The notes under the pieces: model-generated
Told to the model about the DNA's origin: nothing
The model's database searches: none
The model's input: the letters and a program-made list of their open reading frames with translations, nothing else
Shown: positions 1 through 64,000 of the stretch, piece after piece
How the letters are laid out: every line of letters starts with the position of its first letter
Numbering within the stretch: the first letter of the stretch is position 1
Made by a program: the position numbers and the translations under genes
DNA from: a virus
Virus record (IMG/VR): IMGVR_UViG_3300021425_002093
Span: 32,001-96,000 of that record
Direction: 5' to 3' (one strand)
DNA: 64,000 bases

Positions 1-122
1 GTCAACAGCAAAACGTTACGAAGCTCTTTGGAGTTGTTTTGTCTAAGGTAAGCAATCTTGTCACCTCTGGTCGTCAAGGCCGCCGCTGTTTTTAAAATTT
101 CGGACATAGATAAAGTTGTCAT
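1..122 (-). CDS. 5' part of a conserved T4-like hypothetical protein that typically follows RNase H (runs off the window)
   Basis: ATG at 122, directly after the rnh stop; reads MTTLSMSEILKTAAALTTRGDKIAYLRQNNSKELRNVLLL with no stop before the window edge. Confidence 0.65.
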   Translation of the reverse strand, partial: MTTLSMSEILKTAAALTTRGDKIAYLRQNNSKELRNVLLL

Positions 123-123
123 C

Positions 124-975
124 TCAAAACTCCTGCAAGTTTGTCATTAAGTGTTTTAGTTTGTTCTGAACGAAGTAGTTAAATAGCTTACTTCGATCCT
201 TCGTATTTTCTTTTTCGTACTCCTCAAGAATACGACTCTTCACCTCTTCAGGTATCTCAGATAAGTCAATTAACATTTTGTTTCGCATGTAATTTCTTTT
301 GACATCATCATCCATGTTATTTATATCACTAAATTGACACAATCTTTTTTTAGTAATTGGGCTTTGACGTATGCCAACAACAAGGCAGTTGTCTGCTGAA
401 AGAATGTTAGGTACGCCATCTCCACTATCACCTTTAATAACGTGTTCGATTAGATATTGCTCGGGATCATCATTGCTAATCCATCGCTTACGTGTTGGAT
501 CGTACTGCCTCACATTAGCATATTTGTGTAGCTGAATATAATCTTTGTCGCCCGACAAAATTAGGATCGGCTTACCCGTGTTTAAGATCGTACCTTCTTT
601 GTGTACGATAGTACCTATAATATCATCCGCTTCACAGCCGTCGATCTGAAACACTCGATACGGAAAGTACTCCTTGAGTTCGTCACGAATGGTATTCAGC
701 GATTCGAAAATCGCATTCCAATCCATCTCAGATTTCTCTCGCATTTTCTTGCGGCTTGCTTTGTAGTATGGATACATTTTTCTGCGCCAATAGTTTTTGT
801 CGTCGCAACAGATAACAAGCTCTCCGTACTCATTGTAAAACTTAGTACGAACAGCCCGTAGCGAATTCAAGACCATATGGCGAATCATGCGCTCGTCTAT
901 TTTTGCATTTTTATGACTACCCAACTGAGCCATCATATTCGAAATCATTACTTGATTCATATCAACTAGTATCAT
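124..975 (-). CDS. rnh: T4-type RNase H (5'-3' exonuclease, FEN family)
   Basis: MILVDMNQ N-terminus, WRRKMYPYYKASR, EADDIIG, ILSGDKDYIQL, GDSGDGVPNILS motifs. Confidence 0.95.
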   Translation of the reverse strand: MILVDMNQVMISNMMAQLGSHKNAKIDERMIRHMVLNSLRAVRTKFYNEYGELVICCDDKNYWRRKMYPYYKASRKKMREKSEMDWNAIFESLNTIRDELKEYFPYRVFQIDGCEADDIIGTIVHKEGTILNTGKPILILSGDKDYIQLHKYANVRQYDPTRKRWISNDDPEQYLIEHVIKGDSGDGVPNILSADNCLVVGIRQSPITKKRLCQFSDINNMDDDVKRNYMRNKMLIDLSEIPEEVKSRILEEYEKENTKDRSKLFNYFVQNKLKHLMTNLQEF

Positions 976-1331
976 ACGTTATCTTCCAACTCACTCAAAA
1001 ACTCTTTCATGATAGTTTCGTAATCGAGTTCGTTTCCGTCCTCGTTTCTAAAAATACCTTCACTAATTTTTTGCATGGGGTATTCTTTCTTGGCACATCT
1101 CATCACTAATGCTCGAACAGCTTCTTCAATAGCGAGAATATCGACGATGCACTTTACATCTTCTCCTATGTTATACCCCATTTCGTGTAGTGCTATAGTA
1201 ATGTCAAATGCAACATCGAAACCGAACTTATAAGCAAAGAACATATCTGGATCTTTAGCTAGCTCTTCGTCCATCTGCTTAAGTTCTTTTCGTCGTTCGT
1301 GCGCTTTAACAAAATCTATAACCTTACCCAT
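972..1331 (-). CDS. hypothetical protein
   Basis: 119-aa ORF overlapping both neighbours; MGKVIDF start common in phage proteins. Confidence 0.7.
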   Translation of the reverse strand: MGKVIDFVKAHERRKELKQMDEELAKDPDMFFAYKFGFDVAFDITIALHEMGYNIGEDVKCIVDILAIEEAVRALVMRCAKKEYPMQKISEGIFRNEDGNELDYETIMKEFLSELEDNV

Positions 1332-2464
1332 TAGAACGCCTTAAGTATAATAGTATCACGATTAATTCGACCGTCAGCCTCTGTCTCGTTCGTACTAAGC
1401 GCTTTGACATACTTTTGTGCTTTTGTCTTGGTGGACTTAACAAGAGTCCCAAGCATTTCTTCGGGCTTGCGTATCTTCTTCTTGAAAGACTCAGCTTCGT
1501 TGAATCCTTGCACAGTAGTTCCTTTGATCCAGAAGCCGTCCACACGATCCGATCTAAGATATTTTAGAACTCGTGTCTTTGTATTGAACAAATACAACTC
1601 GTGCTTACCTATGATCTGTACAGGACTAATACTGGCCACTTTGTACTCTGAACTTTCTTTCTGATACTGAACCTTCTCGACCTGCTTGATCAAAGGCTTC
1701 TCTTTCTTCGCACGAGGCTTACGAGCGGCCTTTTTAGTTTCAAGATACTTTTGTAAATCAACTATCATCTCGTTGAGGAATTTAAGATACTTTGTCTTCT
1801 CTCGCTTTGTTAAGTGACTATAAGCCTCTACTAAATCGGGAGAAGTTCCCGATATTACTTCCTCCATTTCAGCTTTGTGAGTCTCTATAACTCGCATGGC
1901 TTCACGTGCAGATTGAGCGGCGGAGTTTTCTTTCTTCAGATGATTGTAGAGAGAATATGATTTTGAAATAGTATTTTCAAAATACTCGTCAATTGCATAT
2001 TCAATTTCCCCCACAAGTGTTGCTGTTTTTTCTGCTAGATGTTCCGCAGGAGTCTTGCGAGCGACCACAGTTTTCTCTACTTGCTGAACGTTATCCGACT
2101 CAGCGTAAGATAAAATAGAAGTCAACTGATTGTCTTGAAAGAGTTTGCATGACTCTGGTAGTGGGGCACCGTTCAACTCCATTCGACAGAGACCAGCGAA
2201 AGTACCACAAGTCCTCCAACCCTTAGCTCTCTTGTATTGCTTGAGTAAATTATTGGAATTCTTGAACTCTCGAATCCAATCTTCAACCCACTTGACGTAA
2301 GTCTTTTGTTCATAGAAGTAGCCATAATGACGCAAATTGGTCATTATAGTATCCATAAGATCATCTTCTTTTACAGAAGACCAGTCTAGAGTTTCTTCAC
2401 CGATATGCTTTGCTTCAATCTGCTTTGCATCTCGACGTGATGTAGTCGCTTTCTTAGCAGGCAT
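1331..2464 (-). CDS. conserved hypothetical protein of T4-like phages
   Basis: 377-aa ORF; C-terminal SISPVQIIG...FNTKTR...IKGTT...GRIN pattern typical of the ORF upstream of rnh. Confidence 0.7.
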   Translation of the reverse strand: MPAKKATTSRRDAKQIEAKHIGEETLDWSSVKEDDLMDTIMTNLRHYGYFYEQKTYVKWVEDWIREFKNSNNLLKQYKRAKGWRTCGTFAGLCRMELNGAPLPESCKLFQDNQLTSILSYAESDNVQQVEKTVVARKTPAEHLAEKTATLVGEIEYAIDEYFENTISKSYSLYNHLKKENSAAQSAREAMRVIETHKAEMEEVISGTSPDLVEAYSHLTKREKTKYLKFLNEMIVDLQKYLETKKAARKPRAKKEKPLIKQVEKVQYQKESSEYKVASISPVQIIGKHELYLFNTKTRVLKYLRSDRVDGFWIKGTTVQGFNEAESFKKKIRKPEEMLGTLVKSTKTKAQKYVKALSTNETEADGRINRDTIILKAF

Positions 2465-2481
2465 AATATATCCTATAGACT

Positions 2482-2757
2482 TTAGTCGTGAACTCCTTGA
2501 GGAAACTTCATGTCGTTTACTTCTCGCAAACGATCCCAGCGAAAGGCTCGCCAGGCGTCTTTCTCCGTATCCCAGACTGAAATCGAAGCGTCTGAAGGGG
2601 GCTTTTTCATTCCATTATCTTTTACACTAGGCTCCCATCGAATCCAATCAGAATGTAACGTGGCGTGCATTTCACGAGGTGATCCATCCGCTTTTTCAAA
2701 AAGAAGCCTTACAACTCCTTCGTTTAAAAGATCACGGACTTTTTGTTTGTGAGCCAT
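2482..2757 (-). CDS. SH3/WYL-like small protein
   Basis: FEKADGSPREMHATL...VWDTEKDAWRAFRWD signature; start reassigned to MAHKQ behind a GGAG SD. Confidence 0.75.
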   Translation of the reverse strand: MAHKQKVRDLLNEGVVRLLFEKADGSPREMHATLHSDWIRWEPSVKDNGMKKPPSDASISVWDTEKDAWRAFRWDRLREVNDMKFPQGVHD

Positions 2758-3004
2758 TATCAGTCTCCTTTTGTAAGAACTCATTTACACGTTTTTCAAA
2801 GTCAGCAAGACCAACGATGATATCGTCTCCCCATACTATTTGGGGGACCATACCAAAGTGAGTATCGATTTGATAAAACTTTTTCTTAGTTTCGATGTCA
2901 GCCCGAGCGAGACTAATGTACTCATGCTCAAGTTCAAAAATCTCAGCACACTGCTTAGCTTTCAAGCAGGCGAGGCATCCATCTGTTCCATATATTGTAA
3001 TCAT
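2732..3004 (-). CDS. glutaredoxin-like protein
   Basis: IYGTDGCLAC (CxxC) and VPQI...VGL cis-Pro motif. Confidence 0.85.
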   Translation of the reverse strand: MITIYGTDGCLACLKAKQCAEIFELEHEYISLARADIETKKKFYQIDTHFGMVPQIVWGDDIIVGLADFEKRVNEFLQKETDNGSQTKSP

Positions 3005-3011
3005 GAGTCAT

Positions 3012-3040
3012 ACTCTATCACATTAAAGCGAATGTGTCAA
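3012..3040 (-). promoter_or_regulatory. sigma70-type promoter
   Basis: TTGACA-17 nt-TAGAGT with TG extension on the - strand, upstream of the glutaredoxin. Confidence 0.6.
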
Positions 3041-3501
3041 GTTTTTACGTTTGATTGTCTACTCATTGCTCTAGAACCAAACCAAAATGAGATAATCGCA
3101 GCAAAAATTGCTTGTGTTTCCTCATCCCAAACAATTGTGATCGCCGCATAAAAGTCTTGACCACTATCCATACCATGCATGAGAGTAGCGATTTTGACTG
3201 ATGCAAACAACCCAAAAAAGAGATATGTGATTACAGGACGGACTGACTTCCTAAGCCAAGCGAGCGGACCATTGTCTTCTTGCATTGCAATATCATGCTG
3301 TATGAGTCTTGCGTGTTCATCGTCCACTGATCGAAGTTGAAATTTAGTCATGTCGATATCAGCATTTTGTCTCATCAACTCCGACTGCATTTTCATCATT
3401 TCGAGTTCTTTCTTGTTATTCTCTTTGTCAGCAAAATGTCCAAGAACAGCAGGAACGGCTGAGCCAGCAAATCCAACTAATGTACCTAATAATGATAGCA
3501 T
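3037..3501 (-). CDS. membrane protein, holin-like candidate
   Basis: Hydrophobic N-terminus, SVRPVITY, two more hydrophobic segments, C-terminal FWFGSR. Confidence 0.6.
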   Translation of the reverse strand: MLSLLGTLVGFAGSAVPAVLGHFADKENNKKELEMMKMQSELMRQNADIDMTKFQLRSVDDEHARLIQHDIAMQEDNGPLAWLRKSVRPVITYLFFGLFASVKIATLMHGMDSGQDFYAAITIVWDEETQAIFAAIISFWFGSRAMSRQSNVKT

Positions 3502-3581
3502 AATTTTAACCTTATTTTTGTATATGCAATATTATTTAGTCTTTGTCTTCTAAGAGAAGCCAGCATGAAACGAATACTGGA

Positions 3582-3962
3582 TCAATCATAAGTTCCGTCT
3601 TCTTGCATTCCACACCAGTTACAAGCATGACCGGACTCAACAGCAATGTATCCATTTAAATTGCAATTATGATTCCAGAAGGGGCTTACTGTCCCTTCTA
3701 GTGGATTCTCCATTTCATATGGGTCAAGATCTTCCCCGTTTCTCCCACGAGTCCGATTTCCATCTGAATTGAGTTCAGTCATATCCTGTTGGACTGTTCG
3801 ATAGTCTTTAGGACTGACATTACAATTCACTGTATGAAAACCATCAACTTCGCCGCACTCTTGACAGCGATCTTTTCCTTTGTATCCAAAGATTTTATGA
3901 TAGTTCTCTTCCCATTTTGCTCGATCTTGAATCGGGCGTTGCTTGCTACCTTTCCCCGCCAT
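3582..3962 (-). CDS. hypothetical protein with two Cys/His clusters
   Basis: Probable start MAGKGSKQRP; CQECG...HTVNC and HNC...CNWCG. Confidence 0.6.
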   Translation of the reverse strand: MAGKGSKQRPIQDRAKWEENYHKIFGYKGKDRCQECGEVDGFHTVNCNVSPKDYRTVQQDMTELNSDGNRTRGRNGEDLDPYEMENPLEGTVSPFWNHNCNLNGYIAVESGHACNWCGMQEDGTYD

Positions 3963-4236
3963 CTTTACGTTGACCCTCAAATATTTGTCGTCTAAAAACT
4001 TCAGCCAAGTACGCACGTCTGCAATGTTGCTTTTGTCTTATGATCAAATAAAACAAAGCGTCGATTACGGGACGTGCGATTTTAGCAACCCAGTGTCCCT
4101 CTTTTTCGTATCTGTATGTCGCAGACGAAATAGTTTCATCTGGATATACAGCACCGAATGTAATCAACACCCAAACGAATTGATCAAATCCAATCAAAAT
4201 ATTTTTGATTCGTCTTGATATCGTTAAGCTACGCAC
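3946..4236 (-). CDS. hypothetical membrane-associated protein
   Basis: LIGFDQ...PDETISS...IDALF...HC motif seen in small phage/prophage proteins. Confidence 0.6.
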   Translation of the reverse strand: MRSLTISRRIKNILIGFDQFVWVLITFGAVYPDETISSATYRYEKEGHWVAKIARPVIDALFYLIIRQKQHCRRAYLAEVFRRQIFEGQRKDGGER

Positions 4237-4525
4237 TGACTCCTTCCCCTACGATCAACCCAGAACTTGCTTGATAATAAGCAGATTCTACAGGCTGACT
4301 AGTCTTTGTTACAAAGACAATACCACCAGTATAGAAAGTCATTGACTTGGGATTTTCCTCTCCCGTAACACAAATTCCGTTTGCAAAGCCAACGCCATTT
4401 TCGCCCTGAACGAGCATCTTGGGATCGGAAAGGATAAATGTAGCATCATCCTTTTTAAGAAATTTACCCACATACTCTCCAGCAACTGAGATCACTGTTA
4501 CAACTTCATTCTTTTTATAGCTCAT
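4229..4525 (-). CDS. Sm-like fold hypothetical protein
   Basis: VVTVISVAGEYVGK...LSDP pattern; C-terminal YYQASSGLIV. Confidence 0.6.
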   Translation of the reverse strand: MSYKKNEVVTVISVAGEYVGKFLKKDDATFILSDPKMLVQGENGVGFANGICVTGEENPKSMTFYTGGIVFVTKTSQPVESAYYQASSGLIVGEGVSA

Positions 4526-4526
4526 T

Positions 4527-4868
4527 TTACTCCTCCATAATATCGCCTTCTTTTACGAAGACTCCATTGATCATACGGCCTGTACGATGTTTGATATCAT
4601 TGTATGCTTGCTCTAAACAGTCTGATAACGATAGACCATTTCGCTCTGCAATATTTATCAGCACAACGATGCAATCTCCAATGTCGTCTGAGACATCACG
4701 ACCTTTGCATACATTGTCGCTAAGCTCGCCTACTTCTTGGATCAATTTACATACTTGATCCTTGTCAGTAGAACCTAGGATTAAATTTCTATCGTAGTGC
4801 CATTGTTTGATTTGTTCGGTTAGGCTGATCATTCGATCATCTTCAATTTCGTAATCAATGTATTTCAC
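4527..4868 (-). CDS. MazG-like nucleotide pyrophosphohydrolase
   Basis: WHYDRNL, KLIQEVGEL, DDIGDCIVVL, AYNDIKHRTG..INGVFVKE. Confidence 0.85.
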   Translation of the reverse strand: MKYIDYEIEDDRMISLTEQIKQWHYDRNLILGSTDKDQVCKLIQEVGELSDNVCKGRDVSDDIGDCIVVLINIAERNGLSLSDCLEQAYNDIKHRTGRMINGVFVKEGDIMEE

Positions 4869-4987
4869 TTATCACCCTCTCGCTCAAGTTTCTCTTTAAT
4901 TAACTCTAACACCCCTACAATTTTTTCTAAAACTTCTTCGTCTTTTTCATTTTCTGTGTCAAACTTCACATTTACATCTATAATCAT
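4865..4987 (-). CDS. 40-aa hypothetical protein (below ORF-track cutoff)
   Basis: MIIDVNVKFDTENEKDEEVLEKIVGVLELIKEKLEREGDK; ATGA/GTGA overlaps with both neighbours. Confidence 0.6.
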   Translation of the reverse strand: MIIDVNVKFDTENEKDEEVLEKIVGVLELIKEKLEREGDK

Positions 4988-5409
4988 CTCTTTCCTCTCC
5001 CAACTAAAGACTGAACGTGAGATCGGTGAATTTTGCAGTTTATGATGCCGTTGAAATACTCATCTGACAATAACACTTCTCGCTCAATCTGTTCTTTTAA
5101 CTCTAAGTAAGACATCTCCCCCTTGGAATTACATAAATGAAGGATTTCTCGATTAAAGACTTCACCGCCATGTTCTTCAACTAGAGACTTGACTTCTTCA
5201 GATGATCCATAGTACATCATCCAATCAGATTCTTTTACGACTTTACGTCTTCTAGTCTTTCCCTTTAGCGGCGGTAAAGTTCTCCTCGACTTAAATGTCT
5301 TCTTACCAATATATTTTTTCCCATTTCTAGAGTCTGTAATGCAGTAGACAAATCCAACAAACTCTCCTATCATGTCGCTTGTAAATTCACGACCTTCATA
5401 ATTCCACAT
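4984..5409 (-). CDS. GIY-YIG endonuclease
   Basis: GFVYCIT...KKYIGKK, YYGSS, REILHLC, E..EQ, FNGII. Confidence 0.85.
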   Translation of the reverse strand: MWNYEGREFTSDMIGEFVGFVYCITDSRNGKKYIGKKTFKSRRTLPPLKGKTRRRKVVKESDWMMYYGSSEEVKSLVEEHGGEVFNREILHLCNSKGEMSYLELKEQIEREVLLSDEYFNGIINCKIHRSHVQSLVGRGKR

Positions 5410-5456
5410 TATAATCGCCTATCTAGTATACTGTCTAGTATATAGATGCGAAAAAT

Positions 5457-5603
5457 TTACTCCCAATCGGGATCAAAATCGCCCGGCTCTTCTTCTCGAT
5501 TCTCGCCGCATATTGGGCAATACTGCACTTCGTCATCAACTCCAAATGTTTCGATGGTGCATTCGTTACCACAGAAACTACAAAGAAAATCTATTTTTTT
5601 CAT
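5457..5603 (-). CDS. 48-aa zinc-ribbon protein (below ORF-track cutoff)
   Basis: MKKIDFLCSFCGNECTIETFGVDDEVQYCPICGENREEEPGDFDPDWE; ATGA overlap with the dCMP deaminase stop. Confidence 0.7.
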   Translation of the reverse strand: MKKIDFLCSFCGNECTIETFGVDDEVQYCPICGENREEEPGDFDPDWE

Positions 5604-6058
5604 ATACGGTATACTCCTACTCCGCACTGTACAAGGAACTCAATTCCCCTTAGTGATTGATATTCATCTCTGTAGTACACATCAGTTACGCCAGCACCAT
5701 ATATTTGCTTAGCACACCCCAGACACGGAGCGTGTGTAATATACATAGTCGCACCTTCTCCGCTTTCTGTACTTCTAGCTAACTTTGCAATGCAATTAGC
5801 TTCAGCGTGAATTACCTCTTCTTTTGTTATCATTCTACCATAGATGGCTCGATCATCAGGATTAACTTCAAAAGTCACTCCCTCATTTGGAACCCAGTCT
5901 TCGCATTCATTATCCCAGCCGCTAGGCGTTCCATTATATCCAATTGAAATGATGCGGTCGTCCTTGACCGCAATCGCTCCAACCTTAAGTCGGGTAGCAG
6001 TGGATAGTTGAGCAAATCGATGAGCAACATCCATATACGCCGCTTGCCACTTATCCAT
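5600..6058 (-). CDS. cd: dCMP deaminase
   Basis: IGYNGTPSG, HAEANC, THAPCLGC zinc-binding deaminase motifs. Confidence 0.92.
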   Translation of the reverse strand: MDKWQAAYMDVAHRFAQLSTATRLKVGAIAVKDDRIISIGYNGTPSGWDNECEDWVPNEGVTFEVNPDDRAIYGRMITKEEVIHAEANCIAKLARSTESGEGATMYITHAPCLGCAKQIYGAGVTDVYYRDEYQSLRGIEFLVQCGVGVYRI

Positions 6059-6133
6059 ATATTGAAAATCCGCATACTAGTAACAAGTCTACTAGAAACA
6101 TAAGCGTCCCAAATTCTACCCAATACTTATCTA

Positions 6134-7141
6134 CTATGCGGCGCATGACTTGCTATCTAATCCACAAACTTGAGCGGCGGATGGATCAACGTCATTCCAA
6201 CCCCAATCTCCTTCCATGCCGTTAACAGAGTACTCTGTAACTCGCTTCTCAAAGAAGTTATCATGTGATGCGCCATTGAGTACCCAATCAAGCCAATCAA
6301 GTGGATTATCCTTTTGATTGAATTTAGGCTTCATACCCAACTGAAGTAATCGACGATCAGCGATATGGCGAATGTAGTCACGAACTTCCTTCTTTGTCAT
6401 TCCCTGTACGTCATTACCCTTGAATGCTAGATCAATAAACTTATCTTCTAATTGTACGGCATTCTTGGCCATCTGATAAATCTTGGACTTAAGTTCATCG
6501 TTAACAATACGAGGATGCTCTTCGCAAAAAGTACGAAATAGCTTTGCATTGCCTTGTACGTGTATCGACTCATCACGAATAGACCACTCAACGATTGTTC
6601 CCATTCCCTTCATCTTTCCGAAGCGCTGGAAGTTGAGTAACATCACAAATGATGCAAATACAGACATTCCTTCGTTGAAGACTGATTGAGCGAGCGCAAG
6701 CGCAAGTCCAGTGTGAGTATTGACATCGCCCTCTTTCATGAAGTCGATTTTGTCAGCCATTTCCTTATACTCTAGGAACTTATGAAATTCTTCGTCTGGT
6801 AATCCAAGCGTATCATTAAGAAGCGCATACGCTCGCTGGTGGACCGCCTCTCGTGCCGCAAAGGACGAGAGCATGTTCCGCACTTCATTGTTTTTGAATT
6901 TAGGGATGAGTAGCTCGTGATAGTTCTCACCAACTTGCACATCAGACTGAGTGAATAGTCTCAAAACGTGAGTGATAAACTCCTTTTCAGCTTCTGAGAG
7001 TTTTGTTTTCCAATCTTGGACATCTTCTGAAAGCTCTGCTTCCGACTCCACCCAATGTATTTCTTCGTGCTTTACCGATAAGTCCACTGCCCAGTCATAC
7101 TTGAACGGACGGTAGGCTTCTGAAAATTTAAGTAATGACAT
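6134..7141 (-). CDS. nrdB: ribonucleotide reductase class I beta subunit
   Basis: FTQSD, REAVHQRAY, EG..FASF, WSIRDESIH iron ligands; NFFEKRVTEY. Confidence 0.95.
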   Translation of the reverse strand: MSLLKFSEAYRPFKYDWAVDLSVKHEEIHWVESEAELSEDVQDWKTKLSEAEKEFITHVLRLFTQSDVQVGENYHELLIPKFKNNEVRNMLSSFAAREAVHQRAYALLNDTLGLPDEEFHKFLEYKEMADKIDFMKEGDVNTHTGLALALAQSVFNEGMSVFASFVMLLNFQRFGKMKGMGTIVEWSIRDESIHVQGNAKLFRTFCEEHPRIVNDELKSKIYQMAKNAVQLEDKFIDLAFKGNDVQGMTKKEVRDYIRHIADRRLLQLGMKPKFNQKDNPLDWLDWVLNGASHDNFFEKRVTEYSVNGMEGDWGWNDVDPSAAQVCGLDSKSCAA

Positions 7142-7159
7142 TATTGTTCCTTTTAAAAT

Positions 7160-9148
7160 TTAGCCTTCACAAGCTCGGCATTCTTCGCCTTGTTGAGCTG
7201 CTACTGTGTTAGAATTTAAGTAAGCAATTAACTGATCATAACCGCCAACGTATTTTCCATTAATGTAAATTTGAGGTACACTATTCACCTTCCTTCCAGT
7301 GACCTCTGCTGCAGTTTTTCCAATCTCTTTCAAATCAATGTAATCGAATGGGATTCCCTGCAGTGTCAACTCTTGCTTTGCAAGTTCACAGAATGGACAA
7401 TTACTCTTACCGTAGATAATAGTTCTATTATCGTCCTGTAAAGCAACTCGCTCCACTTTGTCAGCGACAGTCTCAGCACGAGATTTAGCTTCCGTTCTCA
7501 AATAGTATAAGCCCTTCAGTCCTTCTTGCCAAGCTTTTAAATGAACTTTGTTCACATAGCCTCTGGCCACTCCGGACGGGAAGAATAAATTGACAGACTG
7601 ACCTTGACAGATATACTTTTGTCTGTCTGCGGCGTGCTGTACAACCCAAGTCTGATCAAGTTCTTGTGCCGTCTTAAAGACAGCCTTCTCTCCTTCAGTT
7701 AAGAATGGAAGATGCTGAACAGATCCTTTATTAGTGATGATTGATGACCAGGTGGACTCGTTGTTCATTTCCCGTTCAGCAAGCAATTGTTCCAAGTAGC
7801 GATTTTTAACTAGAAAACTCCCTGCTCGGGTTCTATGAGTGTAAGCATTTGCCTTCATTGGCTCGATGCTAGGACTCGTTGATAAAATCACTCCAGATGA
7901 CGCATTAGGAGCGATTGCGATTAAATGTGCGTTTCGCTTTCCGCTTCCTTCGCCATCAAGATACTCACCTCTTTCAACAGCAAGCCACTCAGTTTCCGCA
8001 TTTGCTTCTCGCTGAATATGCGAGAAGACTACATCATTTATCTCACGAGCCTTATCTGACTCCCAAGCGACTCCATGCTTTTGTAGCAACGAGTGAAAGC
8101 CCATTGCCCCCAATCCAATGCTACGTTCACGCATGGCACTATACTTAGCACGAGATATAGTATCAGGTGCATTATCAATGAAATACTCAAGCACGTTATC
8201 CAACATGCGAACAAGATCCCGTACAATACTTGTGTCTTTCCACTCATCATAGTACTCCAAGTTTAAAGATGATAAGCAACAAACAGCAGTACGTTCATCT
8301 GATGTTGGGAGATGAATCTCATTGCAAAGATTAGAGCCATGAATCTTTAATCCTTTCTCTTTCAGAGGCTCTGGTAAATGCTTGTTTGCTGTATCGATAA
8401 AGTTTAAGTAAGGTTCACCAGTTCTGAATCTTACCTCCAAAATTCTTTCCCATAGTTTACGTGCATCAACTGAGTCTTTGACTGTTCCATCTTTAGGATC
8501 TCTTAAGTCAAAGAAATCGCCATGCTTTACGCAATTCATAAACTCATCAGTGATGTTGATTGCATTATGTAAATTCAATGCCTTGCGTTGTACATCACCC
8601 GTAGGAATTCGAATGTTTAGAAACTCTACGATATCCGGATGTGAGACATCCATATAAGCGGCATAAGAGCCTTTTCTAGTCTTACCTTGACGGTAAGCAA
8701 TCATATCTGCGTCTACAGTGTGGAGAAATGGGATAGGGCCTGGAGCAATGTCAGAGACTGTCCGTACATCAGACCAGTGACCACCGACGCCACCGCCATA
8801 AACACTAAGCCAGCGCAGTTCAGAAGTATGATCAATAAGACCTTCAAGAGTGTCCGGAACGTATGTGAGGAAGCATGAGATAGGCATTCCCTTTCCTTTA
8901 CCGTGTCCATTAGGCGCATTGCTAAGAACTGGAGATGCAAACATAAACCATTTTTTTGAAACATAGTCGTATAACCTTTGGGCTAGATCTTCATCAATTG
9001 TTTCTCTGTATACTGACCATGCTTTAGCGGCTCTAGCGTATCCTTCTTGTGGGGATGATTCGTAACTATTAAGATAAAAATCCTTAAGCATGTTAATAGC
9101 ATAATCTGCTAATAGATCATCTTTGGACTTATCGATCTTAATTTTCAT
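7160..9148 (-). CDS. nrdA: ribonucleotide reductase class I alpha subunit with glutaredoxin domain before the C-terminal CxxC
   Basis: PISCF, GSNLCNEI, VCCLSS, IAPNASS, KGLYYLR; then IYGKSNCPFC...VPQIYINGKYVGG; ends CRACEG; no ATP-cone apparent. Confidence 0.95.
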   Translation of the reverse strand: MKIKIDKSKDDLLADYAINMLKDFYLNSYESSPQEGYARAAKAWSVYRETIDEDLAQRLYDYVSKKWFMFASPVLSNAPNGHGKGKGMPISCFLTYVPDTLEGLIDHTSELRWLSVYGGGVGGHWSDVRTVSDIAPGPIPFLHTVDADMIAYRQGKTRKGSYAAYMDVSHPDIVEFLNIRIPTGDVQRKALNLHNAINITDEFMNCVKHGDFFDLRDPKDGTVKDSVDARKLWERILEVRFRTGEPYLNFIDTANKHLPEPLKEKGLKIHGSNLCNEIHLPTSDERTAVCCLSSLNLEYYDEWKDTSIVRDLVRMLDNVLEYFIDNAPDTISRAKYSAMRERSIGLGAMGFHSLLQKHGVAWESDKAREINDVVFSHIQREANAETEWLAVERGEYLDGEGSGKRNAHLIAIAPNASSGVILSTSPSIEPMKANAYTHRTRAGSFLVKNRYLEQLLAEREMNNESTWSSIITNKGSVQHLPFLTEGEKAVFKTAQELDQTWVVQHAADRQKYICQGQSVNLFFPSGVARGYVNKVHLKAWQEGLKGLYYLRTEAKSRAETVADKVERVALQDDNRTIIYGKSNCPFCELAKQELTLQGIPFDYIDLKEIGKTAAEVTGRKVNSVPQIYINGKYVGGYDQLIAYLNSNTVAAQQGEECRACEG

Positions 9149-9241
9149 ATGGGTTCCTTATTGTTAAATTCAACGGCTACTAACCCTATGCAGGGAAGCA
9201 CCTTAATTAAATTGTAAAAAAATTGAGTTCATTCTAAGATA

Positions 9242-9688
9242 CTAGTACGAATACATGTCTTTGAAAAGCCGGATCAAGAACCCGATTCCCATTCGAATTG
9301 CTACAGTAGTAGCTGAGAATTGATTAGTCTCAAATCGATATCCAGCGTCTATCATATCTTTCTTAGTAACGAACTTTTTTTGGATGTTGTCTACGTATTT
9401 TGATTTGTAAACAAGAACTCCGTGACCTACGTCACGCTTTGTCTTGCAGTACTGTAACTTCGCTCTCCGAGTGAACAAGTAAAACCAGAATCTAAAGAGA
9501 GATCGATTGCACAGTAGATACAGCAGAGTTAAAGCATAATCCTCACAGTCTCCATAAAACTTGCCGTCTTTTGATTCCATGATATACCAAGCATCACGTT
9601 GGTCATAATGATTCCGGTCGCTAATGTATTCGAATTTTTGCGAAAACTCAGCGACAATTTGATCTTCGGGGCCTAATTTCATTAACAC
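9242..9688 (-). CDS. transglutaminase-like cysteine peptidase (BTLCP/C93-like)
   Basis: F.YISD, GDCEDYA, GHGVL, YVDN give a Cys-His-Asp triad. Confidence 0.75.
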   Translation of the reverse strand: MLMKLGPEDQIVAEFSQKFEYISDRNHYDQRDAWYIMESKDGKFYGDCEDYALTLLYLLCNRSLFRFWFYLFTRRAKLQYCKTKRDVGHGVLVYKSKYVDNIQKKFVTKKDMIDAGYRFETNQFSATTVAIRMGIGFLIRLFKDMYSY

Positions 9689-10719
9689 TTTCTCCAGAAA
9701 CTTATCTTCAGCTTGCCTTCAAGACCATGATATGTATTAGAATTTATAATATCTTGAACTTCACGAATTGTTAGTCCTGATAATATCATATCATTAATGT
9801 CTTTGTCAACGACTCTATCTGGCCAGATGCACAATTTATATCCGGATGCAATACACTTCTCCATTCTAGAAACGATCTCTTTATTCCTTGGTTCATTGTC
9901 AAAGATAAAGACAGCGTTTTCTGGATTTGGTAGTCCCGAAGCATTTCCATCTGCTCCTGCCATAGCCATACAATTACTTATAAACATGCTGTCTAGCGGA
10001 CCCTCCGCTACGTAATATTTTTTGGTGGTATCGACTACATCAAGGCCAAAAATCTTAGACGAATCTTCGTCTAGCATGATAGTTATATAGCGTAGTTCAT
10101 ATGGATTAAATGCTCTTGCGTTAAATCCAAAAACTTCTCCTCTTCTATTGATGAAGGGCATCACGAGTCTAGGACTATCGTTTTCTAACTCTGGAAGTTT
10201 GTTGGGAATCAGAGTGTTGACCCACGAATTAAAATTAGGAGCATAGTACATTCGCCATTGTTGATTCGTAGGAATCTTTCTCTCTTCAATATACTTACGA
10301 CACATATGATTATGCGGAAGAGAAGAGACTTTTTTGATTCCCCTAAGCGGAGAGTCTTTCTTCGTAAATGCTGGACGCTTGTGTTTTAGTTTATCTAGAG
10401 GCTTTGCGTTCGGCTTGTAGAGTCGCTTTGGAGACTCATACTTTTCTGCTACAGTATCGATAACATAATCATTGAAAAGATTATGATCAACCGCTCTTAG
10501 GAAGTTACGCAAATTATGAGATGCGCCACAGTTGTGACAATAGAAGATAGCTGAATTGTCTTTTTCTAAGATCCAGCCACGAGCCTTGTGCTTTGACTTT
10601 TGAGAATCCCCACAGATAGGACAGCGAAAGTTCGCTCGATAGGGACTATTCTGTTTGATCTTGAAAAGTTCAAGACGAGATGATAAAATGTTGGCGTACT
10701 TTAAATCGACATGATTCAT
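9682..10719 (-). CDS. gp61: DNA primase
   Basis: NFRCPICGDSQK...YCHNCG zinc finger, EGPLDSMF, FDNEPRN, KDINDM TOPRIM motifs. Confidence 0.95.
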   Translation of the reverse strand: MNHVDLKYANILSSRLELFKIKQNSPYRANFRCPICGDSQKSKHKARGWILEKDNSAIFYCHNCGASHNLRNFLRAVDHNLFNDYVIDTVAEKYESPKRLYKPNAKPLDKLKHKRPAFTKKDSPLRGIKKVSSLPHNHMCRKYIEERKIPTNQQWRMYYAPNFNSWVNTLIPNKLPELENDSPRLVMPFINRRGEVFGFNARAFNPYELRYITIMLDEDSSKIFGLDVVDTTKKYYVAEGPLDSMFISNCMAMAGADGNASGLPNPENAVFIFDNEPRNKEIVSRMEKCIASGYKLCIWPDRVVDKDINDMILSGLTIREVQDIINSNTYHGLEGKLKISFWRKC

Positions 10720-10757
10720 AGAATACTCTAGGTGATATTATGATTTGCGATAAAAAA

Positions 10758-10786
10758 ATTATACCATCTAGATGTGTTCTTGTCAA
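10758..10786 (-). promoter_or_regulatory. consensus sigma70 promoter upstream of primase
   Basis: TTGACA-17 nt-TATAAT on the - strand. Confidence 0.8.
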
Positions 10787-10789
10787 TAG

Positions 10790-11245
10790 TTAGACTGCAA
10801 TTATATCCTTGAGTTGTACAGCGGCGAATGCAAGAGCAGTAGCAATTCCAATAGCATAGAACTTCCAGCTTTCTAGCTTAGTAACTCGATCTTCGACCTT
10901 GTTCCAGGCATCTGTGCTTTTTTCATCATGAACACGAAGAAACTCCATAAGCTCTCTATGATTACGCTCCATATCGATTCGAACTTCATGTTCTTTCTGA
11001 GAGATACGCCCATGTATTAGATCGGTCTCTTTTTCGGTCAGTCGCTTTGACTCTCTACTTTCATACTCTACTTGCTCAAGTCGAGTTTCTTGGCCCGCCA
11101 ATATTTTTCCAACGTCTGACGATACTGTAGCGATTTTGTCGATTGCAGTGTCGAGTTTTGCTAATAATCCTTGCATGTTACTAACGTCTCTCTTTAAAAT
11201 CTCCACATCAGACTTTACTTCATGAATACTATTCTGAGTGTCCAT
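10790..11245 (-). CDS. coiled-coil protein with C-terminal transmembrane segment
   Basis: Heptad-rich body, LESWKFYAIGIATALAFAAV tail. Confidence 0.65.
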   Translation of the reverse strand: MDTQNSIHEVKSDVEILKRDVSNMQGLLAKLDTAIDKIATVSSDVGKILAGQETRLEQVEYESRESKRLTEKETDLIHGRISQKEHEVRIDMERNHRELMEFLRVHDEKSTDAWNKVEDRVTKLESWKFYAIGIATALAFAAVQLKDIIAV

Positions 11246-11807
11246 CTTTGTTTACTCCTGTGTGCAGGACCCTTTTAATTATAGAGTTCTTTTTCTTTTT
11301 TTGTAGACGTTTCTGAGCCCGCTTGGAGACACCTGGTTCTCCTTGAGGTCCCACGCCTATACCTGCCACGTTACCCGAACCAGCCGAATTTGCTGGAACT
11401 TCTTCGTCGATAGTATTTTCAAATAAATGATTAATACTATCATCGGAATACATGTTAACTACCATGCTCATGTATTCGTCCAACTTACACTCAACGTATT
11501 CTTCTGTAAGTAAGTCTTCTTCGTATTTCTGGATTTCTTCGCTCTCTTTGATTAGATAGAGGGCTGCAGCATAAGAAGCTAATCGACTCTTGCCACCAGG
11601 CACTTTTTCTAAAAGTCGCTTTAACTTCATGATCATGATGTCGAATATACCGAATGCGTCTTTTTCTTCTCGACGAGTGAATTCTTTACGCTTTTTCAGT
11701 TGATTTCCATTCTCGTCGATAATACCAAGCTCATAAGCCTTCCACTCCTTGAAGGGAGTCGCAAGTCTCTTAATGAACTGATATACTAAAAAAAGATCGA
11801 CGATCAT
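11229..11807 (-). CDS. conserved hypothetical protein of T4-like phages
   Basis: LATPFKEWKAYELGIIDENG, KLKRLLEKVPG, EEVPANSAGSG. Confidence 0.7.
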   Translation of the reverse strand: MIVDLFLVYQFIKRLATPFKEWKAYELGIIDENGNQLKKRKEFTRREEKDAFGIFDIMIMKLKRLLEKVPGGKSRLASYAAALYLIKESEEIQKYEEDLLTEEYVECKLDEYMSMVVNMYSDDSINHLFENTIDEEVPANSAGSGNVAGIGVGPQGEPGVSKRAQKRLQKKKKNSIIKRVLHTGVNKDGHSE

Positions 11808-12178
11808 ATTTTCCGTAACTCTTGGACTATGTTTATGTCTAGCGGAATATCCGTAGACTTTATTTGTACGTCTTCATACTCAATAAATTCCGGCATATAG
11901 CTCAAGTAAATAACAAAGGGCTTTAGATGATGATGATACATCTTAAGCTTTAGAAACAACATGTTTGTTGCTGCCGGACCAAAGCAATTGTAAATAATTA
12001 TGAGATGATTCAATATTAGTCGTACTCTTAGATCCCCATCTTCCTTATATCGCTTAAATAATCGTTTTACATGCTGAAACCTTTTAGCGTCTTCATAAAA
12101 GTCTTCAGCACTTGCGGCAGATTTCATATCATAATGCTTAGCCGCATATAGCAAAAAAGTAGAATCATCTAATCTCAT
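11804..12178 (-). CDS. conserved hypothetical protein of T4-like phages
   Basis: FLLYAAKHY, EDFYED.KRF, RLILNHLIIIYNCFG. Confidence 0.75.
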   Translation of the reverse strand: MRLDDSTFLLYAAKHYDMKSAASAEDFYEDAKRFQHVKRLFKRYKEDGDLRVRLILNHLIIIYNCFGPAATNMLFLKLKMYHHHLKPFVIYLSYMPEFIEYEDVQIKSTDIPLDINIVQELRKI

Positions 12179-12198
12179 TATTATTCATTACTCACATC

Positions 12199-12223
12199 AA
12201 AAAGCGCTCCCCCGAAGGGGAGC
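12199..12223 (-). terminator. rho-independent terminator
   Basis: GCTCCCC-TTCG-GGGGAGC followed by GCTTTTT on the - strand (cUUCGg tetraloop). Confidence 0.85.
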
Positions 12224-12241
12224 ATTAAAGCTAATGTAATA

Positions 12242-13096
12242 TTAAGCTGTTACTGTTAGCGTAGACGTTGTTGACGGAGCAGTTGTGACGCCATCTCCGC
12301 CAGGGAAGCTCGCTGAAGCAGTCACTCGGAACGTAGCACCGTTCAATGCAAGTGGTGCTGGGAACGAGATTGTGCTTTCCAATACTCCCAATCCGCCTGC
12401 TGTCTCTTCGATATCAGTGATCGAATCAACATCTTCCCAAGCTGTACCGCCCAGTGGGTCGTACTCCCAAGTGTAGCTAACAGTTGCACTATCAGAGTTA
12501 GTCTGAGTCGTTACTGTAAATGTAGCAGTTTCGCCGTCAGCAACTGTAAGTGTTGTAGCTGGCTGAGCAAGGAACGCAAATGTAGCTTCAGGTGTTACTA
12601 CGTCTTCAGCATCACCAGAAACGCTTGCAGGTACACCCATTGCAACAATAGGCTCAGCGGCGTAACGAGTTACTGCTCCACCGTTTGTGGTCCAAGTGCG
12701 AAGCGTGTTCCAGCCTCCTGTCTTCAAACCTTGATCAGCGTTAGTGCTAACACCAGCTTCTTCAACATCGATGAAGTATGCAGGTGGTTCAGCAACTTTC
12801 TGAAGCGAATCGTCAGTTGCGCCAGCGCCAGTAGTCAAGCCAATAGCCGCACCACCTTCTGTAGCCGCAAGCTGAATTGTGTCAGCAGTTCGACCAACAA
12901 CAAAATATTGTGTTCCTGTCACTAAACCCGTGATAGCGGAAGTTGAAGTATACAACACTTCGTCTCCATTCTCGAAAGAATGTGCTGTCAGCGTGATATC
13001 ATTGCCAGTAGCAACAGCAGTTCCATCAAAAGTTACTGCAGGTTGTAGATACTTAGGCACATCAGCAAAAGTATCTGTATTTCCCCATAGTGCCAT
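12242..13096 (-). CDS. virion surface protein with C-terminal Ig-like domain (Hoc-like decoration candidate)
   Basis: MALWGNTD start, HSFENGDEVLY beta-barrel module, AQP...ATFTVT...SYTWE...LNGATFRV Ig fold. Confidence 0.65.
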   Translation of the reverse strand: MALWGNTDTFADVPKYLQPAVTFDGTAVATGNDITLTAHSFENGDEVLYTSTSAITGLVTGTQYFVVGRTADTIQLAATEGGAAIGLTTGAGATDDSLQKVAEPPAYFIDVEEAGVSTNADQGLKTGGWNTLRTWTTNGGAVTRYAAEPIVAMGVPASVSGDAEDVVTPEATFAFLAQPATTLTVADGETATFTVTTQTNSDSATVSYTWEYDPLGGTAWEDVDSITDIEETAGGLGVLESTISFPAPLALNGATFRVTASASFPGGDGVTTAPSTTSTLTVTA

Positions 13097-13141
13097 TGTG
13101 TTTCTCCTTTATGAGTAAATTATTCTTACTATTTATCTTAT

Positions 13142-15163
13142 TTAGTCTTCGACTTTGGTGGGTAGTCCCTTGTGCTTAGTCTTTGCAAAGTCTTCAAGAT
13201 CCTTTTCAGACATAGAACTAGCGATCTTCTTTACTTCGTCTGAAGCATCATCCATCTCACCACGCTTGTATGCGAGAGCCATGCCCATGAGCTTCTGTTG
13301 TGATTTAGAAACTGCTTTCTCATCAAGTTCAACTGATTCTTTCATTGACTTAATATGAGCAATCGCCGCTACTTTTGCTTTAGGTAATGAACTAAACTCT
13401 TTCCAAGGCTTGTCATTAATATGAACGACAACGGGGTCGGTCATCTTGTTGCCTTTTCTATAATATGTGTGGCTGGTGCCTTTGTAGACATGACCGATCA
13501 TAAATTTCATACCAGCAGGCACTTTTGGTGCTTCATCAAGTTTTTGTTTGATCTGATGCTCTTCGAGACTCTGATTCTCTTCCGCAAGAGTTCGTAAAAA
13601 TGCTTCTTCTATAGACTCGACATACATGTTGAGTTCATAGCTCTTGCCTGTGTTATATACTTGGACGTGAAGATTCTTCTTAGTGTTAGTAGGAAGAATA
13701 AATGAGTTAGTCTTACCCGAAGAAGGCTTCTTTGGACCCATTGCAACTTTGTCATGCACAGCGTCCATATCAACTTTTACTTTGTGCTTCTTCTCAGCAT
13801 GAGCGTATGCGTGTTGTAGTGCATCGGAGTATGTCTTGTGATAAATGTCATATCCTGTAGCAGATTGACCAGCGTTTCTTTTTACTTCGTCAACCTGCAC
13901 GACTGATTCGAAAAGTTCTGGAAATTCATCTTCAATTTCATCTTTATCCCATTCTAAAGCATCTTTGTCCATCAAGAACTTAACAATGTTCTTTTTATCA
14001 CCAGTGATTTGATAATCTCTACCTTTATCAACTACCTTGACACGGTATTTTCTTTGAACCTTTTTGGCTCGTGCTGGTTCATCATCAAAGTAAGGAATAT
14101 CTACTCTGATAGAGGTAGCTTCAGTAACCTGCTCGACTTCTTCTCCGAATGCGCCATATGGATCATCGTATGAAGTCATACGCTTGTCGCCTTCAGCGTA
14201 TGAGTGAAGTGTTTGCATCATGCTGTGTGCGTTTGCAAGTTTATTCTGATACCACTCTTCCATATCTCCAGACATTTCGAGATAATCAGAAATTTCTTCA
14301 GCGGCATACTGAATAAAGTGTAACTGACGAATCGCCATGCTCACTTCATCGTAACCTTCGTCGAGATCGACTGACTCATTAACTGCAGGCTTGATTGCCA
14401 AAAGACCCATTTTAGACTTGGGTACTTTCAACATTTGAGCCGCTTTCATCTTAGCACCATACAAGTCTTTTGCTTCGCCTTTTTTAATTTCAACCTTCTT
14501 GCCACCATACATAGCAATCCAGCCAGCAAATTCAGACTCTTCGAGATCGACTGACTCACGCATGACTCGACCACCCTTCCACATACCATGCTTCTGGAAT
14601 ATCTGGTGTACGCCATCACGAGGATCAGTGTCCATTCCACGAATGAACTTCTGCATTGCCATGAACGTTTTGTCCTGTTTGTTTACGTCTGACTCTTTAC
14701 CAAGTTGACGAACGAACTGACCAACACGTTCGAAATCTTTCTTATCTATACCACCATGCTTCTTTGCATAGTCATCAAATGCCTTTGCGACCTTGAAGTA
14801 GTCTACTGCTTCATCGAGATCGACTGACTCGCTCAGAATCTTGTATGACTTGATGGTTGCCCCCATGTCACCTAGTGCAAGGGTTGCGTCTTTGCCATCT
14901 CGACTATAGAGATGAAACTTCATACCGCCTGGTTTGTTGGGATCAACCATGTTGACTTTATCGACATTGTGCTTAGCACTTCGAGTCTTGCTCTTGACTT
15001 GAAATGTGCGTGTCTGACTAGAACTAATTGAAGAACCGTATGTAATCTCAATCTTAGAACCCTTCTTCAACTTGTCAAAATCAGATCGTGACACAGTTGC
15101 TTCATCAAGTTTAACTGACTCTTTTGTATCAGTAGTCTTCAAAAAAGTTTTTAACGTTTTCAT
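13142..15163 (-). CDS. modular internal head protein with repeated ESVxLxE linkers
   Basis: MKTLKTFL start; about 9 acidic linkers; C-terminal AVSKSQQKLMGMA...FAKTKHKGLP module. Confidence 0.7.
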   Translation of the reverse strand: MKTLKTFLKTTDTKESVKLDEATVSRSDFDKLKKGSKIEITYGSSISSSQTRTFQVKSKTRSAKHNVDKVNMVDPNKPGGMKFHLYSRDGKDATLALGDMGATIKSYKILSESVDLDEAVDYFKVAKAFDDYAKKHGGIDKKDFERVGQFVRQLGKESDVNKQDKTFMAMQKFIRGMDTDPRDGVHQIFQKHGMWKGGRVMRESVDLEESEFAGWIAMYGGKKVEIKKGEAKDLYGAKMKAAQMLKVPKSKMGLLAIKPAVNESVDLDEGYDEVSMAIRQLHFIQYAAEEISDYLEMSGDMEEWYQNKLANAHSMMQTLHSYAEGDKRMTSYDDPYGAFGEEVEQVTEATSIRVDIPYFDDEPARAKKVQRKYRVKVVDKGRDYQITGDKKNIVKFLMDKDALEWDKDEIEDEFPELFESVVQVDEVKRNAGQSATGYDIYHKTYSDALQHAYAHAEKKHKVKVDMDAVHDKVAMGPKKPSSGKTNSFILPTNTKKNLHVQVYNTGKSYELNMYVESIEEAFLRTLAEENQSLEEHQIKQKLDEAPKVPAGMKFMIGHVYKGTSHTYYRKGNKMTDPVVVHINDKPWKEFSSLPKAKVAAIAHIKSMKESVELDEKAVSKSQQKLMGMALAYKRGEMDDASDEVKKIASSMSEKDLEDFAKTKHKGLPTKVED
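14361..14830. repeat. three exact 17-bp direct repeats (TCGAGATCGACTGACTC) encoding the ESVDL(D/E) linker
   Basis: Copies at 14361-14377, 14541-14557, 14814-14830; degenerate copies near 13320 and 15101. Confidence 0.9.
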
Positions 15164-15176
15164 CAGTAATTTCCTA

Positions 15177-16055
15177 TTAGTACTTGGAATACTCTTTCAT
15201 GCCTCGAAGTGCGCCAGCGAGAGCAATAGCTTGAGGACCTTTACACTTGGCGACCTTCATGGCTTGTTGAACTTGAGCCATAGTATATGGGCCCATATTA
15301 CCAATCTTTGCTTCATCAACCTGCTCGACTTCTTCGTTTGCTAGTTGCAATGCGCCTTTGACTTTAGGATGACTAGATAATCCTTTCTTTAACTTCTCGA
15401 TTGCTTTGGTAGCACCAGTCATGTTTCCTGCCATGTCTTTAGCGATTCGCATTGCCCTAACCACTTGACGATCACGCATAGTTGACTCATTCATATCTTC
15501 TTCGTCATCATCGTCATCATCGTCATCATGATAGCCTTCACCATCGCAATGATCGCACTCTTCGCCGTCTACTTCACCAGTGCCTTCGCACTTCTCGCAG
15601 TCTTCCTTTTCTTCGCTAATAGCGTCTTGTCCGTTTTCAGTGACTGGATTCTCGTCAGCCAACAGCGGATCTTGCTCTTCTTTTGTTACTGCCTTAGAAA
15701 TAGCCTTTCTGCGCTTGTGTAGATACTCATCTGAGGAATCAACGTCACCGTCGTTATCGATATCTTGATCTTGTCGATCATCAAAGTCTTTTTTGACAGC
15801 CTTTTTGTTTACGGGATCAAGCTTATCTTCTTTCATCTTTTTCTTTCCGTAAGAAGCTTGAATGTTTCCTCCGCAAGATGACTCTTCGACAGATTGCTCT
15901 ACAGTTTCTTGTGCAGGCTCGTGCTGACTCATAACATTGGCAGCATCTTCTACCGCAGATGGAGCTTGTTCTTCGGCGCTATATGTAGGATCTAATGCCT
16001 TAGAGAAAGCACTCATAAATGTATCTGGGAGCGGATGTACTGGTTGCTTTTTCAT
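15177..16055 (-). CDS. acidic probable internal head protein with EF-hand-like loop and CxxCxGxG pair
   Basis: DIDNDGDVDSSDEYL; CEKCEGTG...CDHCDGEG; poly-Asp; preceded by CATAAATA at 16091-16098. Confidence 0.6.
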   Translation of the reverse strand: MKKQPVHPLPDTFMSAFSKALDPTYSAEEQAPSAVEDAANVMSQHEPAQETVEQSVEESSCGGNIQASYGKKKMKEDKLDPVNKKAVKKDFDDRQDQDIDNDGDVDSSDEYLHKRRKAISKAVTKEEQDPLLADENPVTENGQDAISEEKEDCEKCEGTGEVDGEECDHCDGEGYHDDDDDDDDEEDMNESTMRDRQVVRAMRIAKDMAGNMTGATKAIEKLKKGLSSHPKVKGALQLANEEVEQVDEAKIGNMGPYTMAQVQQAMKVAKCKGPQAIALAGALRGMKEYSKY

Positions 16056-16093
16056 TTTTATAATTCCCTAATAAAGTTTAGTATTCTTAGTAT

Positions 16094-16930
16094 TTATGCT
16101 AATCGAGACTTCATTCTACCCCATGTAATCGGGCCTACAATGCCGTCTGGACACAGATCGTTTTCCATCTGGAATCTCATTACTGCGTCTTGTGTGTCTT
16201 CTCCAAAAAAACCATCAGCAGGGATATCTAAAAGATTTTGTAGTTCTACAACTTGATTTCCTTTAGATCCCATGTGCATATCAATGTGCATGGAAGTATC
16301 CGTGTCATGATGAATGTCAATTCCCATTAAATTTAGGACTTCTTCATAGTGTTCTGTTCTCTCAGTCAAACCGATGTATCCTCCATTAATTTTCCTTGTG
16401 ATCGCCTTAATATCTCGCTGATCAGCATATGCATTTAAATTACGAGTATCCCAATACCAGAGAGCAGAATGTAACGCACCTCGCTTTGTCTCTAAATATT
16501 GGATTGTTTCGTCCAGAGTTTTACCAACATGCTTTGCAAACTTAGTATAGTTTTCTTTGCCCGTTAGCTGTATCACTCCCCTTCCTCTGAATTTATATCC
16601 TTCTCCAGACTCTGTATCTCCGTTACCCATTCGGTTCGCATATATTACATTTGCGATCTTCACGGGCTGTCTATGATACGCTTCAACATTCTTATTCTTA
16701 AAATACTTTCCAAATAGCTTGGAAAGTGCATCAGAAGAATAATTTAAGTTTTCAGACAACACTTTAAACTGTGAACTCTCATGAGAACACTGTGCTAGAA
16801 AAGCGGCTAGTCTTTCCGGTGTCGTGATACCATAGTCTTCTAGCATATCGTTGAGTAGATCATACCACTCATCAATTTCTTTATTGCGAGGCAAGATCTG
16901 CTCAAGTAGATCTTTTCTAATCACCCTCAT
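16094..16930 (-). CDS. endolysin: GH19 lysozyme/chitinase domain plus C-terminal peptidoglycan-binding domain
   Basis: AAFLAQCSHES, ENLNYS, FRGRGVIQLTGKENY, TRKINGG; LQNLL...ADGFFG..T..AV..FQ...DGIVGPITW. Confidence 0.9.
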   Translation of the reverse strand: MRVIRKDLLEQILPRNKEIDEWYDLLNDMLEDYGITTPERLAAFLAQCSHESSQFKVLSENLNYSSDALSKLFGKYFKNKNVEAYHRQPVKIANVIYANRMGNGDTESGEGYKFRGRGVIQLTGKENYTKFAKHVGKTLDETIQYLETKRGALHSALWYWDTRNLNAYADQRDIKAITRKINGGYIGLTERTEHYEEVLNLMGIDIHHDTDTSMHIDMHMGSKGNQVVELQNLLDIPADGFFGEDTQDAVMRFQMENDLCPDGIVGPITWGRMKSRLA

Positions 16931-16936
16931 AATTTA

Positions 16937-19900
16937 TCACTCGTACTTAATAACTGGATTAGGCGTCTTAAATGCTTTCTTACGCATGATTGTTTTGTTT
17001 ACAACTTCGAACTCACCGTTCTTCCAGTTTACAACAACGGGAAGATTCAGATCCGATTGCATATCTTTGAGGACAGCTTCAGCGTTACCGTGCTTCTTGA
17101 TTCGCTTACCCTTGTTGTCTGCCATCTTCTTAAAGAGTCGTTGTAACTCAGCAACTGTAATAGCAGGCTTGTTGCGAGGATCATTGAGTCGATCAGCGAA
17201 GTGTCTCGTAAATTCGATGTCTACGTCAAACTTGTTGAGCAAGCGATCTGCAAACTTTTCGAGATCGTTGATCTGCTGTTGAGTAACTTCTTCAACAAGA
17301 TCTCCCACTTGCTTTGTTGATACCCAAACACGTCCACCTTCTTCTCTGTGAAGTGACAACATATCCTCTTTATTGCCGATTGCAACTACTTCTCTTTCCT
17401 TTACGAGAGCATAGTGAGTTTCATCAGCGCCGATAGCGTCTTCACCGACTTTGATTGTCTTGCTTCGAACAGTTTCTTTCACGCAGTTTGGAACAGGCTT
17501 ACCTTTCTTCCCTTTCTTCATTCCAACTTGCTTATATCCATCCCAACAAGGATCTTGTTCGTCTAGAGCCTCTCGCTCCTTTTTCATTTTTTGGATCATT
17601 TGCTCAAGTTCTTTTACACGTTCGTCTGCGCTTTTACCAGTTGTTCTTTTGGTATAAGCGTTATAGCTTTTCCACAAGCGATCTTGAGCAGACATTTTTC
17701 GACTCTTGCGAGCTTCTTTAAAAGTCTTCTTAGGCTTTTCGCCTCGCTCTTTCTTAGAGATAGCAATAGCCGCTTGCTGTGCGGGAGAAACTGCTTCATT
17801 TACCGACTCGTAAATCAAATCCATCATTGGACTGTATGTGCTACCTGTCTTAGTTACAAGCCCGTGTTTAGTAAGAAGGCTTTTTATCTCTTTACCTTCT
17901 TCTGTACCGTATGCTTTACTAGAGATATTATTGATTCTTGAGATTTCTTTATCAATGATTCCTTCGTGCTTATAATCAGTCCGCCCAGAAGTGCTTTTCC
18001 CTAAAACCCGCATCGACTGCACAATCGTTAATAGTGCATCTTCGATTGACTGAAAGTTTCTGCTCTTGTTTTTGCTAAAGTCTCTGGCGGCAGTCTTGAG
18101 TTTATCAACATTTTTCATGTTGACTTCTTCGTTGACCGATTCCTTCTTGACCTTAGATGCTAGATCTTTATCTGCTCCGCCCCAAGTTCCTTTACCCTTA
18201 GTGATAAACGAATTGACACGAGCATACGCCCACTGCTGTTGAGTAGCACCTGGGCGATGCCCTGTCTTCCACGCTGCCATTCCCCGATCATAAACTTTTT
18301 TGAGAATACTATATGGAATTCCGGACTTATCAGCCTTTTTCATCAATGCTTCTTTTGACTCTTCAGTCAACTCATATGTTTCAGTTGCCAACCGAGGACG
18401 AGTACTACGATTCTTACGCTGAACATCAGCAGCTCTCGCACGATCTTGAATCTGATCAACCTCTTTTCTGACTCGATTGCGAATTCTCTTAATCTGATCC
18501 TTTGCTCGTTCCATGTTAGGACCTTCTTCCAAAGACTCCCCATACATTTGACGATACTTTTTAGTGTGCTTAGACTCTTTTGTCTTCGCATCATCGTCGC
18601 CCGGTGCAGACTTGTAAGAGCTAGGACTATCATCGTCCGCTTTTACGCCTTTACGGAATTGCTTTGCTCTTGCTTCTTTTTCAGAATCAGAAAGTCCCTT
18701 GTAATACTTTTTGGGCTGAGTCCCAGGCTGATCTTTTACGTCTGGATCTTGTGCAACCTTTTGCTCGCTGACAGTCTCACCGGGCGTGTCTCTCTTGTAT
18801 CGCTTAGTTACTTTTTCAGTACCACGATCACCTGCGCCACCTTCTTCTTGAACCATTTTTGCAAGAGTCTTAGCGTCTACATTATCGAATTGCTTTGCAA
18901 TAACTTGAGCGTAATAAACTGGAGAATGACGACCGGGTTTTTCTTTTTTCTTACGTGCAAGTAGTTTCTTTAAAAGCTGAGCGGCTACAGCGTATTGCTT
19001 TCGATTGACTGTTACAGACTTAAGCTTTTTGATGCCCCACGGATCATTGTCGCTGAGCGACTTTTCATCGATGGTGTTAGTAATCTCTTCGATAAGCTGT
19101 AGCAACTCTACGTCATTGACTTCTTCAAACTGACTTTGCTTTTTCTTAAATGCTTTGAATCGACCATCTAGCTTGATTGATCCTTCCTTATTAAACATCT
19201 GATGGTAACGCTTCTGTCTTGGTGTCTCGTTATCGGGAGTCAGTACAGGATTCATTTCTTCGCTTTTCGTCATAAACTTTTGACGATCAGCTTTCTTGAC
19301 CTGAGGTAAAAGTCTCTTAGCAATTCTGTCGATGATTGCTTTACGCTTTGCGACTTTCTTATCAATGAGCATTTTTTGTGCGGGACTGAGATCTTTATAG
19401 TTAGCGCCTTGCTTACCCGCAACCTTTTTACGAATCAGTTGAATTGCTTTCTTGCGAGAGCGAGTTTTAAGCTTGCTTGCGTCTGCAAATCGTCTACGCA
19501 TTCTCTTACGAGCCATGGCGATCTTAGTCTTATATCGACGCATAGTAAGGGCACGCTTTCTTCGTTGTTGAATAGTCATCACTTCATCGAGTGATTCCAT
19601 TTCTTCTTCGAGTTTAGCGAGTTTCATTCCACCACGAACCATGTCGTAGATGTTCTTAGCGTTTCGCTGGAGTTTCTTTGGGAGGCCCTTCTTAAAGCCC
19701 TCAAGATCGCCCTGAGACGCTAGCTTACGCATAACAGAAGCAGACATAGTATCAGCAGTCATATTCTTAGCTTCATCTGAGTCGGGATCTGTGCGCTCTC
19801 CGGCAGAAACTACTTCGATGTCGTCAAAGGTAAAGTCTTTACCGTTGTACTTGTTAAGCAGAGTATCAAATTCCGAGATTCTATCAGCACCAACAACGAG

Positions 19901-20281
19901 AATTACGTTGTCAAACTTAGCCTCGAGTTCTTTCATGACTTGAAAAATGGTCTTTGCTTTTGACTTGACTACAAGATTACGACCAAATGCCATTTGCGCT
20001 AGCTTTATTTTATCATCGTAACTAAGCGGATTCTTTTTAGGATCTTGTGATTGGCCAAGATAGATAAGGGGTGTAGCCGAGCGCTTCTTAGCAACTTCTT
20101 TGATTTTGTTTGCTAACTTCTCGTGACCAGACGTGATTGGATTCATGCGACCCCAACCAAGGACGACAGTTTTACCTTTTGCCTCATTAAGTGTTGGATT
20201 GAGTTCGATGGTGTTCTTGACTAAGGTTTCGTCTTTCTTTTTAGTCTTAGACGGATTTTCTTTTTTTTCTTCTTTTTCCAC
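16937..20281 (-). CDS. large modular late protein: N-terminal cytidylyltransferase-like (HxGH) domain followed by many small modules
   Basis: GRMNPITSGHEKL, KNPL, VVGADR, VSAGER.DPD, MSAS.MR; then a basic helical module, RGMAAWKTGHRPG...ARVNSFI, CWDGYKQVG..K...VPNCV, FTRHFADRLND. Confidence 0.8.
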   Translation of the reverse strand: MEKEEKKENPSKTKKKDETLVKNTIELNPTLNEAKGKTVVLGWGRMNPITSGHEKLANKIKEVAKKRSATPLIYLGQSQDPKKNPLSYDDKIKLAQMAFGRNLVVKSKAKTIFQVMKELEAKFDNVILVVGADRISEFDTLLNKYNGKDFTFDDIEVVSAGERTDPDSDEAKNMTADTMSASVMRKLASQGDLEGFKKGLPKKLQRNAKNIYDMVRGGMKLAKLEEEMESLDEVMTIQQRRKRALTMRRYKTKIAMARKRMRRRFADASKLKTRSRKKAIQLIRKKVAGKQGANYKDLSPAQKMLIDKKVAKRKAIIDRIAKRLLPQVKKADRQKFMTKSEEMNPVLTPDNETPRQKRYHQMFNKEGSIKLDGRFKAFKKKQSQFEEVNDVELLQLIEEITNTIDEKSLSDNDPWGIKKLKSVTVNRKQYAVAAQLLKKLLARKKKEKPGRHSPVYYAQVIAKQFDNVDAKTLAKMVQEEGGAGDRGTEKVTKRYKRDTPGETVSEQKVAQDPDVKDQPGTQPKKYYKGLSDSEKEARAKQFRKGVKADDDSPSSYKSAPGDDDAKTKESKHTKKYRQMYGESLEEGPNMERAKDQIKRIRNRVRKEVDQIQDRARAADVQRKNRSTRPRLATETYELTEESKEALMKKADKSGIPYSILKKVYDRGMAAWKTGHRPGATQQQWAYARVNSFITKGKGTWGGADKDLASKVKKESVNEEVNMKNVDKLKTAARDFSKNKSRNFQSIEDALLTIVQSMRVLGKSTSGRTDYKHEGIIDKEISRINNISSKAYGTEEGKEIKSLLTKHGLVTKTGSTYSPMMDLIYESVNEAVSPAQQAAIAISKKERGEKPKKTFKEARKSRKMSAQDRLWKSYNAYTKRTTGKSADERVKELEQMIQKMKKEREALDEQDPCWDGYKQVGMKKGKKGKPVPNCVKETVRSKTIKVGEDAIGADETHYALVKEREVVAIGNKEDMLSLHREEGGRVWVSTKQVGDLVEEVTQQQINDLEKFADRLLNKFDVDIEFTRHFADRLNDPRNKPAITVAELQRLFKKMADNKGKRIKKHGNAEAVLKDMQSDLNLPVVVNWKNGEFEVVNKTIMRKKAFKTPNPVIKYE

Positions 20282-20322
20282 GTTGTCCTCTCAGGGTTTT
20301 GCGTACACTTACCTGTTGTTGT

Positions 20323-20330
20323 TATTTATA
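20323..20330 (-). promoter_or_regulatory. T4-type late promoter
   Basis: TATAAATA upstream of the 1114-aa ORF. Confidence 0.75.
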
Positions 20331-20331
20331 C

Positions 20332-21123
20332 TTAAGCTGGATTGTCTACCAGTATTAGATCGAACGTTGCTGATACTTGTGTTGCCTGTCCGGCCACAAC
20401 ATCAATCTTGATATCTGTCTTTTCTTCAAACTTGAGGGGAACAGGATAATTGATGTCGAGACTCTGACCACCTGCGGCATTGAAGTTACCTTTAATGTTA
20501 AATGCTCCGCCAAATGGTCGTGCAAACAAACGATAAGTCACCCCAGCGTTAGTAGATGCTTTATCGGATCCCAAATGCAGATCGAGAAGATAGGCAGTCT
20601 TTCCTGCTGGCACAGTGTAAACTGCCATGAGAGTTTGACCCAGACCAGCAAGAATCTTGGCTGCAACTGTACCGCTTTGTGAAATGTTGATATCTTGACT
20701 ATTCTCTGACGCTACCATTCTTGCTCGAAACACACGAGAGAAGACTGTCAATCCCGCCGAGCCGATATTAATAATTTCAATAACAGGATTATAATCTGCG
20801 TCAAGACCTTGAACTTCTACAGCCTCTCCATCATCCGCAGTGTTAGTCGCTCCAGCTAAAGTCAGTACGCTATTTGCTGGATAAGGATAAGCAACTGTTC
20901 CGCTATTACCGTCCCAAACTGTTCCAGCAGTGACATCTCCGTTTGTAGCACCAAACTTGTTGATATGTGAGTAGCCAGTAACATCTCCTGCCGCAATTGG
21001 AATGTTGGAAGCCGCACCGGAAGAATTAATAATATTTCCGTCTTTGTCTGCCATTTGAAATGCCTCAAACAGCGTCTTATTATTATCTAAAAATGATTGA
21101 GTGTCTTTATTCCAAATAGCCAT
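20332..21123 (-). CDS. probable virion structural protein
   Basis: Small-residue beta-rich; HINKFG, VEVQGLDADY, GQTLMAVYTVPAGKTAY, EKTDI. Confidence 0.6.
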   Translation of the reverse strand: MAIWNKDTQSFLDNNKTLFEAFQMADKDGNIINSSGAASNIPIAAGDVTGYSHINKFGATNGDVTAGTVWDGNSGTVAYPYPANSVLTLAGATNTADDGEAVEVQGLDADYNPVIEIINIGSAGLTVFSRVFRARMVASENSQDINISQSGTVAAKILAGLGQTLMAVYTVPAGKTAYLLDLHLGSDKASTNAGVTYRLFARPFGGAFNIKGNFNAAGGQSLDINYPVPLKFEEKTDIKIDVVAGQATQVSATFDLILVDNPA

Positions 21124-22350
21124 TTACTTGTCCCATCCCTTGATATATTCGGGAGAAAAGTTTGCTTTACTAAACTGTAATCTGTCTACTAGCTTGACTA
21201 CATTTTTACCTGTGTGATCAATCGCAACAAAGCCTTCTTGACCTGTTGCTTCAAGCCCGTCTTTAGTCTTCAAGAATGTTCCCAACCCTTGCGCCTTCTC
21301 TAGCTTGCGAATGATCATGAGTTTTGCTTTTGCTACGAGATTATATAGTGTAAACAGATCTTCGATTTCTTTGACTGGGCTACTCTTAAAGAAGTTTAAG
21401 ATTTCGTCTCGCTTGGCTCTTTGTGTCGCTTTGCCTTTCTCGCTCTTGCGCTTGTCTTCTTCTTTCTGATAGATGCCTTCGATATACGATACAAACTCGG
21501 TAGCAACTTTCTTTGGATTAGGCAACTGATCGTTACGAATCTTAGCGTTAATGAAGGTGTTCATTCTCATATTAATATCAGCATTCTTACTGATCATATC
21601 AAACGTACTACGCTTGACTTTGTTGAACGTCTTGCCTGCTTGTGATAGAATCGCAGTAATCTCTGCTGTTTCTTTCTTGTTAAAATTAGCTGAGCCAGAG
21701 ACATCTTTGTACATTGCGTCTACTGAGAAGACCTTTGCTGAAGTTTTAAGATCACTTGCAATCTCCTTTCCAAAACTTGCTGACATTGACTCAAAAGACT
21801 CTCCTCTGTATGTTGTATGCCATACCACACCGAAGTCTGCCCTGCTAATTTTTCTACCGAGGTCGCTTTTTGACGGTACAGCGTAAACAATCGTATTAGG
21901 ATGGAAAGTAATATGCGATTCACCATCAATATCCATCGTCTGTAAATCACTTTTCGAAAATAAAAAATCACCTTGAACAACTCCTTTAATACCTAAACTT
22001 GGAAGATGTTTCAATGCAACTTTCATCTTCTCATTCAAATCACCTGTTGTATCAGCATCAATATCTGCATTTGTCTTGTATATCTTAGGATTCTTATTGA
22101 AGATACCTTTCTTCGCCACGAAGAACTTGCCATCGCTCGGATCGATACCAGCGAACACTGCAGGCGCTCCGTCCCACTTCACTGTAACGTTGACAGAACT
22201 CTTTGACTTGCCTGCGAGCATATCACGCAACGAGCGAAGATAGTTAATTGTGTCACGAGCACCATCGACCCCGTTATCAATGATAGAGTCTTCAAGGTGA
22301 GTCATGTGTGTGTTCTTTGACTCATTCAAAAACGTTTTAAACGATTTCAT
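21124..22350 (-). CDS. conserved T4-like protein with ligase-type nucleotidyltransferase motifs and capsid-targeting-like N-terminus
   Basis: MKSFKTFLNE; KNTHMTHLED; TVKWDGAPA (KxDG), QGDFLF, EGFV, VKLVDR. Confidence 0.7.
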   Translation of the reverse strand: MKSFKTFLNESKNTHMTHLEDSIIDNGVDGARDTINYLRSLRDMLAGKSKSSVNVTVKWDGAPAVFAGIDPSDGKFFVAKKGIFNKNPKIYKTNADIDADTTGDLNEKMKVALKHLPSLGIKGVVQGDFLFSKSDLQTMDIDGESHITFHPNTIVYAVPSKSDLGRKISRADFGVVWHTTYRGESFESMSASFGKEIASDLKTSAKVFSVDAMYKDVSGSANFNKKETAEITAILSQAGKTFNKVKRSTFDMISKNADINMRMNTFINAKIRNDQLPNPKKVATEFVSYIEGIYQKEEDKRKSEKGKATQRAKRDEILNFFKSSPVKEIEDLFTLYNLVAKAKLMIIRKLEKAQGLGTFLKTKDGLEATGQEGFVAIDHTGKNVVKLVDRLQFSKANFSPEYIKGWDK

Positions 22351-22872
22351 TTATCTTTTACTCAATAGATTTTTGTTGACCCAATTGAAGATTATTGTTG
22401 CTTGAATAGGATTAACTCCCAATTTTTCGAATGTGTTATCTGCCTCCATTATTAAAAACAAATCAAACATTTCGTCAAAATTCTTTTCTTCAATAAATCT
22501 TGCAATCTTTATTCTATGTTTTGTTTTTGTAGAAATCTGCTTCCATATCTTTTTAATTTCACCTGGTTTCATTTCATGTCCGACTCTCATATTCCCAGCT
22601 TTGGGATGATTGTTTCTAAACTTAAAAAGAAGATCTTCGAAATCTAAAGTCTTTAAAATTTTCCCACTGGTATCTTTATAGTTTTTAACATCTCCGTGGA
22701 CAATACCATTAGGCTTATATTTGAGTTCGATTCCTAGTTCTTTCATTTTAGATTTGCTTACTGCATCTTTGGCATCTTTAGCTGAAACTAGCTTATTGTC
22801 GAGAACACCATCAAAGCTTACAATGAAAAAAGAGTCTTTTCTTTCTGATATAAATTGACTAAACGATTTCAT
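22351..22872 (-). CDS. hypothetical protein with capsid-targeting-like N-terminus
   Basis: MKSFSQFISE resembles the T4 internal-protein CTS MKTYQEFIAE. Confidence 0.65.
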   Translation of the reverse strand: MKSFSQFISERKDSFFIVSFDGVLDNKLVSAKDAKDAVSKSKMKELGIELKYKPNGIVHGDVKNYKDTSGKILKTLDFEDLLFKFRNNHPKAGNMRVGHEMKPGEIKKIWKQISTKTKHRIKIARFIEEKNFDEMFDLFLIMEADNTFEKLGVNPIQATIIFNWVNKNLLSKR

Positions 22873-23135
22873 TTTTTCTTCCAGATCGATTTCTTTCTTT
22901 TGTTAAAAAGTGCTACGGCTGCTTCTGCATCAAGCGGTTTATCGTGTATAGCTCGCATCGTGCGATTCTGCTTTCCACGCTCATAATTACTCCTAGATAT
23001 TCGAACAACATACTTGCCTTCATCAGGACCGTTCTTGTAACGAGAGATCATCAAAGAAGTCCCACTAGGGTGCTTTATTTTCTTTATAAGAGTTTCATCG
23101 TTATACTCTGTAATGTATTGACTGAATGATTTCAT
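22869..23135 (-). CDS. small basic protein with capsid-targeting-like N-terminus
   Basis: MKSFSQYITE start; Lys/Arg-rich. Confidence 0.65.
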   Translation of the reverse strand: MKSFSQYITEYNDETLIKKIKHPSGTSLMISRYKNGPDEGKYVVRISRSNYERGKQNRTMRAIHDKPLDAEAAVALFNKRKKSIWKKK

Positions 23136-23150
23136 TGTTTTAACTTAGTC

Positions 23151-23867
23151 TTAAAAAGGATTCTTTTTCTTTGAGTCAGGCGCTAACGAGTATTTACTGC
23201 TAGGCATTGACGTAATTTTTAATTCCGCTTGAACTTCGTAAAACTGCGAACGAGTTGCAATTCTTACTTTAAAGTCACCGCTACCTTTTAGCAAGGGAAC
23301 AGCACTAGGCACTTTAAATGGATTTTTACTCGATATCCGATAAAAATCATCTGCGGCTTGCATATAATATGCAGGCTCAGCTTTACCTACAGTGTAATGC
23401 TTTGTAATTAAAGACGCCATATCATAGTTTTTCATCTCTGCTATATAGCGATTGATTCCAGGCTGTGCAAAGTATGCTTTCATTATATGAAGAGGAACAG
23501 CGCCTTCTTCTTTTAGTCCGCCTTTTGTAGTAGGTATCTTTATTTGTTTTAAGGGTATACCAGTAAACTTAGACAAATCTTTAAGAAACTTCTTTGTCTT
23601 AGGATCATCGTTAAGAATATCAACTGCTTCTTTCGCAGCGGGGGTAGTGTAAGTAGTATCCCACTTTCCATTTTTATAGAATACTCTAGGATTAGATAGA
23701 TTGTCGGTGTGATTCATCTTGACTTCAAGCCAAGTCTTTGTGACCCCCTTTTGTAGCAATACGTCTGAGTACTGAGTGCCCACAGTAGGCCGACTAGCTC
23801 TTATGCCAGAAATAGAGTTTGCAGATTCTGCTATCATTTTTTCGAATCTATCAGACGCAGCGCTCAT
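23151..23867 (-). CDS. PD-(D/E)xK nuclease-like protein
   Basis: N-terminal helix with E (DRFEK), SDVLL...WLEVKMN; preceded by TATAAATA at 23893-23900. Confidence 0.55.
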   Translation of the reverse strand: MSAASDRFEKMIAESANSISGIRASRPTVGTQYSDVLLQKGVTKTWLEVKMNHTDNLSNPRVFYKNGKWDTTYTTPAAKEAVDILNDDPKTKKFLKDLSKFTGIPLKQIKIPTTKGGLKEEGAVPLHIMKAYFAQPGINRYIAEMKNYDMASLITKHYTVGKAEPAYYMQAADDFYRISSKNPFKVPSAVPLLKGSGDFKVRIATRSQFYEVQAELKITSMPSSKYSLAPDSKKKNPF

Positions 23868-23892
23868 GACTATCCCTTAAATAGTATTATAA

Positions 23893-23900
23893 TATTTATA
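23893..23900 (-). promoter_or_regulatory. T4-type late promoter
   Basis: TATAAATA on the - strand, 26 nt upstream of the ATG at 23867. Confidence 0.75.
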
Positions 23901-23935
23901 AAATCCAGAATATAAGCCATTGAAAAATCAATTTG

Positions 23936-23943
23936 TATAAATA
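23936..23943 (+). promoter_or_regulatory. T4-type late promoter on the + strand, divergent
   Basis: TATAAATA at 23936-23943 pointing into an ORF-free structured region. Confidence 0.65.
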
Positions 23944-23945
23944 GT

Positions 23946-24106
23946 GTCAGGGTGCGTGTTCATACGGTATTCGTAAGAGGCAAGTGTGTAGAGTAATTAT
24001 TACCCAATCACATAGGAATAGCAGGTGTAGCATTTTAAATGCCAGTGGGGTTCTGGCCTGCCACGTAGTCTGATTTATAAGAGGGGGCATTGCGCCCCCT
24101 TTTTTT
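23946..24106 (+). ncRNA. candidate structured late non-coding RNA (~160 nt)
   Basis: Late promoter upstream; 5' TCAGGGTGCGTG can pair with 3' CACGTAGTCTGA; internal stems; GC hairpin plus T-run at the end; no ORF. Confidence 0.5.
24082..24106 (+). terminator. rho-independent terminator (T-tract on + strand; may be bidirectional for gp41)
   Basis: AGGGGGC-ATTGC-GCCCCCT followed by TTTTTT. Confidence 0.75.
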
Positions 24107-25487
24107 ATGTGAAATTCGAAAAGTCTGGCTTCGAGTTTTTCGCTTTGAGTGTCGCTACATTGTTAGACTTAGGTGCTTGAGCAGAGTCATCCATCACAGC
24201 ACTTTGAGCATCCTCATCAGCATCAAAAAGTTTCATCTTAGATCGATCAATGCCGACAACGAATCTCTTCTTGTAGTTTGGATCTCCCCAGCGATTTTTC
24301 AATTGCTTGATCATCACCAGATTAGACTCTTCTAGTTGCTCTGTCGATACTACGCCAAACATGAAGTCAGCAGTCGCTGGAAGTCCAAAAGACTCAGAGG
24401 TATCTTCAAGCCCAATATCAGAGTTAGAGTATCCGCTCCTTGTAGTCTGTGTCGCAGACATAATTGGAACATTAAACTCGACAGCAAGCCCTCTCAATTC
24501 TTCAGCAATTGCCTTAACAATTGTATATGAGTTTGCGCTTGCATTCTTCACACGAGAACTTGTACATATATTCAGATAGTCAATGTAAATAACATCTGGA
24601 GTGAAGTTCTTTTTCAGTTTCAACTCGTTTAACAAATGTCGAAAGTGTCCAGATCCAGCGCTTGCTGTTGGATACTCTTTGACAATCAACTTACCTGTAG
24701 TCTTTTCTTTGACTCGTTGCACCTTCTTAAGATAGACATCTTTAGGCATTTCTCTCAGAGTGTCCATCGTAACGTCAAGTAGATTCGCATCGATCCGCTC
24801 AGCGATGCGTTCTTCAGCCATCTCCATCGTGATATACAGAACATTTAATCCAGAGAGAAGATTAGCAGATGCACAGTGAGTCATAAACAAAGTTTTACCC
24901 ACACCTGTTCCAGCAAGAATCACGCTGAGAGATTTACGAGAAAGTCCACCCTTCGTGATCTTGTTCATCAGATCTATGTCGAATGGGATCTTGTCTTCTT
25001 TCGTGTGATAAAAGCGATATCGATCTTCGTAAAGCTCCAGAAAGTCGTGTCCAACATTCTGATCAAACGAGACGCCAAGGGCGTCACTCAGCAATTGTGG
25101 AATCGCACCCTTGTCTAGAGTCTTGTGTTGATTGTCTAGTACAAGGATGGATTCACGGACTGCATTATAGATGGCCTTGTCTTGACAGAACTTTTCAGTT
25201 TTATCTACTAGCCAGTCGAGATCTGTCTGATCATCATAACTCAACTCATTGATCATATCAACAGCAGAAGAAAAGGAATCTTCCGTCAGAGTTGTTTTCT
25301 CTTCAAGATTGATTCGCAATGCTTCTTTTGTTGGTATGCCATTGTAGTCTTCGATGTAAGACATAATAGCGCTGTAAACAGTCTTCTCAGTAAGATCAAA
25401 AAAGTAAGATTCACTTAGAAAAGGTGCAACTCTTCGCATGTATTCTTCATTGTGAAGTAGTGACGCAAGAATTGTGTTTTCAATCAT
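24105..25487 (-). CDS. gp41: replicative DNA helicase
   Basis: EKFCQDKA, LAGTGVGKT Walker A, YITMEMAEE, IDYLNI, SATQTTR, TSESFGLPATAD. Confidence 0.96.
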   Translation of the reverse strand: MIENTILASLLHNEEYMRRVAPFLSESYFFDLTEKTVYSAIMSYIEDYNGIPTKEALRINLEEKTTLTEDSFSSAVDMINELSYDDQTDLDWLVDKTEKFCQDKAIYNAVRESILVLDNQHKTLDKGAIPQLLSDALGVSFDQNVGHDFLELYEDRYRFYHTKEDKIPFDIDLMNKITKGGLSRKSLSVILAGTGVGKTLFMTHCASANLLSGLNVLYITMEMAEERIAERIDANLLDVTMDTLREMPKDVYLKKVQRVKEKTTGKLIVKEYPTASAGSGHFRHLLNELKLKKNFTPDVIYIDYLNICTSSRVKNASANSYTIVKAIAEELRGLAVEFNVPIMSATQTTRSGYSNSDIGLEDTSESFGLPATADFMFGVVSTEQLEESNLVMIKQLKNRWGDPNYKKRFVVGIDRSKMKLFDADEDAQSAVMDDSAQAPKSNNVATLKAKNSKPDFSNFT

Positions 25488-26547
25488 CTAGATTAGCCTC
25501 TTCATAATCTTCTGGTTCGTCTACCACAAGTGAACGTGTGGCGATTTGATATCTGTCACTAATATACTCTTGAAAGCGCTTGCTTGTCAAGATGGGAAGC
25601 CAAAAATCTTTTGTATCAGTATCTTTTGCTCGATACTTCTTATCTTCGACTTCACCTGTTTCTGGATCGACTTTTGAGTACCAACCCATGCTAGGTTTAA
25701 CGACAAAGCCACCTTCTGTTGCAAGATCGAGTAATCCAGACCACTTGTTGATTCCAGCATCAAATCGAGCATTGAATGGGAACTTGGATTTCTCACGAAC
25801 AAAGCGTGACTTCTCAATGTTGATAGTGAAGTTATAACCCATCAACTCTTTCCCGTCTTTGTCTTGGGCTTTTGTAATTACAAATACTTGATTTGCACTA
25901 TACATGCCTCCAGTACCACCGGACATGATTGCTTTAGAATAAAGCTCCATTGTCTGATAAGTGTGATTGACAGCAACACAAGGAATGTCTTTTGTAGTCA
26001 AGTGTGGCGTTACAATTCGCCAGAGTGATTTCATCACTTTTGCACGAGACATATCAGCAACAGACTTTCCGTCCAAAGCATCTTCCACTTCTTTCTTAGA
26101 AGCAAGATTGCCTACAGAGTCAACAAAGATAATTACTTTGTCGCCACGCTCTATTTCTTCTAGTCTCTTTGAAATGTCAAACTTCAGTTGCTCAAGATGT
26201 TCAATTGGAATATGAAGCACTCTACTAGTGTCAATCCCGTTTGACTCGATATAGTCTGGTGTAATACCAAACTCTGAATCGTAAAACAAACACACAGCAT
26301 CTTCATGTTTCTTCATGTATGCCTTAACAAGCATTAGTCCGAGCAAAGATTTAAAGCTCTTTGATTCCCCAGCAAGAAACGTTAGTCCAGGCGTTAAGCC
26401 GCCGTCTAACCGTCCACTCAAAGCAACATTAATGATTGGAATTTCAGTTGGTATACTATCCTTCACATTAAAAAATGTAGACTTATTTAATATCGAAGTG
26501 TGTTTTATGGCTCCAGATTTCTGAAGCTTTTCTAGTAGTGATGACAT
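25480..26547 (-). CDS. uvsX: RecA-like recombinase
   Basis: LAGESKSFKS, YDSEFG, DSVGNLASKKE, VNHTY, GGTG. Confidence 0.95.
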   Translation of the reverse strand: MSSLLEKLQKSGAIKHTSILNKSTFFNVKDSIPTEIPIINVALSGRLDGGLTPGLTFLAGESKSFKSLLGLMLVKAYMKKHEDAVCLFYDSEFGITPDYIESNGIDTSRVLHIPIEHLEQLKFDISKRLEEIERGDKVIIFVDSVGNLASKKEVEDALDGKSVADMSRAKVMKSLWRIVTPHLTTKDIPCVAVNHTYQTMELYSKAIMSGGTGGMYSANQVFVITKAQDKDGKELMGYNFTINIEKSRFVREKSKFPFNARFDAGINKWSGLLDLATEGGFVVKPSMGWYSKVDPETGEVEDKKYRAKDTDTKDFWLPILTSKRFQEYISDRYQIATRSLVVDEPEDYEEANLDD

Positions 26548-26656
26548 ATTTTTTTCCTTAGTAGTTATTGATTGTTTTAACGTGGGGAATTATCCCACAG
26601 TGATAATGTGTCATATAATGACCATTATAGTGTCATATGTTCAATATATGCAACAT

Positions 26657-26920
26657 TTATGATGTCATAATAGACGCAAGCTTATCTTGGAATGCGTCAA
26701 TCTTTTCATATCGATTCGGCCAGTAGATATAATCCTTATTGGGATCTGCCTTTAGGTTTTCTAGTAATGGCATGATAGCATCATACAAGGCTTTTGCCTT
26801 GTTGTCAACTGATACCAATTCTTGTTGGATCGTTTCCGTCTGTGCTTGTAGCTGGCGTACCGCATCCAACTCATCTTCCGTTACAGCGGTGAATCCAAAA
26901 TCAAAAAATTCATCCGACAT
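26657..26920 (-). CDS. conserved hypothetical protein of T4-like phages
   Basis: FDFGFTAVTEDEL...LKADPNKDYIYWPNR. Confidence 0.7.
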   Translation of the reverse strand: MSDEFFDFGFTAVTEDELDAVRQLQAQTETIQQELVSVDNKAKALYDAIMPLLENLKADPNKDYIYWPNRYEKIDAFQDKLASIMTS

Positions 26921-27004
26921 TTTAGTTCTCCTTATGCGACTTGAAACCAGCTAGGGGTTTCTCTTGTTTTCCAATTCATTTTGAATCGATGTTGCTTTAC
27001 ACAT

Positions 27005-29515
27005 TCATGAGAAGAAAGACTCCAGTGTATTTCGTTTTTCAAGATCCCAATTGATTGCATCAGATACAAGTTTCAATGGCTCTTTAAACGTCTTGTCAAA
27101 CTGAGTTTGATAATCGATATACTGTTCTAGCTCAAACTCTCTGGGTAAGAACTGTGGAAAAGATATCACATTCTCCATTGAAGGATTTGGAAGTTTCAGA
27201 TAGCAAAATTTGACTTTACTTCCGTTCTTAATATCTTCAACATTAAGCTTATTTTTTGATGACAATCTATTGAATACAAGCGCACCTCTTACATGAATCG
27301 GACAACCCTTCTTGTAGACAGTGTGTTTGTCCTGCCACTTCTCAATATCACTCACGCCTCTAGGAAAAGAAACATCCTCGGCAGGGAGACTTTTAAACTC
27401 ATCATAGAAGTTTGCCACGAAGTCTTGAAGTTCGCTTTCTGTAGAGTTTAGAATGATTCCATATGCTTTTACAAACTTATCCCGCACCACTTGAGGCGTG
27501 CTGGACTTAACAGCCTCAATTCCCATGATCTTGAGTTTAGGCTCAGCGTAAGCAACTCCCTCATTGTTATGCACGTTAAGTATATATCTTTTCTTAGCAG
27601 TCCAGACTCCACGATCAGCAATTGCTTCACGCTCCATAACCATACGAGGTTCATACGCATTCATGTGACTAAACATATCCTTGTAAGACCTTTGTAGTTG
27701 AGGAACAAATTTACTCTTACAAGCCTCGTCAATAAAGTTAACGGGATCTTTAGGATTCACCTGCTTCACTAGTGGAGCAAGATCAACATACAACGAATCG
27801 GTATCAATTGCAATTACATAGTCTTCATCATAGGACTTGAGTATTCGATTGAGATAGTGATTGATTGCAGTCTCCGCCCATCGAATAGCCAACTGACCAG
27901 AGAGCGTAATCCCTTCAGCCATACGCATATCAAAGTATCGAAAATACTGATTCCCAAGCGCTCCATAGAGTGAGTTGAGAAGAATCTTTACTGCCATTTG
28001 TTGATTGTCGAGTTGCGTGATCTCCATATCAAGTTGCTTGGTTTTCTTACGCTCATATTCTTTCTTCTTACTAATCATTTGACCTTTGATTGCTTTTCGC
28101 TCATCATACAGTCCTACGATGATCTCAGGAAGAACTCCACGCTTATCTTTGCGATACATTGATCCGTTGGCAGCGACCGCATAATCCTTTTCTCGAATTT
28201 CATCAGGAATCGTAGTTTTCAGAAAATGATCTACTCCAAAGTCAGGAAGCATACCTTCAACTAGTGTCTCGGGAGACATGTTGTACTGAACAATTAAATT
28301 AGGATACAGACTGTTCAAGTCAAACGAAGTGATCCATTCGCTCATTCCAATACGAGGCTCTTTCACATAGCCACCTGGGTAAGATTGCTTCTCTTTTCGA
28401 GTAGAAGGAGGAACAGTAATCTTACGATGATGTAAGAATCGATAGATGATACTATCCCATATCCCAGTTGTTCCAAAAGTGTCACTATAGTTGACGCCAC
28501 CCTTGTATGCAATCGTGAGTGCAAGTTGCATCAATCCAGTTTGACGATCAATTTTGTCAACGAGAAGAATGTCTCGAATGTTATACGAGATAAACTTTTG
28601 ATAGTCTTGTTTGTATAGACTGTGAAGAGAGCCGTACTCTTCATACGATAGTTTTCGTTCACCGAGAACAACAGATGCAACGTGATCAAGCGAATACGAT
28701 GCAAGAGTTCCATAGCTATAGCCAAACTTTTGAAATAAATCGAAGTAGTCTACCTGTTGGACGCCATAAATTTCATATGCATCAAGACTCTTACCCTTGA
28801 CCGCAATCTGACGATATTTAATCACATCGAACGGAGAGATTTGCTTAGAGATATCTTCGCCGAGGATTCGATTCATTCGATTCACAATATACGGAATGTC
28901 AAAGAGTCGAATGTTCCATCCAGTGATAATATCTGGAGTGAATTGCTTCCAGTGATGCAAGAAGTTTAGTAAGAGATTCTTCTCATCCAGACACTTCCGA
29001 TAGACAACCTCATAGTCCTCATAGCCAGAGTCATCAAAGTCTCGAAGACTTGTATCATAGTCATCGAGGCCCCACACAAAGAACGCTTTGTGCTTACTAC
29101 TCATGTAAGCGATTGAGATGACGGGATACTTGGCCTCGTCGGGTTCGGGGAATCCTTCATCTGACGCAACCTCAATATCGATATTGCCGACATCGATGAA
29201 CTTGGGATCGAAGTCAATAATAGCAGGGAACTCTTCAGCAACAAACTGAGCTACAAAGTTTGTATTACCGAAGATCTTGAAGTTGTCAACATCTTCATAT
29301 TGCTTGATAAACTCACCTGCTTCAGACATCGAAGGAAATTGAACGGGATCGACAGTGTGACCATACAGACTCTTCCATCCAGATTCTTGCTTTTTGCTCT
29401 GAATGTAAAGTGTAGGTTGAAATTTTACTTTCTTAGTTTCTCTAGTGCCTTTACTAGAGTATCCACGATATAAGATCTTGTTTCCGTAACGGGTCACGTT
29501 TGTGTAAAACGACAA
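27005..29515 (-). CDS. gp43: family B DNA polymerase
   Basis: DIEV exo I, GWNI..FDIPY, YNIRD, SFDLNSLYP, KILLNSLYGALGN, IDTDS, KKRY; TTG start after GAGG. Confidence 0.97.
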   Translation of the reverse strand: MSFYTNVTRYGNKILYRGYSSKGTRETKKVKFQPTLYIQSKKQESGWKSLYGHTVDPVQFPSMSEAGEFIKQYEDVDNFKIFGNTNFVAQFVAEEFPAIIDFDPKFIDVGNIDIEVASDEGFPEPDEAKYPVISIAYMSSKHKAFFVWGLDDYDTSLRDFDDSGYEDYEVVYRKCLDEKNLLLNFLHHWKQFTPDIITGWNIRLFDIPYIVNRMNRILGEDISKQISPFDVIKYRQIAVKGKSLDAYEIYGVQQVDYFDLFQKFGYSYGTLASYSLDHVASVVLGERKLSYEEYGSLHSLYKQDYQKFISYNIRDILLVDKIDRQTGLMQLALTIAYKGGVNYSDTFGTTGIWDSIIYRFLHHRKITVPPSTRKEKQSYPGGYVKEPRIGMSEWITSFDLNSLYPNLIVQYNMSPETLVEGMLPDFGVDHFLKTTIPDEIREKDYAVAANGSMYRKDKRGVLPEIIVGLYDERKAIKGQMISKKKEYERKKTKQLDMEITQLDNQQMAVKILLNSLYGALGNQYFRYFDMRMAEGITLSGQLAIRWAETAINHYLNRILKSYDEDYVIAIDTDSLYVDLAPLVKQVNPKDPVNFIDEACKSKFVPQLQRSYKDMFSHMNAYEPRMVMEREAIADRGVWTAKKRYILNVHNNEGVAYAEPKLKIMGIEAVKSSTPQVVRDKFVKAYGIILNSTESELQDFVANFYDEFKSLPAEDVSFPRGVSDIEKWQDKHTVYKKGCPIHVRGALVFNRLSSKNKLNVEDIKNGSKVKFCYLKLPNPSMENVISFPQFLPREFELEQYIDYQTQFDKTFKEPLKLVSDAINWDLEKRNTLESFFS

Positions 29516-29541
29516 GATAGATTCCTCAAAATGTTTTCCAC

Positions 29542-29571
29542 ATTATATAGTAGACATGGGGGACATGTCAA
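29542..29571 (-). promoter_or_regulatory. sigma70 promoter upstream of gp43
   Basis: TTGACA-18 nt-TATAAT. Confidence 0.75.
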
Positions 29572-29575
29572 CCAT

Positions 29576-29689
29576 TTATATAAGTTTCTCTACGGTTGTA
29601 GTAAAGAAGTAGATGAGTGCTAGTTCCCACGGAAGTATAACTATTCCTAAAATTGCTAATCTTTTAGCCGTGTCGCTTATGTTAAACAT
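29576..29689 (-). CDS. 37-aa hydrophobic peptide
   Basis: MFNISDTAKRLAILGIVILPWELALIYFFTTTVEKLI after a TAAGG SD. Confidence 0.5.
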   Translation of the reverse strand: MFNISDTAKRLAILGIVILPWELALIYFFTTTVEKLI

Positions 29690-29768
29690 CGTCTACCTTA
29701 AGAGTTGCGTGACGTTTTTAGCGACCTTACCAACGGTCGAGGAACGTCACAAAAACCTCTATTCACAT

Positions 29769-29921
29769 TTAAATTATGGGAGTATAGACATATGGCATTG
29801 GAGTAGCATTCATATACAACTCCGGATACATAATGTGTCCATAAAAGCCAGCCACCATACACCCAATTAGAAATGTGCATACAGCAATCGCTGATAGCTT
29901 TTCAGAAAGGGTTAGTTTCAT
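29769..29921 (-). CDS. 50-aa single-TM peptide
   Basis: MKLTLSEKLSAIAVCTFLIGCMVAGFYGHIMYPELYMNATPMPYVYTPII; ATGA overlap with the upstream stop. Confidence 0.6.
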   Translation of the reverse strand: MKLTLSEKLSAIAVCTFLIGCMVAGFYGHIMYPELYMNATPMPYVYTPII

Positions 29922-30253
29922 GATCTACCTACCTGCAGGGATGCTTTGATTTGTGCCAAAAGACTTTTATCCAAATCTAAGAGAATACTATCACTCATAG
30001 ATGCCGCCACTTCTTCTGGAGACAAACCTTCTGGATACGAAACCTCATATCCCTTAGCTTCCCACTCTTCCAAAGAACGACACTTCATGCGACGAATAAA
30101 AAATCCACCCGGCTGGGCGACTTTTACTGTAGCACAAAATTTGCCTTCTTCGTTGAGTTTTGCTGTGTATGATTCTACAGCTAATACAGGTTGAGCTAAC
30201 ATTAAGCCAGCGAATACCACACCGCTACATGCGGCAAATAGTTCTTTTTTCAT
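29918..30253 (-). CDS. signal-peptide-bearing hypothetical protein
   Basis: MKK + hydrophobic core + VLA cleavage-like site; two Cys (KFC...KCRS). Confidence 0.65.
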   Translation of the reverse strand: MKKELFAACSGVVFAGLMLAQPVLAVESYTAKLNEEGKFCATVKVAQPGGFFIRRMKCRSLEEWEAKGYEVSYPEGLSPEEVAASMSDSILLDLDKSLLAQIKASLQVGRS

Positions 30254-30273
30254 TTATCAGTGTCCTTTTGAGA

Positions 30274-30699
30274 TTAGATTTTAATTTCGATCTTTCTCGG
30301 ACGCTGTTCTTCGGGCAGTTCAACTCTCAAACTAATGACTAGTAAACCGTTGACGAATTCAGCTCCATCAACGACAACATGGTCAGCGAGTCTAAATGTT
30401 TCTACGAACTTTTTCGTAGTAATACCTTTGTGAAGATATTGCTTAGTGTCTTCGTCTGGATTACCTCGAATAATGAGAACGCCAGGCTGGACTTCAATTT
30501 CCAGATCTTTTCTCTTGTAACCACCTAAAGCAAACTCCATCGAATAGTTTGTGTCATCATGCTTTACGATATTGTGCCTAGGGAATCCTTTCTCGTTAGC
30601 ACCGACGGCGGTAAGTTTCTCAATCTCATCCCATACGTGATCAAATCCTATGAAACGTGAATGGGGGAATGTAAACATTTTAGTTCGGGTATTAACCAT
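30274..30699 (-). CDS. hsp20: small heat-shock protein (Hsp20/IbpA-like)
   Basis: FIGFD, FPRHNIVK, YLHKGI, F.LAD.V.V.GA.FVNGLL.I.L...PEE..PRKIEI; start moved to MVNTR behind AAGGAGG. Confidence 0.93.
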   Translation of the reverse strand: MVNTRTKMFTFPHSRFIGFDHVWDEIEKLTAVGANEKGFPRHNIVKHDDTNYSMEFALGGYKRKDLEIEVQPGVLIIRGNPDEDTKQYLHKGITTKKFVETFRLADHVVVDGAEFVNGLLVISLRVELPEEQRPRKIEIKI

Positions 30700-30790
30700 T
30701 TTTTGCCTCCTTATATTAAGCAAGGTTGTTGTCTCTCAGCCGGACCATTCCGCACTGATGTGGATGACAAGATCGCCCTGTCATCGCTTC
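30700..30790 (-). promoter_or_regulatory. ROSE-like RNA thermometer in the hsp20 5' UTR
   Basis: Three hairpins; the last, CCTTGCTTA-ATA-TAAGGAGG, pairs UUGCU with the SD; TATAAATA at 30792-30799. Confidence 0.6.
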
Positions 30791-30811
30791 TTATTTATAC
30801 GATTTTACTGC

Positions 30812-31174
30812 TTATTTAGATTCATAAACCTCGACAAGACCTTCACGCAATAGAAGTTCTGTCAAGTTTCTTTGAGCATCCCAAACAGCATCGTATACTA
30901 CAAAGTCGCCAAGTATGCGACCGTACTTTCCAGTTTCATCTTTTCTGCTGATTAGTGTTTGAATAGATTCGACTGGTAAGAATTGAGAGACGAAATCTCG
31001 TGCTACATGGCCACGAGCCTTCTCTTCTAAATCACGAGTTCTAGTTTCGGGGGCATCGATTCCATAAAAACGAATTCGCTGTCCACGTAACCACACTCCA
31101 AATCCTAAATCGATATCGACATCAACTGTGTCGCCATCGAGTACTCTTTTAATGATGCACTTATATTCGTACAT
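30812..31174 (-). CDS. thermonuclease (SNase-like)
   Basis: RVLDGDTVDVDIDLGF, RIRFYGIDAPE, GKYGRILG. Confidence 0.9.
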   Translation of the reverse strand: MYEYKCIIKRVLDGDTVDVDIDLGFGVWLRGQRIRFYGIDAPETRTRDLEEKARGHVARDFVSQFLPVESIQTLISRKDETGKYGRILGDFVVYDAVWDAQRNLTELLLREGLVEVYESK

Positions 31175-31462
31175 TTATTTTTTTTCGTCTACAATCTTTT
31201 TAATCATATCATCTTTTTTCTTACGCTTGTCAACTTTGATACCAAGCGTATGCGCAAACTCTTCGAGTTCTGCTTTAGTCATCTTCTTGAGCTTATCACC
31301 AAGATCCTCAAGATCGTCAATCGCTTCTTCTACTTCTTCTGCGATTTCTTCGGCCTTGTCTACTACACCTTCGAGGCCCTTCATGTTCCAAACCCAAGCT
31401 ACATATCCGAGTCCAAAAACAAGACCCGATACGAACAAAATTACAATGATGTCCCACAACAT
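31175..31462 (-). CDS. membrane-anchored protein with Rho-N/HeH-like C-terminal helical motif
   Basis: N-terminal TM (start MLWDII); LKKMTKAELEEFAHTLGI.VDKRKKKDDMI. Confidence 0.6.
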   Translation of the reverse strand: MLWDIIVILFVSGLVFGLGYVAWVWNMKGLEGVVDKAEEIAEEVEEAIDDLEDLGDKLKKMTKAELEEFAHTLGIKVDKRKKKDDMIKKIVDEKK

Positions 31463-31472
31463 GGCTTTCTCC

Positions 31473-31871
31473 TTATCGTTTTTTACCAATGCTATATTTA
31501 GCAACAAGTTCCCACTCGCTCTTTTCTTTATGTGGGAGTATCTTGATTTGTGATAAAGGGGCAGAAGGTGAAGAAATCATTTCGGGTCGAACGACCTTAA
31601 TCAACCCCCATTCTTGAAGTAGAGTAACAATTGTGTTTCTTCTTGCGCAATCGTCTTCTGAAAAATCGTGCGCCTTGCCGTCCAACATAAAGAGTTCTTT
31701 AAAATGAACGATGTAATACTTTCCTTGCTTGTGCAGGATGTGACAAGATTGGTATAGCTTTCTATCCTTCTTAGAAGCAATACCAATTCTCGTTAAGGTT
31801 TCCTTAACTTTTAAAAAATTCTCTTCATGAGTTAAAGAGACTTCAACCATATCTTCAATCAATAACGTCAT
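31473..31871 (-). CDS. regA: translational repressor RegA
   Basis: FLKVKETLTRIGIAS, LYQSCHILHKQGKYYIVHFKELF.LDG, W.LV.KY.IG. Confidence 0.96.
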   Translation of the reverse strand: MTLLIEDMVEVSLTHEENFLKVKETLTRIGIASKKDRKLYQSCHILHKQGKYYIVHFKELFMLDGKAHDFSEDDCARRNTIVTLLQEWGLIKVVRPEMISSPSAPLSQIKILPHKEKSEWELVAKYSIGKKR

Positions 31872-32260
31872 CTTTTTAAACCGCCTTGTTCTTGTTCTTT
31901 TTTAATAGCGTCTATTTGTTCAGACGATAACAAAGACAAGTACTCTCGGCCAACCGTTTCGTTGCATTGATAATGATCGCATATTGCTTTCAAGTCTTCG
32001 TTATCACTTTTCTTTATCCACTTAGAAAATCTCTTTCTAGGTCTAATACTATTTAGTAAAAATTCGAATTGTGGACGATTATCCAGATCGCTATACATGT
32101 TCATAAGATTAGCATGTAAAACGGTGTCCGGAAAGTAAGACAGTGCGTTGTTTGAAAGCCATGGCTCATAGCCACGTTCAGCAAGTGTGTCGTTTTCAGT
32201 ATCACGCATTAAATTTTTCTTCGAATGCGTGATCGAGTTCACATAATCAAAAGGATTCAT
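31868..32260 (-). CDS. gp62: clamp loader small subunit
   Basis: MNPFDYVNSI, LSYFPDT...AN.MN, QFEFLLNSIRPRKRFSKW. Confidence 0.92.
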   Translation of the reverse strand: MNPFDYVNSITHSKKNLMRDTENDTLAERGYEPWLSNNALSYFPDTVLHANLMNMYSDLDNRPQFEFLLNSIRPRKRFSKWIKKSDNEDLKAICDHYQCNETVGREYLSLLSSEQIDAIKKEQEQGGLKR

Positions 32261-33084
32261 TCCATCACCATAATTTGTTGTTCGCTCACTAACGGATTCA
32301 TTGAGTTGTCCGTCTTCAACTTTTTTTTTACTTCGGGTTTAGCAATGATATCACGTTTGAACATTGCTGTCGATACTATCAATAGTATAATCGCCAAGGG
32401 GTCGAAAACAAACACAAGTAAAAGAATAACGAAACGAACCGCATTATCGATGTCATAGTTCTCTCCGTAAATTAGTTCTGCTATGTATTTGATTGGGCCG
32501 ATTTCTGCTTCAAGTTCAAGAGTTTGTTTCTGCAGGGGCAGAAGTTGTTCTTGGAATCCTGCAATCTGATCATACGCCAATCCGATTGTTCTGTTGAGTT
32601 CTGTCCTTTCCTCTGCTTGCGCCTTCCGAACCGCAATTGCTCCATCAGGTCCTCTAATTCGGTCATAGTCTTGCAGTATTTCAACCGCAGAGTCGAGTTG
32701 CGCCAAGACCGTTTCGGAGTCATCGATGATCGATTGCTGTCTTTCAATCTTTCTCTCGAGGCCGCTGATAAGTAATTCATTATTACCACCTTGATTTATT
32801 GTCTGCTCTAAGTGAGCCTTCGATAGATATCCAAAGATACCCATTGAAGTGATAATCATCAGGACAAATACTGCTGATATTAGATAAGTCCTAATCCATG
32901 TACTTATATCTTTCCACTCTAGATGAAGATATGCGGCAGTAACAAGTTTACCTATCTCTAGCACTGTCGCCATAATAACAACAGCCCAGAAAGCACCAGC
33001 AAAGATTGTAGACAATCCAATGATAGAGAAGTATCCCGCTACTGCCGCTATCGCAATAGCTGTAAGCAGAGTTACATACTTCAT
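32257..33084 (-). CDS. multi-TM membrane protein with long coiled coil
   Basis: 3 N-terminal TMs (LEIGKLV, TSMGIFGYLSKAH), coiled coil, EIGPIKY, VFDPLAI TM. Confidence 0.7.
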   Translation of the reverse strand: MKYVTLLTAIAIAAVAGYFSIIGLSTIFAGAFWAVVIMATVLEIGKLVTAAYLHLEWKDISTWIRTYLISAVFVLMIITSMGIFGYLSKAHLEQTINQGGNNELLISGLERKIERQQSIIDDSETVLAQLDSAVEILQDYDRIRGPDGAIAVRKAQAEERTELNRTIGLAYDQIAGFQEQLLPLQKQTLELEAEIGPIKYIAELIYGENYDIDNAVRFVILLLVFVFDPLAIILLIVSTAMFKRDIIAKPEVKKKLKTDNSMNPLVSEQQIMVME

Positions 33085-33293
33085 ATATCAATGAAAGCGG
33101 ACGGATCTGTATTGCTATCAAATGCGGCTTCATCAAAATCTTTTGCACACTCAGTACAAAGATAAAGATTATCATAGCCATCTAGACACCTATATTGGAC
33201 TATGACATACTCACTCGTGGGATCGAGTTTTGTTCTACACAAAAGACAGTGTATTCCAAAGATCCAGCTTTTTATCTTAGCCCATATGCCCAT
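33081..33293 (-). CDS. small zinc-finger protein
   Basis: CLLC...LCTEC; abuts gp44 and overlaps the next gene. Confidence 0.55.
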   Translation of the reverse strand: MGIWAKIKSWIFGIHCLLCRTKLDPTSEYVIVQYRCLDGYDNLYLCTECAKDFDEAAFDSNTDPSAFIDI

Positions 33294-34235
33294 TCATTTC
33301 CACTCCATCTCCGCCATAAGAGTTGCGAGAGCCGCTACTCTATTTATCTCGGAGTTTGCAACGAACGCTTCTTTGTACTGATACTCAGCGAGAATCACAA
33401 TTGCGTCAGCTACATTTTGAGTAGACTTGAGTTTGCTGGGTAGCACATCATAGAGTTGGCGGTAGAGTACCGCTGACTCAACATGAGAATTCTCAGCAAC
33501 CCACTTACGAACATCTGTGAAGTTTCTTTCACGCATCCTACTAATCAGGTCATCAATAGACTCGCCTGAAGTTGATACTAATATACCAGCATCAATACGG
33601 CCAGTAGCAGAATAACGCTGTAGTTCATTAAGGACTCGACGCCAATCAGGAAAATAAGTTTTGATAAGTTCAGCAACAGATTTTTCATCATATTCAAGAT
33701 CCTCAGTTTCCAGTATTTTACAGCATCGCTTAAAAAACTGTCCGGCGAGTTTGGTTTTATCAGCACCAGTTACATTGAATTCAACTACACTACAACGAGA
33801 GTGTAAAGGCTCAATGATACGGTTCTTAAAGTTACAAGTTAGGATAAAGCCGCAGTTTTTTGAAAACTCTTCCATAAAGTTTCTAAGTGCAGGCTGAGTA
33901 GAGTTTGCATTCAGATAGTCAGCTTCGTCTAGAATGACATACTTGCGGCCGCCGGAAAAAGAAACACTAGAAGCAAAGTTAGCGATTTCAACACGTAGAG
34001 TATCGATGTTACCATTCATCGAACCGTTGATTGTAATATAGTCAGCGCCAATCTCTTCAAGCATAGCTTTGGCCACAGTAGTCTTGCCAATACCAGCACG
34101 ACCAGTCAATAGAAGATTGGGCACATTATTTTGATCGACAAATTGCTGAAATGTTTTTTTCAGAGAGTCGGGTAAGATAGTATCTTGAATTGTTTTAGGT
34201 CGATATCGTTCAACCCAAATAAAGTTGTCTTGCAT
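33294..34235 (-). CDS. gp44: clamp loader large subunit (AAA+)
   Basis: WVERYRP, GRAGIGKTT, ILDEAD, SRC, FPDWRR. Confidence 0.96.
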   Translation of the reverse strand: MQDNFIWVERYRPKTIQDTILPDSLKKTFQQFVDQNNVPNLLLTGRAGIGKTTVAKAMLEEIGADYITINGSMNGNIDTLRVEIANFASSVSFSGGRKYVILDEADYLNANSTQPALRNFMEEFSKNCGFILTCNFKNRIIEPLHSRCSVVEFNVTGADKTKLAGQFFKRCCKILETEDLEYDEKSVAELIKTYFPDWRRVLNELQRYSATGRIDAGILVSTSGESIDDLISRMRERNFTDVRKWVAENSHVESAVLYRQLYDVLPSKLKSTQNVADAIVILAEYQYKEAFVANSEINRVAALATLMAEMEWK

Positions 34236-34255
34236 TTGTCACCCCATCATATTGT

Positions 34256-34296
34256 AAAAGAACCCCCAAGCTCATTCCGAAGACATGAGATGGGGG
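34256..34296 (-). terminator. hairpin/terminator with UUCG loop between the 91-aa ORF and gp44
   Basis: CCCCCA.CTCAT.GTC-TTCG-GA.ATGAG..TGGGGG then TTCTTTT on the - strand. Confidence 0.55.
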
Positions 34297-34330
34297 CCGT
34301 GTTATCATTCCCAAGTTGATTGGGAGAGGA

Positions 34331-34606
34331 TCATGCAGCTTCGGCTTGTTGAGCCTCCTGTTGCGCTTGCGCTTGCTGGACAAATGCTTGCAAACGATCT
34401 CGCACTTGACCAACTGAAGACATTTCTTCACCACGGATTGCTCCACGTGTTACAAAAACGTCAATGATTTGTACAGCGGCCGCAAGGTCAGCAAACGACA
34501 GTTGTACAGGTTCACCTTCTGGAGCACCGGGTGCGGGGGGTACATCCATCTCAGGCATGGTGGGTGCTTCAGCTACAGCTTCAGCGGTGGTTACGTCTTC
34601 ACTCAT
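34331..34606 (-). CDS. conserved hypothetical protein usually adjacent to gp45/gp44
   Basis: LSFADL..AVQIIDV...RGAIRGEEMSSVG..RDRL..FV. Confidence 0.7.
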   Translation of the reverse strand: MSEDVTTAEAVAEAPTMPEMDVPPAPGAPEGEPVQLSFADLAAAVQIIDVFVTRGAIRGEEMSSVGQVRDRLQAFVQQAQAQQEAQQAEAA

Positions 34607-34617
34607 AGTCTATCTCC

Positions 34618-36309
34618 TTAAGGGTTTGAGTCATCAACATAATCTACTGTAGTCCAGTAGGTCACATTACTTATATAACTTGTATCTTCTCCGTCAGTCT
34701 CTACTAGGTCCGCTGGATCATTCGGACGTGGATTCGCATTACCCGGTGCGCCAGGGCCAGTAGTATCGTAATCAGCTTCATATGTTTCGCTGTATCCATT
34801 GTTCAAAGCTTCAGCAAGTTCTTCAGCAGGAGTTGGCGCAACATACGTGTATGTACCAGTTCCGCCACTTCCACTTAGATCATTGGCCATGGCTACTAGT
34901 TTTGCATCTCGAAGAGCAAACTTTGCATCTTCAAGCTTTTCATCATTTTCCTGTATATCTAGAGTCTTTTGCTCTTCATACGCCTCGATGTCAGTTTCGA
35001 ATTGTTCGACCTGAGAATTAAATGACGAAATATTTGAATCAAATTCACTTTGATTGTATGTTATATTAACATAAGTTAGCTCACCTGTCAATTGCATTCT
35101 TTCAAATAGGCTCGAAAGAATCAATTCGTAGTCGATCCCAGAAAGTATCTTAGAGAAGAAACTTGCATCAACATAAAACGTAAAGTCATTTACAAACGGA
35201 GTGCCTGGTGCAGGTAAAGTCATTGTCCACTGATCTGATAGTACAGCGCTATCTTTCGCTAGATTAAACGTTACTGTGTTTCCACCAGTAAGACCTCGGA
35301 TTCCTATTTGCAAAGAAGGAAGTTCAGTAACGCTATTTGGATTTGTAGCGTTGTAGTCATCAACAGCTTGAGTGTAGTCGTTAACGGCTTGAGTGTACTG
35401 CTCAGACTTAAATTGAAGACTACTTAGATCTAAACCACTTTCGTTTTCAACTGGAGTAAGTTCAAACGATCCAGAAAAATCGAACTCCGCAGTGACACCT
35501 GATACTGCGCTATCGAGACCTTGCTGGCTTTCTGCTATTTGATATTGACTAACAGCGTTGTTAATCCTGTCAATATCGTTGTTCGTCAGCGTTACAGTAA
35601 CATCTTCGTCAGATGAAATATCTAATTGAGATACATCTGGTTGTGCTGGAATGTCTGCAGCATTTCCATACGGAAACGAGGCTATCTTTGCAGACGATCC
35701 AGATTGGATTTCTGTTATATCAAATTTACTTTGTGGATTAGAAAAAGTGACGAACGGAAGTTCGAAAAGAGTAAACTTTGCCAATAGACCGTTTATATCT
35801 CCCAATGGAGCAAGACTAGCAAACTGTATGGGGATGTTTGCTTGAGCGCTTATTGAGCCGTTAGAGCTATTAGATAGCAAATAGTTTGACGGATACTCAA
35901 TCACTCTTTGTATCGTCAACTCAGTATTTGTAATGTTTTGATTGTCGTTAACTGTGCCAGTATATGTAAGTCCTATGACGTAATTTCCACCTGGCGTTAA
36001 CGATGTAACTTCCCATCGACCGTCGAGGTTGGAATCTCCAACACCACTGATATCAATAAAATTATTGACTTCGAGACGATTAAAGAAATTGAGATAGTCT
36101 GCTGACGGGACTGGAGATACAGCATTGTTCCACTGTAGATTATCAGATCCAATAGTGTTAAGAACAACTCCATTAGAAACGAGCAAGCCCTTTTCATTAG
36201 AGTCGTCTAAAAATAGGTCGAAGTTATTTACGGGATCAAAAAAGATTCCGGAATCTAACTCAGAAAAAGCTTGCAGAATTTCTGTGGTTTCTGTAGTAAA
36301 CTGTGGCAT
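34618..36309 (-). CDS. divergent acidic paralog of sliding clamp gp45 with three large insertions
   Basis: Colinear similarity by eye to ORF 38963..39613 from N-terminus (QFTTETTEILQAFSELDSGIFF) to C-terminus (NVTYWTTV); late-promoter-like AATAAATA at 36339-36346. Confidence 0.7.
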   Translation of the reverse strand: MPQFTTETTEILQAFSELDSGIFFDPVNNFDLFLDDSNEKGLLVSNGVVLNTIGSDNLQWNNAVSPVPSADYLNFFNRLEVNNFIDISGVGDSNLDGRWEVTSLTPGGNYVIGLTYTGTVNDNQNITNTELTIQRVIEYPSNYLLSNSSNGSISAQANIPIQFASLAPLGDINGLLAKFTLFELPFVTFSNPQSKFDITEIQSGSSAKIASFPYGNAADIPAQPDVSQLDISSDEDVTVTLTNNDIDRINNAVSQYQIAESQQGLDSAVSGVTAEFDFSGSFELTPVENESGLDLSSLQFKSEQYTQAVNDYTQAVDDYNATNPNSVTELPSLQIGIRGLTGGNTVTFNLAKDSAVLSDQWTMTLPAPGTPFVNDFTFYVDASFFSKILSGIDYELILSSLFERMQLTGELTYVNITYNQSEFDSNISSFNSQVEQFETDIEAYEEQKTLDIQENDEKLEDAKFALRDAKLVAMANDLSGSGGTGTYTYVAPTPAEELAEALNNGYSETYEADYDTTGPGAPGNANPRPNDPADLVETDGEDTSYISNVTYWTTVDYVDDSNP

Positions 36310-36337
36310 GATCTACTCTATGACTAATTACACTGTA

Positions 36338-36988
36338 CTATTTATTACTTTTATTTGAGTGCTGATCAGCAAGCGCAAGTTGATCTTCAATCCACCTAGC
36401 ACATTCTTTAGCAGTCATTGTAGGACTGATAAGAGGCGTTCTATCGTCTTTTCCGATTCCACGAATGACAGATGCAGACAACATCATAGCACTAGCCATG
36501 ATCATACAGACCTGATGTAAGCCAGATCCGTCTTCAGCATCATCGTGATCTATGCCTCGCTCGAAGTCATCGATATGTCGTTTGAGGCTATCGATCATCT
36601 GTTGCCATGGAAGTCCCTTCTCCCAATTTCTAGACTCATACTTCTTAGCGCCGTATTCAAAAGATGCGGCTGCTGCAGCAAGTGCTTCTAGCGGAAGGAA
36701 TCTCATGTACGGGACACCGAGTGCTTCTCTTGTTCCGCCTACTTCAGCATCAATCTCAATGTCTTCTGTCATATCCAGCAAATGACTTTCTTGCATCAAG
36801 TCATCTATGTAAGAGGCTGGAGCGGGGTCTACTAGTTCACAGTCGGATGCTAAAATGAAATTGAGATAGCCGTCAGATGATCGACAAGAATACTCTCCAT
36901 TCTGCAAGTCAAATACTTCCCAGTTCTCACCAACCTTAGAAGAATACCATCTGGATCTATCAGGACATTGCGTTATCTTTACTATCAT
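36338..36988 (-). CDS. dATP/dGTP diphosphohydrolase-domain (DUF5664-like) protein with extra N-terminal domain
   Basis: LP.EAL......YGAKKY..RNWEKG.PW....DSL.RH......D.EDGSGL. Confidence 0.75.
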   Translation of the reverse strand: MIVKITQCPDRSRWYSSKVGENWEVFDLQNGEYSCRSSDGYLNFILASDCELVDPAPASYIDDLMQESHLLDMTEDIEIDAEVGGTREALGVPYMRFLPLEALAAAAASFEYGAKKYESRNWEKGLPWQQMIDSLKRHIDDFERGIDHDDAEDGSGLHQVCMIMASAMMLSASVIRGIGKDDRTPLISPTMTAKECARWIEDQLALADQHSNKSNK

Positions 36989-37221
36989 ATGCTCTTCAAC
37001 TTTATCATTAAACTATCGTCCGAATAGTTTCCAGTGTTACACCACTTTCGAAACGCATCGCACGATAAAAGGTTTGCTTTACATTCAGCGCTTCGCTCAC
37101 AAGGAATGCAGGGACACTCTCGTGCATTGCTCGGTCCGAGATTTTGCTCTTCAGAGGAAGAATACTCTCCCGGCATTCCCTTGCCGTTTAAAGCTTCAGC
37201 GTCATACCATAGTATATCCAT
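36985..37221 (-). CDS. small Cys-rich hypothetical protein
   Basis: CPCIPC...C...CDAFRKWC; AGGAG SD. Confidence 0.55.
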   Translation of the reverse strand: MDILWYDAEALNGKGMPGEYSSSEEQNLGPSNARECPCIPCERSAECKANLLSCDAFRKWCNTGNYSDDSLMIKLKSI

Positions 37222-37313
37222 AAACTACTCCTATTGTCAAGAATAAAAAGGATGGAACTCGCACCACATAGCAATTAGTAGCAATTTTCGAAAGTACATC
37301 ATTCCATCAAAAC

Positions 37314-37529
37314 TTAAACTTCGAGAATCACAAAATCCCCAAAGTATGAATCAAAAACTGAGATGAGATGATCATAATCACCATCCATCATCTCTTCTCG
37401 AATGGGTGTAAAGTCGAGACCCAGCTTATGACTAAGATCCCTAGCACACTGAATCAGTACAAAAGCATTTCCATTTGGCCCCGTCAGATCAATGACGATT
37501 GGGGAATTGATCTGCTTTTTACGGATCAT
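37314..37529 (-). CDS. conserved small phage protein
   Basis: IDLTGPNGNAFVL...EMMDGDYDHL...FD.YFG. Confidence 0.7.
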   Translation of the reverse strand: MIRKKQINSPIVIDLTGPNGNAFVLIQCARDLSHKLGLDFTPIREEMMDGDYDHLISVFDSYFGDFVILEV

Positions 37530-37831
37530 TACAAAGGCTCCTTACGCACTTCTTTAGTTAGATTCTCGACACGACCGTCAAAGTCAGTGAAACCCATCTC
37601 AAACGGAACGTGAATCTTGACACCTTCACGACTACCGTTGGTGTCATACTGACAGTGGATGGTGTAACCATCACAGATGTAGACTTCACGACCTTCTTCA
37701 ATCTCAACAAAGATCGGACCTTTCTTCTCAACCCAACCACTGACATAAGTGTCAGGACGATCAGGTATTGGCTCAAAGTCGTAAGCACGAATCAGATCGC
37801 CAATCTCAGCAACATTTTCAAACTTTAGCAT
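37529..37831 (-). CDS. hypothetical early protein
   Basis: GDLIRAYDFEP motif; AGGAGG SD. Confidence 0.7.
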   Translation of the reverse strand: MLKFENVAEIGDLIRAYDFEPIPDRPDTYVSGWVEKKGPIFVEIEEGREVYICDGYTIHCQYDTNGSREGVKIHVPFEMGFTDFDGRVENLTKEVRKEPL

Positions 37832-37839
37832 AGCACCTC

Positions 37840-38190
37840 CTAAGCAGGTAAAACATCAATGTCGATGTAGTGACTACAGTGAAAGTAGTCAATCATCGAG
37901 TCGCTCTCATCGAAGTAGTCATCACCGTACATAGCAGCCGTCAACTTCTTCAGCATCTCAACAACTTTAGGACAGTCATACTGATTTTGAAAATGATAAG
38001 GGTTGATTGAAATGCCCCATCTTTTCTGATATTCATCTTTGAACTCAAACATTCCAGCAACATCCTTCAGCTTGAGGACGAGTGTAGAGTGATGTCGAAC
38101 GCTCAGGCTGCCCTTCTGACCGTACTCTTTCAAGATCGCTTTGATCTTGGGTGCACGTTCTGCTTTTCGCTCTTGATTCATATAAGCCAT
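37840..38190 (-). CDS. conserved hypothetical early protein
   Basis: MAYMNQE.K...AP.IKA.LK.YG.KGSLSVRHHSTLV...SD.M.DYF. Confidence 0.75.
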   Translation of the reverse strand: MAYMNQERKAERAPKIKAILKEYGQKGSLSVRHHSTLVLKLKDVAGMFEFKDEYQKRWGISINPYHFQNQYDCPKVVEMLKKLTAAMYGDDYFDESDSMIDYFHCSHYIDIDVLPA

Positions 38191-38191
38191 A

Positions 38192-38455
38192 TTACTTCAC
38201 CTCTCCAAATGATTCCATCCAAGTCTCGGACATTTTCCAGTACAATCCAATGGGAGATCCGTTTACCGAGCGCCAGCCGGGCATACGGATTTCTTTGATG
38301 TTGTACCAGTCAGACGAATCGTCATCCCAGTTAATCAGAACTTGACGCTCCCACACGCCGGGGCACACACGTGTTCCCGCAATGACGCCAACAGAAGGTG
38401 GGATCATCGCACCCCAGTCCGCTTCTACTTGACGACCGATCACTGAATCTTGCAT
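38192..38455 (-). CDS. hypothetical early protein
   Basis: WGAMIP...G.I...GSPIGLY; first gene after a sigma70-like promoter. Confidence 0.65.
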   Translation of the reverse strand: MQDSVIGRQVEADWGAMIPPSVGVIAGTRVCPGVWERQVLINWDDDSSDWYNIKEIRMPGWRSVNGSPIGLYWKMSETWMESFGEVK

Positions 38456-38484
38456 ATCAATCTCTCATCTCAAATTACGGAGTA

Positions 38485-38513
38485 ATTATCTCATAGATTG
38501 GGGTAATTTGCAA
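38485..38513 (-). promoter_or_regulatory. sigma70-type early promoter
   Basis: TTGCAA-17 nt-GATAAT with TG extension; an inverted repeat lies just upstream. Confidence 0.55.
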
Positions 38514-38604
38514 GCTGTAAGCTATTGATTTATAACGTGTTTTATTTGTTAATAAAATCAATGACTTAGGAGTGAAAATATTGAACATTTTTTAGACTTT
38601 TTTG

Positions 38605-38904
38605 TTATTTGCCTATGTGTTCTATATTCTCTTTGGATATAACTTGATACGCTCCCTTGTTGTAAGCGGGAGCTACAGTATAGCCGGAGCTAATCTCAAG
38701 TTTTTCTTCACGAGAAAGCGAGGAATATTCCTCGTGGGAAGATTTGGAATCTGCTGAAGGATAGTATGGTGTTTCTCTATAGTACACTGGTTCAGCTTTC
38801 AGTTCTACGAACGGGGCTTTAGTTTTCCGAGCAGTTTTCCAGTGATTAGTTTTCTTCTTGCGTCCTGTTGATGTATGACGCATAGAACCATAGAGCATTC
38901 CCAT
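38605..38904 (-). CDS. conserved hypothetical basic protein
   Basis: GRKKK N-terminus; YTVAPAYNKGAYQVI. Confidence 0.7.
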   Translation of the reverse strand: MGMLYGSMRHTSTGRKKKTNHWKTARKTKAPFVELKAEPVYYRETPYYPSADSKSSHEEYSSLSREEKLEISSGYTVAPAYNKGAYQVISKENIEHIGK

Positions 38905-38931
38905 ATCTATCCTCCGCAGATTAATGACACA

Positions 38932-38960
38932 ATTCTAGCATAAGAAAAGCTAGTAGTCAA
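38932..38960 (-). promoter_or_regulatory. sigma70 promoter
   Basis: TTGACT-17 nt-TAGAAT with TG extension. Confidence 0.65.
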
Positions 38961-38962
38961 GG

Positions 38963-39613
38963 CTACCGAGATTCGATTGCGATCCAGTAGTTGACTCCAT
39001 TAGAACGGAAGTGTGCCATTCCCTTGGTCGAAAGGGCTACCTGGTAGTCTTGCTCCAGCAGTTTGAGATAGTCTGTTTTGATAATCATATCAAATGGCTC
39101 AAACGTTTCGTCGGGTGCGGAGATAATGCTGAAAGTATCCGCTGTAGAGTTTTTGCTATCGACGGCTGAAAGTAAGACACCTCGACCAGAACTAGAGAAA
39201 GAAATCTCAGGAAGTCCAAGGACAGCTGCAGCGTCTCGAACCTTCTTGATTTCTTCCCAAGTGATGTTGATGTCAGCAACAATATCAGGAACATTAATAT
39301 CCTTATCGGGTGGAGAAACAATCATGTTCTCTGAAGTGTACGTATACTTAACAGTACTCTTCGCATCACCGATGACAAACTGAGTTTCCTCAAGTGCAAT
39401 CTCCGGCTCATCAAACAAGGAAAGGGTTGCCAGAAAACGACCGAGATTGTATACGCCGACTGACTTCTCGAATGATTCGTCGATTTCGGCTGCAGCCATG
39501 ACTGTCTTCTGGGGCGAGATAGTTCTCAAGACACTTCCAGATCGAAACATAATACTGGGATTGATCTGAGAGAAATTTTTAAGTACTGAAATTGTATTGT
39601 CACTAAATTGCAT
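38963..39613 (-). CDS. gp45: sliding clamp
   Basis: MQFSDNTISVLKNFSQINPSI, YNLGRFL, YWIAIE; start set at MQF behind AAGGA. Confidence 0.94.
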   Translation of the reverse strand: MQFSDNTISVLKNFSQINPSIMFRSGSVLRTISPQKTVMAAAEIDESFEKSVGVYNLGRFLATLSLFDEPEIALEETQFVIGDAKSTVKYTYTSENMIVSPPDKDINVPDIVADINITWEEIKKVRDAAAVLGLPEISFSSSGRGVLLSAVDSKNSTADTFSIISAPDETFEPFDMIIKTDYLKLLEQDYQVALSTKGMAHFRSNGVNYWIAIESR

Positions 39614-39661
39614 AAGATATAATCCTTTTTTCAAGATTTAAAAGAGAGTTTATCACAAAAA

Positions 39662-40369
39662 TCACTTGATGGCAATAGCTCCGACAAATAAATGATTCTG
39701 CCAGAACGGTTGAATTTTGTCAAACCCAAATCCCGCCGTAGCGAGAGCAGATTGTATTTCTTTCCATGTCATTGGCTTCAACATATTTCGAAGAGTTTGT
39801 TCTTTGTCCAAAATGTCTTTGTCTGAGAAGTTTTCCCGCTTGTAATCGTAATATGTAAACGTCATCATTTCTTGTAGTCTTGGATCTTGAGCAACCGTTT
39901 TCTCAGCAAAGATAAACGCACCATTCTTGTTCAGTGAATTGTAAATCTTCTTGAGTACATCACGACGAGATGTGGGGGGCATGAATTGTAGGGTGAAGAT
40001 CGAAGTGATTAGATTTGCATTCACAAAATCATAGTTGCGAATGTCGCCAATATGAAACTCAACCTTTCCTTCGACACCACCAAACTCTTCACGCATTTGC
40101 TTTTCACGTTCGTCGAGAGCAGGAATAAATCCATCAGCATACTCAATTCCCACGTATGTTGCGTTGGGAGCAAATTCGTTGTTTTGTCTCATCATCGCAT
40201 GAATAGTCTTGCCTGTTGAACAACCAAGATCAATTACGTTTGTATCGTCTTCAACAAAGTATCTACTAAGATTCACTATATCATCATGTAAAACACTATA
40301 GCCACGAATAGATTTGTCGATATGATCATCGAATCCTTCGTCTCTATGTGCAAAGGTAAAATCAGGCAT
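39662..40369 (-). CDS. cmoA: CmoA-like carboxy-S-adenosylmethionine synthase
   Basis: FTF...FDDHI.KSI.GY, DLGCSTG, GDIR, FTLQF, AEK, YKR match the recalled E. coli CmoA pattern (DWTF..FPDMIQRSVPGY, DLGCSLG, GDIR, NFTLQF, SEK, FKR). Confidence 0.85.
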   Translation of the reverse strand: MPDFTFAHRDEGFDDHIDKSIRGYSVLHDDIVNLSRYFVEDDTNVIDLGCSTGKTIHAMMRQNNEFAPNATYVGIEYADGFIPALDEREKQMREEFGGVEGKVEFHIGDIRNYDFVNANLITSIFTLQFMPPTSRRDVLKKIYNSLNKNGAFIFAEKTVAQDPRLQEMMTFTYYDYKRENFSDKDILDKEQTLRNMLKPMTWKEIQSALATAGFGFDKIQPFWQNHLFVGAIAIK

Positions 40370-40904
40370 TGTTCACTCTCCTCAGTTCATCATCTGTCCA
40401 GTTACCAAACTTCTTTGCTACTCGTAAGGGTATCTCTATAAACTTATCGTCTATCCATTCATTATTGAGATAAACTTTCTTTCGCTTCATTGTCCACATA
40501 TACTTTCTTTGCATTTCATCTGTACTCACGAGCGCTTTATCACCTTGCTTGTTAAGTGTACAACCTATGTAGGGTAGTCCCTCTTCTTTCCAGTACTTAA
40601 TCTTTCTTGCGAGTGCGTGACACCATCGATAGTTCTCAGGCCAGTCGGGATCCCACTTGATATAGTAATCGACTTCTATCAGACCGATCAACTCACCATT
40701 TTGCTTCACGCCGAGATCTACTTTGTAATCGCCAAGCGGGTCTTTGCATATCTTAGTGTTTGCTTCATCCGTGATATTAAACTGCGCTTTTATGTACTCT
40801 CGAAATTCATTATCTGTGTGAATCAGATTTACTAATGCGTCTCTCTGATAAGAATCATCATAGCAGTTTTCGCCATTATGCTCTCGTATTCGTTGACTAA
40901 GCAT
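40362..40904 (-). CDS. hypothetical protein, PD-(D/E)xK nuclease-like
   Basis: D...YKVDL...IEVDYYIKW...W.HALARKIKY; 8-nt overlaps with both neighbours. Confidence 0.5.
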   Translation of the reverse strand: MLSQRIREHNGENCYDDSYQRDALVNLIHTDNEFREYIKAQFNITDEANTKICKDPLGDYKVDLGVKQNGELIGLIEVDYYIKWDPDWPENYRWCHALARKIKYWKEEGLPYIGCTLNKQGDKALVSTDEMQRKYMWTMKRKKVYLNNEWIDDKFIEIPLRVAKKFGNWTDDELRRVNNA

Positions 40905-42114
40905 TGTAAGGCTTTATCACATTTTCATAGACGGACTTTGCAAGTTCAGCCATCATCTTAGGAGCAACCATTCGACCAATTCGCTCCGCTTTCTGATTGA
41001 AGGTTCCCGTCAGTTGATAGTCCTCGGGCAATCCCATCAATCTCTTGAGTTCTGGTATCGTAAACTTACGATTATAATCATAGTGAAACACTCCGGAAGT
41101 AGTCATCTGTTGACCTAACTGAGTTAGTGTTGGACAAGGATGATAGGGAGAAGGCCGTTTCATATTAAAACACGATCCTGTTGGATTCCAATCAGCGAAC
41201 TCAGGCTGACTTGGGTTCAGTGTCTTATGTGGTCGAAATGGTAAGTTCTCGATAAACTTTTTCTGATAGGTTCTTTGTACGTAGTCGAGCAACATTTGGA
41301 TCTCTTCTGGATCATTTTCAATACCAGATAGTGCGCTTTCCATAGGAATCTTATCAGAGGTTCTCTCTGGAAACACTCGATTCATCGTTAGCACATTCAT
41401 ATCAATTGAATCAAATACATCTTGTCGAATACAAACAAAGATGGTGCGCTCACGATTCTGTGCTGTGCCATAATCAGCCGCATTCATCACTTGATACGTA
41501 ACCTCGTATCCAATTTCTTCAAATGCATTGATAAACTCAACAAGCTTACCTTTTGCTTCGCCCATAGTGATTCCCTTAACGTTCTCAGCGATGATCACTT
41601 TTGGCTGAATATCTTTTGCAATCCGAACAAACTCTAAAAACAGATCTTCAATACCTTCTTGAACCTTGTTGTCTGAGTATTTCTTTACTCCATCCTGTAC
41701 GACTATCTCACCTTCGTGAACAATATCTCCATTCTCATCGAAGTAAGACTTGCGTGTGTCTTTTACGTAACCAGCCCAGCCTTTCTCACGCTTACCCGAA
41801 ACAGAAAACGCAGAACAAGGAGGCGATCCATCTAGGATATCAAGCTCACCCTTTTTAATATTTGCAAGAGAAAGAAAATCTTCTCCAGTATACTTCTTAA
41901 TATCATCAACTAGGATTTTCGTGTCAGTATAGTTTTGCTTGTATGACGCAATCGCTTCTTCAACAAACTCGTTGATTAAAAGAACTTTTCCACCAGCGAG
42001 ACGATATCCAGTGCTACTCCCACCGCCGCCAGCAAAACAACTAATGACACTAAATCTATTTTCGTTAGACGCATTGATTACATCCTCGACTGTATATGGC
42101 TTGTATTCATTCAT
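40897..42114 (-). CDS. DNA cytosine-C5 transferase (Dcm family), predicted carboxymethyltransferase
   Basis: Motif I CFAGGGGS, IV GSPPCSAFS, VI ENVKG, VIII QNRER, X ERIGRMVAP (Arg in place of the usual GNAV Asn). Confidence 0.88.
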   Translation of the reverse strand: MNEYKPYTVEDVINASNENRFSVISCFAGGGGSSTGYRLAGGKVLLINEFVEEAIASYKQNYTDTKILVDDIKKYTGEDFLSLANIKKGELDILDGSPPCSAFSVSGKREKGWAGYVKDTRKSYFDENGDIVHEGEIVVQDGVKKYSDNKVQEGIEDLFLEFVRIAKDIQPKVIIAENVKGITMGEAKGKLVEFINAFEEIGYEVTYQVMNAADYGTAQNRERTIFVCIRQDVFDSIDMNVLTMNRVFPERTSDKIPMESALSGIENDPEEIQMLLDYVQRTYQKKFIENLPFRPHKTLNPSQPEFADWNPTGSCFNMKRPSPYHPCPTLTQLGQQMTTSGVFHYDYNRKFTIPELKRLMGLPEDYQLTGTFNQKAERIGRMVAPKMMAELAKSVYENVIKPYNA

Positions 42115-43820
42115 GCTACTAACCTACTAAAGTTCTTGACCTTCTCAAAGCGAAGGGTGTTTTCAAATTTTTCATAAAGTTGTTCACTCTTGTGGCTAAT
42201 TATAAACACATTAGAGTCTGCTGTCAACTCATTAATGATCTTTAGGAATTCATCTGTTCCAGAGCTATCCAGCGATGAATCCATGATCTCATCCATAACT
42301 AGTAGATTCGTACTTACTGAGTTTCTCAATTTAGACACCGCTCTCCAAGTAAACATCAAAGACAGATCAATTCTAAGTTTTTCACCCTCAGAAAAAGAAG
42401 CGTAAGAAAACTCGTCACGGAATCGACTCTTAATTGTTTCGTTAAAGCTTTCATCAAGTTCAAACTGAACAAAAAAGTCCATCGCAGCAAGGTACTTATT
42501 TATCAGTTTGTTCATGATTGGAACATACTGCTTGATAATCCTTGTCTTAATGCCACCATCCTTGAGCATTGTACTAACGATTGCCAAGACTTCTCTCTTG
42601 TCCATTAGCTCCTGTTGTTCTGCAATCTTTTCATTGAGTTCGTCCTGCATGGCTTCGATAGTCGTAGTGTCAATTTCTTCAGCCTCTTTTTCTGCTGACT
42701 CCAAATCATTTTTTATTCCTTTTAGCGAGTTCATTGCAAATTTTTGATTCGCAACATGTTCTCTCATTAACAAATGCTTTTTATTAATATCATCTTCAAT
42801 ATCTGATATCTCATCGATACGCTTGTTGAGTTCGTCTAACTTTTCTTGTAAAGAATCTAAGCCATTTTCGAGTTCAATACGCTTCTTATTTTGCACACCG
42901 ACATGACTTTCTTTAAAGTCTGAATCAATGTCTTGCTGACAAGTAGGACATTCATCATGATTCTCATAGAAAGAGATATCTTTCACCAACGTCCGTAACT
43001 TGTTTTTTAGATCTTGATCAATGTTTTGAGCATTCTTTAGCTTTTTCTTAATGCTATCCTTGTCAGATATTGATCCTAGAAGTGACTGTATCTCAACATC
43101 GATTGTATCGGCTAGTTCCCGCTGTTCCTCAACCTGCGACACTTGTTCTTTGATCTTTTCCTTTAGATCGTCAATTTTATTTTCATGCAACTTGCGAATA
43201 GACTCGTTGTGATCTTTTGCGGAGTCAATCTTGTTCTCTACAAGTGAAATCTGATACTTGTTTTCATCAATACCACTCTTGTTTGTAGAAACATGTTCTT
43301 TGAGTAACGTGTTCATCGTAGTGAAGATTTGAATATCAAGAAGATCCTCAATGACCTCACGTCGATCTTTTGCACTTAGTTGCATGAAAGGAATAAACGT
43401 AGAAGATCCAAGTACAACGACCTGTCCAAAAGACTTGTAACTGAGCTTCAGAATCGTATCTTCAAGATACGCTTGATAATCTCTGGCTGCAGCGTCTTGA
43501 TTAAGTAGCTTTCCATCACAGTAAATTTCAAAGATCGCTGGCTTGATACCACGACGAACAAGATATGTTTTACCCTTGTTAGTAAATTCAATCTCGGTCT
43601 CAAGTCCCTTTTTGTTGATGCTGTTCATCAACTGAGGCTTGTTGATCTTTCTAAAGGGTTTGCCATAAAGAGCAAAGCAGATGGCGTCTAGCATTGTAGA
43701 CTTACCCGCTCCGTTCTCACCCACAACAAGAGTAGATTTATTCTTGTTGAGTTGGACTTCCGTCCATACATTCCCTGTAGATAGAAAATTCTTCCATCTA
43801 ACGGTTTTGAATACTATCAT
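42111..43820 (-). CDS. gp46: recombination endonuclease ATPase subunit (Rad50-like)
   Basis: WKNFLSTGN, GENGAGKST, CPTC zinc hook, FSEGEK, MDE, ISH. Confidence 0.96.
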   Translation of the reverse strand: MIVFKTVRWKNFLSTGNVWTEVQLNKNKSTLVVGENGAGKSTMLDAICFALYGKPFRKINKPQLMNSINKKGLETEIEFTNKGKTYLVRRGIKPAIFEIYCDGKLLNQDAAARDYQAYLEDTILKLSYKSFGQVVVLGSSTFIPFMQLSAKDRREVIEDLLDIQIFTTMNTLLKEHVSTNKSGIDENKYQISLVENKIDSAKDHNESIRKLHENKIDDLKEKIKEQVSQVEEQRELADTIDVEIQSLLGSISDKDSIKKKLKNAQNIDQDLKNKLRTLVKDISFYENHDECPTCQQDIDSDFKESHVGVQNKKRIELENGLDSLQEKLDELNKRIDEISDIEDDINKKHLLMREHVANQKFAMNSLKGIKNDLESAEKEAEEIDTTTIEAMQDELNEKIAEQQELMDKREVLAIVSTMLKDGGIKTRIIKQYVPIMNKLINKYLAAMDFFVQFELDESFNETIKSRFRDEFSYASFSEGEKLRIDLSLMFTWRAVSKLRNSVSTNLLVMDEIMDSSLDSSGTDEFLKIINELTADSNVFIISHKSEQLYEKFENTLRFEKVKNFSRLVA

Positions 43821-44047
43821 CTAATAATCTCAATGTCAGCTTCAGTCTCAATAACAACACGAGCACCACACGAAAGAATAGGCTTGTCGCTTCCTCCGTA
43901 TCGCACTACCGATTCACCATGAATTTTGACTTCATGACAATATGTGTTACTTCGGCCTTCTTTGATTGTGATCACAGGCTCATCAGTTCCATGCTTTTTG
44001 TTTGCACGAATTTTATGCTGATTTACATGAATATACTTTTTACTCAT
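43817..44047 (-). CDS. conserved small hypothetical protein
   Basis: IHVNQHKIRAN, LSCGARVVIET. Confidence 0.7.
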   Translation of the reverse strand: MSKKYIHVNQHKIRANKKHGTDEPVITIKEGRSNTYCHEVKIHGESVVRYGGSDKPILSCGARVVIETEADIEIIR

Positions 44048-45114
44048 TCGATGCTTATCGCCTCATGATACAATTCACCCAAAAGCTTTTCGATTTTTTC
44101 TTTCTTGCCGTTCACATCAATATTGTCAATATAGTTCTTCAAGATAGTTAACGTATCTTGAGCCTCATCAACAAGTTCGTCTTCATCGATGCCGTCCAAG
44201 TTCTTGTGATCTTCAACTACTTTAATATCAGCAGGCCCTACTTCTTGAATCTTATCCAAATACATGTCGAAAAAGTATGGATTGCTCTTAGTCTGTACTA
44301 TAACTTTTATATACGTGTTTGTCAAGTCATTAAAGTCGAGAGCCGCAACATCTTCCATCGTCATGTCTGTATCGTCATAGAATAGCTTATGAAACATCTT
44401 GAGAGGATTCTTGACGTAGCTCATCTCACGGGTGTCTGTATCAAAAACACTAAACCCACGGACTTGATCGTAGTCTGACCAGGTCATCTCATATTGAGCA
44501 CCCAGATACGTAATGTTTCCATGAGAAGACGGATGATGAAAGTGACCAGAATAAACGGAGTCAAACTTTCTAAAGATATCTTTATTGAGGCCATGCTCGC
44601 ACAACATACCTCTCATCATTTCATAGCCAGCGATTTCAAAGTGTCCCATAACAACTTGAGCAGACGTGTCTTCAAGTGCTTTCATTGTAGACTCTTCATT
44701 ATCTGCACAAATCCACGGAGAGAGCAGAATTTTACATCCGTCTAAATCTACCTCCACAGGATCTTGCCAATATAGATGAATGTTATCATACGCTGTGTTT
44801 TGATATAGCTGTCGAATGCTATTGACTTCGTTCGTATTTTTATAGAACGTATCATGATTTCCAGCAATCATATACAGTTCGATATCGTTCTCCGCACAAG
44901 GACGAATGAAATGCTTTTCAAAATTTGCGGCTGTAACAAAGTTCACATACTTACGTCGATCAAAGACATCTCCCAAGTGAAAAATAGTCTTGATATTGTT
45001 TTCGATTAGATAAGGAAAGAACACCTCATCATAGAATCGATGAAAGTAATCGGCAAAGGCTTTAGAGTCATTACGAGCACCCCAATGTGTGTCATTTAGA
45101 ATGGCAATCTGCAT
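44044..45114 (-). CDS. gp47: recombination endonuclease nuclease subunit (Mre11-like)
   Basis: DTHWG, LGDVFDRRK, GNHD, GHFE, SGHFH. Confidence 0.96.
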   Translation of the reverse strand: MQIAILNDTHWGARNDSKAFADYFHRFYDEVFFPYLIENNIKTIFHLGDVFDRRKYVNFVTAANFEKHFIRPCAENDIELYMIAGNHDTFYKNTNEVNSIRQLYQNTAYDNIHLYWQDPVEVDLDGCKILLSPWICADNEESTMKALEDTSAQVVMGHFEIAGYEMMRGMLCEHGLNKDIFRKFDSVYSGHFHHPSSHGNITYLGAQYEMTWSDYDQVRGFSVFDTDTREMSYVKNPLKMFHKLFYDDTDMTMEDVAALDFNDLTNTYIKVIVQTKSNPYFFDMYLDKIQEVGPADIKVVEDHKNLDGIDEDELVDEAQDTLTILKNYIDNIDVNGKKEKIEKLLGELYHEAISIE

Positions 45115-45122
45115 AGAAACTC

Positions 45123-45668
45123 CTATCCTATGAATTCACTTAAGTCTACACTCTTCTTATTCTTGGCTTGTGCTTTTTTCTTTTCATCAATTTTCTTTTC
45201 GTATGTTTTTACGAAATCGTTCATGTAGTCGTTCGCAAACTCAGTATTCGTCATGTCAAATGTATCATCAGATCCATCTGAATCGACTACACTGTCGGTC
45301 ATGATTGAATGCTCAATGACTTTGTGTTTGATATAGAGTTGCTTCTTTTCCTTTTCAATTCGTCGAAGGAATGCGAACCAGATAATTTGCGTAAAGTATG
45401 CAAAGGGATTCTTCGATTTGTTTGGATCAAAGTTGTCGAGCGCTTGTACTGCGTTTTCAAGGCCGTCAGAGATCATCTCATCTTTATACGAGTAGCCAGC
45501 AAAATTAGGCTTGCTTGATAGTCTTCTTGAGATCTGTAAAATACAATCTCCGATATAATTAGGAATCTGAGGCTTGTTTTTTCCTTCGCTTTCTGCTTTT
45601 CTACAAACCTCTTTATACGAGATTATCGCTTCAAGGAACTCAGCGTTATTTACATAATTTTTAGACAT
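45123..45668 (-). CDS. gp55: late-transcription sigma factor
   Basis: YVNN..FL, YIG.CI, PNF.GYSYKDEMISDG.EN, NPFAYFTQI..FAFLRRI.KEK. Confidence 0.96.
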   Translation of the reverse strand: MSKNYVNNAEFLEAIISYKEVCRKAESEGKNKPQIPNYIGDCILQISRRLSSKPNFAGYSYKDEMISDGLENAVQALDNFDPNKSKNPFAYFTQIIWFAFLRRIEKEKKQLYIKHKVIEHSIMTDSVVDSDGSDDTFDMTNTEFANDYMNDFVKTYEKKIDEKKKAQAKNKKSVDLSEFIG

Positions 45669-45692
45669 GTTATACCTCTGACATTTTTACAC

Positions 45693-45721
45693 AGTATACG
45701 GGAAAAATAGTGTTGAGTCAA
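45693..45721 (-). promoter_or_regulatory. sigma70 promoter for gp55
   Basis: TTGACT-17 nt-TATACT. Confidence 0.7.
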
Positions 45722-45744
45722 TAGCAAAAAGTTTTAATTTTCTA

Positions 45745-45773
45745 TTGACAGATGCTTATATGTTCAGTATAAT
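45745..45773 (+). promoter_or_regulatory. perfect-consensus sigma70 promoter on the + strand (antisense to uvsW operon)
   Basis: TTGACA-GATGCTTATATGTTCAG(17)-TATAAT. Confidence 0.7.
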
Positions 45774-45795
45774 CCTGTTAACGCAGGAAAAAATA

Positions 45796-46173
45796 TTAAT
45801 GTTTTATAGAGTTCTTTGACTCTACCAAGGTGTCGAAGAGTTCACGAATATCATCCATATCCATATCATCGAGACGCTCATGCTTTTTTGCAGACTCATG
45901 GTCTTCTCTCATTAGAACAATTCTATCGTAGAATTCAATTGCATCTTCATTGGCTTCGTTGATATACATCATATCATTGACGGACAACCAAACTTCGTTT
46001 GTCTCTGAGAAATAAAGCCACTCTCGTGCAGAGATACCGTTCCCTGTAGGAATTACTTGAACAGGCTTGCTGAGCAAAAGACATGCTGGTCCTTCTTCGT
46101 CTGCAATCTTTTGATTGATAATGTCTGCAACGAGTTCTTCTCCAGACCGAAGCTTGATGTGCATTAAATTCAT
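45796..46173 (-). CDS. Sm-like fold protein downstream of uvsW
   Basis: IKLRSGEELVA, L..P, W..FS, ends KH. Confidence 0.65.
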   Translation of the reverse strand: MNLMHIKLRSGEELVADIINQKIADEEGPACLLLSKPVQVIPTGNGISAREWLYFSETNEVWLSVNDMMYINEANEDAIEFYDRIVLMREDHESAKKHERLDDMDMDDIRELFDTLVESKNSIKH

Positions 46174-46175
46174 GA

Positions 46176-47636
46176 CTACTCCTTTATATCAATATCGTAA
46201 ATCTTGTATTGAAAACTTTCATCGTTGTAAATTTTGACTCTTTCAGCAAAGTGTCTAAATGCAAAGTTCACATGACTTTTATATCTAAGATCATCGACAA
46301 TATCATAAAGAGTTGCTTTTGTTTTGCCGTTTCCTTTTCTCAGACCTCTTCCAATAGATTGTAGATTTCTGATTTTTGACTTGGACGGTGATGCAAATAT
46401 AACATTATCTAGCTTCTTAATATTTATACCGGTAGAAAATGTACCATACGAAGCCAAGATAATGTTGTTATCTGTTTCTTCTGTTATCCTTCGTACTTCT
46501 TCCCGTTCTTCTGTATTCACTCCGCCATGAACAAAGTGAACGCTATGCTCTTCGCTATCGAGCATCTTGTGTAAAATCTTTCCATGCTTTTCAACAAACT
46601 GAAAAAGAATCAGCGTGTTGCCCTTTATAGAGTGTGCTAGATTTCGAATGTATTTATTTCTTGCGTCATTTGTTACGATCCAATCTATTTCATCTTGATA
46701 TGATCTACCTTTATTAAGATCACACGTTTCAAGAGGATACTTTAAAACAAGTCCAACAATTTTTAGATTCGCTAGCGTGTTGTCATCCATTAGCTTCTTA
46801 GTAGTAGTGACTTCGTATACGGGGCCAAACACTCCTTCTAGCACAAGTTTGTGCGTTTGAGTTCCGTCGAGAGTTCCAGTAAACCCATAGCGGTATTTAC
46901 AGTTGGGCATCTTCTCAAGAATCTTGGTCAAAGACTTGGCCTTAAACAAATGCGCTTCGTCACCAATCACCATGTCAAACTTATCAAACCAAGACTTGTC
47001 TAGTTTGTAAATTGACTGCCAAGTTGATATTACGACTTTTGCGTCTACGTTTTTGTCAGCACCACCACGAATTTTGTGGATGTCTAGCTTTTCTCCATTG
47101 TTATACTCAATAAAGTCTGATGCCATTTGATCGACTAACGATGTTGTGGGAACAATAATCAGAGTTCTAAGATCATCAGCCATACGAATGCGTGTCAGCA
47201 AGTAGATAATGAAAGACTTACCGGACGCTGTAGGAGAGAGTAAAAGCGCTCTATTTTTCTTGAGCGCATGTACAACAGCATCATTCTGATAGTCTCTAGG
47301 AATAAACGTTGATTTGAAGTATTCCGCAATATTGTATGCTTCTTCTGGATCTACGTTCACCTCGGGATAAAGTGCTTCGTCAATGATACAATCGTAAGAT
47401 CTGTTCATGCAAAACTTTGCTATGTATGCAACAAGACCACCATAGATGATTCCCGTCATTGTATTCAAGAGTCTAATCTTTCCGTCCCAAACCCTAGACT
47501 TATATGCGGGCATAAATTTGTAGCCGGGAACAAAAAAGGTAAAGTACTCAGACATCTCCATCTTGACGCCTGGTTCAGCGACTACACGGACATATACGTC
47601 ATCTACTTTTTCGACTCTGACAGTTTCTTTTATCAA
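46176..47636 (-). CDS. uvsW: SF2 DNA/RNA helicase
   Basis: WDGKIRL, PRDYQ, SPTASGKS, GDEAH, GTFSTGINI, LQSIGRGLR. Confidence 0.96.
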   Translation of the reverse strand: MIKETVRVEKVDDVYVRVVAEPGVKMEMSEYFTFFVPGYKFMPAYKSRVWDGKIRLLNTMTGIIYGGLVAYIAKFCMNRSYDCIIDEALYPEVNVDPEEAYNIAEYFKSTFIPRDYQNDAVVHALKKNRALLLSPTASGKSFIIYLLTRIRMADDLRTLIIVPTTSLVDQMASDFIEYNNGEKLDIHKIRGGADKNVDAKVVISTWQSIYKLDKSWFDKFDMVIGDEAHLFKAKSLTKILEKMPNCKYRYGFTGTLDGTQTHKLVLEGVFGPVYEVTTTKKLMDDNTLANLKIVGLVLKYPLETCDLNKGRSYQDEIDWIVTNDARNKYIRNLAHSIKGNTLILFQFVEKHGKILHKMLDSEEHSVHFVHGGVNTEEREEVRRITEETDNNIILASYGTFSTGINIKKLDNVIFASPSKSKIRNLQSIGRGLRKGNGKTKATLYDIVDDLRYKSHVNFAFRHFAERVKIYNDESFQYKIYDIDIKE

Positions 47637-48070
47637 TTCATTCCACTCTTAAATCTTTCGTAATCAAGAATCGTCTTTAGCTGATAGCCACGATTATTGA
47701 TCATTTTTATTATGGACTCTAGATATTCAATCTTCTGATCTTGTCTTCCAATCTTCAAAGAATGCTCGATTATTTCGGAATCTGAATCCAGATATGTCGG
47801 AATATCTTGACGAAGAATTTTCAATGGCTGAGGGTCCCAACCGTACTCGTTTAATTCTTCGGAACTCAGTTCACCCTTGTAGTACTCTGTTTTGAGTTTG
47901 AGCAACTGCTTATGATCGGCTTTAAGCTTCTTGAGAATGTATCCTTCTCCCATATAAATCTTGAAGTACTTATTATGTAGCTTGGGAATTGATGCGCTTT
48001 CATATGCAATGTTAGTCATATCAATTTCGCAGTCGCCTTCCCATTCACGAACAATATCTTCAATCTTCAT
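47633..48070 (-). CDS. uvsY: recombination mediator
   Basis: IPKLHNKY, YYKG, YLDSD, I..R.YQ.K. Confidence 0.9.
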   Translation of the reverse strand: MKIEDIVREWEGDCEIDMTNIAYESASIPKLHNKYFKIYMGEGYILKKLKADHKQLLKLKTEYYKGELSSEELNEYGWDPQPLKILRQDIPTYLDSDSEIIEHSLKIGRQDQKIEYLESIIKMINNRGYQLKTILDYERFKSGMN

Positions 48071-48123
48071 TCACTTCTCCATACCTAATAACTTAAATAG
48101 TATCAATTATAACACAAAAAAGT

Positions 48124-48609
48124 TTACACTACAATATTATATGAATCATACCTAAACGAAACGTCAAATGTGGGCGGAGTTACATCTGCGTTTCTCGTAT
48201 CCATCTGTATACCGCTTATTGATACCGGAAACACGTTAATAAAGTTGATTGTGATGTTAGCATTCTTTGTGCTATCAAGTATTACTAGAGACATGTCGGA
48301 AAGGGTCGACTGCGGAGACTGCTGTAGATCATCGTACTGCTTATACTCTTTGGGGAATGTCAGCGATATAAGCCAATCTGAAACTTCTCGGAATGCTTTG
48401 AGATCTTCATCTGCTATCACACTCACAACGAGATCATCGTATTCAAGCTTTACACTTGGAAAGGGGAGCGTCTTAAACGGAGTTCCTGTGGCCGCAGGAC
48501 TCGTGTTGAAGCCAGGTAGATTTACTGACTGCACATAAAAACGAGTCTCGGGTAATCTATCAATTACAAGTCTAAACTCAATTGGTGATAGAAAATTAGA
48601 AGTAGCCAT
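48124..48609 (-). CDS. gp3: tail tube terminator / tail completion protein
   Basis: NFLSP..F, QSVNLPG, YDDL....IADED, FPVSIS, F.Y; typical position after gp23. Confidence 0.8.
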   Translation of the reverse strand: MATSNFLSPIEFRLVIDRLPETRFYVQSVNLPGFNTSPAATGTPFKTLPFPSVKLEYDDLVVSVIADEDLKAFREVSDWLISLTFPKEYKQYDDLQQSPQSTLSDMSLVILDSTKNANITINFINVFPVSISGIQMDTRNADVTPPTFDVSFRYDSYNIVV

Positions 48610-48641
48610 ATTTCTAAAGTCTCAAGTGTTGTTGTATCTAC

Positions 48642-48649
48642 TATTTATA
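48642..48649 (-). promoter_or_regulatory. T4-type late promoter
   Basis: TATAAATA upstream of gp3. Confidence 0.75.
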
Positions 48650-48652
48650 AGC

Positions 48653-48678
48653 AAAAAAAAGGGAGGCCGGAGCCTCCC
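48653..48678 (-). terminator. rho-independent terminator after gp23
   Basis: GGGAGGC-TCCG-GCCTCCC followed by T8. Confidence 0.9.
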
Positions 48679-48708
48679 TCAAAGTGTCCGTTAAGACGGA
48701 TCTTTTTA

Positions 48709-50019
48709 TTATAGCAAGTTGGTGACCAAGCTACGACGATAGTAAACGTTGCTATTATTACTAATAACACCATACGCTTGGTTGGTACCTTCAGCGAAGG
48801 GATTAGCAACCATACCGTAGCGAGTCTTGAAGCCCAGCTTAGATTGGAAGCTGTTCTCACCGACTGCACGAACCATCTGCAGAGGAACATATGGGCAGTA
48901 GAAGATACCAGCGTCAAATGCGCTTGCACCCTTGTAGCCTACTACCATGTAGTTAGAACCTGCATACGGATCGACGTATACACGGAAACGTCCGTTCAGT
49001 ACACCAGCGAATGTATTGCCAGTGTCATCGGGGTTCAGGTTGTTAGCGTTAAGAGCAGGAGTGTAATCCAGAACGCCAGCCATCTGAAGAGCAGAAGCAA
49101 CGTCTGAAGAACAAACGATGATGTTGCCCTTACCACGACGAGTCGCCTTGGCAATTGCGTTTGCTTCTTTCTCGATTTGGAACATCAAGCCCTTGAACTT
49201 CTCTACTGACCAACGACCGTTAGCATCAACGTCCAAGTTGAAAGTACCAGCGGATGCAGTGTCTGCGGAACCAGTTACAGCAGAAGAGTAGATTGTGCGT
49301 ACAACTTCACGGTTGATTTCAGCAAGCAACTCAGCAGAGAGCATGTTAGCAAGCTCTTGCTCAGCGTCAAGACCGTGGATTGCTTTCAGATCTTGAGCGA
49401 GTTCAGAAGTGTACTCAGCTTTCAACGCACGTGACTTAGCAGTTACTGAAACCTTCTCGATTGCAAAAGACATTTCAGCAAAGTTAGTACCAGCACCATC
49501 ACCCAGAGCTTCAGCTTGAGCAGTAGTCATACCAGTTCCAGTGTTAGCGATGTCATCAGATCCAGCAGTACCTGTAGCATTACCCTGTACACCGTCTGCA
49601 GCACCGTTTCCAGAGAAATCAGTATCAGCTTCGTTGTACATTGCTTCTACGTTACGATCATTGCCAGCGGCGTCTGTCTCGTACTCTGAACGCATAGCGA
49701 AGATCAGTCCAGTAGGACCAGTCATAGGCTGAACGCCAGCGATGTCATATGCGATGAGGTTAGGCATTGCACGACGAACGAGAGAGATCAATACGGGATC
49801 GTAAGTACCACGGTTGGCACCAGAACCGAATACGTTTCCGTCAGAAGTAGCAGGTGCTTCCATGAGAGACATAGTAGCGCCGCCTTCTTCACGAATGGCG
49901 TTTTCTGTGTTTTCCAAAAGAGTAGCAGTTACTGCCTGCTTGTGGGAGTTGCCAATTGCAGGAAGAGCTTCATGCTCCAGAACTGGCTTCCACTTTTGAA
50001 GTAATTCTTCATTTCTCAT
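48709..50019 (-). CDS. gp23: major capsid protein
   Basis: KW.P.L, LISLVRR, GVQPMTGPTGLIFAMR, SRALKAEY, ELAQDLKAIHGLDAE, YCPYVPL, KTRYG. Confidence 0.98.
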   Translation of the reverse strand: MRNEELLQKWKPVLEHEALPAIGNSHKQAVTATLLENTENAIREEGGATMSLMEAPATSDGNVFGSGANRGTYDPVLISLVRRAMPNLIAYDIAGVQPMTGPTGLIFAMRSEYETDAAGNDRNVEAMYNEADTDFSGNGAADGVQGNATGTAGSDDIANTGTGMTTAQAEALGDGAGTNFAEMSFAIEKVSVTAKSRALKAEYTSELAQDLKAIHGLDAEQELANMLSAELLAEINREVVRTIYSSAVTGSADTASAGTFNLDVDANGRWSVEKFKGLMFQIEKEANAIAKATRRGKGNIIVCSSDVASALQMAGVLDYTPALNANNLNPDDTGNTFAGVLNGRFRVYVDPYAGSNYMVVGYKGASAFDAGIFYCPYVPLQMVRAVGENSFQSKLGFKTRYGMVANPFAEGTNQAYGVISNNSNVYYRRSLVTNLL

Positions 50020-50052
50020 AGTTGTTCTCCTTATTGAGATTTTGTCTATTAC

Positions 50053-50060
50053 TATTTATA
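50053..50060 (-). promoter_or_regulatory. T4-type late promoter
   Basis: TATAAATA upstream of gp23. Confidence 0.8.
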
Positions 50061-50064
50061 AAAA

Positions 50065-51021
50065 TCAGTTCTTAGCTGCAAAGCGGCTGAGAGACTCTAC
50101 GTAAGCCGAAACCGAAGGATCAGTGTAGGCCTTTTCTTCTGTCTCTTCTTGCAGAAGATCATCGGATTCTTCCTCAGAAACAGGTTGAGCTACAGACTCA
50201 GAAACAAACTGATCACGAATAACTTCGATCTTCTGAGTAAATTCTTCTACTGATTCGTAAGAGACTCCTTCTGAAAGAACACGGAGCCTTTCAGCTTGTG
50301 TATCAGTCAGTCCTTCAACAACCTGCTTAAACGCAATGTCACGCTCAAGAGATTCTTTTTCATTTCGAGCTTCAAGTAACTGCTCGAAAATTTCATTGTA
50401 TTCTTCGGTCTGCTCTTTGAGCTTGGCTTCTATTTCCGCAACACGATCAATTTCTTCTTGATCAATATTGAGGTTATGCTCAGAGGCCAAAGCCTTAAGA
50501 CCATCCATCAATGATTCCGCAACTTCAAGCTTGATACCGCTTTCAACCTGAAGTTCGTTTTCGCTCATCCAAGACTCAACTACATAATCGAGATATGCAT
50601 CAACTTTCTCGACTACATCGTTAACTGCTTGATGGACTTGCTCTTCAAGATCTTGCTCAAACTTAGCTTCAAGTTCTTCTTGAACAGCAACAACTTTTTC
50701 TTGTACTGCAGCTTCAAAGATAGCAACAGTGCGTTGCTTGAAATCTTCTGAAAGATCTGAACCTTCGAAAATACCTTCGATAGACTCTTTCATGCTCTTC
50801 TTGTCTGCATGACGTGGAGCGGCTTTTACGCCTTCCTTGCCTTGGGGAGTTTTTACATCGTCTTCGATCTCGTCTGCCTTCATGTCGCCTTGGTGCTTGT
50901 CAGCTTTACGCTTAACACCAGTGCCACCAGCAGGAGCTACGGGATCAGCAGATTCAGAATCCTCACCATCAGCTTTGATCTCGTTGATAAGATCAGCGTC
51001 TTCAATGTATTGTTCACTCAT
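50065..51021 (-). CDS. gp22: prohead scaffold protein
   Basis: LSEDFK...IFEAAV, VDAYLDYVVE.W, acidic coiled coil; late promoter at 51058-51065. Confidence 0.93.
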   Translation of the reverse strand: MSEQYIEDADLINEIKADGEDSESADPVAPAGGTGVKRKADKHQGDMKADEIEDDVKTPQGKEGVKAAPRHADKKSMKESIEGIFEGSDLSEDFKQRTVAIFEAAVQEKVVAVQEELEAKFEQDLEEQVHQAVNDVVEKVDAYLDYVVESWMSENELQVESGIKLEVAESLMDGLKALASEHNLNIDQEEIDRVAEIEAKLKEQTEEYNEIFEQLLEARNEKESLERDIAFKQVVEGLTDTQAERLRVLSEGVSYESVEEFTQKIEVIRDQFVSESVAQPVSEEESDDLLQEETEEKAYTDPSVSAYVESLSRFAAKN

Positions 51022-51069
51022 ATGAATTCTCCTTACTATTAGTTATAGTTTATCTATTATTTATAAAAA

Positions 51070-51750
51070 CTATATCTTTGTTAAAGATGATAGAAATCTT
51101 TCGAACATGACGCCGGCCTTAGCTTCTAAATCTTTGCTAGACACTTTCGCAGTTTCTTTAATTTCTTGTTCAATTTGATCAAAAGCATTAGCTCTCTCCC
51201 ATGTAGAGGAAGCTATGTCATATACCCAATCAACTCCTTCCATTACACCTTTGACAAATGCATCTGGCGCAGATGGATCAGCAACGATATCACCTGCTGT
51301 AGCAAGCATGAAATCCTTTTGGACTTCCATGATGCCACTTTTATTTTGCTTAAGCGAGCCCATTCCACGAGAAGAAATTCCGATTACAGCGCCTTCGTCG
51401 ATGAGACTTTTAACAATCTCGCCCATCGGAGTTCCCATGACTTTTGCTCGACCAACTACATTGTCACCTTCTGTTCGCAACTCGGTGAACATGTGAGACA
51501 CACGATCCAAATTGATTGTGGGACCAGCGGGATGTCCTAACTCACCGTATGCACGATTCTTTTCTACGTAATTTTTGATATAACGATTCGTTTCGTTAAA
51601 CAAAACTTCAGAAGGATAAATGCGCCCGTTTCTATTCTTGATGTTACCTTGCATGATAACACCTTCGACGAAATACGTCTTACCACCAGACTCGTTTTCT
51701 TCCGTGATATATTGAACTTCTTCAACAATTTCTTTTATGAGTAGTGACAT
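51070..51750 (-). CDS. gp21: prohead protease
   Basis: KNRNGRIY, GELGHP, VSH, GISSRGMGS, DIVADPSAPDA. Confidence 0.96.
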   Translation of the reverse strand: MSLLIKEIVEEVQYITEENESGGKTYFVEGVIMQGNIKNRNGRIYPSEVLFNETNRYIKNYVEKNRAYGELGHPAGPTINLDRVSHMFTELRTEGDNVVGRAKVMGTPMGEIVKSLIDEGAVIGISSRGMGSLKQNKSGIMEVQKDFMLATAGDIVADPSAPDAFVKGVMEGVDWVYDIASSTWERANAFDQIEQEIKETAKVSSKDLEAKAGVMFERFLSSLTKI

Positions 51751-51762
51751 TTATTATTATCC

Positions 51763-52029
51763 TTATGCTCTATATGCAATCGCACTGGCCCAAACAACTG
51801 TAGTGGCGGCTGGAGCATCCAAAGTTTGAGCAGGCTCTTTTTCGATAAAAACAGTTCCATTTGGACTAACGTATATGCCGTTTCCAGTTTCCACTATAAT
51901 AACCAGCGCTGGTGCTGGATCCATGTTTGTTACTGAAACCAAAGTAGCCAAGCTGATATCACTGGCCGCTCCAGAGACTCCGCTTGCGATATCTTCTGCT
52001 GGACTTAATGGCTTGACTACGCTAGGCAT
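51763..52029 (-). CDS. small head-region protein
   Basis: 88-aa ORF between core genes and gp21; IEKEP motif. Confidence 0.6.
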   Translation of the reverse strand: MPSVVKPLSPAEDIASGVSGAASDISLATLVSVTNMDPAPALVIIVETGNGIYVSPNGTVFIEKEPAQTLDAPAATTVVWASAIAYRA

Positions 52030-52454
52030 TAAGCAGCCTCCCTAGCAAATTTTACAATCTCCTCAAATCCTTTCTTATTCTTCATCATCTTTTCGTGCAT
52101 CTTTTTCTTGCTAGATCCACTCATAGATCCCATTACAGATTTGATTGCCGAGGCATCTTCTTTGCCAATCATTACGGAAGAGCCATCTTGCAAGGTCATC
52201 TTACCGGGTTTGACTGACTCCTCTAAAGAAATAAAATTAGAGAATCCAAGCAAACGCTCTTCGTAAACTGCAGCGTCATTACCCTCTTCTCTGTCTGCCC
52301 GGCGCTTAGCCTTTTTAGACTTAGAAGTGAATTGACTTTCTTCAGCTTCTGGATGATCTTTTTTATCTACAATATGCTTGTCGATAAAACGCTGTTCGTC
52401 TTCTGAACGAGGCTTATCAACAGCTTCCTGTATGATGTCTTGCAAGGTTCTCAT
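52029..52454 (-). CDS. prohead core protein candidate (gp68 position)
   Basis: Position; MRTLQDIIQE start; charged. Confidence 0.55.
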   Translation of the reverse strand: MRTLQDIIQEAVDKPRSEDEQRFIDKHIVDKKDHPEAEESQFTSKSKKAKRRADREEGNDAAVYEERLLGFSNFISLEESVKPGKMTLQDGSSVMIGKEDASAIKSVMGSMSGSSKKKMHEKMMKNKKGFEEIVKFAREAA

Positions 52455-52457
52455 ACC

Positions 52458-52670
52458 TTACTCTCCTTCGATTTCCATTTCTTGTTCTACGTCATCCATC
52501 TCTGACTCTTCAAAGGACTCTTCCTCTGAAGCGGAAGCAAACATTTCGTCATATTTCATATCGACTGCATTTGCAACTTTGTTAGTCATGATATCGTTAA
52601 ACGTATCTTTAAATTCGTCTGGCTTGGAGTTAATAGCCTGTCTCACTAAATCTAATGTAGTATTATCCAT
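52458..52670 (-). CDS. prohead core protein candidate (gp67-like)
   Basis: Small, acidic C-terminus; late promoter TATAAATA at 52693-52700. Confidence 0.6.
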   Translation of the reverse strand: MDNTTLDLVRQAINSKPDEFKDTFNDIMTNKVANAVDMKYDEMFASASEEESFEESEMDDVEQEMEIEGE

Positions 52671-52706
52671 AATTATTTCTCCTGTAGTATATTATTTATA
52701 ATAAAC

Positions 52707-53339
52707 TCATATTCTGGCGATATACGAGTTACGCTTTAAGTTATCTTTCAGCTTTTTACCCGTAGATCCTGCTGTTTGATGCGAATTTAATTGCTCATCC
52801 CAAACTTGATCTGCGGCAGCATTTGCAATGTTCGTAATATCCTGATCTGTCAAACTCACACCAACAGCTTCTACAGTAATTAAATCAACGATATTCGATC
52901 TTACAAGCGAAACAGAAACACCTTCCGCAAAGTAAAACGGAGTCTGACCCGCTTCTCGTGTATATAAGTTTCCTTCAATCGTCAATGTATATGATGACTT
53001 TGAAGCAAAGGGCTGTATCCTCCATCCATTCTCAAGAAAGTATGTGACACCAAGATCTCTATCTTCAGTAATCGGGTCACCACCAACAGCAGTAAATGCT
53101 TTATCCCAAACTCTAGCATCGGGTGCTTCCGTCGATGCAATATTCCATTCTTTCCAAGCGGAATACAAATCCGTCTTTACGTCTAACGTTGTCACTCCTT
53201 CATCTACAAATATCGTTCTTGTTGGCCCATCGAATGCAACCTTTTGATTTGGGTATCCACCCTCATCAGCAGGAAGCCAATTCCATCGAGTCCCATAAAA
53301 CTGATGAATCGAAGGCATTACTGAAGTATCTCTTTCCAA
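52707..53339 (-). CDS. probable virion protein
   Basis: FDGPTRTI...DLYSAWKEW...GGDPI...FLENGWRI; resembles the N-terminal domain of the 829-aa ORF. Confidence 0.6.
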   Translation of the reverse strand: MERDTSVMPSIHQFYGTRWNWLPADEGGYPNQKVAFDGPTRTIFVDEGVTTLDVKTDLYSAWKEWNIASTEAPDARVWDKAFTAVGGDPITEDRDLGVTYFLENGWRIQPFASKSSYTLTIEGNLYTREAGQTPFYFAEGVSVSLVRSNIVDLITVEAVGVSLTDQDITNIANAAADQVWDEQLNSHQTAGSTGKKLKDNLKRNSYIARI

Positions 53340-56005
53340 GTAATGCTAAACATAATTCTAGGATCTTGCATATCCTTAATTTGCTCGTGTGCAAAGAAAG
53401 TCCAAGTCGAGCGAGATCCTGTAAATCCATGAATAACAGGATTCACTGACGCAGGATCGAAAGCAAAATCAGTTGTATCCACAGGAATCGTAAGCAATCG
53501 ATCTTGATACAAATACGCTTTCGTCAAGTTAACAATCTTAATGAAAACAGTTCTTGGGAATGGATTTGCAATACCAGTAGAAGAGATACTATGACAATGC
53601 AATGCGCCATCTGCGGTATTTTCATTCAATGGGAATGTTGCTGTTTGTGGTTCTCTTAACAGCCAACGATCACTTGTTTCTGGTCTACATTCAGCATCAG
53701 TCGGATCAATCGTAACGACTGGTGGTCGAGTCATCGTAAACGTTTCAGCGCCAGAGAACGTTCCGGTTGTTGCTGAACTTAATGTGACTTGAGTTCCACT
53801 ATCCACTGAACGAATTACAGTGTTTGCGGGAATGTTTGTTCCGCTGATCGCACCACCTTCGATTAACTTAATGTGCGTCAGTGTAGTCGCCGCAGGAATT
53901 GCCTTGTTCTGAATTGGCTTAGTTAGCGTCAACACGCTTCCATTGATATCAAGAATGTTTGTTCCGTCAGATGTCAATGGAGTATTATTTGAATCAAGAA
54001 CGGTTACTGATCCACCGATAACAAATCCAGTTGCGTCTGCTACTTCAATTGTAGTAGAATATATTGCGGTTGTTCCGACTGTCGTAGTTGTCGCAGTCTG
54101 ATCGTCAAGTAAAAGCGTAGTGCTATTACCTACAGCATCAACAGCCGCTCCCACTCCTGTCGTTTCAATTGAATTGTCGATATCAGAAATAACTTGTTCT
54201 GCTACACCACCATCATCGGGTCTATTTTTCCAAGCACCGTTTTGTAGATTAATATAGCGATCTGTGAGAATATCTGTAAATTGCCCATTGAACATATCTT
54301 CAAATTCGATGTTCTTTGTATTTCCCAATAAGTTTGTGTCTTCGAATGAAGTACCAGCAGTTGAAATTTGAAAGTTAGTGCCTGGGATGTCTTGAAAATC
54401 GTGGCCGCTATGAACGCAATCTCTACCTATTCGGAAGTGTACAATTGCGTCACGATTTGCTCCCGCAGAAATCTCTCCCTCAGTATCCACATTATTATCA
54501 TATGCATATGCAGTGATCTTTGTAGGAACAAAAAGACTATGATCTACTGAACCCGAAGCAAGCAATTCTTTTGGAGATAGAGTAAACAATGGTCTGAATC
54601 CAGCACCATCTACAGCCAAGTGCCCAGATGTGTAAACTTTTGGACGACCTAGTGACTGTAAATCGATATCTGTTTCCGTCCATACAGATGAACTCCAACT
54701 TCTCATGTAGACGTAGTTAGCATCTTCTGGTCTCGACGAAGTTAAGCCCAAACGAACAAGGTCTGAAGGAAGCGGCCCAAAGTTACCGTCTGTTCCCGAC
54801 CCATCTCCATAAACAGCATGATTTTGCATTTCGCTGTCGCTGTAGTAGTACAGTTGTTGACAAGCCGGAAGTGATGCTGTTGCACTTAATGATTCTGTGT
54901 TGCGATTACCGTGGAAGTATTCATGAATAACGAGACGTTGACCATCATTAAATGTGCCAAATCTTACTCGACCTGCGCCATGCCACTGAATATCAAGCCA
55001 GAAGATATTGTCCTTTGATAAGTCGAAGTCCATCTGACTACGATTGCTCAATGTTCTGGAGCCGTTAATTAAGTCGCCATTGAAGTTATCGAATCCGTCC
55101 GATGTATCCGATGATGCTAAAATATAATTCTTAACAGATCCAGATACACTTGATCTTCTTACGAGATAAAGGACACCCGTTGGGCCGACACGAAACATAA
55201 ATCCATTGTCTGCGTCAAAAAGTCCAAAATTTCTTTCCGTACCTGAATTAGTTGCAGGCAATGCACTTACTTTGCCAGTATCACTAAACAACATTGTTCC
55301 CATGAACAAATGACCAGAGCCGGGTATATAGTGATGATAGGTCTTGCTTGAAGCCGCCGCAAAGTCTTGTTGTTCTTTTACTCTTGGCTCAATGTACTTT
55401 CCAGTATCACTAAAAAAGACATCTGCTTCTCGTTTTGCCCTTGCGCCTGTATTAAGATATGTCAACGAAAAGTTTTCTAAGAGTTCGTCAATATTAGAGT
55501 AAACATACTCACCTAAGTGAGTTGCGCCTGTTGTGCGAAGTTTACCGAACGCATCGAGAGTTGGGCGACCGTCCGCTAGTGTTACGAGTGCTGATCCATA
55601 TGGATCAATGTCGAGCCCATATTCGGGATTGTCATATCCCATGATATTTTGTGCTGGAATATAGACATCGTAAAATCGAACAACTTCACCCACAATTCGA
55701 GTAGCACCGCCATCGTCGGGATCGACGATTGTTTGACCAACGCTAGGCTCGTTATTCTCAAATTTATTTGCTTTTGAGTAGTGAACAGCAAGAACGCCAG
55801 TACCGTCACCTTTATCATAAACACCGTGAAGATGCACCATCCCAAATCCTGTGACAGTGTACATTGAGCCGATCTTCCAGTTGTATCCAATGCTATTTCC
55901 GCCAGTGTTCGTTCCGAACTCAATCTCGGCAGTGTGGATCATGTATACACGATCACCAGTACTCTCTGGTGGAATTCTAGTAAATCTTTTATCTCCGAGC
56001 GCCAT
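53318..56005 (-). CDS. large beta-rich virion/fibre protein (lectin-like domain likely)
   Basis: DAFGKLR, Y.PG, QWHGAGRVRFG motif, IPANT...VTLS repeats; late promoter at 56040-56047. Confidence 0.6.
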   Translation of the reverse strand: MALGDKRFTRIPPESTGDRVYMIHTAEIEFGTNTGGNSIGYNWKIGSMYTVTGFGMVHLHGVYDKGDGTGVLAVHYSKANKFENNEPSVGQTIVDPDDGGATRIVGEVVRFYDVYIPAQNIMGYDNPEYGLDIDPYGSALVTLADGRPTLDAFGKLRTTGATHLGEYVYSNIDELLENFSLTYLNTGARAKREADVFFSDTGKYIEPRVKEQQDFAAASSKTYHHYIPGSGHLFMGTMLFSDTGKVSALPATNSGTERNFGLFDADNGFMFRVGPTGVLYLVRRSSVSGSVKNYILASSDTSDGFDNFNGDLINGSRTLSNRSQMDFDLSKDNIFWLDIQWHGAGRVRFGTFNDGQRLVIHEYFHGNRNTESLSATASLPACQQLYYYSDSEMQNHAVYGDGSGTDGNFGPLPSDLVRLGLTSSRPEDANYVYMRSWSSSVWTETDIDLQSLGRPKVYTSGHLAVDGAGFRPLFTLSPKELLASGSVDHSLFVPTKITAYAYDNNVDTEGEISAGANRDAIVHFRIGRDCVHSGHDFQDIPGTNFQISTAGTSFEDTNLLGNTKNIEFEDMFNGQFTDILTDRYINLQNGAWKNRPDDGGVAEQVISDIDNSIETTGVGAAVDAVGNSTTLLLDDQTATTTTVGTTAIYSTTIEVADATGFVIGGSVTVLDSNNTPLTSDGTNILDINGSVLTLTKPIQNKAIPAATTLTHIKLIEGGAISGTNIPANTVIRSVDSGTQVTLSSATTGTFSGAETFTMTRPPVVTIDPTDAECRPETSDRWLLREPQTATFPLNENTADGALHCHSISSTGIANPFPRTVFIKIVNLTKAYLYQDRLLTIPVDTTDFAFDPASVNPVIHGFTGSRSTWTFFAHEQIKDMQDPRIMFSITWKEILQ

Positions 56006-56051
56006 TTAATTATCCCGCTAAAATTGTTCTAATTTTAATTATTTATATCGA

Positions 56052-58151
56052 CTACACTTCAAACGAATCGTAATTTCTATCTAGTGACTGAGAAATAGGA
56101 AAAGACGCATTTTCTGTTGTAATTGTTTGTTCTAATAAGTAAACAGGTAAGCTACCCACTCTATAAATAAGCACATCAATGTCAGTTCCTGACGGCACAT
56201 TAAATGTGTAAGTCGCATCTACTTTTTCTACAGTAACAGTTTCACCAGGCGAATCTACCAGATCTTGTTGCTTAATAGAGCTTTGTCCAACGGCAGTCAC
56301 ACCGATAGTATTTGCAGATATTGAAACTACCTCGAACTCATCAAATAAAGCAAGATTATCTCTATGAGTTACACGAATCACTTGGGGTGGCGTTGTAACA
56401 GCTAATCCAGTAATGTTTGTAAAATCTGTTGTCGTACTATCTATGAACAATACCGGACCGGCACCCTGAGGTACAGTAACGAATTCAATATCAGTTCCTG
56501 TTACAGCAGCCACAGTGTCTTCATTGAACAAAGTAGTTCGTGTTGCTCCGTTTTGACTGTAAGGAGAAGGGCTTTGCATTATCGATACTTCGGAGTTTCC
56601 TAATACACCTGATATTGACACCGAAACATCTGCCTGAATAGTGACTTGACCGCTTCCAGTATTATACACTGAAGGTATCTGACTTGTATTAGATACAGAA
56701 ATTATTAAATTTGTTCCCGATAAAACTTCAACTTCAATAACAGCACCGGAATTTCCTTGCGGGCCTGTAGTTGCTGATTGAACTGCTCCATCATTATATC
56801 CAAGTTGTGCGTTTGGAGTAAATGAATGCCCATCATATATGACTGTTACATCTCCTTGTCCACCAGCAATTTGACCAAGTAATAGCGCTCTACCATTTCC
56901 TGTAAAGTTACAGTTAGTGATCTTAGAAAGATCTGTAGCATTAGTCCCACTAACTTCAATTCCGGATGTTTCCGCCGTGTTGCTTGTCCCATTAACTGTA
57001 CAAGAAGTAATAGTAGCACCATTTTGAATAACTCTTGCTTCAGTGTTTGTTCCAGCCATTGTATTAGATGTAATCGTCGCTGAAGTTGTTCCAAATGTGC
57101 AACGAGTCAGTTCTGTGTTCGCACCACCGCACTGAAGTAATCTAACACCAAAAAAAGAACAAGCTGTAAACTTAACGATAGGATTGTCAGTCGAATTAAT
57201 AAGAATATCAATCGCATCTTCAAGAATAGTTACATTTTCCCATTCAATATCAGAAGAAGAATTGAGTATTTGTATTCTATGTTTTCCGCCGTCGGTTTCA
57301 GTATTTGAATACCAAGGTGTAGCATCATTTTGTCTTCGAATAGTAACACCAGATGTATCACGCATAAAACAAAGCTGAGTTGAACTTCCTAGTCTTACTT
57401 CAGTGTTTAGAATGTATACGCCTCTTCGTTCAGTAAAAACACCTAAGCGACCATTGATGTTGTCACCACCGTCAAATCCCTCTAAGCCCGCAAAAGTAAC
57501 TGGGTTGGCCGTTTCGCCTTCTACAGCATCAATGTATGCACCTCTTCGAATACCTTCAATCGCAAAAGGAGCACCTTTCGTCGGGCCTTGTGTGGGAATG
57601 CTTGCTCCTGCGCCGAAAACACTATAGTTTCCTCCTGCGCCATTTCCGACGGTGGTTAGCGCAAGACCATTTGCGGGAGTAACATTAACGTCAATAGATC
57701 CACAAACCCAGTCAGCACCATAGTCCTGTAAATCTGAGCCGGAAACGGAATATGCGTTATAGTTATTTGTATTCGGCCCAATGATTGCGTGTAGTCCACC
57801 TCGTTGGTTGAGGGGCAATACCGCTGTAGCTAACGAGGCAGGAGCATTAAAGAACATCCAAATATACACGTACTGATTACCGCCAGGATTATTACCTGAT
57901 GCGAGTGTTGTCGCAATATTTCCACCCGCATTTGTATCGTCAACAATACCCTTTTCTTGAGAACCGTTACCAAATGCGTTTTTAGAAATACATTCTGTTC
58001 CAATTAGATAGTAATCTGTTTCTTCGTTAAGACCAGCCTGTCCTCCGCCAACAGCGGCATAATCATTGACAACAAGAGAAGTTCCACCTGTCGCAGTATA
58101 GACTGAGCCGTCTAGTGTAACAATGTCTGTACCGTATGATGGAACTGCCAT
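56052..58151 (-). CDS. large beta-rich virion protein with probable beta-helix
   Basis: Gly/Thr/Asn-rich; FTACSF, LTRCTF, ITSCTV, ITNCNF rungs; ends SLDRNY. Confidence 0.6.
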   Translation of the reverse strand: MAVPSYGTDIVTLDGSVYTATGGTSLVVNDYAAVGGGQAGLNEETDYYLIGTECISKNAFGNGSQEKGIVDDTNAGGNIATTLASGNNPGGNQYVYIWMFFNAPASLATAVLPLNQRGGLHAIIGPNTNNYNAYSVSGSDLQDYGADWVCGSIDVNVTPANGLALTTVGNGAGGNYSVFGAGASIPTQGPTKGAPFAIEGIRRGAYIDAVEGETANPVTFAGLEGFDGGDNINGRLGVFTERRGVYILNTEVRLGSSTQLCFMRDTSGVTIRRQNDATPWYSNTETDGGKHRIQILNSSSDIEWENVTILEDAIDILINSTDNPIVKFTACSFFGVRLLQCGGANTELTRCTFGTTSATITSNTMAGTNTEARVIQNGATITSCTVNGTSNTAETSGIEVSGTNATDLSKITNCNFTGNGRALLLGQIAGGQGDVTVIYDGHSFTPNAQLGYNDGAVQSATTGPQGNSGAVIEVEVLSGTNLIISVSNTSQIPSVYNTGSGQVTIQADVSVSISGVLGNSEVSIMQSPSPYSQNGATRTTLFNEDTVAAVTGTDIEFVTVPQGAGPVLFIDSTTTDFTNITGLAVTTPPQVIRVTHRDNLALFDEFEVVSISANTIGVTAVGQSSIKQQDLVDSPGETVTVEKVDATYTFNVPSGTDIDVLIYRVGSLPVYLLEQTITTENASFPISQSLDRNYDSFEV

Positions 58152-58451
58152 TTAGCCCTCGATCATTTCTTCGTTTGCTTCTCTTACAGCTTTACGGATT
58201 TTAGCATCTCGCTCAGTTTCTTTCTTTTCGTCAAGCACTTTTTTATGCGCAAGAACTTCATCCATCTCAAACTCCCACGTAGACTCAGAATCCCCATCAT
58301 CGACAAAGCGAACGGTTCCGTCATCGTTATAGATCATATCTGTGGGGGGAACGAAATGCGCAGTGAGTTCATCGACCTGCTGAGCTTCCATAAGTAGCTC
58401 ATCTTCCGTCAATGCAAGAATGTCTGCGGCAACTTGAATGTTGATTCTCAT
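58152..58451 (-). CDS. small acidic hypothetical protein
   Basis: 99 aa, GAGG SD, abuts the next ORF. Confidence 0.6.
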   Translation of the reverse strand: MRINIQVAADILALTEDELLMEAQQVDELTAHFVPPTDMIYNDDGTVRFVDDGDSESTWEFEMDEVLAHKKVLDEKKETERDAKIRKAVREANEEMIEG

Positions 58452-58475
58452 AATAAATCCTCGTAAAGGTTAAAT

Positions 58476-58494
58476 GGGGGAGACTAGCTCCCCC
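58476..58494 (-). terminator. GC-rich hairpin after the 829-aa gene (weak T-tract)
   Basis: GGGGGAG-CTAGT-CTCCCCC then ATTT. Confidence 0.5.
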
Positions 58495-58505
58495 GTCAAA
58501 GTTAT

Positions 58506-60995
58506 TTATGGAGCATAGTTTCTTTCGAGAGGCGCTACCACAGTAATATTATTAGCGTTACCTTCGTTAATTATGAAGGGCGTTGATACCCACTGTGCTG
58601 TATCAGTACCAACTGCTCTAATTACTGTATTTACCGCAGTATCAGAAAGTCGATTTTCTTCTCCGTTTGCAGAGTTGGGAGTCGTGTCACCAGTGAAAGC
58701 GTAGTCGAATGCGAATCCATTAGCATTGATGCTTCCAGAACCAGAGCCTGATATTTCACTTGTACCATTTGCTTGAAGTACAATAATCGCATCAGGCGAG
58801 TTAACAGGATTAAAACGGAAGTTTTCAGTTCCAGTAGTTTGAGCTTCGTTAGTGACCGCTCCATTTGGATTATCGTCATCTAACTTAGTTGCCGCAAAGG
58901 ATGCAGTTGTATCAGCCGCACTACCAGCTACGATGCTTCCAGTAACTTCCCAAACTCCATTGTTTCCAGCATTAGTGAATCCAGAGAAGTCAAGATAGTC
59001 TCCGACTGTCACTTCTGGCATATTATTAGTACCACCGTCTGTAATTGTAGCAGTTTGACCTGAAGCAGATGTGACGGAAAGTGCCGTAACATCAAACTCA
59101 CGAGTATACTCATAGTAGACTGTAAACGAAGGTTCGCTATCGTTAATTAAGTTGTCGTTGAATGAGATCGTACCAGAAGCAATCTTCGGGAAGAGTTCTA
59201 GCGATCCACCACCACCAGTGTATCGGAATGCTAAGTTACCAATATCTCCACTAGAGAAGTTAATGATAGCAACACCAGCATCGTTTGTAGCGCCGTCAGC
59301 GTGTTCTACAAGCAATGTCTGTAGAGTTGGTCCAACGAATGTCAACAATTCGTCAGAAGTCTTACCAACCTGAACGATTGAATCCGCACCTTCGTCATCG
59401 ACGTTAGTTGTTCTACGTAGACGATACTTAACCCAAGAATATAGCTCTTGAAGTGTAAGATTGCCAGTTCCAGTGCCATTCTCCGCACTGATCGTTACAC
59501 CAAAGTTTCTGGATGTGTTAAGATCAACTCCACCAGAGTAGAGTGTAGCGGAAGAAACGTCAGCGGCGAGATAGTTGATCTCTGGACCATTACCAGCCGC
59601 AACATCATACTTTTCGTTAGCACCATCAGCGGCTTCGATAACCTTGTCAGAAATTGTATAATCAAGATCTCTCAACTCCGCAAGTGGGAATCGGAATACC
59701 TGATAGTTTACAGCCGCACCAGATGCGATACCAATCGACACTGAGTCTGACTTACCAAACGTCTTACCTTCTTCACGAACGAAGAGAGAAAGTTCGTTAG
59801 TTCTGTTATCCGTAGTTCCATCAAACGTTTGAATTGCTTCGTTTACGGCACCAGCATATGTAAAGTCAGCAGTCGTTCCGTAATTAATATTTCGAATATT
59901 AACAACATCAGCTTCAGTTGTGTTAGTCAACGGTGTTCCCGTCAATACAATGTTGTTACTAGCGGCTGTAGCAATTGTAAATTGGCCGTCATTCGTTCCA
60001 CCCGATGTTCCAGAAATGACGATGATATCTCCATTAGAGAACGAATCAAAATCTCCAGCCGCACCTGTAATTGTATTAGTAGCCGTGATAACAAGTCCAG
60101 CTTTTCTGAGAGCGGGACGGAATGCGTAGTAAACAGTGTCACCGCCGCCAATTGTAACGGAAGCACCAACAGTTTCTGCGGTGAATGATGTTGCTGTGTC
60201 TGAAATGTAATCTTTAACTGTAAGTACGTCAGCAGTACCACCAGCACCGTCTGAAGTGACGTTAGTTACAACATATGTACCATCATTTCCGTTTGCGCTA
60301 CCGCTAACAGTGATCGTGTCTCCTGCCACAAAAATACCAAAGTTTTCTCCCGTTGATGTGATATCAGCACCAGAGAAGGAAATATCGGTTGCAGTGATAT
60401 TTGTGATCGCTTTACCATCAACAGTACCCAGTGAGATAACTCCCACATACTCAGCAAGTACAGTACCAGTAGTTGTGATCTCTCTCCATCCAGCAGTACG
60501 AATCAACTTTCGTGTTGCATCTGAGTTTGGAGTCCAATCAAACGAAAATTCAAACTGCTCTGGAGTAATTGCCACGAGCGGGAAAGGATATTCGATCAGA
60601 TGGTTGATAAACGTTACTGTATCTGTGCCAGTAAAGGTTGTATCAATATTTTTGTTTAGTGTTACTGTTGTTCCGCTAACACTAGCAACTTCAGTGGCGT
60701 CTAAAAGAACACCAGAACCAGAAGCGACTATGACAGTCATTCCTGGCAGAATTTCTTCCGAAGAAGGGCCAGCGGCTTGATCGAGTACAAGATCAGCTTG
60801 ACCGGACGCTCCAGAAGTTACGCCAATTGTAAAGTTTCGTACTCGCCACACCTTCTTGAGATATGAGTACATTGCCTGAAGAGTAACACCGTCTGGAGAA
60901 AGACCTCCGGCTAGTGCTAGTGAAATGTCTCTTGTTGCGGCATCTATCTGTAATTCTGTTCTTGATAGATCACCACCAGAAGTAATGATAGCCAT
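58506..60995 (-). CDS. large virion protein with repeated beta-barrel modules
   Basis: Three GD.I.(V/I/F)SG....NDG.(Y/F/W) repeats; two TLQ.(M/L)YS(Y/W).K motifs; ends LERNYAP; late promoter at 61033-61040. Confidence 0.65.
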   Translation of the reverse strand: MAIITSGGDLSRTELQIDAATRDISLALAGGLSPDGVTLQAMYSYLKKVWRVRNFTIGVTSGASGQADLVLDQAAGPSSEEILPGMTVIVASGSGVLLDATEVASVSGTTVTLNKNIDTTFTGTDTVTFINHLIEYPFPLVAITPEQFEFSFDWTPNSDATRKLIRTAGWREITTTGTVLAEYVGVISLGTVDGKAITNITATDISFSGADITSTGENFGIFVAGDTITVSGSANGNDGTYVVTNVTSDGAGGTADVLTVKDYISDTATSFTAETVGASVTIGGGDTVYYAFRPALRKAGLVITATNTITGAAGDFDSFSNGDIIVISGTSGGTNDGQFTIATAASNNIVLTGTPLTNTTEADVVNIRNINYGTTADFTYAGAVNEAIQTFDGTTDNRTNELSLFVREEGKTFGKSDSVSIGIASGAAVNYQVFRFPLAELRDLDYTISDKVIEAADGANEKYDVAAGNGPEINYLAADVSSATLYSGGVDLNTSRNFGVTISAENGTGTGNLTLQELYSWVKYRLRRTTNVDDEGADSIVQVGKTSDELLTFVGPTLQTLLVEHADGATNDAGVAIINFSSGDIGNLAFRYTGGGGSLELFPKIASGTISFNDNLINDSEPSFTVYYEYTREFDVTALSVTSASGQTATITDGGTNNMPEVTVGDYLDFSGFTNAGNNGVWEVTGSIVAGSAADTTASFAATKLDDDNPNGAVTNEAQTTGTENFRFNPVNSPDAIIVLQANGTSEISGSGSGSINANGFAFDYAFTGDTTPNSANGEENRLSDTAVNTVIRAVGTDTAQWVSTPFIINEGNANNITVVAPLERNYAP

Positions 60996-61043
60996 TTAAT
61001 CCTCCGATTATAAACGGGTTGTTGTTCTATACTATTTATAAAA

Positions 61044-62262
<1,219 letters not shown>

Positions 62263-62276
<14 letters not shown>

Positions 62277-63948
62277 TTTCTTCTGTTATAAGTTGATCGA
62301 TCATTGATGAAAAATTTTCAATCAATTTTCTATCTTCTTCTTTCAGTTCATTATCCTCTTCTATATCCACCGTCAAAGTTCCATGATCAGGAATGACAGG
62401 AGCTTCTGGCGTGTAATCCATGTTCAGATCTTCTTCTTCCTCAGGCTCTTCCGCCTTTTCTTGTTCGATCTGATCCTTAATCTCTTCCACTTCATCTTCA
62501 GACATATAAAGTACTTGCTTCTGTACCCAATCTTTAGAGAAGTAAGTTCCACGATACTCATCGATGTCTCTCAGAAGCTGTAAGCGATTCTGTAAAATTT
62601 CAGACTGTTTCAATTCTGAGAAATGATTATCAGTTACAAAATCGTATCGAAGGGCTGCTTGAATTGCTGGCCAATCTTCAACAGAAACAATTCCCTTCAA
62701 AATCAATTGCTTTTCAAGTAATTTATCAAAAAGAATTGCAAATCTTGAACGTAGTCGTGCGATAAACTTAGAAAATTTCACCTCATCTCTAGAGATTTCT
62801 GATGCACGTCCAAGCGAGAATCCAGCCTCAGACTCCATTCTAGTGATGGGGACATTCAATGCTTTAAGTAGTCTCTTTTGGAAATACAGAATATCTTCGA
62901 TTTCGCCCAAATTCTGACCACCGGGCAATGTTGTGATTTCAGTTCCCCTTCCACCTTCTCTTCTTGGAAGCCAGAAATCATCTGTCATGGCCATATGTCT
63001 ACGATCATCTTTGATGTCGCCAGTTCCAGCATCGTAGACTAAACGATTCTTATGCTTGACCATCATATCACGTAGATGTTGCTCAGCCTTCAATTTGGGG
63101 AGATTGCCCACATCAATATAAAAGATTCGACGCTCTGGTGCTCGTGAGATACGATAGATAACAACAGCATCCTCCATCATTCTCAACTGATTCAAAGGCT
63201 TGTATGCTTTGTGAAGATAAGATAGTACTAGATTTCCGTTTTCGTTTAGCAAGCCAGACGTGACGTTTACGATAGAGTCTTTTGCAATTTTTAGACCCTT
63301 GATATCCCCGCCGCTAAACTGTTGAACGTGAGACGTGTTTAAATTATTGAATCCACGCTCGTTATAGATGAAATACTCGTTCTTGATTTTCTTAACAATA
63401 AACTTATTTTGATCACTACCAGCAGGCGCTTTATCATACTCACGAACTTTACGAATTTTTCTTGGATCAATATAGCGAAGTTCTTGAATTCCTTTTCTGG
63501 GTGATTTTTCGTCGATCATTACATGATAGTTGATTCTACCATCGACGTACCACTTCTGAAAAGTATCGTATCCAGTATTACCAAAGTCTAGCAGTTTTAT
63601 AACATTGTCAAATTCTTCTCGAATCTTCTTTTTAATATTATCGGGAAGGTCCACATCATCAGTGATACAATCAACTACTTTCTTGTCATCAGTGATTGAA
63701 ATCGCTTCGTTTACAATATCATCTACAGCTTGAGATACTTCGGGTTGCTGAAGCATAGTGCGATATCTTTGTACAAGTTCAGCTTCACTCTTTGCGGCTC
63801 CGTCCAAGTCAAGGAAAGAGCTAGATACTGATCCAGTTACGGCGATATTGACAGCGCCGTCATCATTGGTAGGCTCAACAAAAGACGTGATGTTTTTGTT
63901 TTCATCTTCCTTTCTTTTGATTTCAAAGCCAAACAGTTCAATTGCCAT
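62263..63948 (-). CDS. gp20: portal protein
   Basis: LFGF.I, WYVDGR, YIDPRKI, YRISRAPERRIFYIDVGNLPK.KAEQ, WLPRREGGRGTEITTLPGGQNLG. Confidence 0.98.
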
Positions 63949-63987
63949 TACAAGTTCCTTTAAGTGAAAAGTATAAAAGTCTCATAC

Positions 63988-63995
63988 TATTTATA
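63988..63995 (-). promoter_or_regulatory. T4-type late promoter
   Basis: TATAAATA upstream of gp20. Confidence 0.75.
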
Positions 63996-64000
63996 AGACC

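Follow-up and report, generated by a model that had tools for sequence, protein, structure and literature searches.

The window analysed here, 64,000 nucleotides of the IMG/VR virus record IMGVR_UViG_3300021425_002093 (positions 32,001 to 96,000), belongs to an uncultured marine T4-like phage that carries a normal gp45 sliding-clamp gene and, in addition, a second copy that is 2.6 times as long (Table 1). The long copy had been placed by the first-pass annotation in the usual gp45 slot just upstream of the clamp-loader gene gp44, and gp44 does follow downstream with a single 91-aa ORF in between. This small ORF shows 59-76% identity across seven loci and its product is a possible partner of the paralogue. 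Among isolates it occurs only in Agrobacterium phage Atu_ph07, where the context of the match is uninformative, and it has no similarity to the small ORF by which gp45 and gp44 are separated in Stenotrophomonas phage DLP_6. The MazZ-like gene on the upstream side is likewise the neighbour of the paralogue in L004, L005, L006, L016, L018, L019, L020 and L021. A DNA-modification cassette lies near the paralogue.

Table 1 Features of the expanded gp45 paralogue and its surroundings (positions within the window; aa numbering refers to the 563-aa protein)
Feature	Position	Strand	Basis or remark
gp44, clamp-loader large subunit	33294..34235	(-)	phrog_168 at 1.6e-115, PF21328
91-aa acidic ORF between paralogue and gp44	34331..34606	(-)	highly conserved in the clade
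Expanded gp45 paralogue, whole CDS	34618..36309	(-)	563 aa + stop; ORF list and translation
Last clamp strand (aa 541-563 + stop), with Tyr-Trp pair	34618..34689	(-)	invariance of Y551/W552
Insertion 3 (aa 417-540), in the last beta-hairpin	34690..35061	(-)	long helix, short helices, Pro-rich return; family alignment
Clamp domain 2 beta-sheet body (aa 330-416)	35062..35322	(-)	gp45 residues ~134-203 after insertion removal; pLDDT ~85-92
Insertion 2 (aa 258-329), helical extension of domain 2 helix 1 plus return helix	35323..35538	(-)	whole family
Remainder of clamp domain 1, interdomain linker, strand 1 and helix 1 of domain 2 (aa 140-257)	35539..35892	(-)	phrog_223, hhalign, stripped-core alignment
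Insertion 1 (aa 27-139)	35893..36231	(-)	only in two long-form members; gap in 6/8 members and in all gp45s
Virion-type module (aa 75-124, in insertion 1)	35938..36087	(-)	HMM from 7 virion copies, 14.1 bits
Clamp domain 1, strand 1, helix 1 and strand 2 (aa 1-26)	36232..36309	(-)	aligned to gp45 residues 1-24
MazZ-like dATP/dGTP pyrophosphohydrolase	36338..36988	(-)	PF18909 at 3.8e-20; always directly upstream of the paralogue
Late-promoter-like motif AATAAATA	36339..36346	(-)	29 nt upstream of the paralogue ATG; overlaps the upstream gene's stop codon
Canonical gp45 sliding clamp, 216 aa	38963..39613	(-)	phrog_223 and PF09116

The canonical gp45 matched phrog_223 at 2e-65, with 678 relatives found. 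The full-length 563-aa protein matched the same profile at 1.3e-9, with aa 140-260 corresponding to profile positions 25-137, and its identity to gp45 is very low. When the profile of the paralogue family was aligned to the gp45 profile by hhalign, the two matched over 199 columns (gp45 positions 1-199) spanning both domains, with a probability of 99.5% and E 5e-23, and a search of the PDB with the family profile returned T4 and RB69 gp45 at 2e-5, the match starting at aa 1-26. A merged alignment of paralogues and gp45s put gp45 domain 2 under insertion 2 and was therefore replaced by an alignment of the insertion-stripped core. This core matched a gp45 HMM as one domain (E 1.1e-7, HMM positions 2-196); the unstripped protein gave E 0.0085 against the same HMM. 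Colinearity of the ORF with gp45 had initially been read by eye from five sequence blocks, all of which align in order in the insertion-stripped MAFFT alignment and in hhalign. In Pfam at E <= 0.01 no family was returned for the 563-aa protein; the canonical gp45 scores 39 bits there (PF09116). Two sequence features are common to both families: the residues corresponding to Y551 and W552 are invariant in the paralogues and in all aligned gp45s, and the linker pattern Y-x-Y...I-V-x-P recurs in each.

Structural comparison of the AlphaFold model points in the same direction. In Foldseek the top matches were 6drt, 3u61, 1czd and 1b77, i.e. T4/RB69 gp45 (E 4e-6, target-normalised TM 0.64), and in VIA the model aligned to T4 gp45 (1czd_A) over 219 of 228 residues with Z 20.4 and an rmsd of 2.6 A, gp45 standing about 4 Z units above any PCNA. 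The 340-aa relative P0010 was modelled with a pLDDT of 84.7 and again had gp45 as its best match, reaching TM 0.73-0.76 in Foldseek. A resemblance to the A118 integrase, obtained when the PDB was searched by sequence with the single protein (coiled-coil, E 0.07), is weak and was set aside as an effect of helix composition. The ORF is a genuine diverged paralogue of the phage's own gp45, and in the model an almost complete gp45 protomer is embedded in it, broken at three loops. Profile and model evidence thus agree on what the first-pass annotation had proposed, a gp45 duplicate with a two-domain clamp fold around three insertions; that proposal had been staked in advance on a gp45-profile match of the stripped sequence and on the presence of the clamp fold, and both were found.

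Based on the family alignment and the model, the insertions occupy aa ~27-139, 258-329 and 417-540 and together account for about 310 residues, close to the limits first drawn at aa 27-141, 258-329 and 411-545. Insertion 1 is modelled as beta-rich at low confidence (pLDDT < 50 for aa 29-139). Insertion 2 is modelled as two helices, 243-269 and 295-322, joined by a tip of low confidence; the equivalent helices of P0010 (126-151 and 162-184) have high pLDDT. In insertion 3 the model places helices at 420-480, 494-503 and 510-513. The earlier description of insertions 2 and 3 as coiled-coil hairpins was right in that both are helical, but insertion 3 comprises one long helix with short ones and is not a demonstrated hairpin. 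Taken alone, the three insertions gave nothing credible in Pfam, and in the ESM Atlas they scored < 0.8 and provided no lead. Insertion 2 should project from the partner- and loader-binding face beside the channel, a placement that we assume from the topology of PCNA rather than from coordinates.

Exhaustive search of protein representatives, following the suggestion that related genomes be screened for clamp paralogues, revealed a family, which comprises eight distinct members of 340-581 aa, all of them uncultured. In every case the gene for the MazZ-like pyrophosphohydrolase is followed by the paralogue, the conserved small ORF and gp44, and all contigs that extend far enough also include a normal gp45. 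Two candidates were dismissed, L025 as an ordinary 222-aa gp45 and P0011 as a low-complexity repeat protein picked up as a false positive. Scans of metagenomes and IMG/VR added one further member only (a single contig, seen as L008, L009 and L024), one scan being without a match, and a word-indexed protein search, whether with the single protein or the family profile, returned only the query itself. Among cultured phages, tblastn of the 563-aa protein against 50,697 phage records gave no match, a 427-aa relative searched against isolate phages matched ordinary gp45s in their N-terminal domain only, and searches of BFVD and isolates yielded only gp45-type phage clamps of 198-237 aa and no expanded form. 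Literature searches turned up no description of an expanded second gp45. This is an unannotated protein family that has neither a Pfam model nor a cultured representative.

Comparison of the 563-aa gene with its L021 variant gave a dN/dS of 0.127 overall, with 0.109 in the core, 0.143 in the insertions and 0.10 in insertion 3; neighbouring genes ranged from 0.03 to 0.26. At the level of codon substitutions, both core and insertions are under purifying selection. A decaying, functionless duplicate might be suspected from the very low identity to gp45 and the missing Pfam match. Against it stand a reading frame that is intact in eight divergent genomes, the conserved synteny, a dN/dS of 0.13 that includes the insertions, and a core that is modelled confidently. 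Such decay is hardly credible, and is already contradicted by the data on selection and conservation.

The composition of the protein sets it apart from gp45. The initial estimate of about 19 Lys and Arg in an acidic protein proved exact: Lys and Arg number 19 and Asp and Glu 84, giving a net charge of -65 and a pI of ~4.05, and Cys and His are absent. The share of Asp and Glu (14.9%) is equal to the proteome median (14%), and the acidity is therefore due to the scarcity of Lys and Arg. At 3.4%, the Lys+Arg content is undercut by only three of the 119 ORFs. The other ORFs with ~6% or less are all late or lie among the large structural-type genes, and the values across all eight family members lie between 3.4 and 5.6%. 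Low Lys and Arg occur here beside high Asn, Ser, Thr and Gly, which is the pattern of the phage's structural proteins. A clamp scaffold remodelled into a DNA-mimicking anti-restriction protein like Ocr or ArdA would account for the charge and the pI, and the nearby DNA-modification cassette would suit such a function. However, the ordinary Asp and Glu content leaves no strong excess of acidic residues, and the accompanying residue bias fits the phage's structural proteins rather than known DNA mimics, so that this alternative is very improbable.

The loss of positive charge also affects the positions that are conserved as basic in gp45. In 36 gp45s, 17 columns hold at least 70% Lys or Arg. None of the 17 is kept in the 563-aa protein, the channel-lining helices included, and the family as a whole retains only one of them, in five of its eight members. 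The net charge of the core is -23, as compared with about -8 in gp45. Since none of the conserved basic positions of gp45 survives, we infer that the paralogue probably no longer serves as a DNA-encircling processivity clamp, and the non-encircling role proposed at the outset gains indirect support from the same two observations. The low Lys and Arg content could be a mere consequence of lost DNA binding.

Alternatively, the protein could still be loaded onto DNA, either as an additional homotrimer that gp44/62 places there for late transcription, repair or modification, or as a subunit of a mixed ring with gp45, comparable to heterotrimeric archaeal PCNA or the 9-1-1 complex. The complete clamp protomer and the location immediately upstream of the clamp-loader gene in all genomes would be in line with this. 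In addition, the few basic positions that the family itself conserves lie on helix 1 of domain 2, and the basic lining of a mixed ring could be provided by two canonical subunits. The empty basic columns and a core about three times as negative as that of gp45 nevertheless argue against loading, as does insertion 2, which by inference would sit on the face that loader and polymerase use. Moreover, a Lys+Arg content of 3-6% is unlike that of every other replication protein of the phage. A DNA-loaded clamp is, on balance, quite unlikely.

A different kind of evidence comes from insertion 1. The HMM built from virion copies scored higher at aa 75-124 than in any of 2000 locally shuffled controls, the maximum of which was 8.6 bits. 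Carriers of this module include the tail sheath (887 aa, with two copies), a protein assigned to the PHROG category 'virion structural protein', and other virion-type proteins. Besides the 563-aa protein, three further family members contain it, two of these in other loops. These four are the members with extra beta-rich inserts; their scores are 14.1, 13.0, 11.8 and 9.4 bits, each above 2000 shuffles, and the module occupies three different loops among them. The other four members score at most 0.7.

Upstream of the gene, the late-promoter-like sequence seen in the first inspection gained weight from its position and from its conservation in two relatives. A plain count of AATAAATA showed no enrichment (2 versus 4.2 expected), and the argument was therefore moved to spacing from the start codon and to conservation. 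The motif NATAAATA occurs 24 times in the genome at 20-60 nt before an ATG, against ~1.3 expected from an estimate based on base composition. Its spacing at the genome's late genes is 20-56 nt, for which the 29 nt in front of the paralogue are typical, and ATAAATAGTA(C/T)AGT is kept at equal spacing in L021 and L004. In five short-form relatives no late-promoter motif was found near the gene. There the gene directly adjoins the MazZ-like gene upstream of it or overlaps with it, an arrangement that appears to be that of a co-transcribed early or middle gene.

Taking these lines together, the gene is best explained as a duplicate of gp45 that has been neofunctionalised: as the fold is kept, the conserved positive charges are lost and three insertions are gained, it has probably been put to a new use. 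For the long-form lineage we favour, tentatively and with somewhat less than even confidence, a clamp-fold ring that is a late-made, virion-associated or assembly protein and not a replication factor. Such a ring, presumably a trimer, would be produced late in infection, and would display surface modules of the tail-sheath kind in the virion or during its assembly. The more specific version, in which a sliding clamp was exapted into a trimeric, virion-associated ring such as a collar or decoration that displays exchangeable tail-sheath-type surface modules, is possible but doubtful. A clamp fold is not known to us from any virion protein. The location of the gene in the replication cluster speaks against a virion or late role, and in the short forms so do the lack of a late promoter and the contact with a gene of nucleotide metabolism.

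Perhaps the protein instead acts inside the cell as a soluble, non-sliding mimic of the clamp, a ring or a monomer in which the partner pocket of gp45 is kept and which does not ride on DNA. As a hub, sink or decoy, it would then engage proteins with clamp-binding tails (gp43, gp55, gp33, ligase, the loader) or a clamp-sensing host factor. The C-terminal Tyr-Trp pair, among the residues invariant in both families, and the common linker pattern presumably line the peptide pocket, by analogy with PCNA, and their retention, like the loss of the basic positions, speaks for a mimic. Its gene would also be well placed among replication genes beside the loader, with the short forms seemingly co-transcribed with early or middle genes. 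What a soluble mimic leaves unexplained is the acquisition of a tail-sheath-type module at three loops, the family-wide resemblance to structural proteins in composition, and the dedicated late-promoter motif of the long forms. It is an unlikely reading, and the evidence leans towards a virion-type or late role over a decoy because of the structural-protein-like composition and the tail-sheath module.

The two possibilities differ in what they would mean. As a component of the virion or of its assembly, the paralogue would illustrate how a protein of the replisome can find its way to the particle and how a pseudo-sixfold ring can be put to new use, and a true virion-associated ring would be the first viral structural protein with a clamp fold. 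If instead it is soluble and mimics the clamp, the phage would carry its own built-in regulator or decoy for the traffic of clamp partners.

Viral clamp folds that are not loader-dependent rings are represented by poxvirus VLTF-1 (G8) and herpesvirus UL42/UL44, and poxvirus 'late transcription factor 1' was among the BFVD structural matches (E 2.8e-5). VLTF-1 and UL42/UL44 bind DNA or the transcription machinery via basic faces. In contrast to the paralogue, they contain no insertions of virion-type modules, and they have no detectable sequence relation to it. Few replication proteins are as conserved as sliding clamps, and their known paralogues, 9-1-1 for instance, continue to encircle DNA. 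Rad9-Hus1-Rad1 (9-1-1) and the PCNA1-2-3 of Sulfolobus resemble the present case in that duplicated clamp subunits diverged to a separate task with the fold kept, and both 9-1-1 and heterotrimeric PCNA were among the structural matches of the model. Unlike the paralogue, these rings are placed around DNA by RFC-type loaders, carry tails rather than large loop insertions, and are not depleted in basic residues. The closest comparison is with T4/RB69 gp45 itself (PDB 1CZD, 1B77, 6DRT; PHROG 223; PF09116), with which the paralogue has in common the two-domain protomer with homology over both domains, the linker pattern, the C-terminal Tyr-Trp and the location just upstream of gp44/62. It differs from that protein (216-228 aa) in its length of 563 aa, its three insertions, the absence of a Pfam match, the complete loss of the conserved basic columns with a roughly threefold more negative core, and the late-promoter motif and virion-type module, all in a gene whose genome also has a normal gp45. 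In this phage, a copy of the clamp has kept its entire fold, shed its basic residues and taken up a module that also occurs in the phage's own tail sheath and other virion-type proteins.

Profile methods leave a decisive case, as far as sequence comparison goes, that the 563-aa paralogue is homologous to gp45. Pairwise BLAST against the phage's own gp45 was weak (best E 0.036, in the N-terminal block); searched at full length, the paralogue matched PHROG 223 (DNA polymerase processivity factor) through its aa 140-260, at 1.3e-9, and a family profile of seven members recovered T4 and RB69 gp45 from the PDB at 2e-5. Alignment by hhalign against a 36-sequence gp45 profile reached a probability of 99.5% with an E value of 5e-23; columns 1-199 of the 223 in gp45 were aligned, and both domains fall within them. 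The colinearity with gp45 that the first-pass annotation had described by eye was borne out: the core stripped of its three insertions aligns end to end with gp45 and hits the gp45 HMM in one domain spanning positions 2-196 of that model, with an E value of 1.1e-7 vs 0.0085 for the unstripped paralogue (database size fixed at one million). The other family members scored from 1e-12 to 1e-21.

An AlphaFold2 model of the paralogue, built on the eight-sequence family alignment, had a mean pLDDT of 63.7, with values of 70-92 in the clamp core and below 50 in insertion 1. The top Foldseek hits were T4 gp45 (6drt, 3u61, 1czd) and RB69 gp45 (1b77), with PCNAs and 9-1-1 after them. VIA-align superposed model residues 2-560 on 1czd_A over 219 of 228 residues (Z 20.4, rmsd 2.6 A), about 4 Z above the best PCNA. 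For the 340-aa relative, the shortest member, the model was firmer in itself (pLDDT 84.7, pTM 0.74) and gp45 was the best match, at TM 0.73-0.76 (target-normalised). A near-complete gp45 protomer is embedded in the paralogue, and the two-domain clamp fold expected from the first reading stands because the stripped core matches the gp45 profile and the model superposes on gp45. In a viral structure library the best matches were ordinary gp45s of 220-237 aa, and the expanded form was not found there.

The limits of the insertions were drawn from the family alignment and the models. Insertion 3 is smallest in the 340-aa form, with one helix and a return strand rich in Pro and Thr, and reaches ~200 residues in others. 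The Tyr-Trp pair of the final strand is invariant across paralogues and gp45s alike. In PCNA, the interdomain linker and C-terminus lie on the front face, and Lys164 is on the back face, in the loop that joins strands two and three of domain 2. Based on this topology, insertion 2 is predicted to lie on the front (partner/loader) face beside the channel, and insertions 1 and 3 on the back face.

Features of the paralogue locus, insertions of the paralogue and further carriers of the ~70-aa module (window positions, or residues where marked aa)
Feature	Position	Strand	Remark
Canonical gp45	38963-39613	-	216 aa
MazZ-like dATP/dGTP pyrophosphohydrolase	36338-36988	-	PF18909; directly 5' of paralogue at every locus
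Paralogue, 563 aa	34618-36309	-	intact ORF
91-aa acidic ORF	34331-34606	-	between paralogue and gp44
gp44	33294-34235	-	
275-aa protein	32257-33084	-	between gp44 and gp62
Insertion 1	aa 27-139		domain 1, between second and third strands; only in paralogue and 581-aa relative
Insertion 2	aa 258-329		extends first helix of domain 2, second helix returns; in all members
Insertion 3	aa 417-540		within last beta-hairpin
Further module-carrier entries	58506-60995; L027; L013		

The strong acidity reported at first reading was matched by the exact count of 19 Lys+Arg and 84 Asp+Glu in 563 residues (net charge -65, pI ~4.05, Cys 0, His 0). The clamp core by itself holds 8 Lys+Arg and 31 Asp+Glu vs gp45 means of ~20 and ~28. 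Not one of the 17 alignment columns that are basic in gp45 (at least 70% Lys/Arg across 36 gp45s) is kept in the paralogue, and one is kept by the family as a whole; a few conserved basic positions are particular to the family, and two of these sit on the first domain-2 helix and the extension of that helix. The loss of these positions, together with the expected placement of insertion 2, argues against a loader-mounted, DNA-encircling role, and the protein has presumably lost the DNA-clamp function; it presumably forms a ring. The non-DNA-encircling role proposed in the first-pass annotation thus gains from the basic-column loss but holds only in part: an alternative clamp that is still loaded onto DNA, or a ring mixed with gp45, keeps some small probability.

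At 3.4% K+R, the paralogue is the fourth lowest among the 119 ORFs of at least 100 aa, and the other ORFs at or below ~6% are all late or among the large structural-type genes. All eight family members lie at 3.4-5.6%; replication proteins lie at ~9-14%. A DNA mimic is unlikely, as Asp+Glu is at an ordinary level for the proteome and the paralogue is therefore not built like one. The proteome of the whole genome (median pI 5.0) falls into two composition classes, large late/structural-type proteins with K+R of 2.5-6% and Asn/Ser/Thr/Gly of 32-41% (51% in one protein), and replication and metabolic proteins with K+R of ~9-14%.

An 829-aa late protein carries three copies of a ~70-aa module, an 887-aa protein two, and proteins of 1246 and 446 aa one each. 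The module has the motif G-D-x-I-x-[IV]-S-G...N-D-G-x-[YFW]-x-V and overlaps part of PHROG 1236. The 887-aa carrier is the tail sheath (locus L026, G000:C1:96623-99286 in the whole genome) and the 1246-aa carrier matches a PHROG 'virion structural protein'; in this phage the unit is apparently a mobile surface module. A module HMM built from these seven copies gave 14.1 bits in insertion 1 of the paralogue (aa 75-124). Among the relatives, it gave 9.4 for the 581-aa protein (insertion 1), 13.0 for the 501-aa protein (the enlarged insertion 3) and 11.8 for the 539-aa protein, where the hit falls in an extra insert inside domain 2. The highest score among 2000 local shuffles was 8.6, below all four, and the four members without extra beta-rich inserts scored at most 0.7. 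As the scores fall at three different loops, the same kind of module was taken up at three loops of the paralogue.

Late-promoter signals were also considered. The window is strongly enriched in TATAAATA (14 observed vs 3.3 expected), and 24 NATAAATA motifs stand on the gene strand 20-60 nt before a start codon genome-wide, against ~1.3 by chance as roughly estimated from base composition; large genes lie downstream of most of them. The late-promoter-like motif noticed before the paralogue, AATAAATA, ends 29 nt ahead of the ATG and is backed by this typical spacing and by recurrence in two relatives: ATAAATAGTA(C/T)AGT, its first base variable, stands at an equal distance ahead of the 94%-identical variant (contig L021) and the 581-aa relative (39% identical). 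In the five short-form relatives the motif is missing, and the gene abuts or overlaps the MazZ-like gene. Tentatively, the clamp-fold ring could be made late in the long-form lineage (the paralogue and its 581-aa relative) and act as a virion-associated or assembly protein on which the surface modules are displayed, a reading that we favour while holding it short of probable. It is weakened by the place of the gene in the replication cluster and by the early-type arrangement in the short forms. Alternatively, the protein could be a soluble mimic that binds the tails of clamp partners, which seems doubtful.

Other signals were seen nearby. Two near-consensus sigma-70-type sites in the small-ORF run from gp45 to the MazZ-like gene, TTGACA-18-TATACT at 37211-37240(-) and TTGACT-17-TAGAAT with TG ahead at 38932-38960(-), are likely early promoters that would also transcribe the paralogue, in a region whose total of such sites is not above chance. 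Inside the gp44 3' end, GATAAATA (33341-33348(-)) precedes the next small ORF by ~47 nt and recurs near the gp44 end in contigs L004, L005, L018, L019, L021 and L024; downstream genes may have an internal late promoter here, or the string may just be conserved as coding sequence.

Between the window and the 94%-identical variant, the paralogue has an overall dN/dS of 0.127 (core 0.109, insertions 0.143), values inside the 0.03-0.26 spanned by neighbouring genes. With such values a decaying copy is unlikely and, judged by substitution rates, the paralogue is a maintained gene, insertions included.

The phage is T4-like, an uncultured virus record (IMG/VR) of 143,934 bp of which the window covers bases 32001-96000. 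For its gp44, identity does not exceed 59% in comparisons with Stenotrophomonas phage DLP_6, the Methylophilales Melnitz phages, the Sinorhizobium phiM12 group and cyanomyoviruses. A contig with a near-identical paralogue gene bears a name that we take to be that of an Ocean Sampling Day sample, and the phage is therefore probably marine. Nearly all genes are on the minus strand, and in the sense of transcription the order is gp46-like SbcC, C5-cytosine methyltransferase-like gene, 180-aa ORF, methyltransferase, gp45, six small ORFs, MazZ-like gene, 563-aa ORF, 91-aa ORF, gp44, 70-aa ORF, 275-aa membrane and coiled-coil protein, gp62 and regA.

Several neighbours have features of their own. 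In the stretch between gp46 and gp45 (39662-42114(-)), the C5-cytosine methyltransferase-family gene and a class I methyltransferase with the PHROG label 'tRNA methyltransferase' flank the 180-aa ORF, for which no family match was found. The MazZ-like protein has 216 aa in the window vs 132-146 aa in short-form relatives (172-220 aa in long-form loci), hence an N-terminal extension of ~80 aa, and its gene runs over the paralogue start in several short-form relatives. Across seven loci the 91-aa ORF keeps 59-76% identity, far more conservation than the paralogue shows, and its invariant core lies around Q-L-S..D...Q-I-I-D-V..R-G-A.R-G-E-E..S-V-G..R-D-R; its only match among 50,697 phage records was in Agrobacterium phage Atu_ph07, and its product is a candidate partner for either the paralogue or the clamp loader. 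The 275-aa protein has several transmembrane helices towards its N-terminus, another at the C-terminus and a coiled coil in the middle; it keeps its place in the clade at 224-275 aa, has no match in Pfam or PHROG and shows the top dN/dS of the cluster (0.26).

An exhaustive search of 1.84 billion representatives yielded six related clusters, one of them a 75-aa fragment and the rest full-length at 340-581 aa, which are 29-39% identical to the paralogue across matched stretches, and IMG/VR added one further member; all full-length clusters match PHROG 223 at 1e-8 to 1e-19. No Pfam model matches the family, no description was found in the literature searched and no member in cultured phages. Taken together, these genes are an unannotated, uncultured family of expanded gp45 paralogues with an already known fold. 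Every locus has the fixed order MazZ-like gene, paralogue, conserved small ORF and gp44, which longer contigs continue with the membrane protein (224-275 aa), gp62, regA, gp43 and uvsX, and a canonical gp45 of 215-216 aa lies 3-5 kb upstream of the paralogue on every contig reaching that far. Since the slot adjoining gp44 is held by gp45 itself in DLP_6 and Melnitz, the expanded gene is most simply seen as the diverged product of a gp45 duplication.

What the first reader, a model, noticed from the sequence alone, without database searches (positions are those of the whole stretch)
39662..42114. CmoA plus Asn-to-Arg cytosine transferase cassette: predicted 5-carboxymethylcytosine DNA modification
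Seen: three overlapping genes inserted between gp46 and gp45: a C5-cytosine MTase-family gene, a 180-aa ORF, and a CmoA-like gene. The transferase keeps the catalytic PC and ENV motifs, but motif X reads IGRMVAP instead of the usual GNAV/GNSV (Arg codon at 40972-40974). Established: CmoA makes carboxy-SAM from SAM and prephenate for tRNA cmo5U, and replacing the motif X Asn with a basic residue in M.MpeI (N374K) lets it use carboxy-SAM to make 5-carboxymethylcytosine. Inference: this phage makes its own Cx-SAM and carboxymethylates its DNA as anti-restriction armour. I recall a natural phage version of this chemistry being reported, so the core may not be new. Caveat: the Arg in the E. coli CmoA QKRSML segment appears as DKEQTLR here.
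Basis: partly seen in the sequence, partly recalled or inferred. Interest (0 to 1): 0.9.

Follow-up and report, generated by a model that had tools for sequence, protein, structure and literature searches.

The report
Phage CmoX-CmoA carboxymethylcytosine cassette
This uncultured T4-like phage carries a clear copy of the CmoX-CmoA system, shown experimentally in another phage in December 2025, which puts carboxymethyl groups on DNA cytosines; it is a further member of a published system, and its one unusual feature is an uncharacterised nuclease-like gene between the two enzymes.

Summary
Three translationally coupled minus-strand genes lie between gp46 and gp45: a C5-cytosine transferase (40897-42114), a 180-aa ORF (40362-40904) and a CmoA homologue (39662-40369).

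The transferase matches the crystal structure of SpCmoX (PDB 8YF3) end to end (E 1.5e-110, 50% identity). Its Arg381 (codon 40972-40974) aligns with SpCmoX Arg350, the residue that binds the carboxy-SAM carboxylate.

The CmoA homologue is 55% identical to the biochemically validated SpCmoA, which has the same DKE..LR segment.

The chemistry was published by Yang et al. (Nat Commun 2025, PMC12783734). This scan has already noted such cassettes in at least 65 other genomes. It is a new member of a known kind.

What differs here:
- No CmoY ligase was found in the 144-kb contig, so 5cxmC may be the final product.
- The middle ORF is a conserved, phage-only protein with a PD-(D/E)XK nuclease fold.
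- None of the 80 nearest CmoX cassettes carries this ORF. A minority of other cassettes do, always directly downstream of the transferase.
- Its role is open: a modification-sensitive nuclease or a mobile homing-type nuclease.

In passing: the whole contig has no CGCG (231 expected).

The parts
40897..42114 (-). CmoX orthologue: Arg-type DNA cytosine C5-carboxymethyltransferase, 405 aa. Cys100 is in SPPC, ENV is at 177-179, Arg381 is in GRMV (codon 40972-40974). A 19-aa insertion at about residues 124-142 is absent from SpCmoX.
   Evidence: PF00145 E 1.8e-52. PDB 8YF3 (SpCmoX) E 1.5e-110 over residues 6-400. 50% identity to SpCmoX with all published cofactor and catalytic residues conserved. 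Arg is present in 76 of 77 related transferases.
40362..40904 (-). ORF180: conserved phage-only protein with a PD-(D/E)XK nuclease fold. Its start overlaps the CmoX stop by 8 nt and its stop overlaps the CmoA start by 8 nt. Role not established.
   Evidence: No Pfam, PHROG, NCBIfam, PADLOC or PDB sequence hit. 16 close and 54 representative homologues. AlphaFold2 model pLDDT 84.9, pTM 0.82. Best fold matches are the D212 nuclease (Z 9.1), Hjc resolvases (Z 6-7) and restriction enzymes. Asp17, Asp63, Trp84 and Lys101 are invariant across 37 family members.
39662..40369 (-). CmoA orthologue: carboxy-SAM synthase (SAM + prephenate to Cx-SAM), 235 aa.
   Evidence: TIGR00740 CmoA E 1.4e-38. PDB CmoA/YecO structures 1IM8, 4GEK and 4IWN at E 1e-24 to 2e-27. 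55% identity to the biochemically validated SpCmoA, including the KE..LR segment.
42199..42227 (-). Perfect sigma-70-type promoter consensus (TTGACA-N17-TATAAT) inside the 3' end of gp46, about 85 nt upstream of the CmoX start. Candidate early promoter for the cassette (inferred).
   Evidence: 12 of 12 match. Three perfect matches in the window against 0.01 expected. Both hexamers are kept in the related locus L003, but they lie in conserved coding sequence.
42111..43820 (-). gp46 recombination nuclease subunit, upstream flank. Its stop overlaps the CmoX start (ATGA).
   Evidence: SMC_N/AAA_23. 47-53% identity to the gp46 of cultured T4-like phages.
38963..39634 (-). gp45 sliding clamp, downstream flank.
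   Evidence: PF09116 E 1e-9.

Best explanation
The cassette is a CmoX-CmoA DNA carboxymethylation system of the kind demonstrated in Synechococcus phage S-B43. CmoA converts host SAM and prephenate into carboxy-SAM. CmoX flips out a target cytosine in double-stranded phage DNA and attacks C6 with Cys100. It then transfers the carboxymethyl group from carboxy-SAM, whose carboxylate is held by Arg381, to C5, giving 5-carboxymethylcytosine. The target is probably a short GC-containing motif. The modification masks phage DNA from restriction enzymes. No CmoY-type amide ligase is found in the recovered 144 kb, so 5cxmC itself may be the end product here. The three genes are translationally coupled and probably expressed early with the replication genes. 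Shown here: homology, conserved residues and gene context. Inferred: the activities, the target motif, the end product and the timing. The middle gene encodes a PD-(D/E)XK-fold protein whose role is open. My leading guess (about 0.35) is a nuclease that spares C5-modified DNA, comparable to a restriction partner.
For: 1. Transferase homology. It matches the SpCmoX crystal structure 8YF3 end to end at E 1.5e-110; the next best PDB hit, M.HaeIII, is at 2e-22.
2. Transferase residues. Arg381 aligns with SpCmoX Arg350. Phe27, Glu49, Phe50, Asp71 and Cys100 align with Phe25, Glu47, Phe48, Asp69 and Cys98. The paper shows that Arg350 contacts the carboxymethyl group and that the wild type accepts only Cx-SAM.
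3. CmoA. It is 55% identical to SpCmoA, which is a more active Cx-SAM synthase than E. coli CmoA. It scores higher on TIGR00740 (132.9 bits) than SpCmoA does (115.6 bits).
4. No other taker for Cx-SAM. The 144-kb contig has no CmoB (PF08003) and no second C5-methyltransferase gene, so CmoX is the only evident user.
5. Context. 74 of the 80 nearest CmoX loci in IMG/VR carry CmoA next to CmoX, mostly between gp46 and gp45; five of the six without it appear to be cut by the contig end.
6. Conservation. SPPC, ENV and the cofactor residues are invariant in 77 of 77 transferases, and the Arg is present in 76 of 77.
7. No ligase. Neither SpCmoY, Asn_synthase nor a RimK-type ATP-grasp is found in the contig.
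Against: 1. No chemistry or modified-base data exist for this phage. Everything rests on homology at 50-55% identity.
2. The contig is only about 80% complete, so a ligase or other tailoring enzyme could lie in the missing part.
3. The target-recognition region is among the less conserved stretches in the alignment with SpCmoX, and there is an extra 19-aa insertion, so the GC specificity is not assured.
4. The CmoA homologue is below the NCBIfam equivalog cut-off (132.9 against 193.3 bits), though the validated SpCmoA is too.
5. CGCG, which contains a GpC, is totally absent from the contig. This argues that the modification does not give full protection at such sites.
Confidence: 0.85

Rival explanations
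1. The end product is not 5cxmC but a further hypermodified base, such as an amide like 5-glycylcarboxymethylcytosine. It would be made by a tailoring enzyme encoded in the unrecovered ~20% of the genome, or by an enzyme of a family not yet linked to this pathway.
For: In S-B43 only the glycine amide, not 5cxmC, is found in virion DNA. 68 of the 80 nearest cassettes carry CmoY. The contig is about 80% complete. Some related cassettes sit next to a TAGT-family glycosyltransferase.
Against: When present, CmoY is normally inside or within a few kb of the cassette. Here the cassette is gp46-X-ORF180-A-gp45 with no room for it. No CmoY, Asn_synthase, ATP-grasp or TAGT homologue is found in 144 kb. 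Cassettes without CmoY are common, and the paper counts 2,251 ligases against 5,615 CmoX.
Confidence: 0.2
2. ORF180 is a nuclease that is blocked by C5-substituted cytosine and works with CmoX as a virus-encoded restriction-modification-like pair. It would degrade unmodified host or competitor DNA while the phage's own carboxymethylated DNA is spared. This parallels T4 EndoII/EndoIV with hmC DNA, or the chlorella-virus restriction-modification pairs.
For: PD-(D/E)XK fold with an invariant Asp17, Asp63 and Lys101 and a near-invariant Glu77. Within one well-supported clade of the family (98% SH-aLRT), every member with known context lies directly downstream of a DNA cytosine-modifying enzyme, with its start overlapping that enzyme's stop. 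That covers eight CmoX|CmoA cassettes, one Leu-type C5-methyltransferase without CmoA (L010), and one TAGT glycosyltransferase. ORF180 co-diverges with its cassette at shallow depth.
Against: No activity is known for any member. None of the 80 nearest CmoX cassettes has the gene, so it is dispensable. More distant family members sit at gp44|gp62, after polB, or before gp59, with no modification gene nearby. The canonical (D/E)xK lysine is Asp79 here. In S-B43 only about 75% of GC sites are modified, which would leave the phage's own DNA exposed to a GC-specific nuclease.
Confidence: 0.35
3. ORF180 is a free-standing homing-type endonuclease, a selfish mobile gene like the seg and mob genes of T4. 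It has lodged in the CmoX|CmoA junction and is unrelated to the modification chemistry.
For: The distribution is sporadic. On the CmoX tree the ORF180-bearing cassettes fall in at least three separate places. The window's clade is nested among ORF180-less Y-X-A cassettes. The family as a whole occupies several different junctions between conserved replication genes of T4-like phages. The insertion is precise and leaves the neighbours intact. A PD-(D/E)XK homing endonuclease (I-Ssp6803I) is among the fold matches (Z 5.3).
Against: There is no separate DNA-binding domain typical of T4 homing endonucleases. The gene has no obvious promoter of its own and is translationally coupled to its neighbours. 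A chance landing next to cytosine-modifying genes of three kinds is unexpected. No pair of near-identical phages with and without the gene was found.
Confidence: 0.25
4. The transferase is an ordinary 5-methylcytosine methyltransferase, and the CmoA homologue serves tRNA (cmo5U) modification or some other purpose.
For: Generic family hits are to C5 DNA methylases and 'tRNA methyltransferase'.
Against: Arg replaces the motif-X Asn exactly as in SpCmoX, which accepts Cx-SAM and not SAM. No CmoB is present to use Cx-SAM on tRNA. CmoX and CmoA co-occur in 74 of 80 related loci.
Confidence: 0.04

Closest known systems
CmoA-CmoX-CmoY system of Synechococcus phage S-B43 (Yang et al., Nat Commun 2025, PMC12783734; CmoX structure PDB 8YF3)
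   Same: Same two core enzymes (50% and 55% identity) with the same Arg, SPPC, ENV and cofactor-binding residues. CmoA has the same KE..LR segment. Both are T4-like phages with coupled genes in the replication gene region.
   Different: Gene order is X-ORF180-A instead of A-Y-X. No CmoY ligase is found, so probably 5cxmC rather than the glycine amide. CmoX has a 19-aa insertion between motifs IV and VI. An extra nuclease-fold gene not mentioned in the paper lies between X and A. The cassette sits between gp46 and gp45.
Engineered M.MpeI N374K carboxymethyltransferase (as cited in PMC12783734; derivatives in PMC12015181 and PMC13288465)
   Same: A basic residue at the motif-X Asn position lets a C5-methyltransferase scaffold use carboxy-SAM to make 5cxmC.
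   Different: The engineered enzyme has Lys, targets CG and depends on host Cx-SAM. The phage enzyme is natural, has Arg, belongs to the GC-targeting CmoX lineage and comes with its own Cx-SAM synthase.
Bacterial CmoA/CmoB tRNA cmo5U pathway (E. coli CmoA 4GEK/4IWN, H. influenzae YecO 1IM8)
   Same: CmoA fold and reaction (SAM + prephenate to Cx-SAM); E 1e-24 to 2e-27 to the solved structures.
   Different: No CmoB is present, and the acceptor is DNA cytosine rather than tRNA uridine. The Arg and Glu of the bacterial QKRSMLE segment are swapped in position (KEQTLR), as in the validated SpCmoA.
T4 hydroxymethylcytosine DNA with EndoII/EndoIV, and chlorella-virus restriction-modification pairs (from general knowledge, not tested here)
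   Same: A virus marks its own cytosines and encodes a nuclease that can then destroy unmarked DNA. Here a nuclease-fold gene directly follows the transferase gene.
   Different: ORF180 has no sequence relationship to those nucleases, its activity is unknown, and most CmoX phages lack it.
D212 nuclease of a fusellovirus (PDB 2W8M) and archaeal Hjc resolvases
   Same: Best structural matches of the ORF180 model (Z 9.1 over 129 residues; Z 6-7): the PD-(D/E)XK core.
   Different: 8-13% identity, no sequence-level relationship, and a non-canonical placement of the catalytic lysine.

Membership tests
CmoX (DNA cytosine C5-carboxymethyltransferase) | Full-length homology to SpCmoX, closer than to ordinary C5-methyltransferases | tested here: met
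   8YF3 at E 1.5e-110 over residues 6-400, against M.HaeIII at 2e-22; 50% identity.
CmoX (DNA cytosine C5-carboxymethyltransferase) | SPPC motif with the catalytic Cys (S95-P96-P97-C98 in SpCmoX) | tested here: met
   S97-P98-P99-C100.
CmoX (DNA cytosine C5-carboxymethyltransferase) | Arg at the motif-X position (R350 in SpCmoX) that binds the Cx-SAM carboxylate | tested here: met
   Arg381 in ERIGRMVAP aligns with ERVGRMVPP without gaps. The codon is CGA at 40974-40972.
CmoX (DNA cytosine C5-carboxymethyltransferase) | A CmoA gene in the neighbourhood | tested here: met
   CmoA lies 0.5 kb downstream in the same coupled gene string.
CmoX (DNA cytosine C5-carboxymethyltransferase) | Uses Cx-SAM, not SAM, and forms 5cxmC in GC motifs | not testable with these tools
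   Needs an enzyme assay or LC-MS; only inferred from homology.
CmoA (carboxy-SAM synthase) | Score above the NCBIfam equivalog cut-off (TIGR00740, 193.3 bits) | tested here: not met
   132.9 bits. The biochemically validated SpCmoA scores 115.6 bits, so the cut-off excludes the whole phage clade.
CmoA (carboxy-SAM synthase) | Close homology to an enzyme shown to make Cx-SAM, including the helix segment that holds the Arg of QKRSML in E. coli | tested here: met
   55% identity to SpCmoA. Lys189, Glu190, Leu193 and Arg194 are invariant among the three phage enzymes.
CmoY (5cxmC amide ligase) | AsnB-like PP-loop ligase gene in the cassette or genome | tested here: not met
   No match to SpCmoY or PF00733 in the 144-kb contig, which is about 80% complete.
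PD-(D/E)XK nuclease superfamily (ORF180) | Alpha-beta-beta-beta-alpha-beta core fold | tested here: met
   Model pLDDT 84.9. D212 Z 9.1, Hjc Z 6.2-6.8, NhoI Z 6.2. Foldseek returns SPARDA nuclease domains and D212 at E about 1e-3.
PD-(D/E)XK nuclease superfamily (ORF180) | Catalytic D...(D/E)xK signature | tested here: inconclusive
   Asp63 sits before strand 2 and Glu77-Val-Asp79 lies in strand 3, with Asp in place of Lys. An invariant Lys101 lies on the next helix. I could not inspect the coordinates.
Type II restriction-modification system (CmoX + ORF180) | Nuclease gene adjacent to the transferase, cutting the unmodified target of that transferase | tested here: inconclusive
   Adjacency is met in 9 of the 10 distinct contexts known for the clade. 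Activity and specificity are not testable here. There is no sequence match to any restriction enzyme family.

The most novel reading that the evidence does not exclude
ORF180 is a nuclease that cannot cut C5-substituted cytosine DNA. With CmoX and CmoA it would form a restriction-modification-like module based on carboxymethylation rather than methylation, used by the phage to destroy host or rival-phage DNA. This sub-architecture (transferase, then nuclease, then cofactor synthase) recurs in at least eight distinct cassettes of uncultured T4-like phages and is not described in the 2025 paper.
Probability: 0.3. Interest if true: 0.65.

Novelty: new member of a known kind. Interest (0 to 1): 0.3.

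Why it matters
The main claim adds one more example to a system that is already characterised biochemically and structurally, and that its discoverers counted in thousands of phage contigs. It changes little by itself.

Three points are useful:
- It shows that the phage CmoA clade with the shifted Arg is the functional form.
- It documents a ligase-free cassette in which 5cxmC itself may be the final modification.
- It identifies a conserved nuclease-fold gene wired between the transferase and the cofactor synthase in a minority of cassettes.

If that gene proves to be a modification-sensitive nuclease, these phages would carry a self-contained mark-and-cut system built on a cofactor other than SAM. 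Such an enzyme could also be a reagent that discriminates 5cxmC.

Tried and rejected
1. Megablast of the 2.45-kb cassette against 50,697 phage records gave no match. tblastn of ORF180 against the same records also gave no match, so no cultured phage is seen to carry this gene.
2. ORF180 had no hit in Pfam (also at E up to 10), PHROGs, NCBIfam, PADLOC, PDB sequences, or a PDB profile search with a 37-member alignment.
3. The scan of bacterial and archaeal genome contigs with the broad family alignment could not run, because no stretch was conserved enough. So I have no evidence on whether bacteria carry relatives beside methyltransferases. The 1.84-billion-protein search returned only 54 hits, and every context I looked up was a T4-like phage.
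4. 'ORF180 replaces CmoY' is rejected: L016-L018 carry CmoY, CmoX, ORF180 and CmoA together.
5. 'ORF180 is a CGCG-specific nuclease and that is why CGCG is missing' is rejected. ORF180-less relatives such as L027, L030, L034 and L062-L066 also lack CGCG, while the ORF180-bearing L020 and L021 have it at near-expected frequency.
6. The 355-aa neighbour of the ORF180 homologue in L007 resembles HaeIII-type restriction enzymes only by language-model features. Pfam, PHROGs, PADLOC and PDB did not confirm it, so I do not rely on it.
7. ParB_N, a second C5-methyltransferase, CmoB, RimK-type ATP-grasp, TAGT and a second ORF180 copy were sought in the contig, and none was found.
8. I did not run a complex prediction, because I make no binding claim.
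Full report
**What is there.** Window 39662-42114 holds three minus-strand ORFs of 405, 180 and 235 aa between gp46 (42111-43820) and the gp45 sliding clamp (38963-39634).
- The junctions are overlapping start/stop pairs: ATGA, ATGCTTAG and ATGCCTGA. The genes are therefore translationally coupled to each other and to gp46.
- A perfect TTGACA-N17-TATAAT lies about 85 nt upstream of the first gene, inside the gp46 coding end. The window has three such perfect matches against 0.01 expected. This one is kept in the relative L003, though it lies in conserved coding sequence.
- The window is part of a 143,934-bp IMG/VR contig of an uncultured T4-like phage, estimated about 80% complete. Its gp46 is only 47-53% identical to that of any cultured phage.

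**The transferase.**
- The 405-aa protein is a C5-cytosine methyltransferase-family enzyme (PF00145, E 1.8e-52).
- Its best solved relative by far is 8YF3 (E 1.5e-110 over residues 6-400). This is the crystal structure of SpCmoX from Synechococcus phage S-B43. M.HaeIII follows at 2e-22.
- Aligned with SpCmoX (50% identity), Phe27, Glu49, Phe50, Asp71, Cys100 and Arg381 correspond to Phe25, Glu47, Phe48, Asp69, Cys98 and Arg350.
- Yang et al. (PMC12783734) showed four things. Arg350 contacts the carboxymethyl group of carboxy-SAM. The wild-type enzyme accepts Cx-SAM but not SAM. R350N is dead. The product 5cxmC forms at GC motifs and blocks HhaI.
- Across 77 related transferases collected here, SPPC, ENV and the cofactor residues are invariant. 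The Arg is present in 76.

**The synthase.**
- The 235-aa protein matches the CmoA equivalog TIGR00740 (E 1.4e-38) and the CmoA/YecO crystal structures.
Where E. coli has QKRSMLE, this protein has DKEQTLR. The Arg and Glu have changed places, four residues (about one helical turn) apart.
- SpCmoA has the same arrangement (DKEKELR), and the Lys-Glu...Leu-Arg residues are invariant among the three phage enzymes aligned. SpCmoA was shown to make Cx-SAM about ten times faster than the E. coli enzyme.
- The sub-threshold NCBIfam score (132.9 against 193.3 bits) is not a concern, because the validated SpCmoA scores 115.6.
- No CmoB is present to use Cx-SAM on tRNA, and the contig has no other C5-methyltransferase gene.

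**How common this is.**
- The paper reports 5,615 candidate CmoX and 4,257 CmoA in phage sequence sets.
- My own survey of IMG/VR with the window's transferase returned 80 loci at 58-72% identity. Of these, 74 have CmoA beside CmoX and 68 have a CmoY ligase. Most have the layout gp47-gp46-(Y)-X-A...gp45, and 12 have two tandem CmoX paralogues.
- The cassette position between gp46 and gp45 is therefore typical of the group, not a private insertion.
- Earlier notes of this scan record the same system in at least 65 other genomes.
- The core finding is correct, but it is a new member of a known kind.

**What differs here.**
- First, there is no CmoY. Neither SpCmoY, the Asn_synthase family nor an ATP-grasp ligase is found in 144 kb. 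5cxmC may thus be the end product, with the caveat that a fifth of the genome is missing.
- Second, the middle gene. ORF180 has no hit in Pfam, PHROGs, NCBIfam, PADLOC or PDB sequences and no homologue in cultured phages.
- It is nonetheless a real, conserved protein, with 16 clusters at 47-98% identity and 54 representatives overall.
- An AlphaFold2 model from the family alignment is confident (pLDDT 84.9, pTM 0.82). It matches PD-(D/E)XK nucleases: D212 of a fusellovirus (Z 9.1, rmsd 4.0 over 129 residues), Hjc resolvases (Z 6.2-6.8), and NhoI, DpnI, HinP1I, PvuII and I-Ssp6803I.
- Asp17, Asp63, Trp84 and Lys101 are invariant across 37 members down to 23% identity. Glu77-Val-Asp79 on the third strand is invariant in the close clade. 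This fits a metal-dependent nuclease site with a relocated lysine. That assignment is an inference.

**Context of the ORF180 family.**
- None of the 80 nearest CmoX cassettes has ORF180.
- It occurs in the CmoX|CmoA junction in the window and in L003-6, L116-117, L114-115, L016-17, L018, L019 and L020-21. Three of these also have CmoY, so it does not replace the ligase.
- In L010 it follows a C5-methyltransferase-like gene that has Leu instead of the Arg and no detected CmoA on the 4.2-kb contig.
- In L007-9 it follows a TET-associated glycosyltransferase.
- All of these form one supported clade of the ORF180 tree (98% SH-aLRT). Other clades sit at gp44|gp62, after the polymerase, before gp59, or among small unknown genes.
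- On the CmoX tree the ORF180-bearing cassettes fall in at least three separate places. Within each place, ORF180 and CmoX relationships agree.
- Two readings fit these facts. One is a nuclease functionally tied to C5-modified cytosine, a restriction-like partner (my estimate 0.35). The other is a mobile homing-type nuclease that favours this junction (0.25). The remainder is unknown. Neither reading can be settled without an activity assay.

**Side observation.** The whole 143,934-bp contig contains no CGCG at all, where 231 are expected from trinucleotide frequencies. AGCT is at 0.61 of expectation. Many related loci share the CGCG gap whether or not they carry ORF180. It therefore looks like avoidance of a host restriction enzyme. 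It also suggests that GC carboxymethylation does not fully protect this site.

**Verdict.**
- Observation confirmed.
- Interpretation supported.
- Mechanism already published.
- Interest is low for the core claim and moderate for the nuclease-fold gene, which other first-stage notes on this stretch have flagged separately.

Noticed in passing
whole contig G000:C1 (window 1-64000 included): The tetranucleotide CGCG is completely absent: 0 in 143,934 bp against 231 expected, and 0 against 94 expected in the window. AGCT is at 0.61 of expectation. Several 6-mer palindromes (CGATCG, GTCGAC, GACGTC) are at or near zero. Many related CmoX loci also lack CGCG, whether or not they carry ORF180. This is probably restriction-site avoidance, and it is notable because CGCG contains a GpC that CmoX might be expected to protect.
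   Followed up: partly
window 42199-42227 (-), 45745-45773 (+), 10758-10786 (-): Three perfect TTGACA-N17-TATAAT promoters against 0.01 expected by chance. The one at 42199-42227 lies inside the end of gp46, about 85 nt upstream of CmoX, and is kept in L003. It may be an early promoter for the cassette.
   Followed up: partly
L114:593-4293 and L115; L007:4747-7230 (also L008, L009): A TET-associated glycosyltransferase (PF20691) lies 0.4 kb downstream of a CmoX-ORF180-CmoA cassette in L114 and L115. In L007-9 an ORF180 homologue directly follows such a glycosyltransferase and precedes a 355-aa protein that resembles HaeIII-type restriction enzymes by language-model features only. This may mean glycosylation linked to the carboxymethyl pathway, or a second nuclease.
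   Followed up: partly
L010:1521-3324: A divergent C5-methyltransferase-like gene (38% identity to the window's CmoX) has Leu in place of the Cx-SAM-binding Arg (RIGLMVAP) and PPCPPFS in motif IV. An ORF180 homologue follows it, and no CmoA was detected on this 4.2-kb contig. Its methyl or alkyl donor is unclear.
   Followed up: no
L089, L093-L103, L106 (e.g. L097:3971-6302): Twelve cassettes carry two tandem Arg-type CmoX paralogues (Y-X-X2-A) at 46-54% identity. This suggests two sequence specificities served by one Cx-SAM supply.
   Followed up: no
window 41689-41745 (CmoX residues ~124-142): A 19-aa insertion between motifs IV and VI of CmoX is absent from the crystallised SpCmoX. It is shared with L003 and L116. 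The L016-L021 and L114 clade has a different insertion at the same place.
   Followed up: partly
L014:264-2756: The family B DNA polymerase appears split into a 576-aa gene and a 248-aa gene (the latter matches the polymerase C-terminus in PHROGs). An ORF180-family gene lies directly downstream.
   Followed up: no
window 34618-36346: Other first-stage notes flag a 563-aa expanded paralogue of the gp45 clamp between gp45 and gp44. I did not examine it.
   Followed up: no

What the first reader, a model, noticed from the sequence alone, without database searches (positions are those of the whole stretch)
40362..40904. Nuclease-like ORF wedged inside the modification cassette: possible modification-discriminating restriction partner
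Seen: the 180-aa ORF overlaps both the transferase and cmoA by 8 nt, and has an acidic helix followed by YKVDL...IEVD, resembling a degenerate PD-(D/E)xK core. Inference: an endonuclease that cuts unmodified host or competitor DNA while carboxymethylated phage DNA is immune would be a restriction-modification system based on carboxymethylation, which I do not know to be described. It could instead be a free-standing mobile endonuclease that inserted here.
Basis: inference. Interest (0 to 1): 0.72.

Follow-up and report, generated by a model that had tools for sequence, protein, structure and literature searches.

The report
Optional nuclease gene inside carboxymethylcytosine cassette
A small, conserved gene wedged between the two enzymes that put carboxymethyl groups on a marine T4-like phage's DNA encodes a restriction-enzyme-fold nuclease; its unnamed family sits next to DNA-modification genes in many phages, but whether it cuts unmodified DNA or is a mobile selfish nuclease is still open.

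Summary
A 180-aa ORF at 40362-40904 (-) overlaps the upstream C5-transferase and the downstream CmoA-like gene by 8 nt each.

The transferase is a clear orthologue of the published carboxymethyltransferase CmoX (E 1.5e-110 to PDB 8YF3). It keeps both the SPPC motif and the Arg350 equivalent.

The ORF has no Pfam, PHROG, NCBIfam, PADLOC or PDB sequence match. Its AlphaFold model (pLDDT 85) has a PD-(D/E)xK nuclease fold, with D212 as best match (Z 9.1), followed by Hjc, NhoI, RecU and DpnI. D17, D63, an acidic pair at 77/79 and K101 are essentially invariant in 126 homologues. dN/dS is 0.15-0.23.

All family members found are in T4-like phage contigs. They often lie directly beside DNA-modification genes:
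- CmoX/CmoA, in two deep clades
- other C5-MTases
- Dam-type MTases
- TAGT glycosyltransferases
- a Mom-like GNAT-fold protein

Against a strict partner role:
- 0 of the 80 nearest CmoX-CmoA cassettes carry the ORF.
- S-B43 and S-CRM01 lack it.
- Many members sit alone between gp44 and gp62.

Best reading (about 0.4): a modification-linked nuclease that cuts non-self DNA. Main rival (about 0.3): a free-standing homing endonuclease. The scan's earlier notes on this gene come from this same genome only, not from other DNA.

The parts
40362..40904 (-). 180-aa ORF: stand-alone PD-(D/E)xK-fold nuclease of an unnamed phage family
   Evidence: ORF. No Pfam, PHROG, NCBIfam, PADLOC or PDB-sequence hit. 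AF2 model pLDDT 84.9, pTM 0.82. Fold matches: D212 Z 9.1, Hjc 6.2-6.8, NhoI 6.2, RecU 6.0, I-Ssp6803I 5.3, DpnI 5.3. Foldseek also finds SPARDA nuclease domains, D212 and Hjc.
40602..40742 (-). Predicted catalytic core (residues 55-101): D63 at the start of beta2, E77-V-D79 in beta3, W84/W88-P89 loop, R100-K101 at the start of the next helix
   Evidence: Conservation in 126 distinct homologues: D63 125/126; position 77 always D or E; position 79 D or E in 124/126; K101 126/126; R100 122; W84 122; P89 124. Secondary structure.
40854..40856 (-). Codon of D17, the invariant acidic residue just before helix 18-30. It sits where Hjc-type enzymes carry their first catalytic Glu.
   Evidence: D in 124/126 homologues. 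The correspondence to the Hjc Glu is inferred from the order of fold elements, not from a residue-level superposition.
40897..42114 (-). CmoX orthologue (DNA cytosine C5-carboxymethyltransferase), 405 aa
   Evidence: PF00145 E 1.8e-52. E 1.5e-110 to PDB 8YF3, which is SpCmoX. The SPPC motif and the Arg350 equivalent in 'ERIGRMVAP' are both kept (definition in PMC12783734).
39662..40369 (-). CmoA-like carboxy-SAM synthase, 235 aa
   Evidence: The best NCBIfam hit is TIGR00740 CmoA at E 1.4e-38, which is below the curated cut-off. Class I MTase Pfam hits. phrog_4752 E 3.4e-63.
42199..42227 (-). Perfect sigma-70-type promoter (TTGACA-17-TATAAT) 85 nt upstream of CmoX, inside the 3' end of the gp46-like gene. 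It is the likely early promoter of the CmoX-ORF-CmoA unit.
   Evidence: 12/12 match. The best promoter-like match on the minus strand between it and the ORF scores only 9/12. That the three genes are co-transcribed is inferred.
40897..40904 (-). 8-nt overlap ATGCTTAG (ORF start / CmoX stop)
   Evidence: Read.
40362..40369 (-). 8-nt overlap ATGCCTGA (CmoA start / ORF stop). It has the same architecture as the CmoX|CmoA overlap ATGGCTGA in cassettes that lack the ORF.
   Evidence: 42 of 76 scored ORF-less junctions overlap by 8 nt.

Best explanation
The ORF encodes a small, stand-alone, metal-dependent DNA endonuclease of the PD-(D/E)xK fold. Its likely catalytic set is D17, D63, E77, D79 and K101. 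An acidic residue replaces the canonical beta3 lysine, and an invariant lysine is supplied by the next helix.

The gene is transcribed with CmoX and CmoA from an early sigma-70 promoter and is translationally coupled to both. It is not needed to make 5-carboxymethylcytosine. It is an optional third gene.

Its family travels with DNA-modification genes in T4-like phages. The most likely role is a self/non-self nuclease. It would cut DNA that lacks the phage's own mark, meaning the host chromosome or co-infecting unmodified phages, while the phage's carboxymethylated DNA is spared. This would be a phage-borne, R-M-like arrangement, functionally comparable to T4 EndoII/EndoIV acting on cytosine DNA or to chlorovirus R-M systems.

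Shown: the gene, its fold, the conserved residues, purifying selection, and the synteny and adjacency statistics.
Inferred: nuclease activity, co-transcription, and above all discrimination by modification.
For: Fold and active site:
- PD-(D/E)xK fold. The ESM Atlas's nearest named cluster is PDDEXK_14.
- The acidic/Lys constellation is invariant in 126 homologues.
- dN/dS is 0.15-0.23.

The trio recurs:
- CmoX-ORF-CmoA occurs at different genomic positions: after gp46, between the polymerase gene and uvsX, and between gp44 and gp62. CmoX is only 45-79% identical across these loci.
- It recurs again in the P0024/P0094 clade. There the ORF is 34% identical, CmoX 48% and CmoA 46%.

Other clades sit directly beside other modification genes, usually with 4-nt overlaps:
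- C5-MTase (L113, L117)
- D12 Dam-type MTase (six unique loci)
- TAGT (L005; L062-65)
- a weak N6_N4 MTase hit (L119)
- a GNAT-fold protein whose tied top structural match is Mu Mom

Adjacency is tight. Modification genes make up 11-18% (strict set) or 23-29% (loose set) of genes at offsets +/-1, against 0-4% at +/-3. The type of neighbour is clade-specific on the nuclease tree.

Within the window's clade no member was found without a cytosine-C5 modification gene next to it. This asymmetry is what an R-M-like pair predicts: orphan transferases are common, orphan nucleases absent.

An early promoter lies upstream of the cassette.
Against: - No activity or specificity has been tested.
- 0 of 80 nearest CmoX-CmoA cassettes carry the ORF. 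S-B43 and S-CRM01 lack it.
- Many family members sit alone between gp44 and gp62 or in other contexts.
- Four of five long contigs (41-83% complete) holding such members have no PF00145, PF02086 or PF01555 MTase.
- One homologous family of constant size, with invariant surface residues, paired with marks as different as 6mA and 5cxmC, is atypical for sequence-matched type II enzymes.
- No palindrome avoidance is specific to ORF-carrying genomes.
- No nuclease-MTase fusions were found.
Confidence: 0.4

Rival explanations
1. A free-standing homing endonuclease gene. In this reading the ORF is a selfish nuclease that inserted exactly at the CmoX|CmoA gene junction. In other clades it inserted at gp44|gp62, polymerase|MTase and similar junctions. 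It would cut the ORF-less allele in co-infecting phages and be copied in by repair, possibly dragging neighbouring modification genes along.
For: - The ORF is absent from all 80 nearest CmoX-CmoA cassettes. In these the two genes overlap by the same 8-nt architecture that the ORF reproduces on both of its sides.
- ORF-carrying cassettes are scattered in at least three places among ORF-less ones on the CmoA and CmoX trees. For example, ORF-less L178 is nested among L008, L010 and L011.
- The family always sits precisely between conserved T4-core genes.
- It occurs in contigs with no detectable MTase.
- The fold resembles the PD-(D/E)xK homing enzyme I-Ssp6803I (Z 5.3).
- L012/L013 show lower dS in the ORF (0.08) than in CmoA (0.30).
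- L122 has one copy split in two.
Against: - In most pairs the ORF is more diverged than its flanks, not less. Window versus L001: ORF 61%, flanks 79%.
- The ORF tree is roughly congruent with the CmoA tree, so there is no sign of recent horizontal spread.
- Purifying selection has been sustained across deep divergence.
- There is no extra DNA-binding domain for a long target.
- Chance does not explain why several independent clades abut DNA-modification genes, with a sharp peak at +/-1.
- The gene has no promoter of its own.
Confidence: 0.3
2. A structure-specific or repair nuclease of the replication/recombination module. It could be Hjc/RecU/D212-like, resolving or trimming branched DNA. 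It could also be a Vsr/MutH-like nicking enzyme linked to methylation. Its closeness to modification genes would then reflect shared timing at the replication fork.
For: - The best structural matches are D212 (Z 9.1), Hjc (6.2-6.8) and RecU (6.0).
- The commonest location is inside the clamp-loader operon, gp44-ORF-gp62, with 4-nt overlaps, or next to the DNA polymerase gene.
- The overlap with a C5-transferase gene recalls the dcm-vsr pair (textbook knowledge).
- A single biochemical activity would fit one homologous family of constant size.
Against: - The distribution is sporadic: 72 clusters in 1.8 billion representatives and absence from most close relatives. That is not what an essential resolvase shows.
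- The Vsr match is weak (Z 3.7).
- Deamination repair or strand discrimination has little obvious value in a lytic phage without MutS/MutL (inference).
- This reading does not explain why adjacency peaks at +/-1 for modification genes of several chemistries.
Confidence: 0.17
3. A non-catalytic nuclease-fold protein. It might be a DNA-binding adaptor or regulator that recruits or controls the neighbouring modification enzymes on newly replicated DNA.
For: - Translational coupling to modification enzymes of several kinds.
- The canonical beta3 lysine is replaced by Asp/Glu.
Against: - Four acidic residues and a lysine are invariant at the positions of a nuclease active site.
- S-B43 CmoX works alone in vitro and in E. 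coli (PMC12783734).
- Members occur with no modification gene nearby.
Confidence: 0.08

Closest known systems
[quoted passage not shown]
   Same: Best structural match: Z 9.1, rmsd 4.0 over 129 residues. It is a small viral stand-alone PD-(D/E)xK protein of about the same size. Its in-vivo role is also unknown. It is a predicted nuclease that resembles Holliday-junction resolvases, and it is dispensable for infectivity (PMC3367457).
   Different: About 13% identity and no sequence-level relationship. It comes from an archaeal virus and has no association with DNA-modification genes.
CmoA-CmoX-CmoY carboxymethylcytosine system of Synechococcus phage S-B43 (PMC12783734)
   Same: The flanking genes are orthologues. 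CmoX matches 8YF3 at E 1.5e-110 with the SPPC motif and the Arg350 equivalent. The CmoA-like gene has TIGR00740 as its best hit.
   Different: Gene order in S-B43 is CmoA-CmoY-CmoX with no nuclease-fold ORF. Here the order is CmoX-ORF-CmoA, and no Asn-synthase-type CmoY is found in the 144-kb record. The paper reports ParBc and ligase neighbours but no nuclease.
Type II restriction-modification pairs, including virus-borne ones (chlorovirus R-M; HaeIII, PvuII, NhoI, DpnI as fold relatives)
   Same: A small PD-(D/E)xK protein encoded directly beside a C5-cytosine transferase. Fold matches to NhoI, PvuII, DpnI, HinP1I and MspI have Z 4.9-6.2. The orphan transferase is common and the nuclease is the rarer partner.
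   Different: The protective mark would be carboxymethyl rather than methyl. The family also occurs beside other chemistries and alone. Specificity is unknown. The chlorovirus comparison rests on general knowledge and was not tested here.
Free-standing homing endonucleases of T4-like phages (Seg, Mob) and the PD-(D/E)xK homing enzyme I-Ssp6803I (PDB 2OST)
   Same: Sporadic presence exactly between conserved genes, with empty alleles common. Fold match Z 5.3.
   Different: Seg and Mob enzymes are GIY-YIG or HNH proteins with extra DNA-binding domains (general knowledge). Here there is one domain only, no sign of recent spread, and enrichment beside modification genes.
T4 EndoII (DenA) / EndoIV (DenB)
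   Same: Proposed functional analogy only: phage nucleases that attack DNA lacking the phage's cytosine modification (general knowledge).
   Different: Different folds and families. T4 replaces every cytosine before replication, whereas CmoX marks short motifs after replication (PMC12783734).

Membership tests
PD-(D/E)xK nuclease superfamily | alpha-beta-beta-beta-alpha-beta core fold | tested here: met
   Model pLDDT 84.9. VIA-align: D212 Z 9.1, Hjc 6.2-6.8, NhoI 6.2, RecU 6.0, and many type II enzymes. The Foldseek top hits are all PD-(D/E)xK nucleases.
PD-(D/E)xK nuclease superfamily | Catalytic motif: Asp at the start of beta2 and (D/E)-x-K in beta3 | tested here: inconclusive
   D63 and E77 are present and invariant. 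The +2 position is Asp/Glu (D79), not Lys. An invariant K101 lies in the following helix. This is a variant arrangement.
Type II restriction endonuclease cognate to CmoX | Encoded next to its cognate modification enzyme | tested here: met
   8-nt overlaps with CmoX and CmoA. The trio is conserved in L001-4, L008-13 and L209.
Type II restriction endonuclease cognate to CmoX | The nuclease never occurs without a protecting modification system in the same genome | tested here: inconclusive
   Met for the window's clade, where every member with known context has a C5-modification gene adjacent. Across the family, four of five long but incomplete contigs show no canonical MTase. Two of the five carry the GNAT-fold gene (in G005 it lies two genes upstream of the ORF) and one has a distant N6_N4 MTase.
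Type II restriction endonuclease cognate to CmoX | Sequence-specific cleavage that is blocked by the cognate modification | not testable with these tools
   Needs biochemistry.
Free-standing homing endonuclease | Sporadic insertion at a fixed site between conserved genes, with empty alleles in relatives | tested here: met
   0 of 80 nearest CmoX-CmoA cassettes carry it. The empty junction is mostly an 8-nt overlap.
Free-standing homing endonuclease | Evidence of horizontal spread: the ORF is younger than, or incongruent with, its flanks | tested here: not met
   The ORF is more diverged than its flanks in most pairs, and the trees are roughly congruent. The one exception is L012/L013 (dS 0.08 versus 0.30).
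Free-standing homing endonuclease | Cleaves a long target in the ORF-less allele | not testable with these tools
   Needs biochemistry.
Holliday-junction resolvase (Hjc/RecU type) | Hjc-like fold with an E...D...ExK active site | tested here: inconclusive
   Fold Z 6.0-6.8. Acidic residues sit at corresponding places in the sequence, but the ExK lysine is replaced.
Holliday-junction resolvase (Hjc/RecU type) | Homodimer | not tested
Vsr very-short-patch repair endonuclease | Vsr fold and Vsr catalytic residues | tested here: inconclusive
   Only a weak match to 1CW0 (Z 3.7). No Pfam hit. The gene overlap with a C5 transferase resembles dcm-vsr.
CmoY amide ligase / ParBc (the neighbours reported for CmoX cassettes) | Asn-synthase (PF00733) or ParBc (PF02195) domain | tested here: not met
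   No Pfam family at E <= 1, and the fold is a nuclease.

The most novel reading that the evidence does not exclude
The ORF is the cutting half of a phage-borne restriction-modification-like system whose protective mark is 5-carboxymethylcytosine. More broadly, its family would be a general 'offensive' nuclease module of marine T4-like phages. The module would be re-paired during evolution with different DNA marks (5cxmC, 5mC, 6mA, glycosylated bases, possibly a Mom-like acylation) to destroy host or rival-phage DNA.
Probability: 0.3. Interest if true: 0.8.

Novelty: new member of a known kind. Interest (0 to 1): 0.55.

Why it matters
5-Carboxymethylcytosine was shown to be a natural phage DNA mark only in 2025. 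Nothing is known about proteins that read it or discriminate by it.

A nuclease encoded inside the cassette is the obvious candidate for such a reader. If it spares 5cxmC DNA, it would be the first restriction-type enzyme keyed to carboxymethylation. It would also be a possible tool for mapping that base.

Independently of the mechanism, this work defines an unnamed nuclease family. It comprises about 70 clusters at 50% identity, all from phages. It flags DNA-modification islands in uncultured T4-like phages, including several enzymes of unknown chemistry.

If the ORF turns out to be a homing endonuclease, it would add a PD-(D/E)xK type to the mobile nucleases of T4-like phages. That type could help spread modification cassettes.

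Tried and rejected
Searches that found nothing:
- Sequence searches of the ORF against Pfam, PHROGs, PADLOC, NCBIfam and PDB, as a single sequence and as a profile, gave no meaningful hit.
- GenBank phages: no tblastn hit for the ORF and no megablast hit for the region.
- Fused or longer forms: none found. The longer family members (262-337 aa) have no Pfam domain.
- The Melnitz phage 177-aa gene near its MTase is not a family member.
- The BFVD fold search returned only uncharacterised viral proteins.

Palindrome avoidance as a trace of the nuclease's target:
- CGCG is absent from the 144-kb genome (0 observed, 231 expected).
- It is also depleted in ORF-less relatives, and it is not absent in the other ORF-carrying loci.
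- The signal therefore says nothing about this nuclease.

Searches that yielded too little:
- Contexts of several distant members (P0017, P0019, P0032) came only from contigs of about 1 kb.
- The search for related loci with the deep alignment A2 failed for lack of a conserved stretch.
- The D212 structure paper is not held.

Ideas considered and dropped:
- A chorismate mutase or another Cx-SAM supply enzyme: dropped because the fold is a nuclease.
- A link to a Z-genome pathway through the MazZ-like neighbour: dropped because there is no PurZ in the record.

Full report
**The gene and its setting**

The window is a stretch of a T4-like phage record of 143,934 bp that is about 80% complete. 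Recognisable genes include:
- gp23 major capsid protein, gp43 polymerase, gp44, UvsX, UvsW and a gp41-like helicase
- gp45, gp46/gp47 and gp55 homologues

Its capsid protein is closest to Sinorhizobium phiM12-type phages (69%) and the marine Methylophilales phage Melnitz (64%).

The ORF lies at 40362-40904 on the minus strand and is 180 aa long. It shares the 8-nt strings ATGCTTAG and ATGCCTGA with the genes before and after it.

The upstream gene is a C5-cytosine transferase. It matches the crystal structure of S-B43 CmoX (8YF3) at E 1.5e-110 and keeps both the SPPC motif and the Arg that binds the carboxymethyl group (PMC12783734). The downstream gene has CmoA as its best NCBIfam match.

A perfect TTGACA-17-TATAAT promoter sits 85 nt upstream of CmoX. 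There is no comparable promoter before the ORF. The three genes therefore look like one early unit, which is an inference.

**What the protein is**

No curated library recognises it. A model built on 17 homologues is confident (pLDDT 84.9, pTM 0.82).

An exhaustive structural comparison puts the fusellovirus nuclease D212 first (Z 9.1, 129 residues). Next come Hjc resolvases, the restriction enzyme NhoI, RecU, the homing enzyme I-Ssp6803I, DpnI and many other type II enzymes. Foldseek agrees. The ESM Atlas's nearest named cluster is PDDEXK_14.

Conservation in 126 distinct full-length relatives:
- D17 in 124, D63 in 125, K101 in all 126
- position 77 always Asp or Glu
- position 79 Asp or Glu in 124
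- R100, W84, W88-P89 and Y92 nearly invariant

D63 opens beta2, E77-x-D79 lies in beta3 and K101 opens the next helix. This is the PD-(D/E)xK layout, except that an acidic residue stands where the lysine usually is. From memory, BamHI shows the same kind of substitution.

dN/dS is 0.15-0.23, against 0.05-0.09 for CmoX. The gene is functional but less constrained than its neighbours.

**Where the family occurs**

A profile search of 1.8 billion cluster representatives found 72. All those traced are unnamed metagenomic proteins. Scans of IMG/VR and contig look-ups gave about 120 loci, roughly 65 of them unique. Every one is in the replication region of a T4-like phage.

Immediate neighbours, usually with 4-nt overlaps, are listed below.

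| Arrangement | Loci |
|---|---|
| CmoX-ORF-CmoA | L001-4, L008-13; L008 and L010 also have an Asn-synthase CmoY-like gene |
| CmoX-ORF-CmoA-like-GlnII-type ligase, inserted between gp44 and gp62 (ORF only 34% identical to the window's) | L209 |
| polymerase-ORF-C5 MTase | L113, L117 |
| gp44-ORF-Dam (D12) MTase | six unique loci |
| TAGT glycosyltransferase beside the ORF or two genes away | L005; L062-65 |
| a weak N6_N4 MTase hit beside the ORF | L119 |
| a 373-aa protein (phrog_19197, weak DruA hit) | about 15 unique loci |
| no modification gene: gp44-ORF-gp62, cell-wall hydrolase-ORF-denV and others | many |

The 373-aa protein's model has a GNAT fold. Phage Mu Mom is its tied top match (Z 8.4).

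Recognised modification genes make up 11-18% of genes at positions +/-1. With the weaker candidates included the share is 23-29%. At +/-3 it falls to 0-4%. On the nuclease tree the kind of neighbour is clade-specific. The window's clade (100/100 support) is all CmoX/CmoA except L005.

**Evidence that it is optional**

S-B43 and S-CRM01, the cultured CmoA/CmoX phages, have no family member and a different gene order.

IMG/VR holds 401 CmoA-like stretches. In the 80 closest to the window's CmoA, CmoX is followed directly by CmoA, mostly with the 8-nt overlap ATGGCTGA. None contains the ORF. The ORF is therefore an insertion at that overlap, and it reproduces the same overlap on both of its sides.

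ORF-carrying cassettes fall in at least three places among ORF-less ones on the CmoA and CmoX trees. Even so, the ORF tree is roughly congruent with them, and the ORF is usually more diverged than its flanks. That pattern fits old residence with repeated loss better than recent spread.

I checked five long contigs that carry members without a modification neighbour:
- Four have no canonical DNA MTase.
- Two carry the GNAT-fold gene (in G005 it lies two genes upstream of the ORF, within locus L033).
- One has a distant N6_N4 MTase.

**Weighing the explanations**

The tight and repeated adjacency to modification enzymes of several chemistries is hard to get by chance. So is the absence of 'orphan' nucleases in the window's clade. 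Both fit a nuclease whose action is tied to the modification state of DNA. I give that reading about 0.4.

The patchy presence at exact gene junctions, the solitary members and the contigs with no detectable MTase fit a free-standing homing endonuclease (about 0.3). The two readings share the idea of a nuclease that attacks genomes lacking what its own genome has. They differ in how self-protection is achieved.

A resolvase- or repair-type enzyme is possible on fold and location (about 0.17). A non-catalytic role is unlikely given the invariant active-site residues (about 0.08).

Nothing here tests activity. The homodimer prediction and the expression look-up could not be run.

**Novelty**

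The CmoA/CmoX pathway is published (PMC12783734). The nuclease-fold gene inside some cassettes, and its family's association with modification genes, are not mentioned there. They are also absent from every library searched.

On present evidence this is a new family of a known superfamily. Its biological role is open.

Noticed in passing
whole genome record G000 (window = 32001-96000 of it): CGCG is completely absent: 0 observed against 231 expected in 144 kb at 41% GC. AGCT is at 0.61 of expectation. Several 6-bp palindromes are absent or nearly so (CGATCG 0/23, GACGTC 0/18, GGCGCC 0/14, GCATGC 0/13, GTCGAC 2/26). ORF-less relatives also avoid CGCG (46/167) and avoid GATC strongly (441/1917). 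This looks like host restriction pressure, not an effect of this ORF.
   Followed up: partly
window 42199-42227 (-): A perfect sigma-70 consensus promoter (TTGACA-17-TATAAT) lies inside the 3' end of the gp46-like gene, 85 nt before CmoX. It suggests early, host-polymerase transcription of the modification cassette.
   Followed up: no
L209:6274-7275: A GlnII-type glutamine synthetase homologue (E 3e-107) directly follows CmoA-like in a CmoX-ORF-CmoA cassette inserted between gp44 and gp62. It is a candidate alternative amide ligase for 5cxmC, analogous to CmoY but of a different family.
   Followed up: partly
L081:385-1506 and about 15 other loci (alignment A5): A 373-aa protein (phrog_19197; weak DruA/DUF4338 hit) is the commonest neighbour of the nuclease family. 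Its model has a GNAT fold with phage Mu Mom as tied top match (Z 8.4). It may be a DNA-acylating or otherwise DNA-modifying enzyme.
   Followed up: partly
L005:4747-7230: The gene order is TAGT glycosyltransferase, then a nuclease-family ORF nested in the CmoX/CmoA clade, then a 355-aa protein. The 355-aa protein has ESM-Atlas look-alikes that are HaeIII-family restriction endonucleases (score 0.95), but it has no Pfam hit.
   Followed up: partly
L173, L176, L179, L184, L191: Some ORF-less cassettes carry two tandem CmoX paralogues (about 364-370 aa and 380 aa) upstream of CmoA.
   Followed up: no
L122:1-511: The nuclease-family gene is split into two overlapping fragments (85 aa and 95 aa). 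This is either a frameshifted pseudogene or an assembly error.
   Followed up: no
window 36338-36988 (-): A 216-aa protein with a dATP/dGTP diphosphohydrolase N-terminal domain (PF18909, E 3.8e-20; MazZ-like). No PurZ-type adenylosuccinate synthetase is found in the record, so there is no sign of a Z-genome pathway.
   Followed up: partly
whole genome record G000: No Asn-synthase-type CmoY ligase is found in the 144-kb record, which is about 80% complete. The mark may stay as plain 5cxmC, or it may be extended by an unrecognised enzyme.
   Followed up: partly
window 40897-42114 (-), residues about 108-140 of CmoX: This CmoX carries an insertion of about 30 residues relative to S-B43 CmoX, after the SPPC catalytic loop. 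Its target motif may differ from the GC motif reported for S-B43.
   Followed up: no
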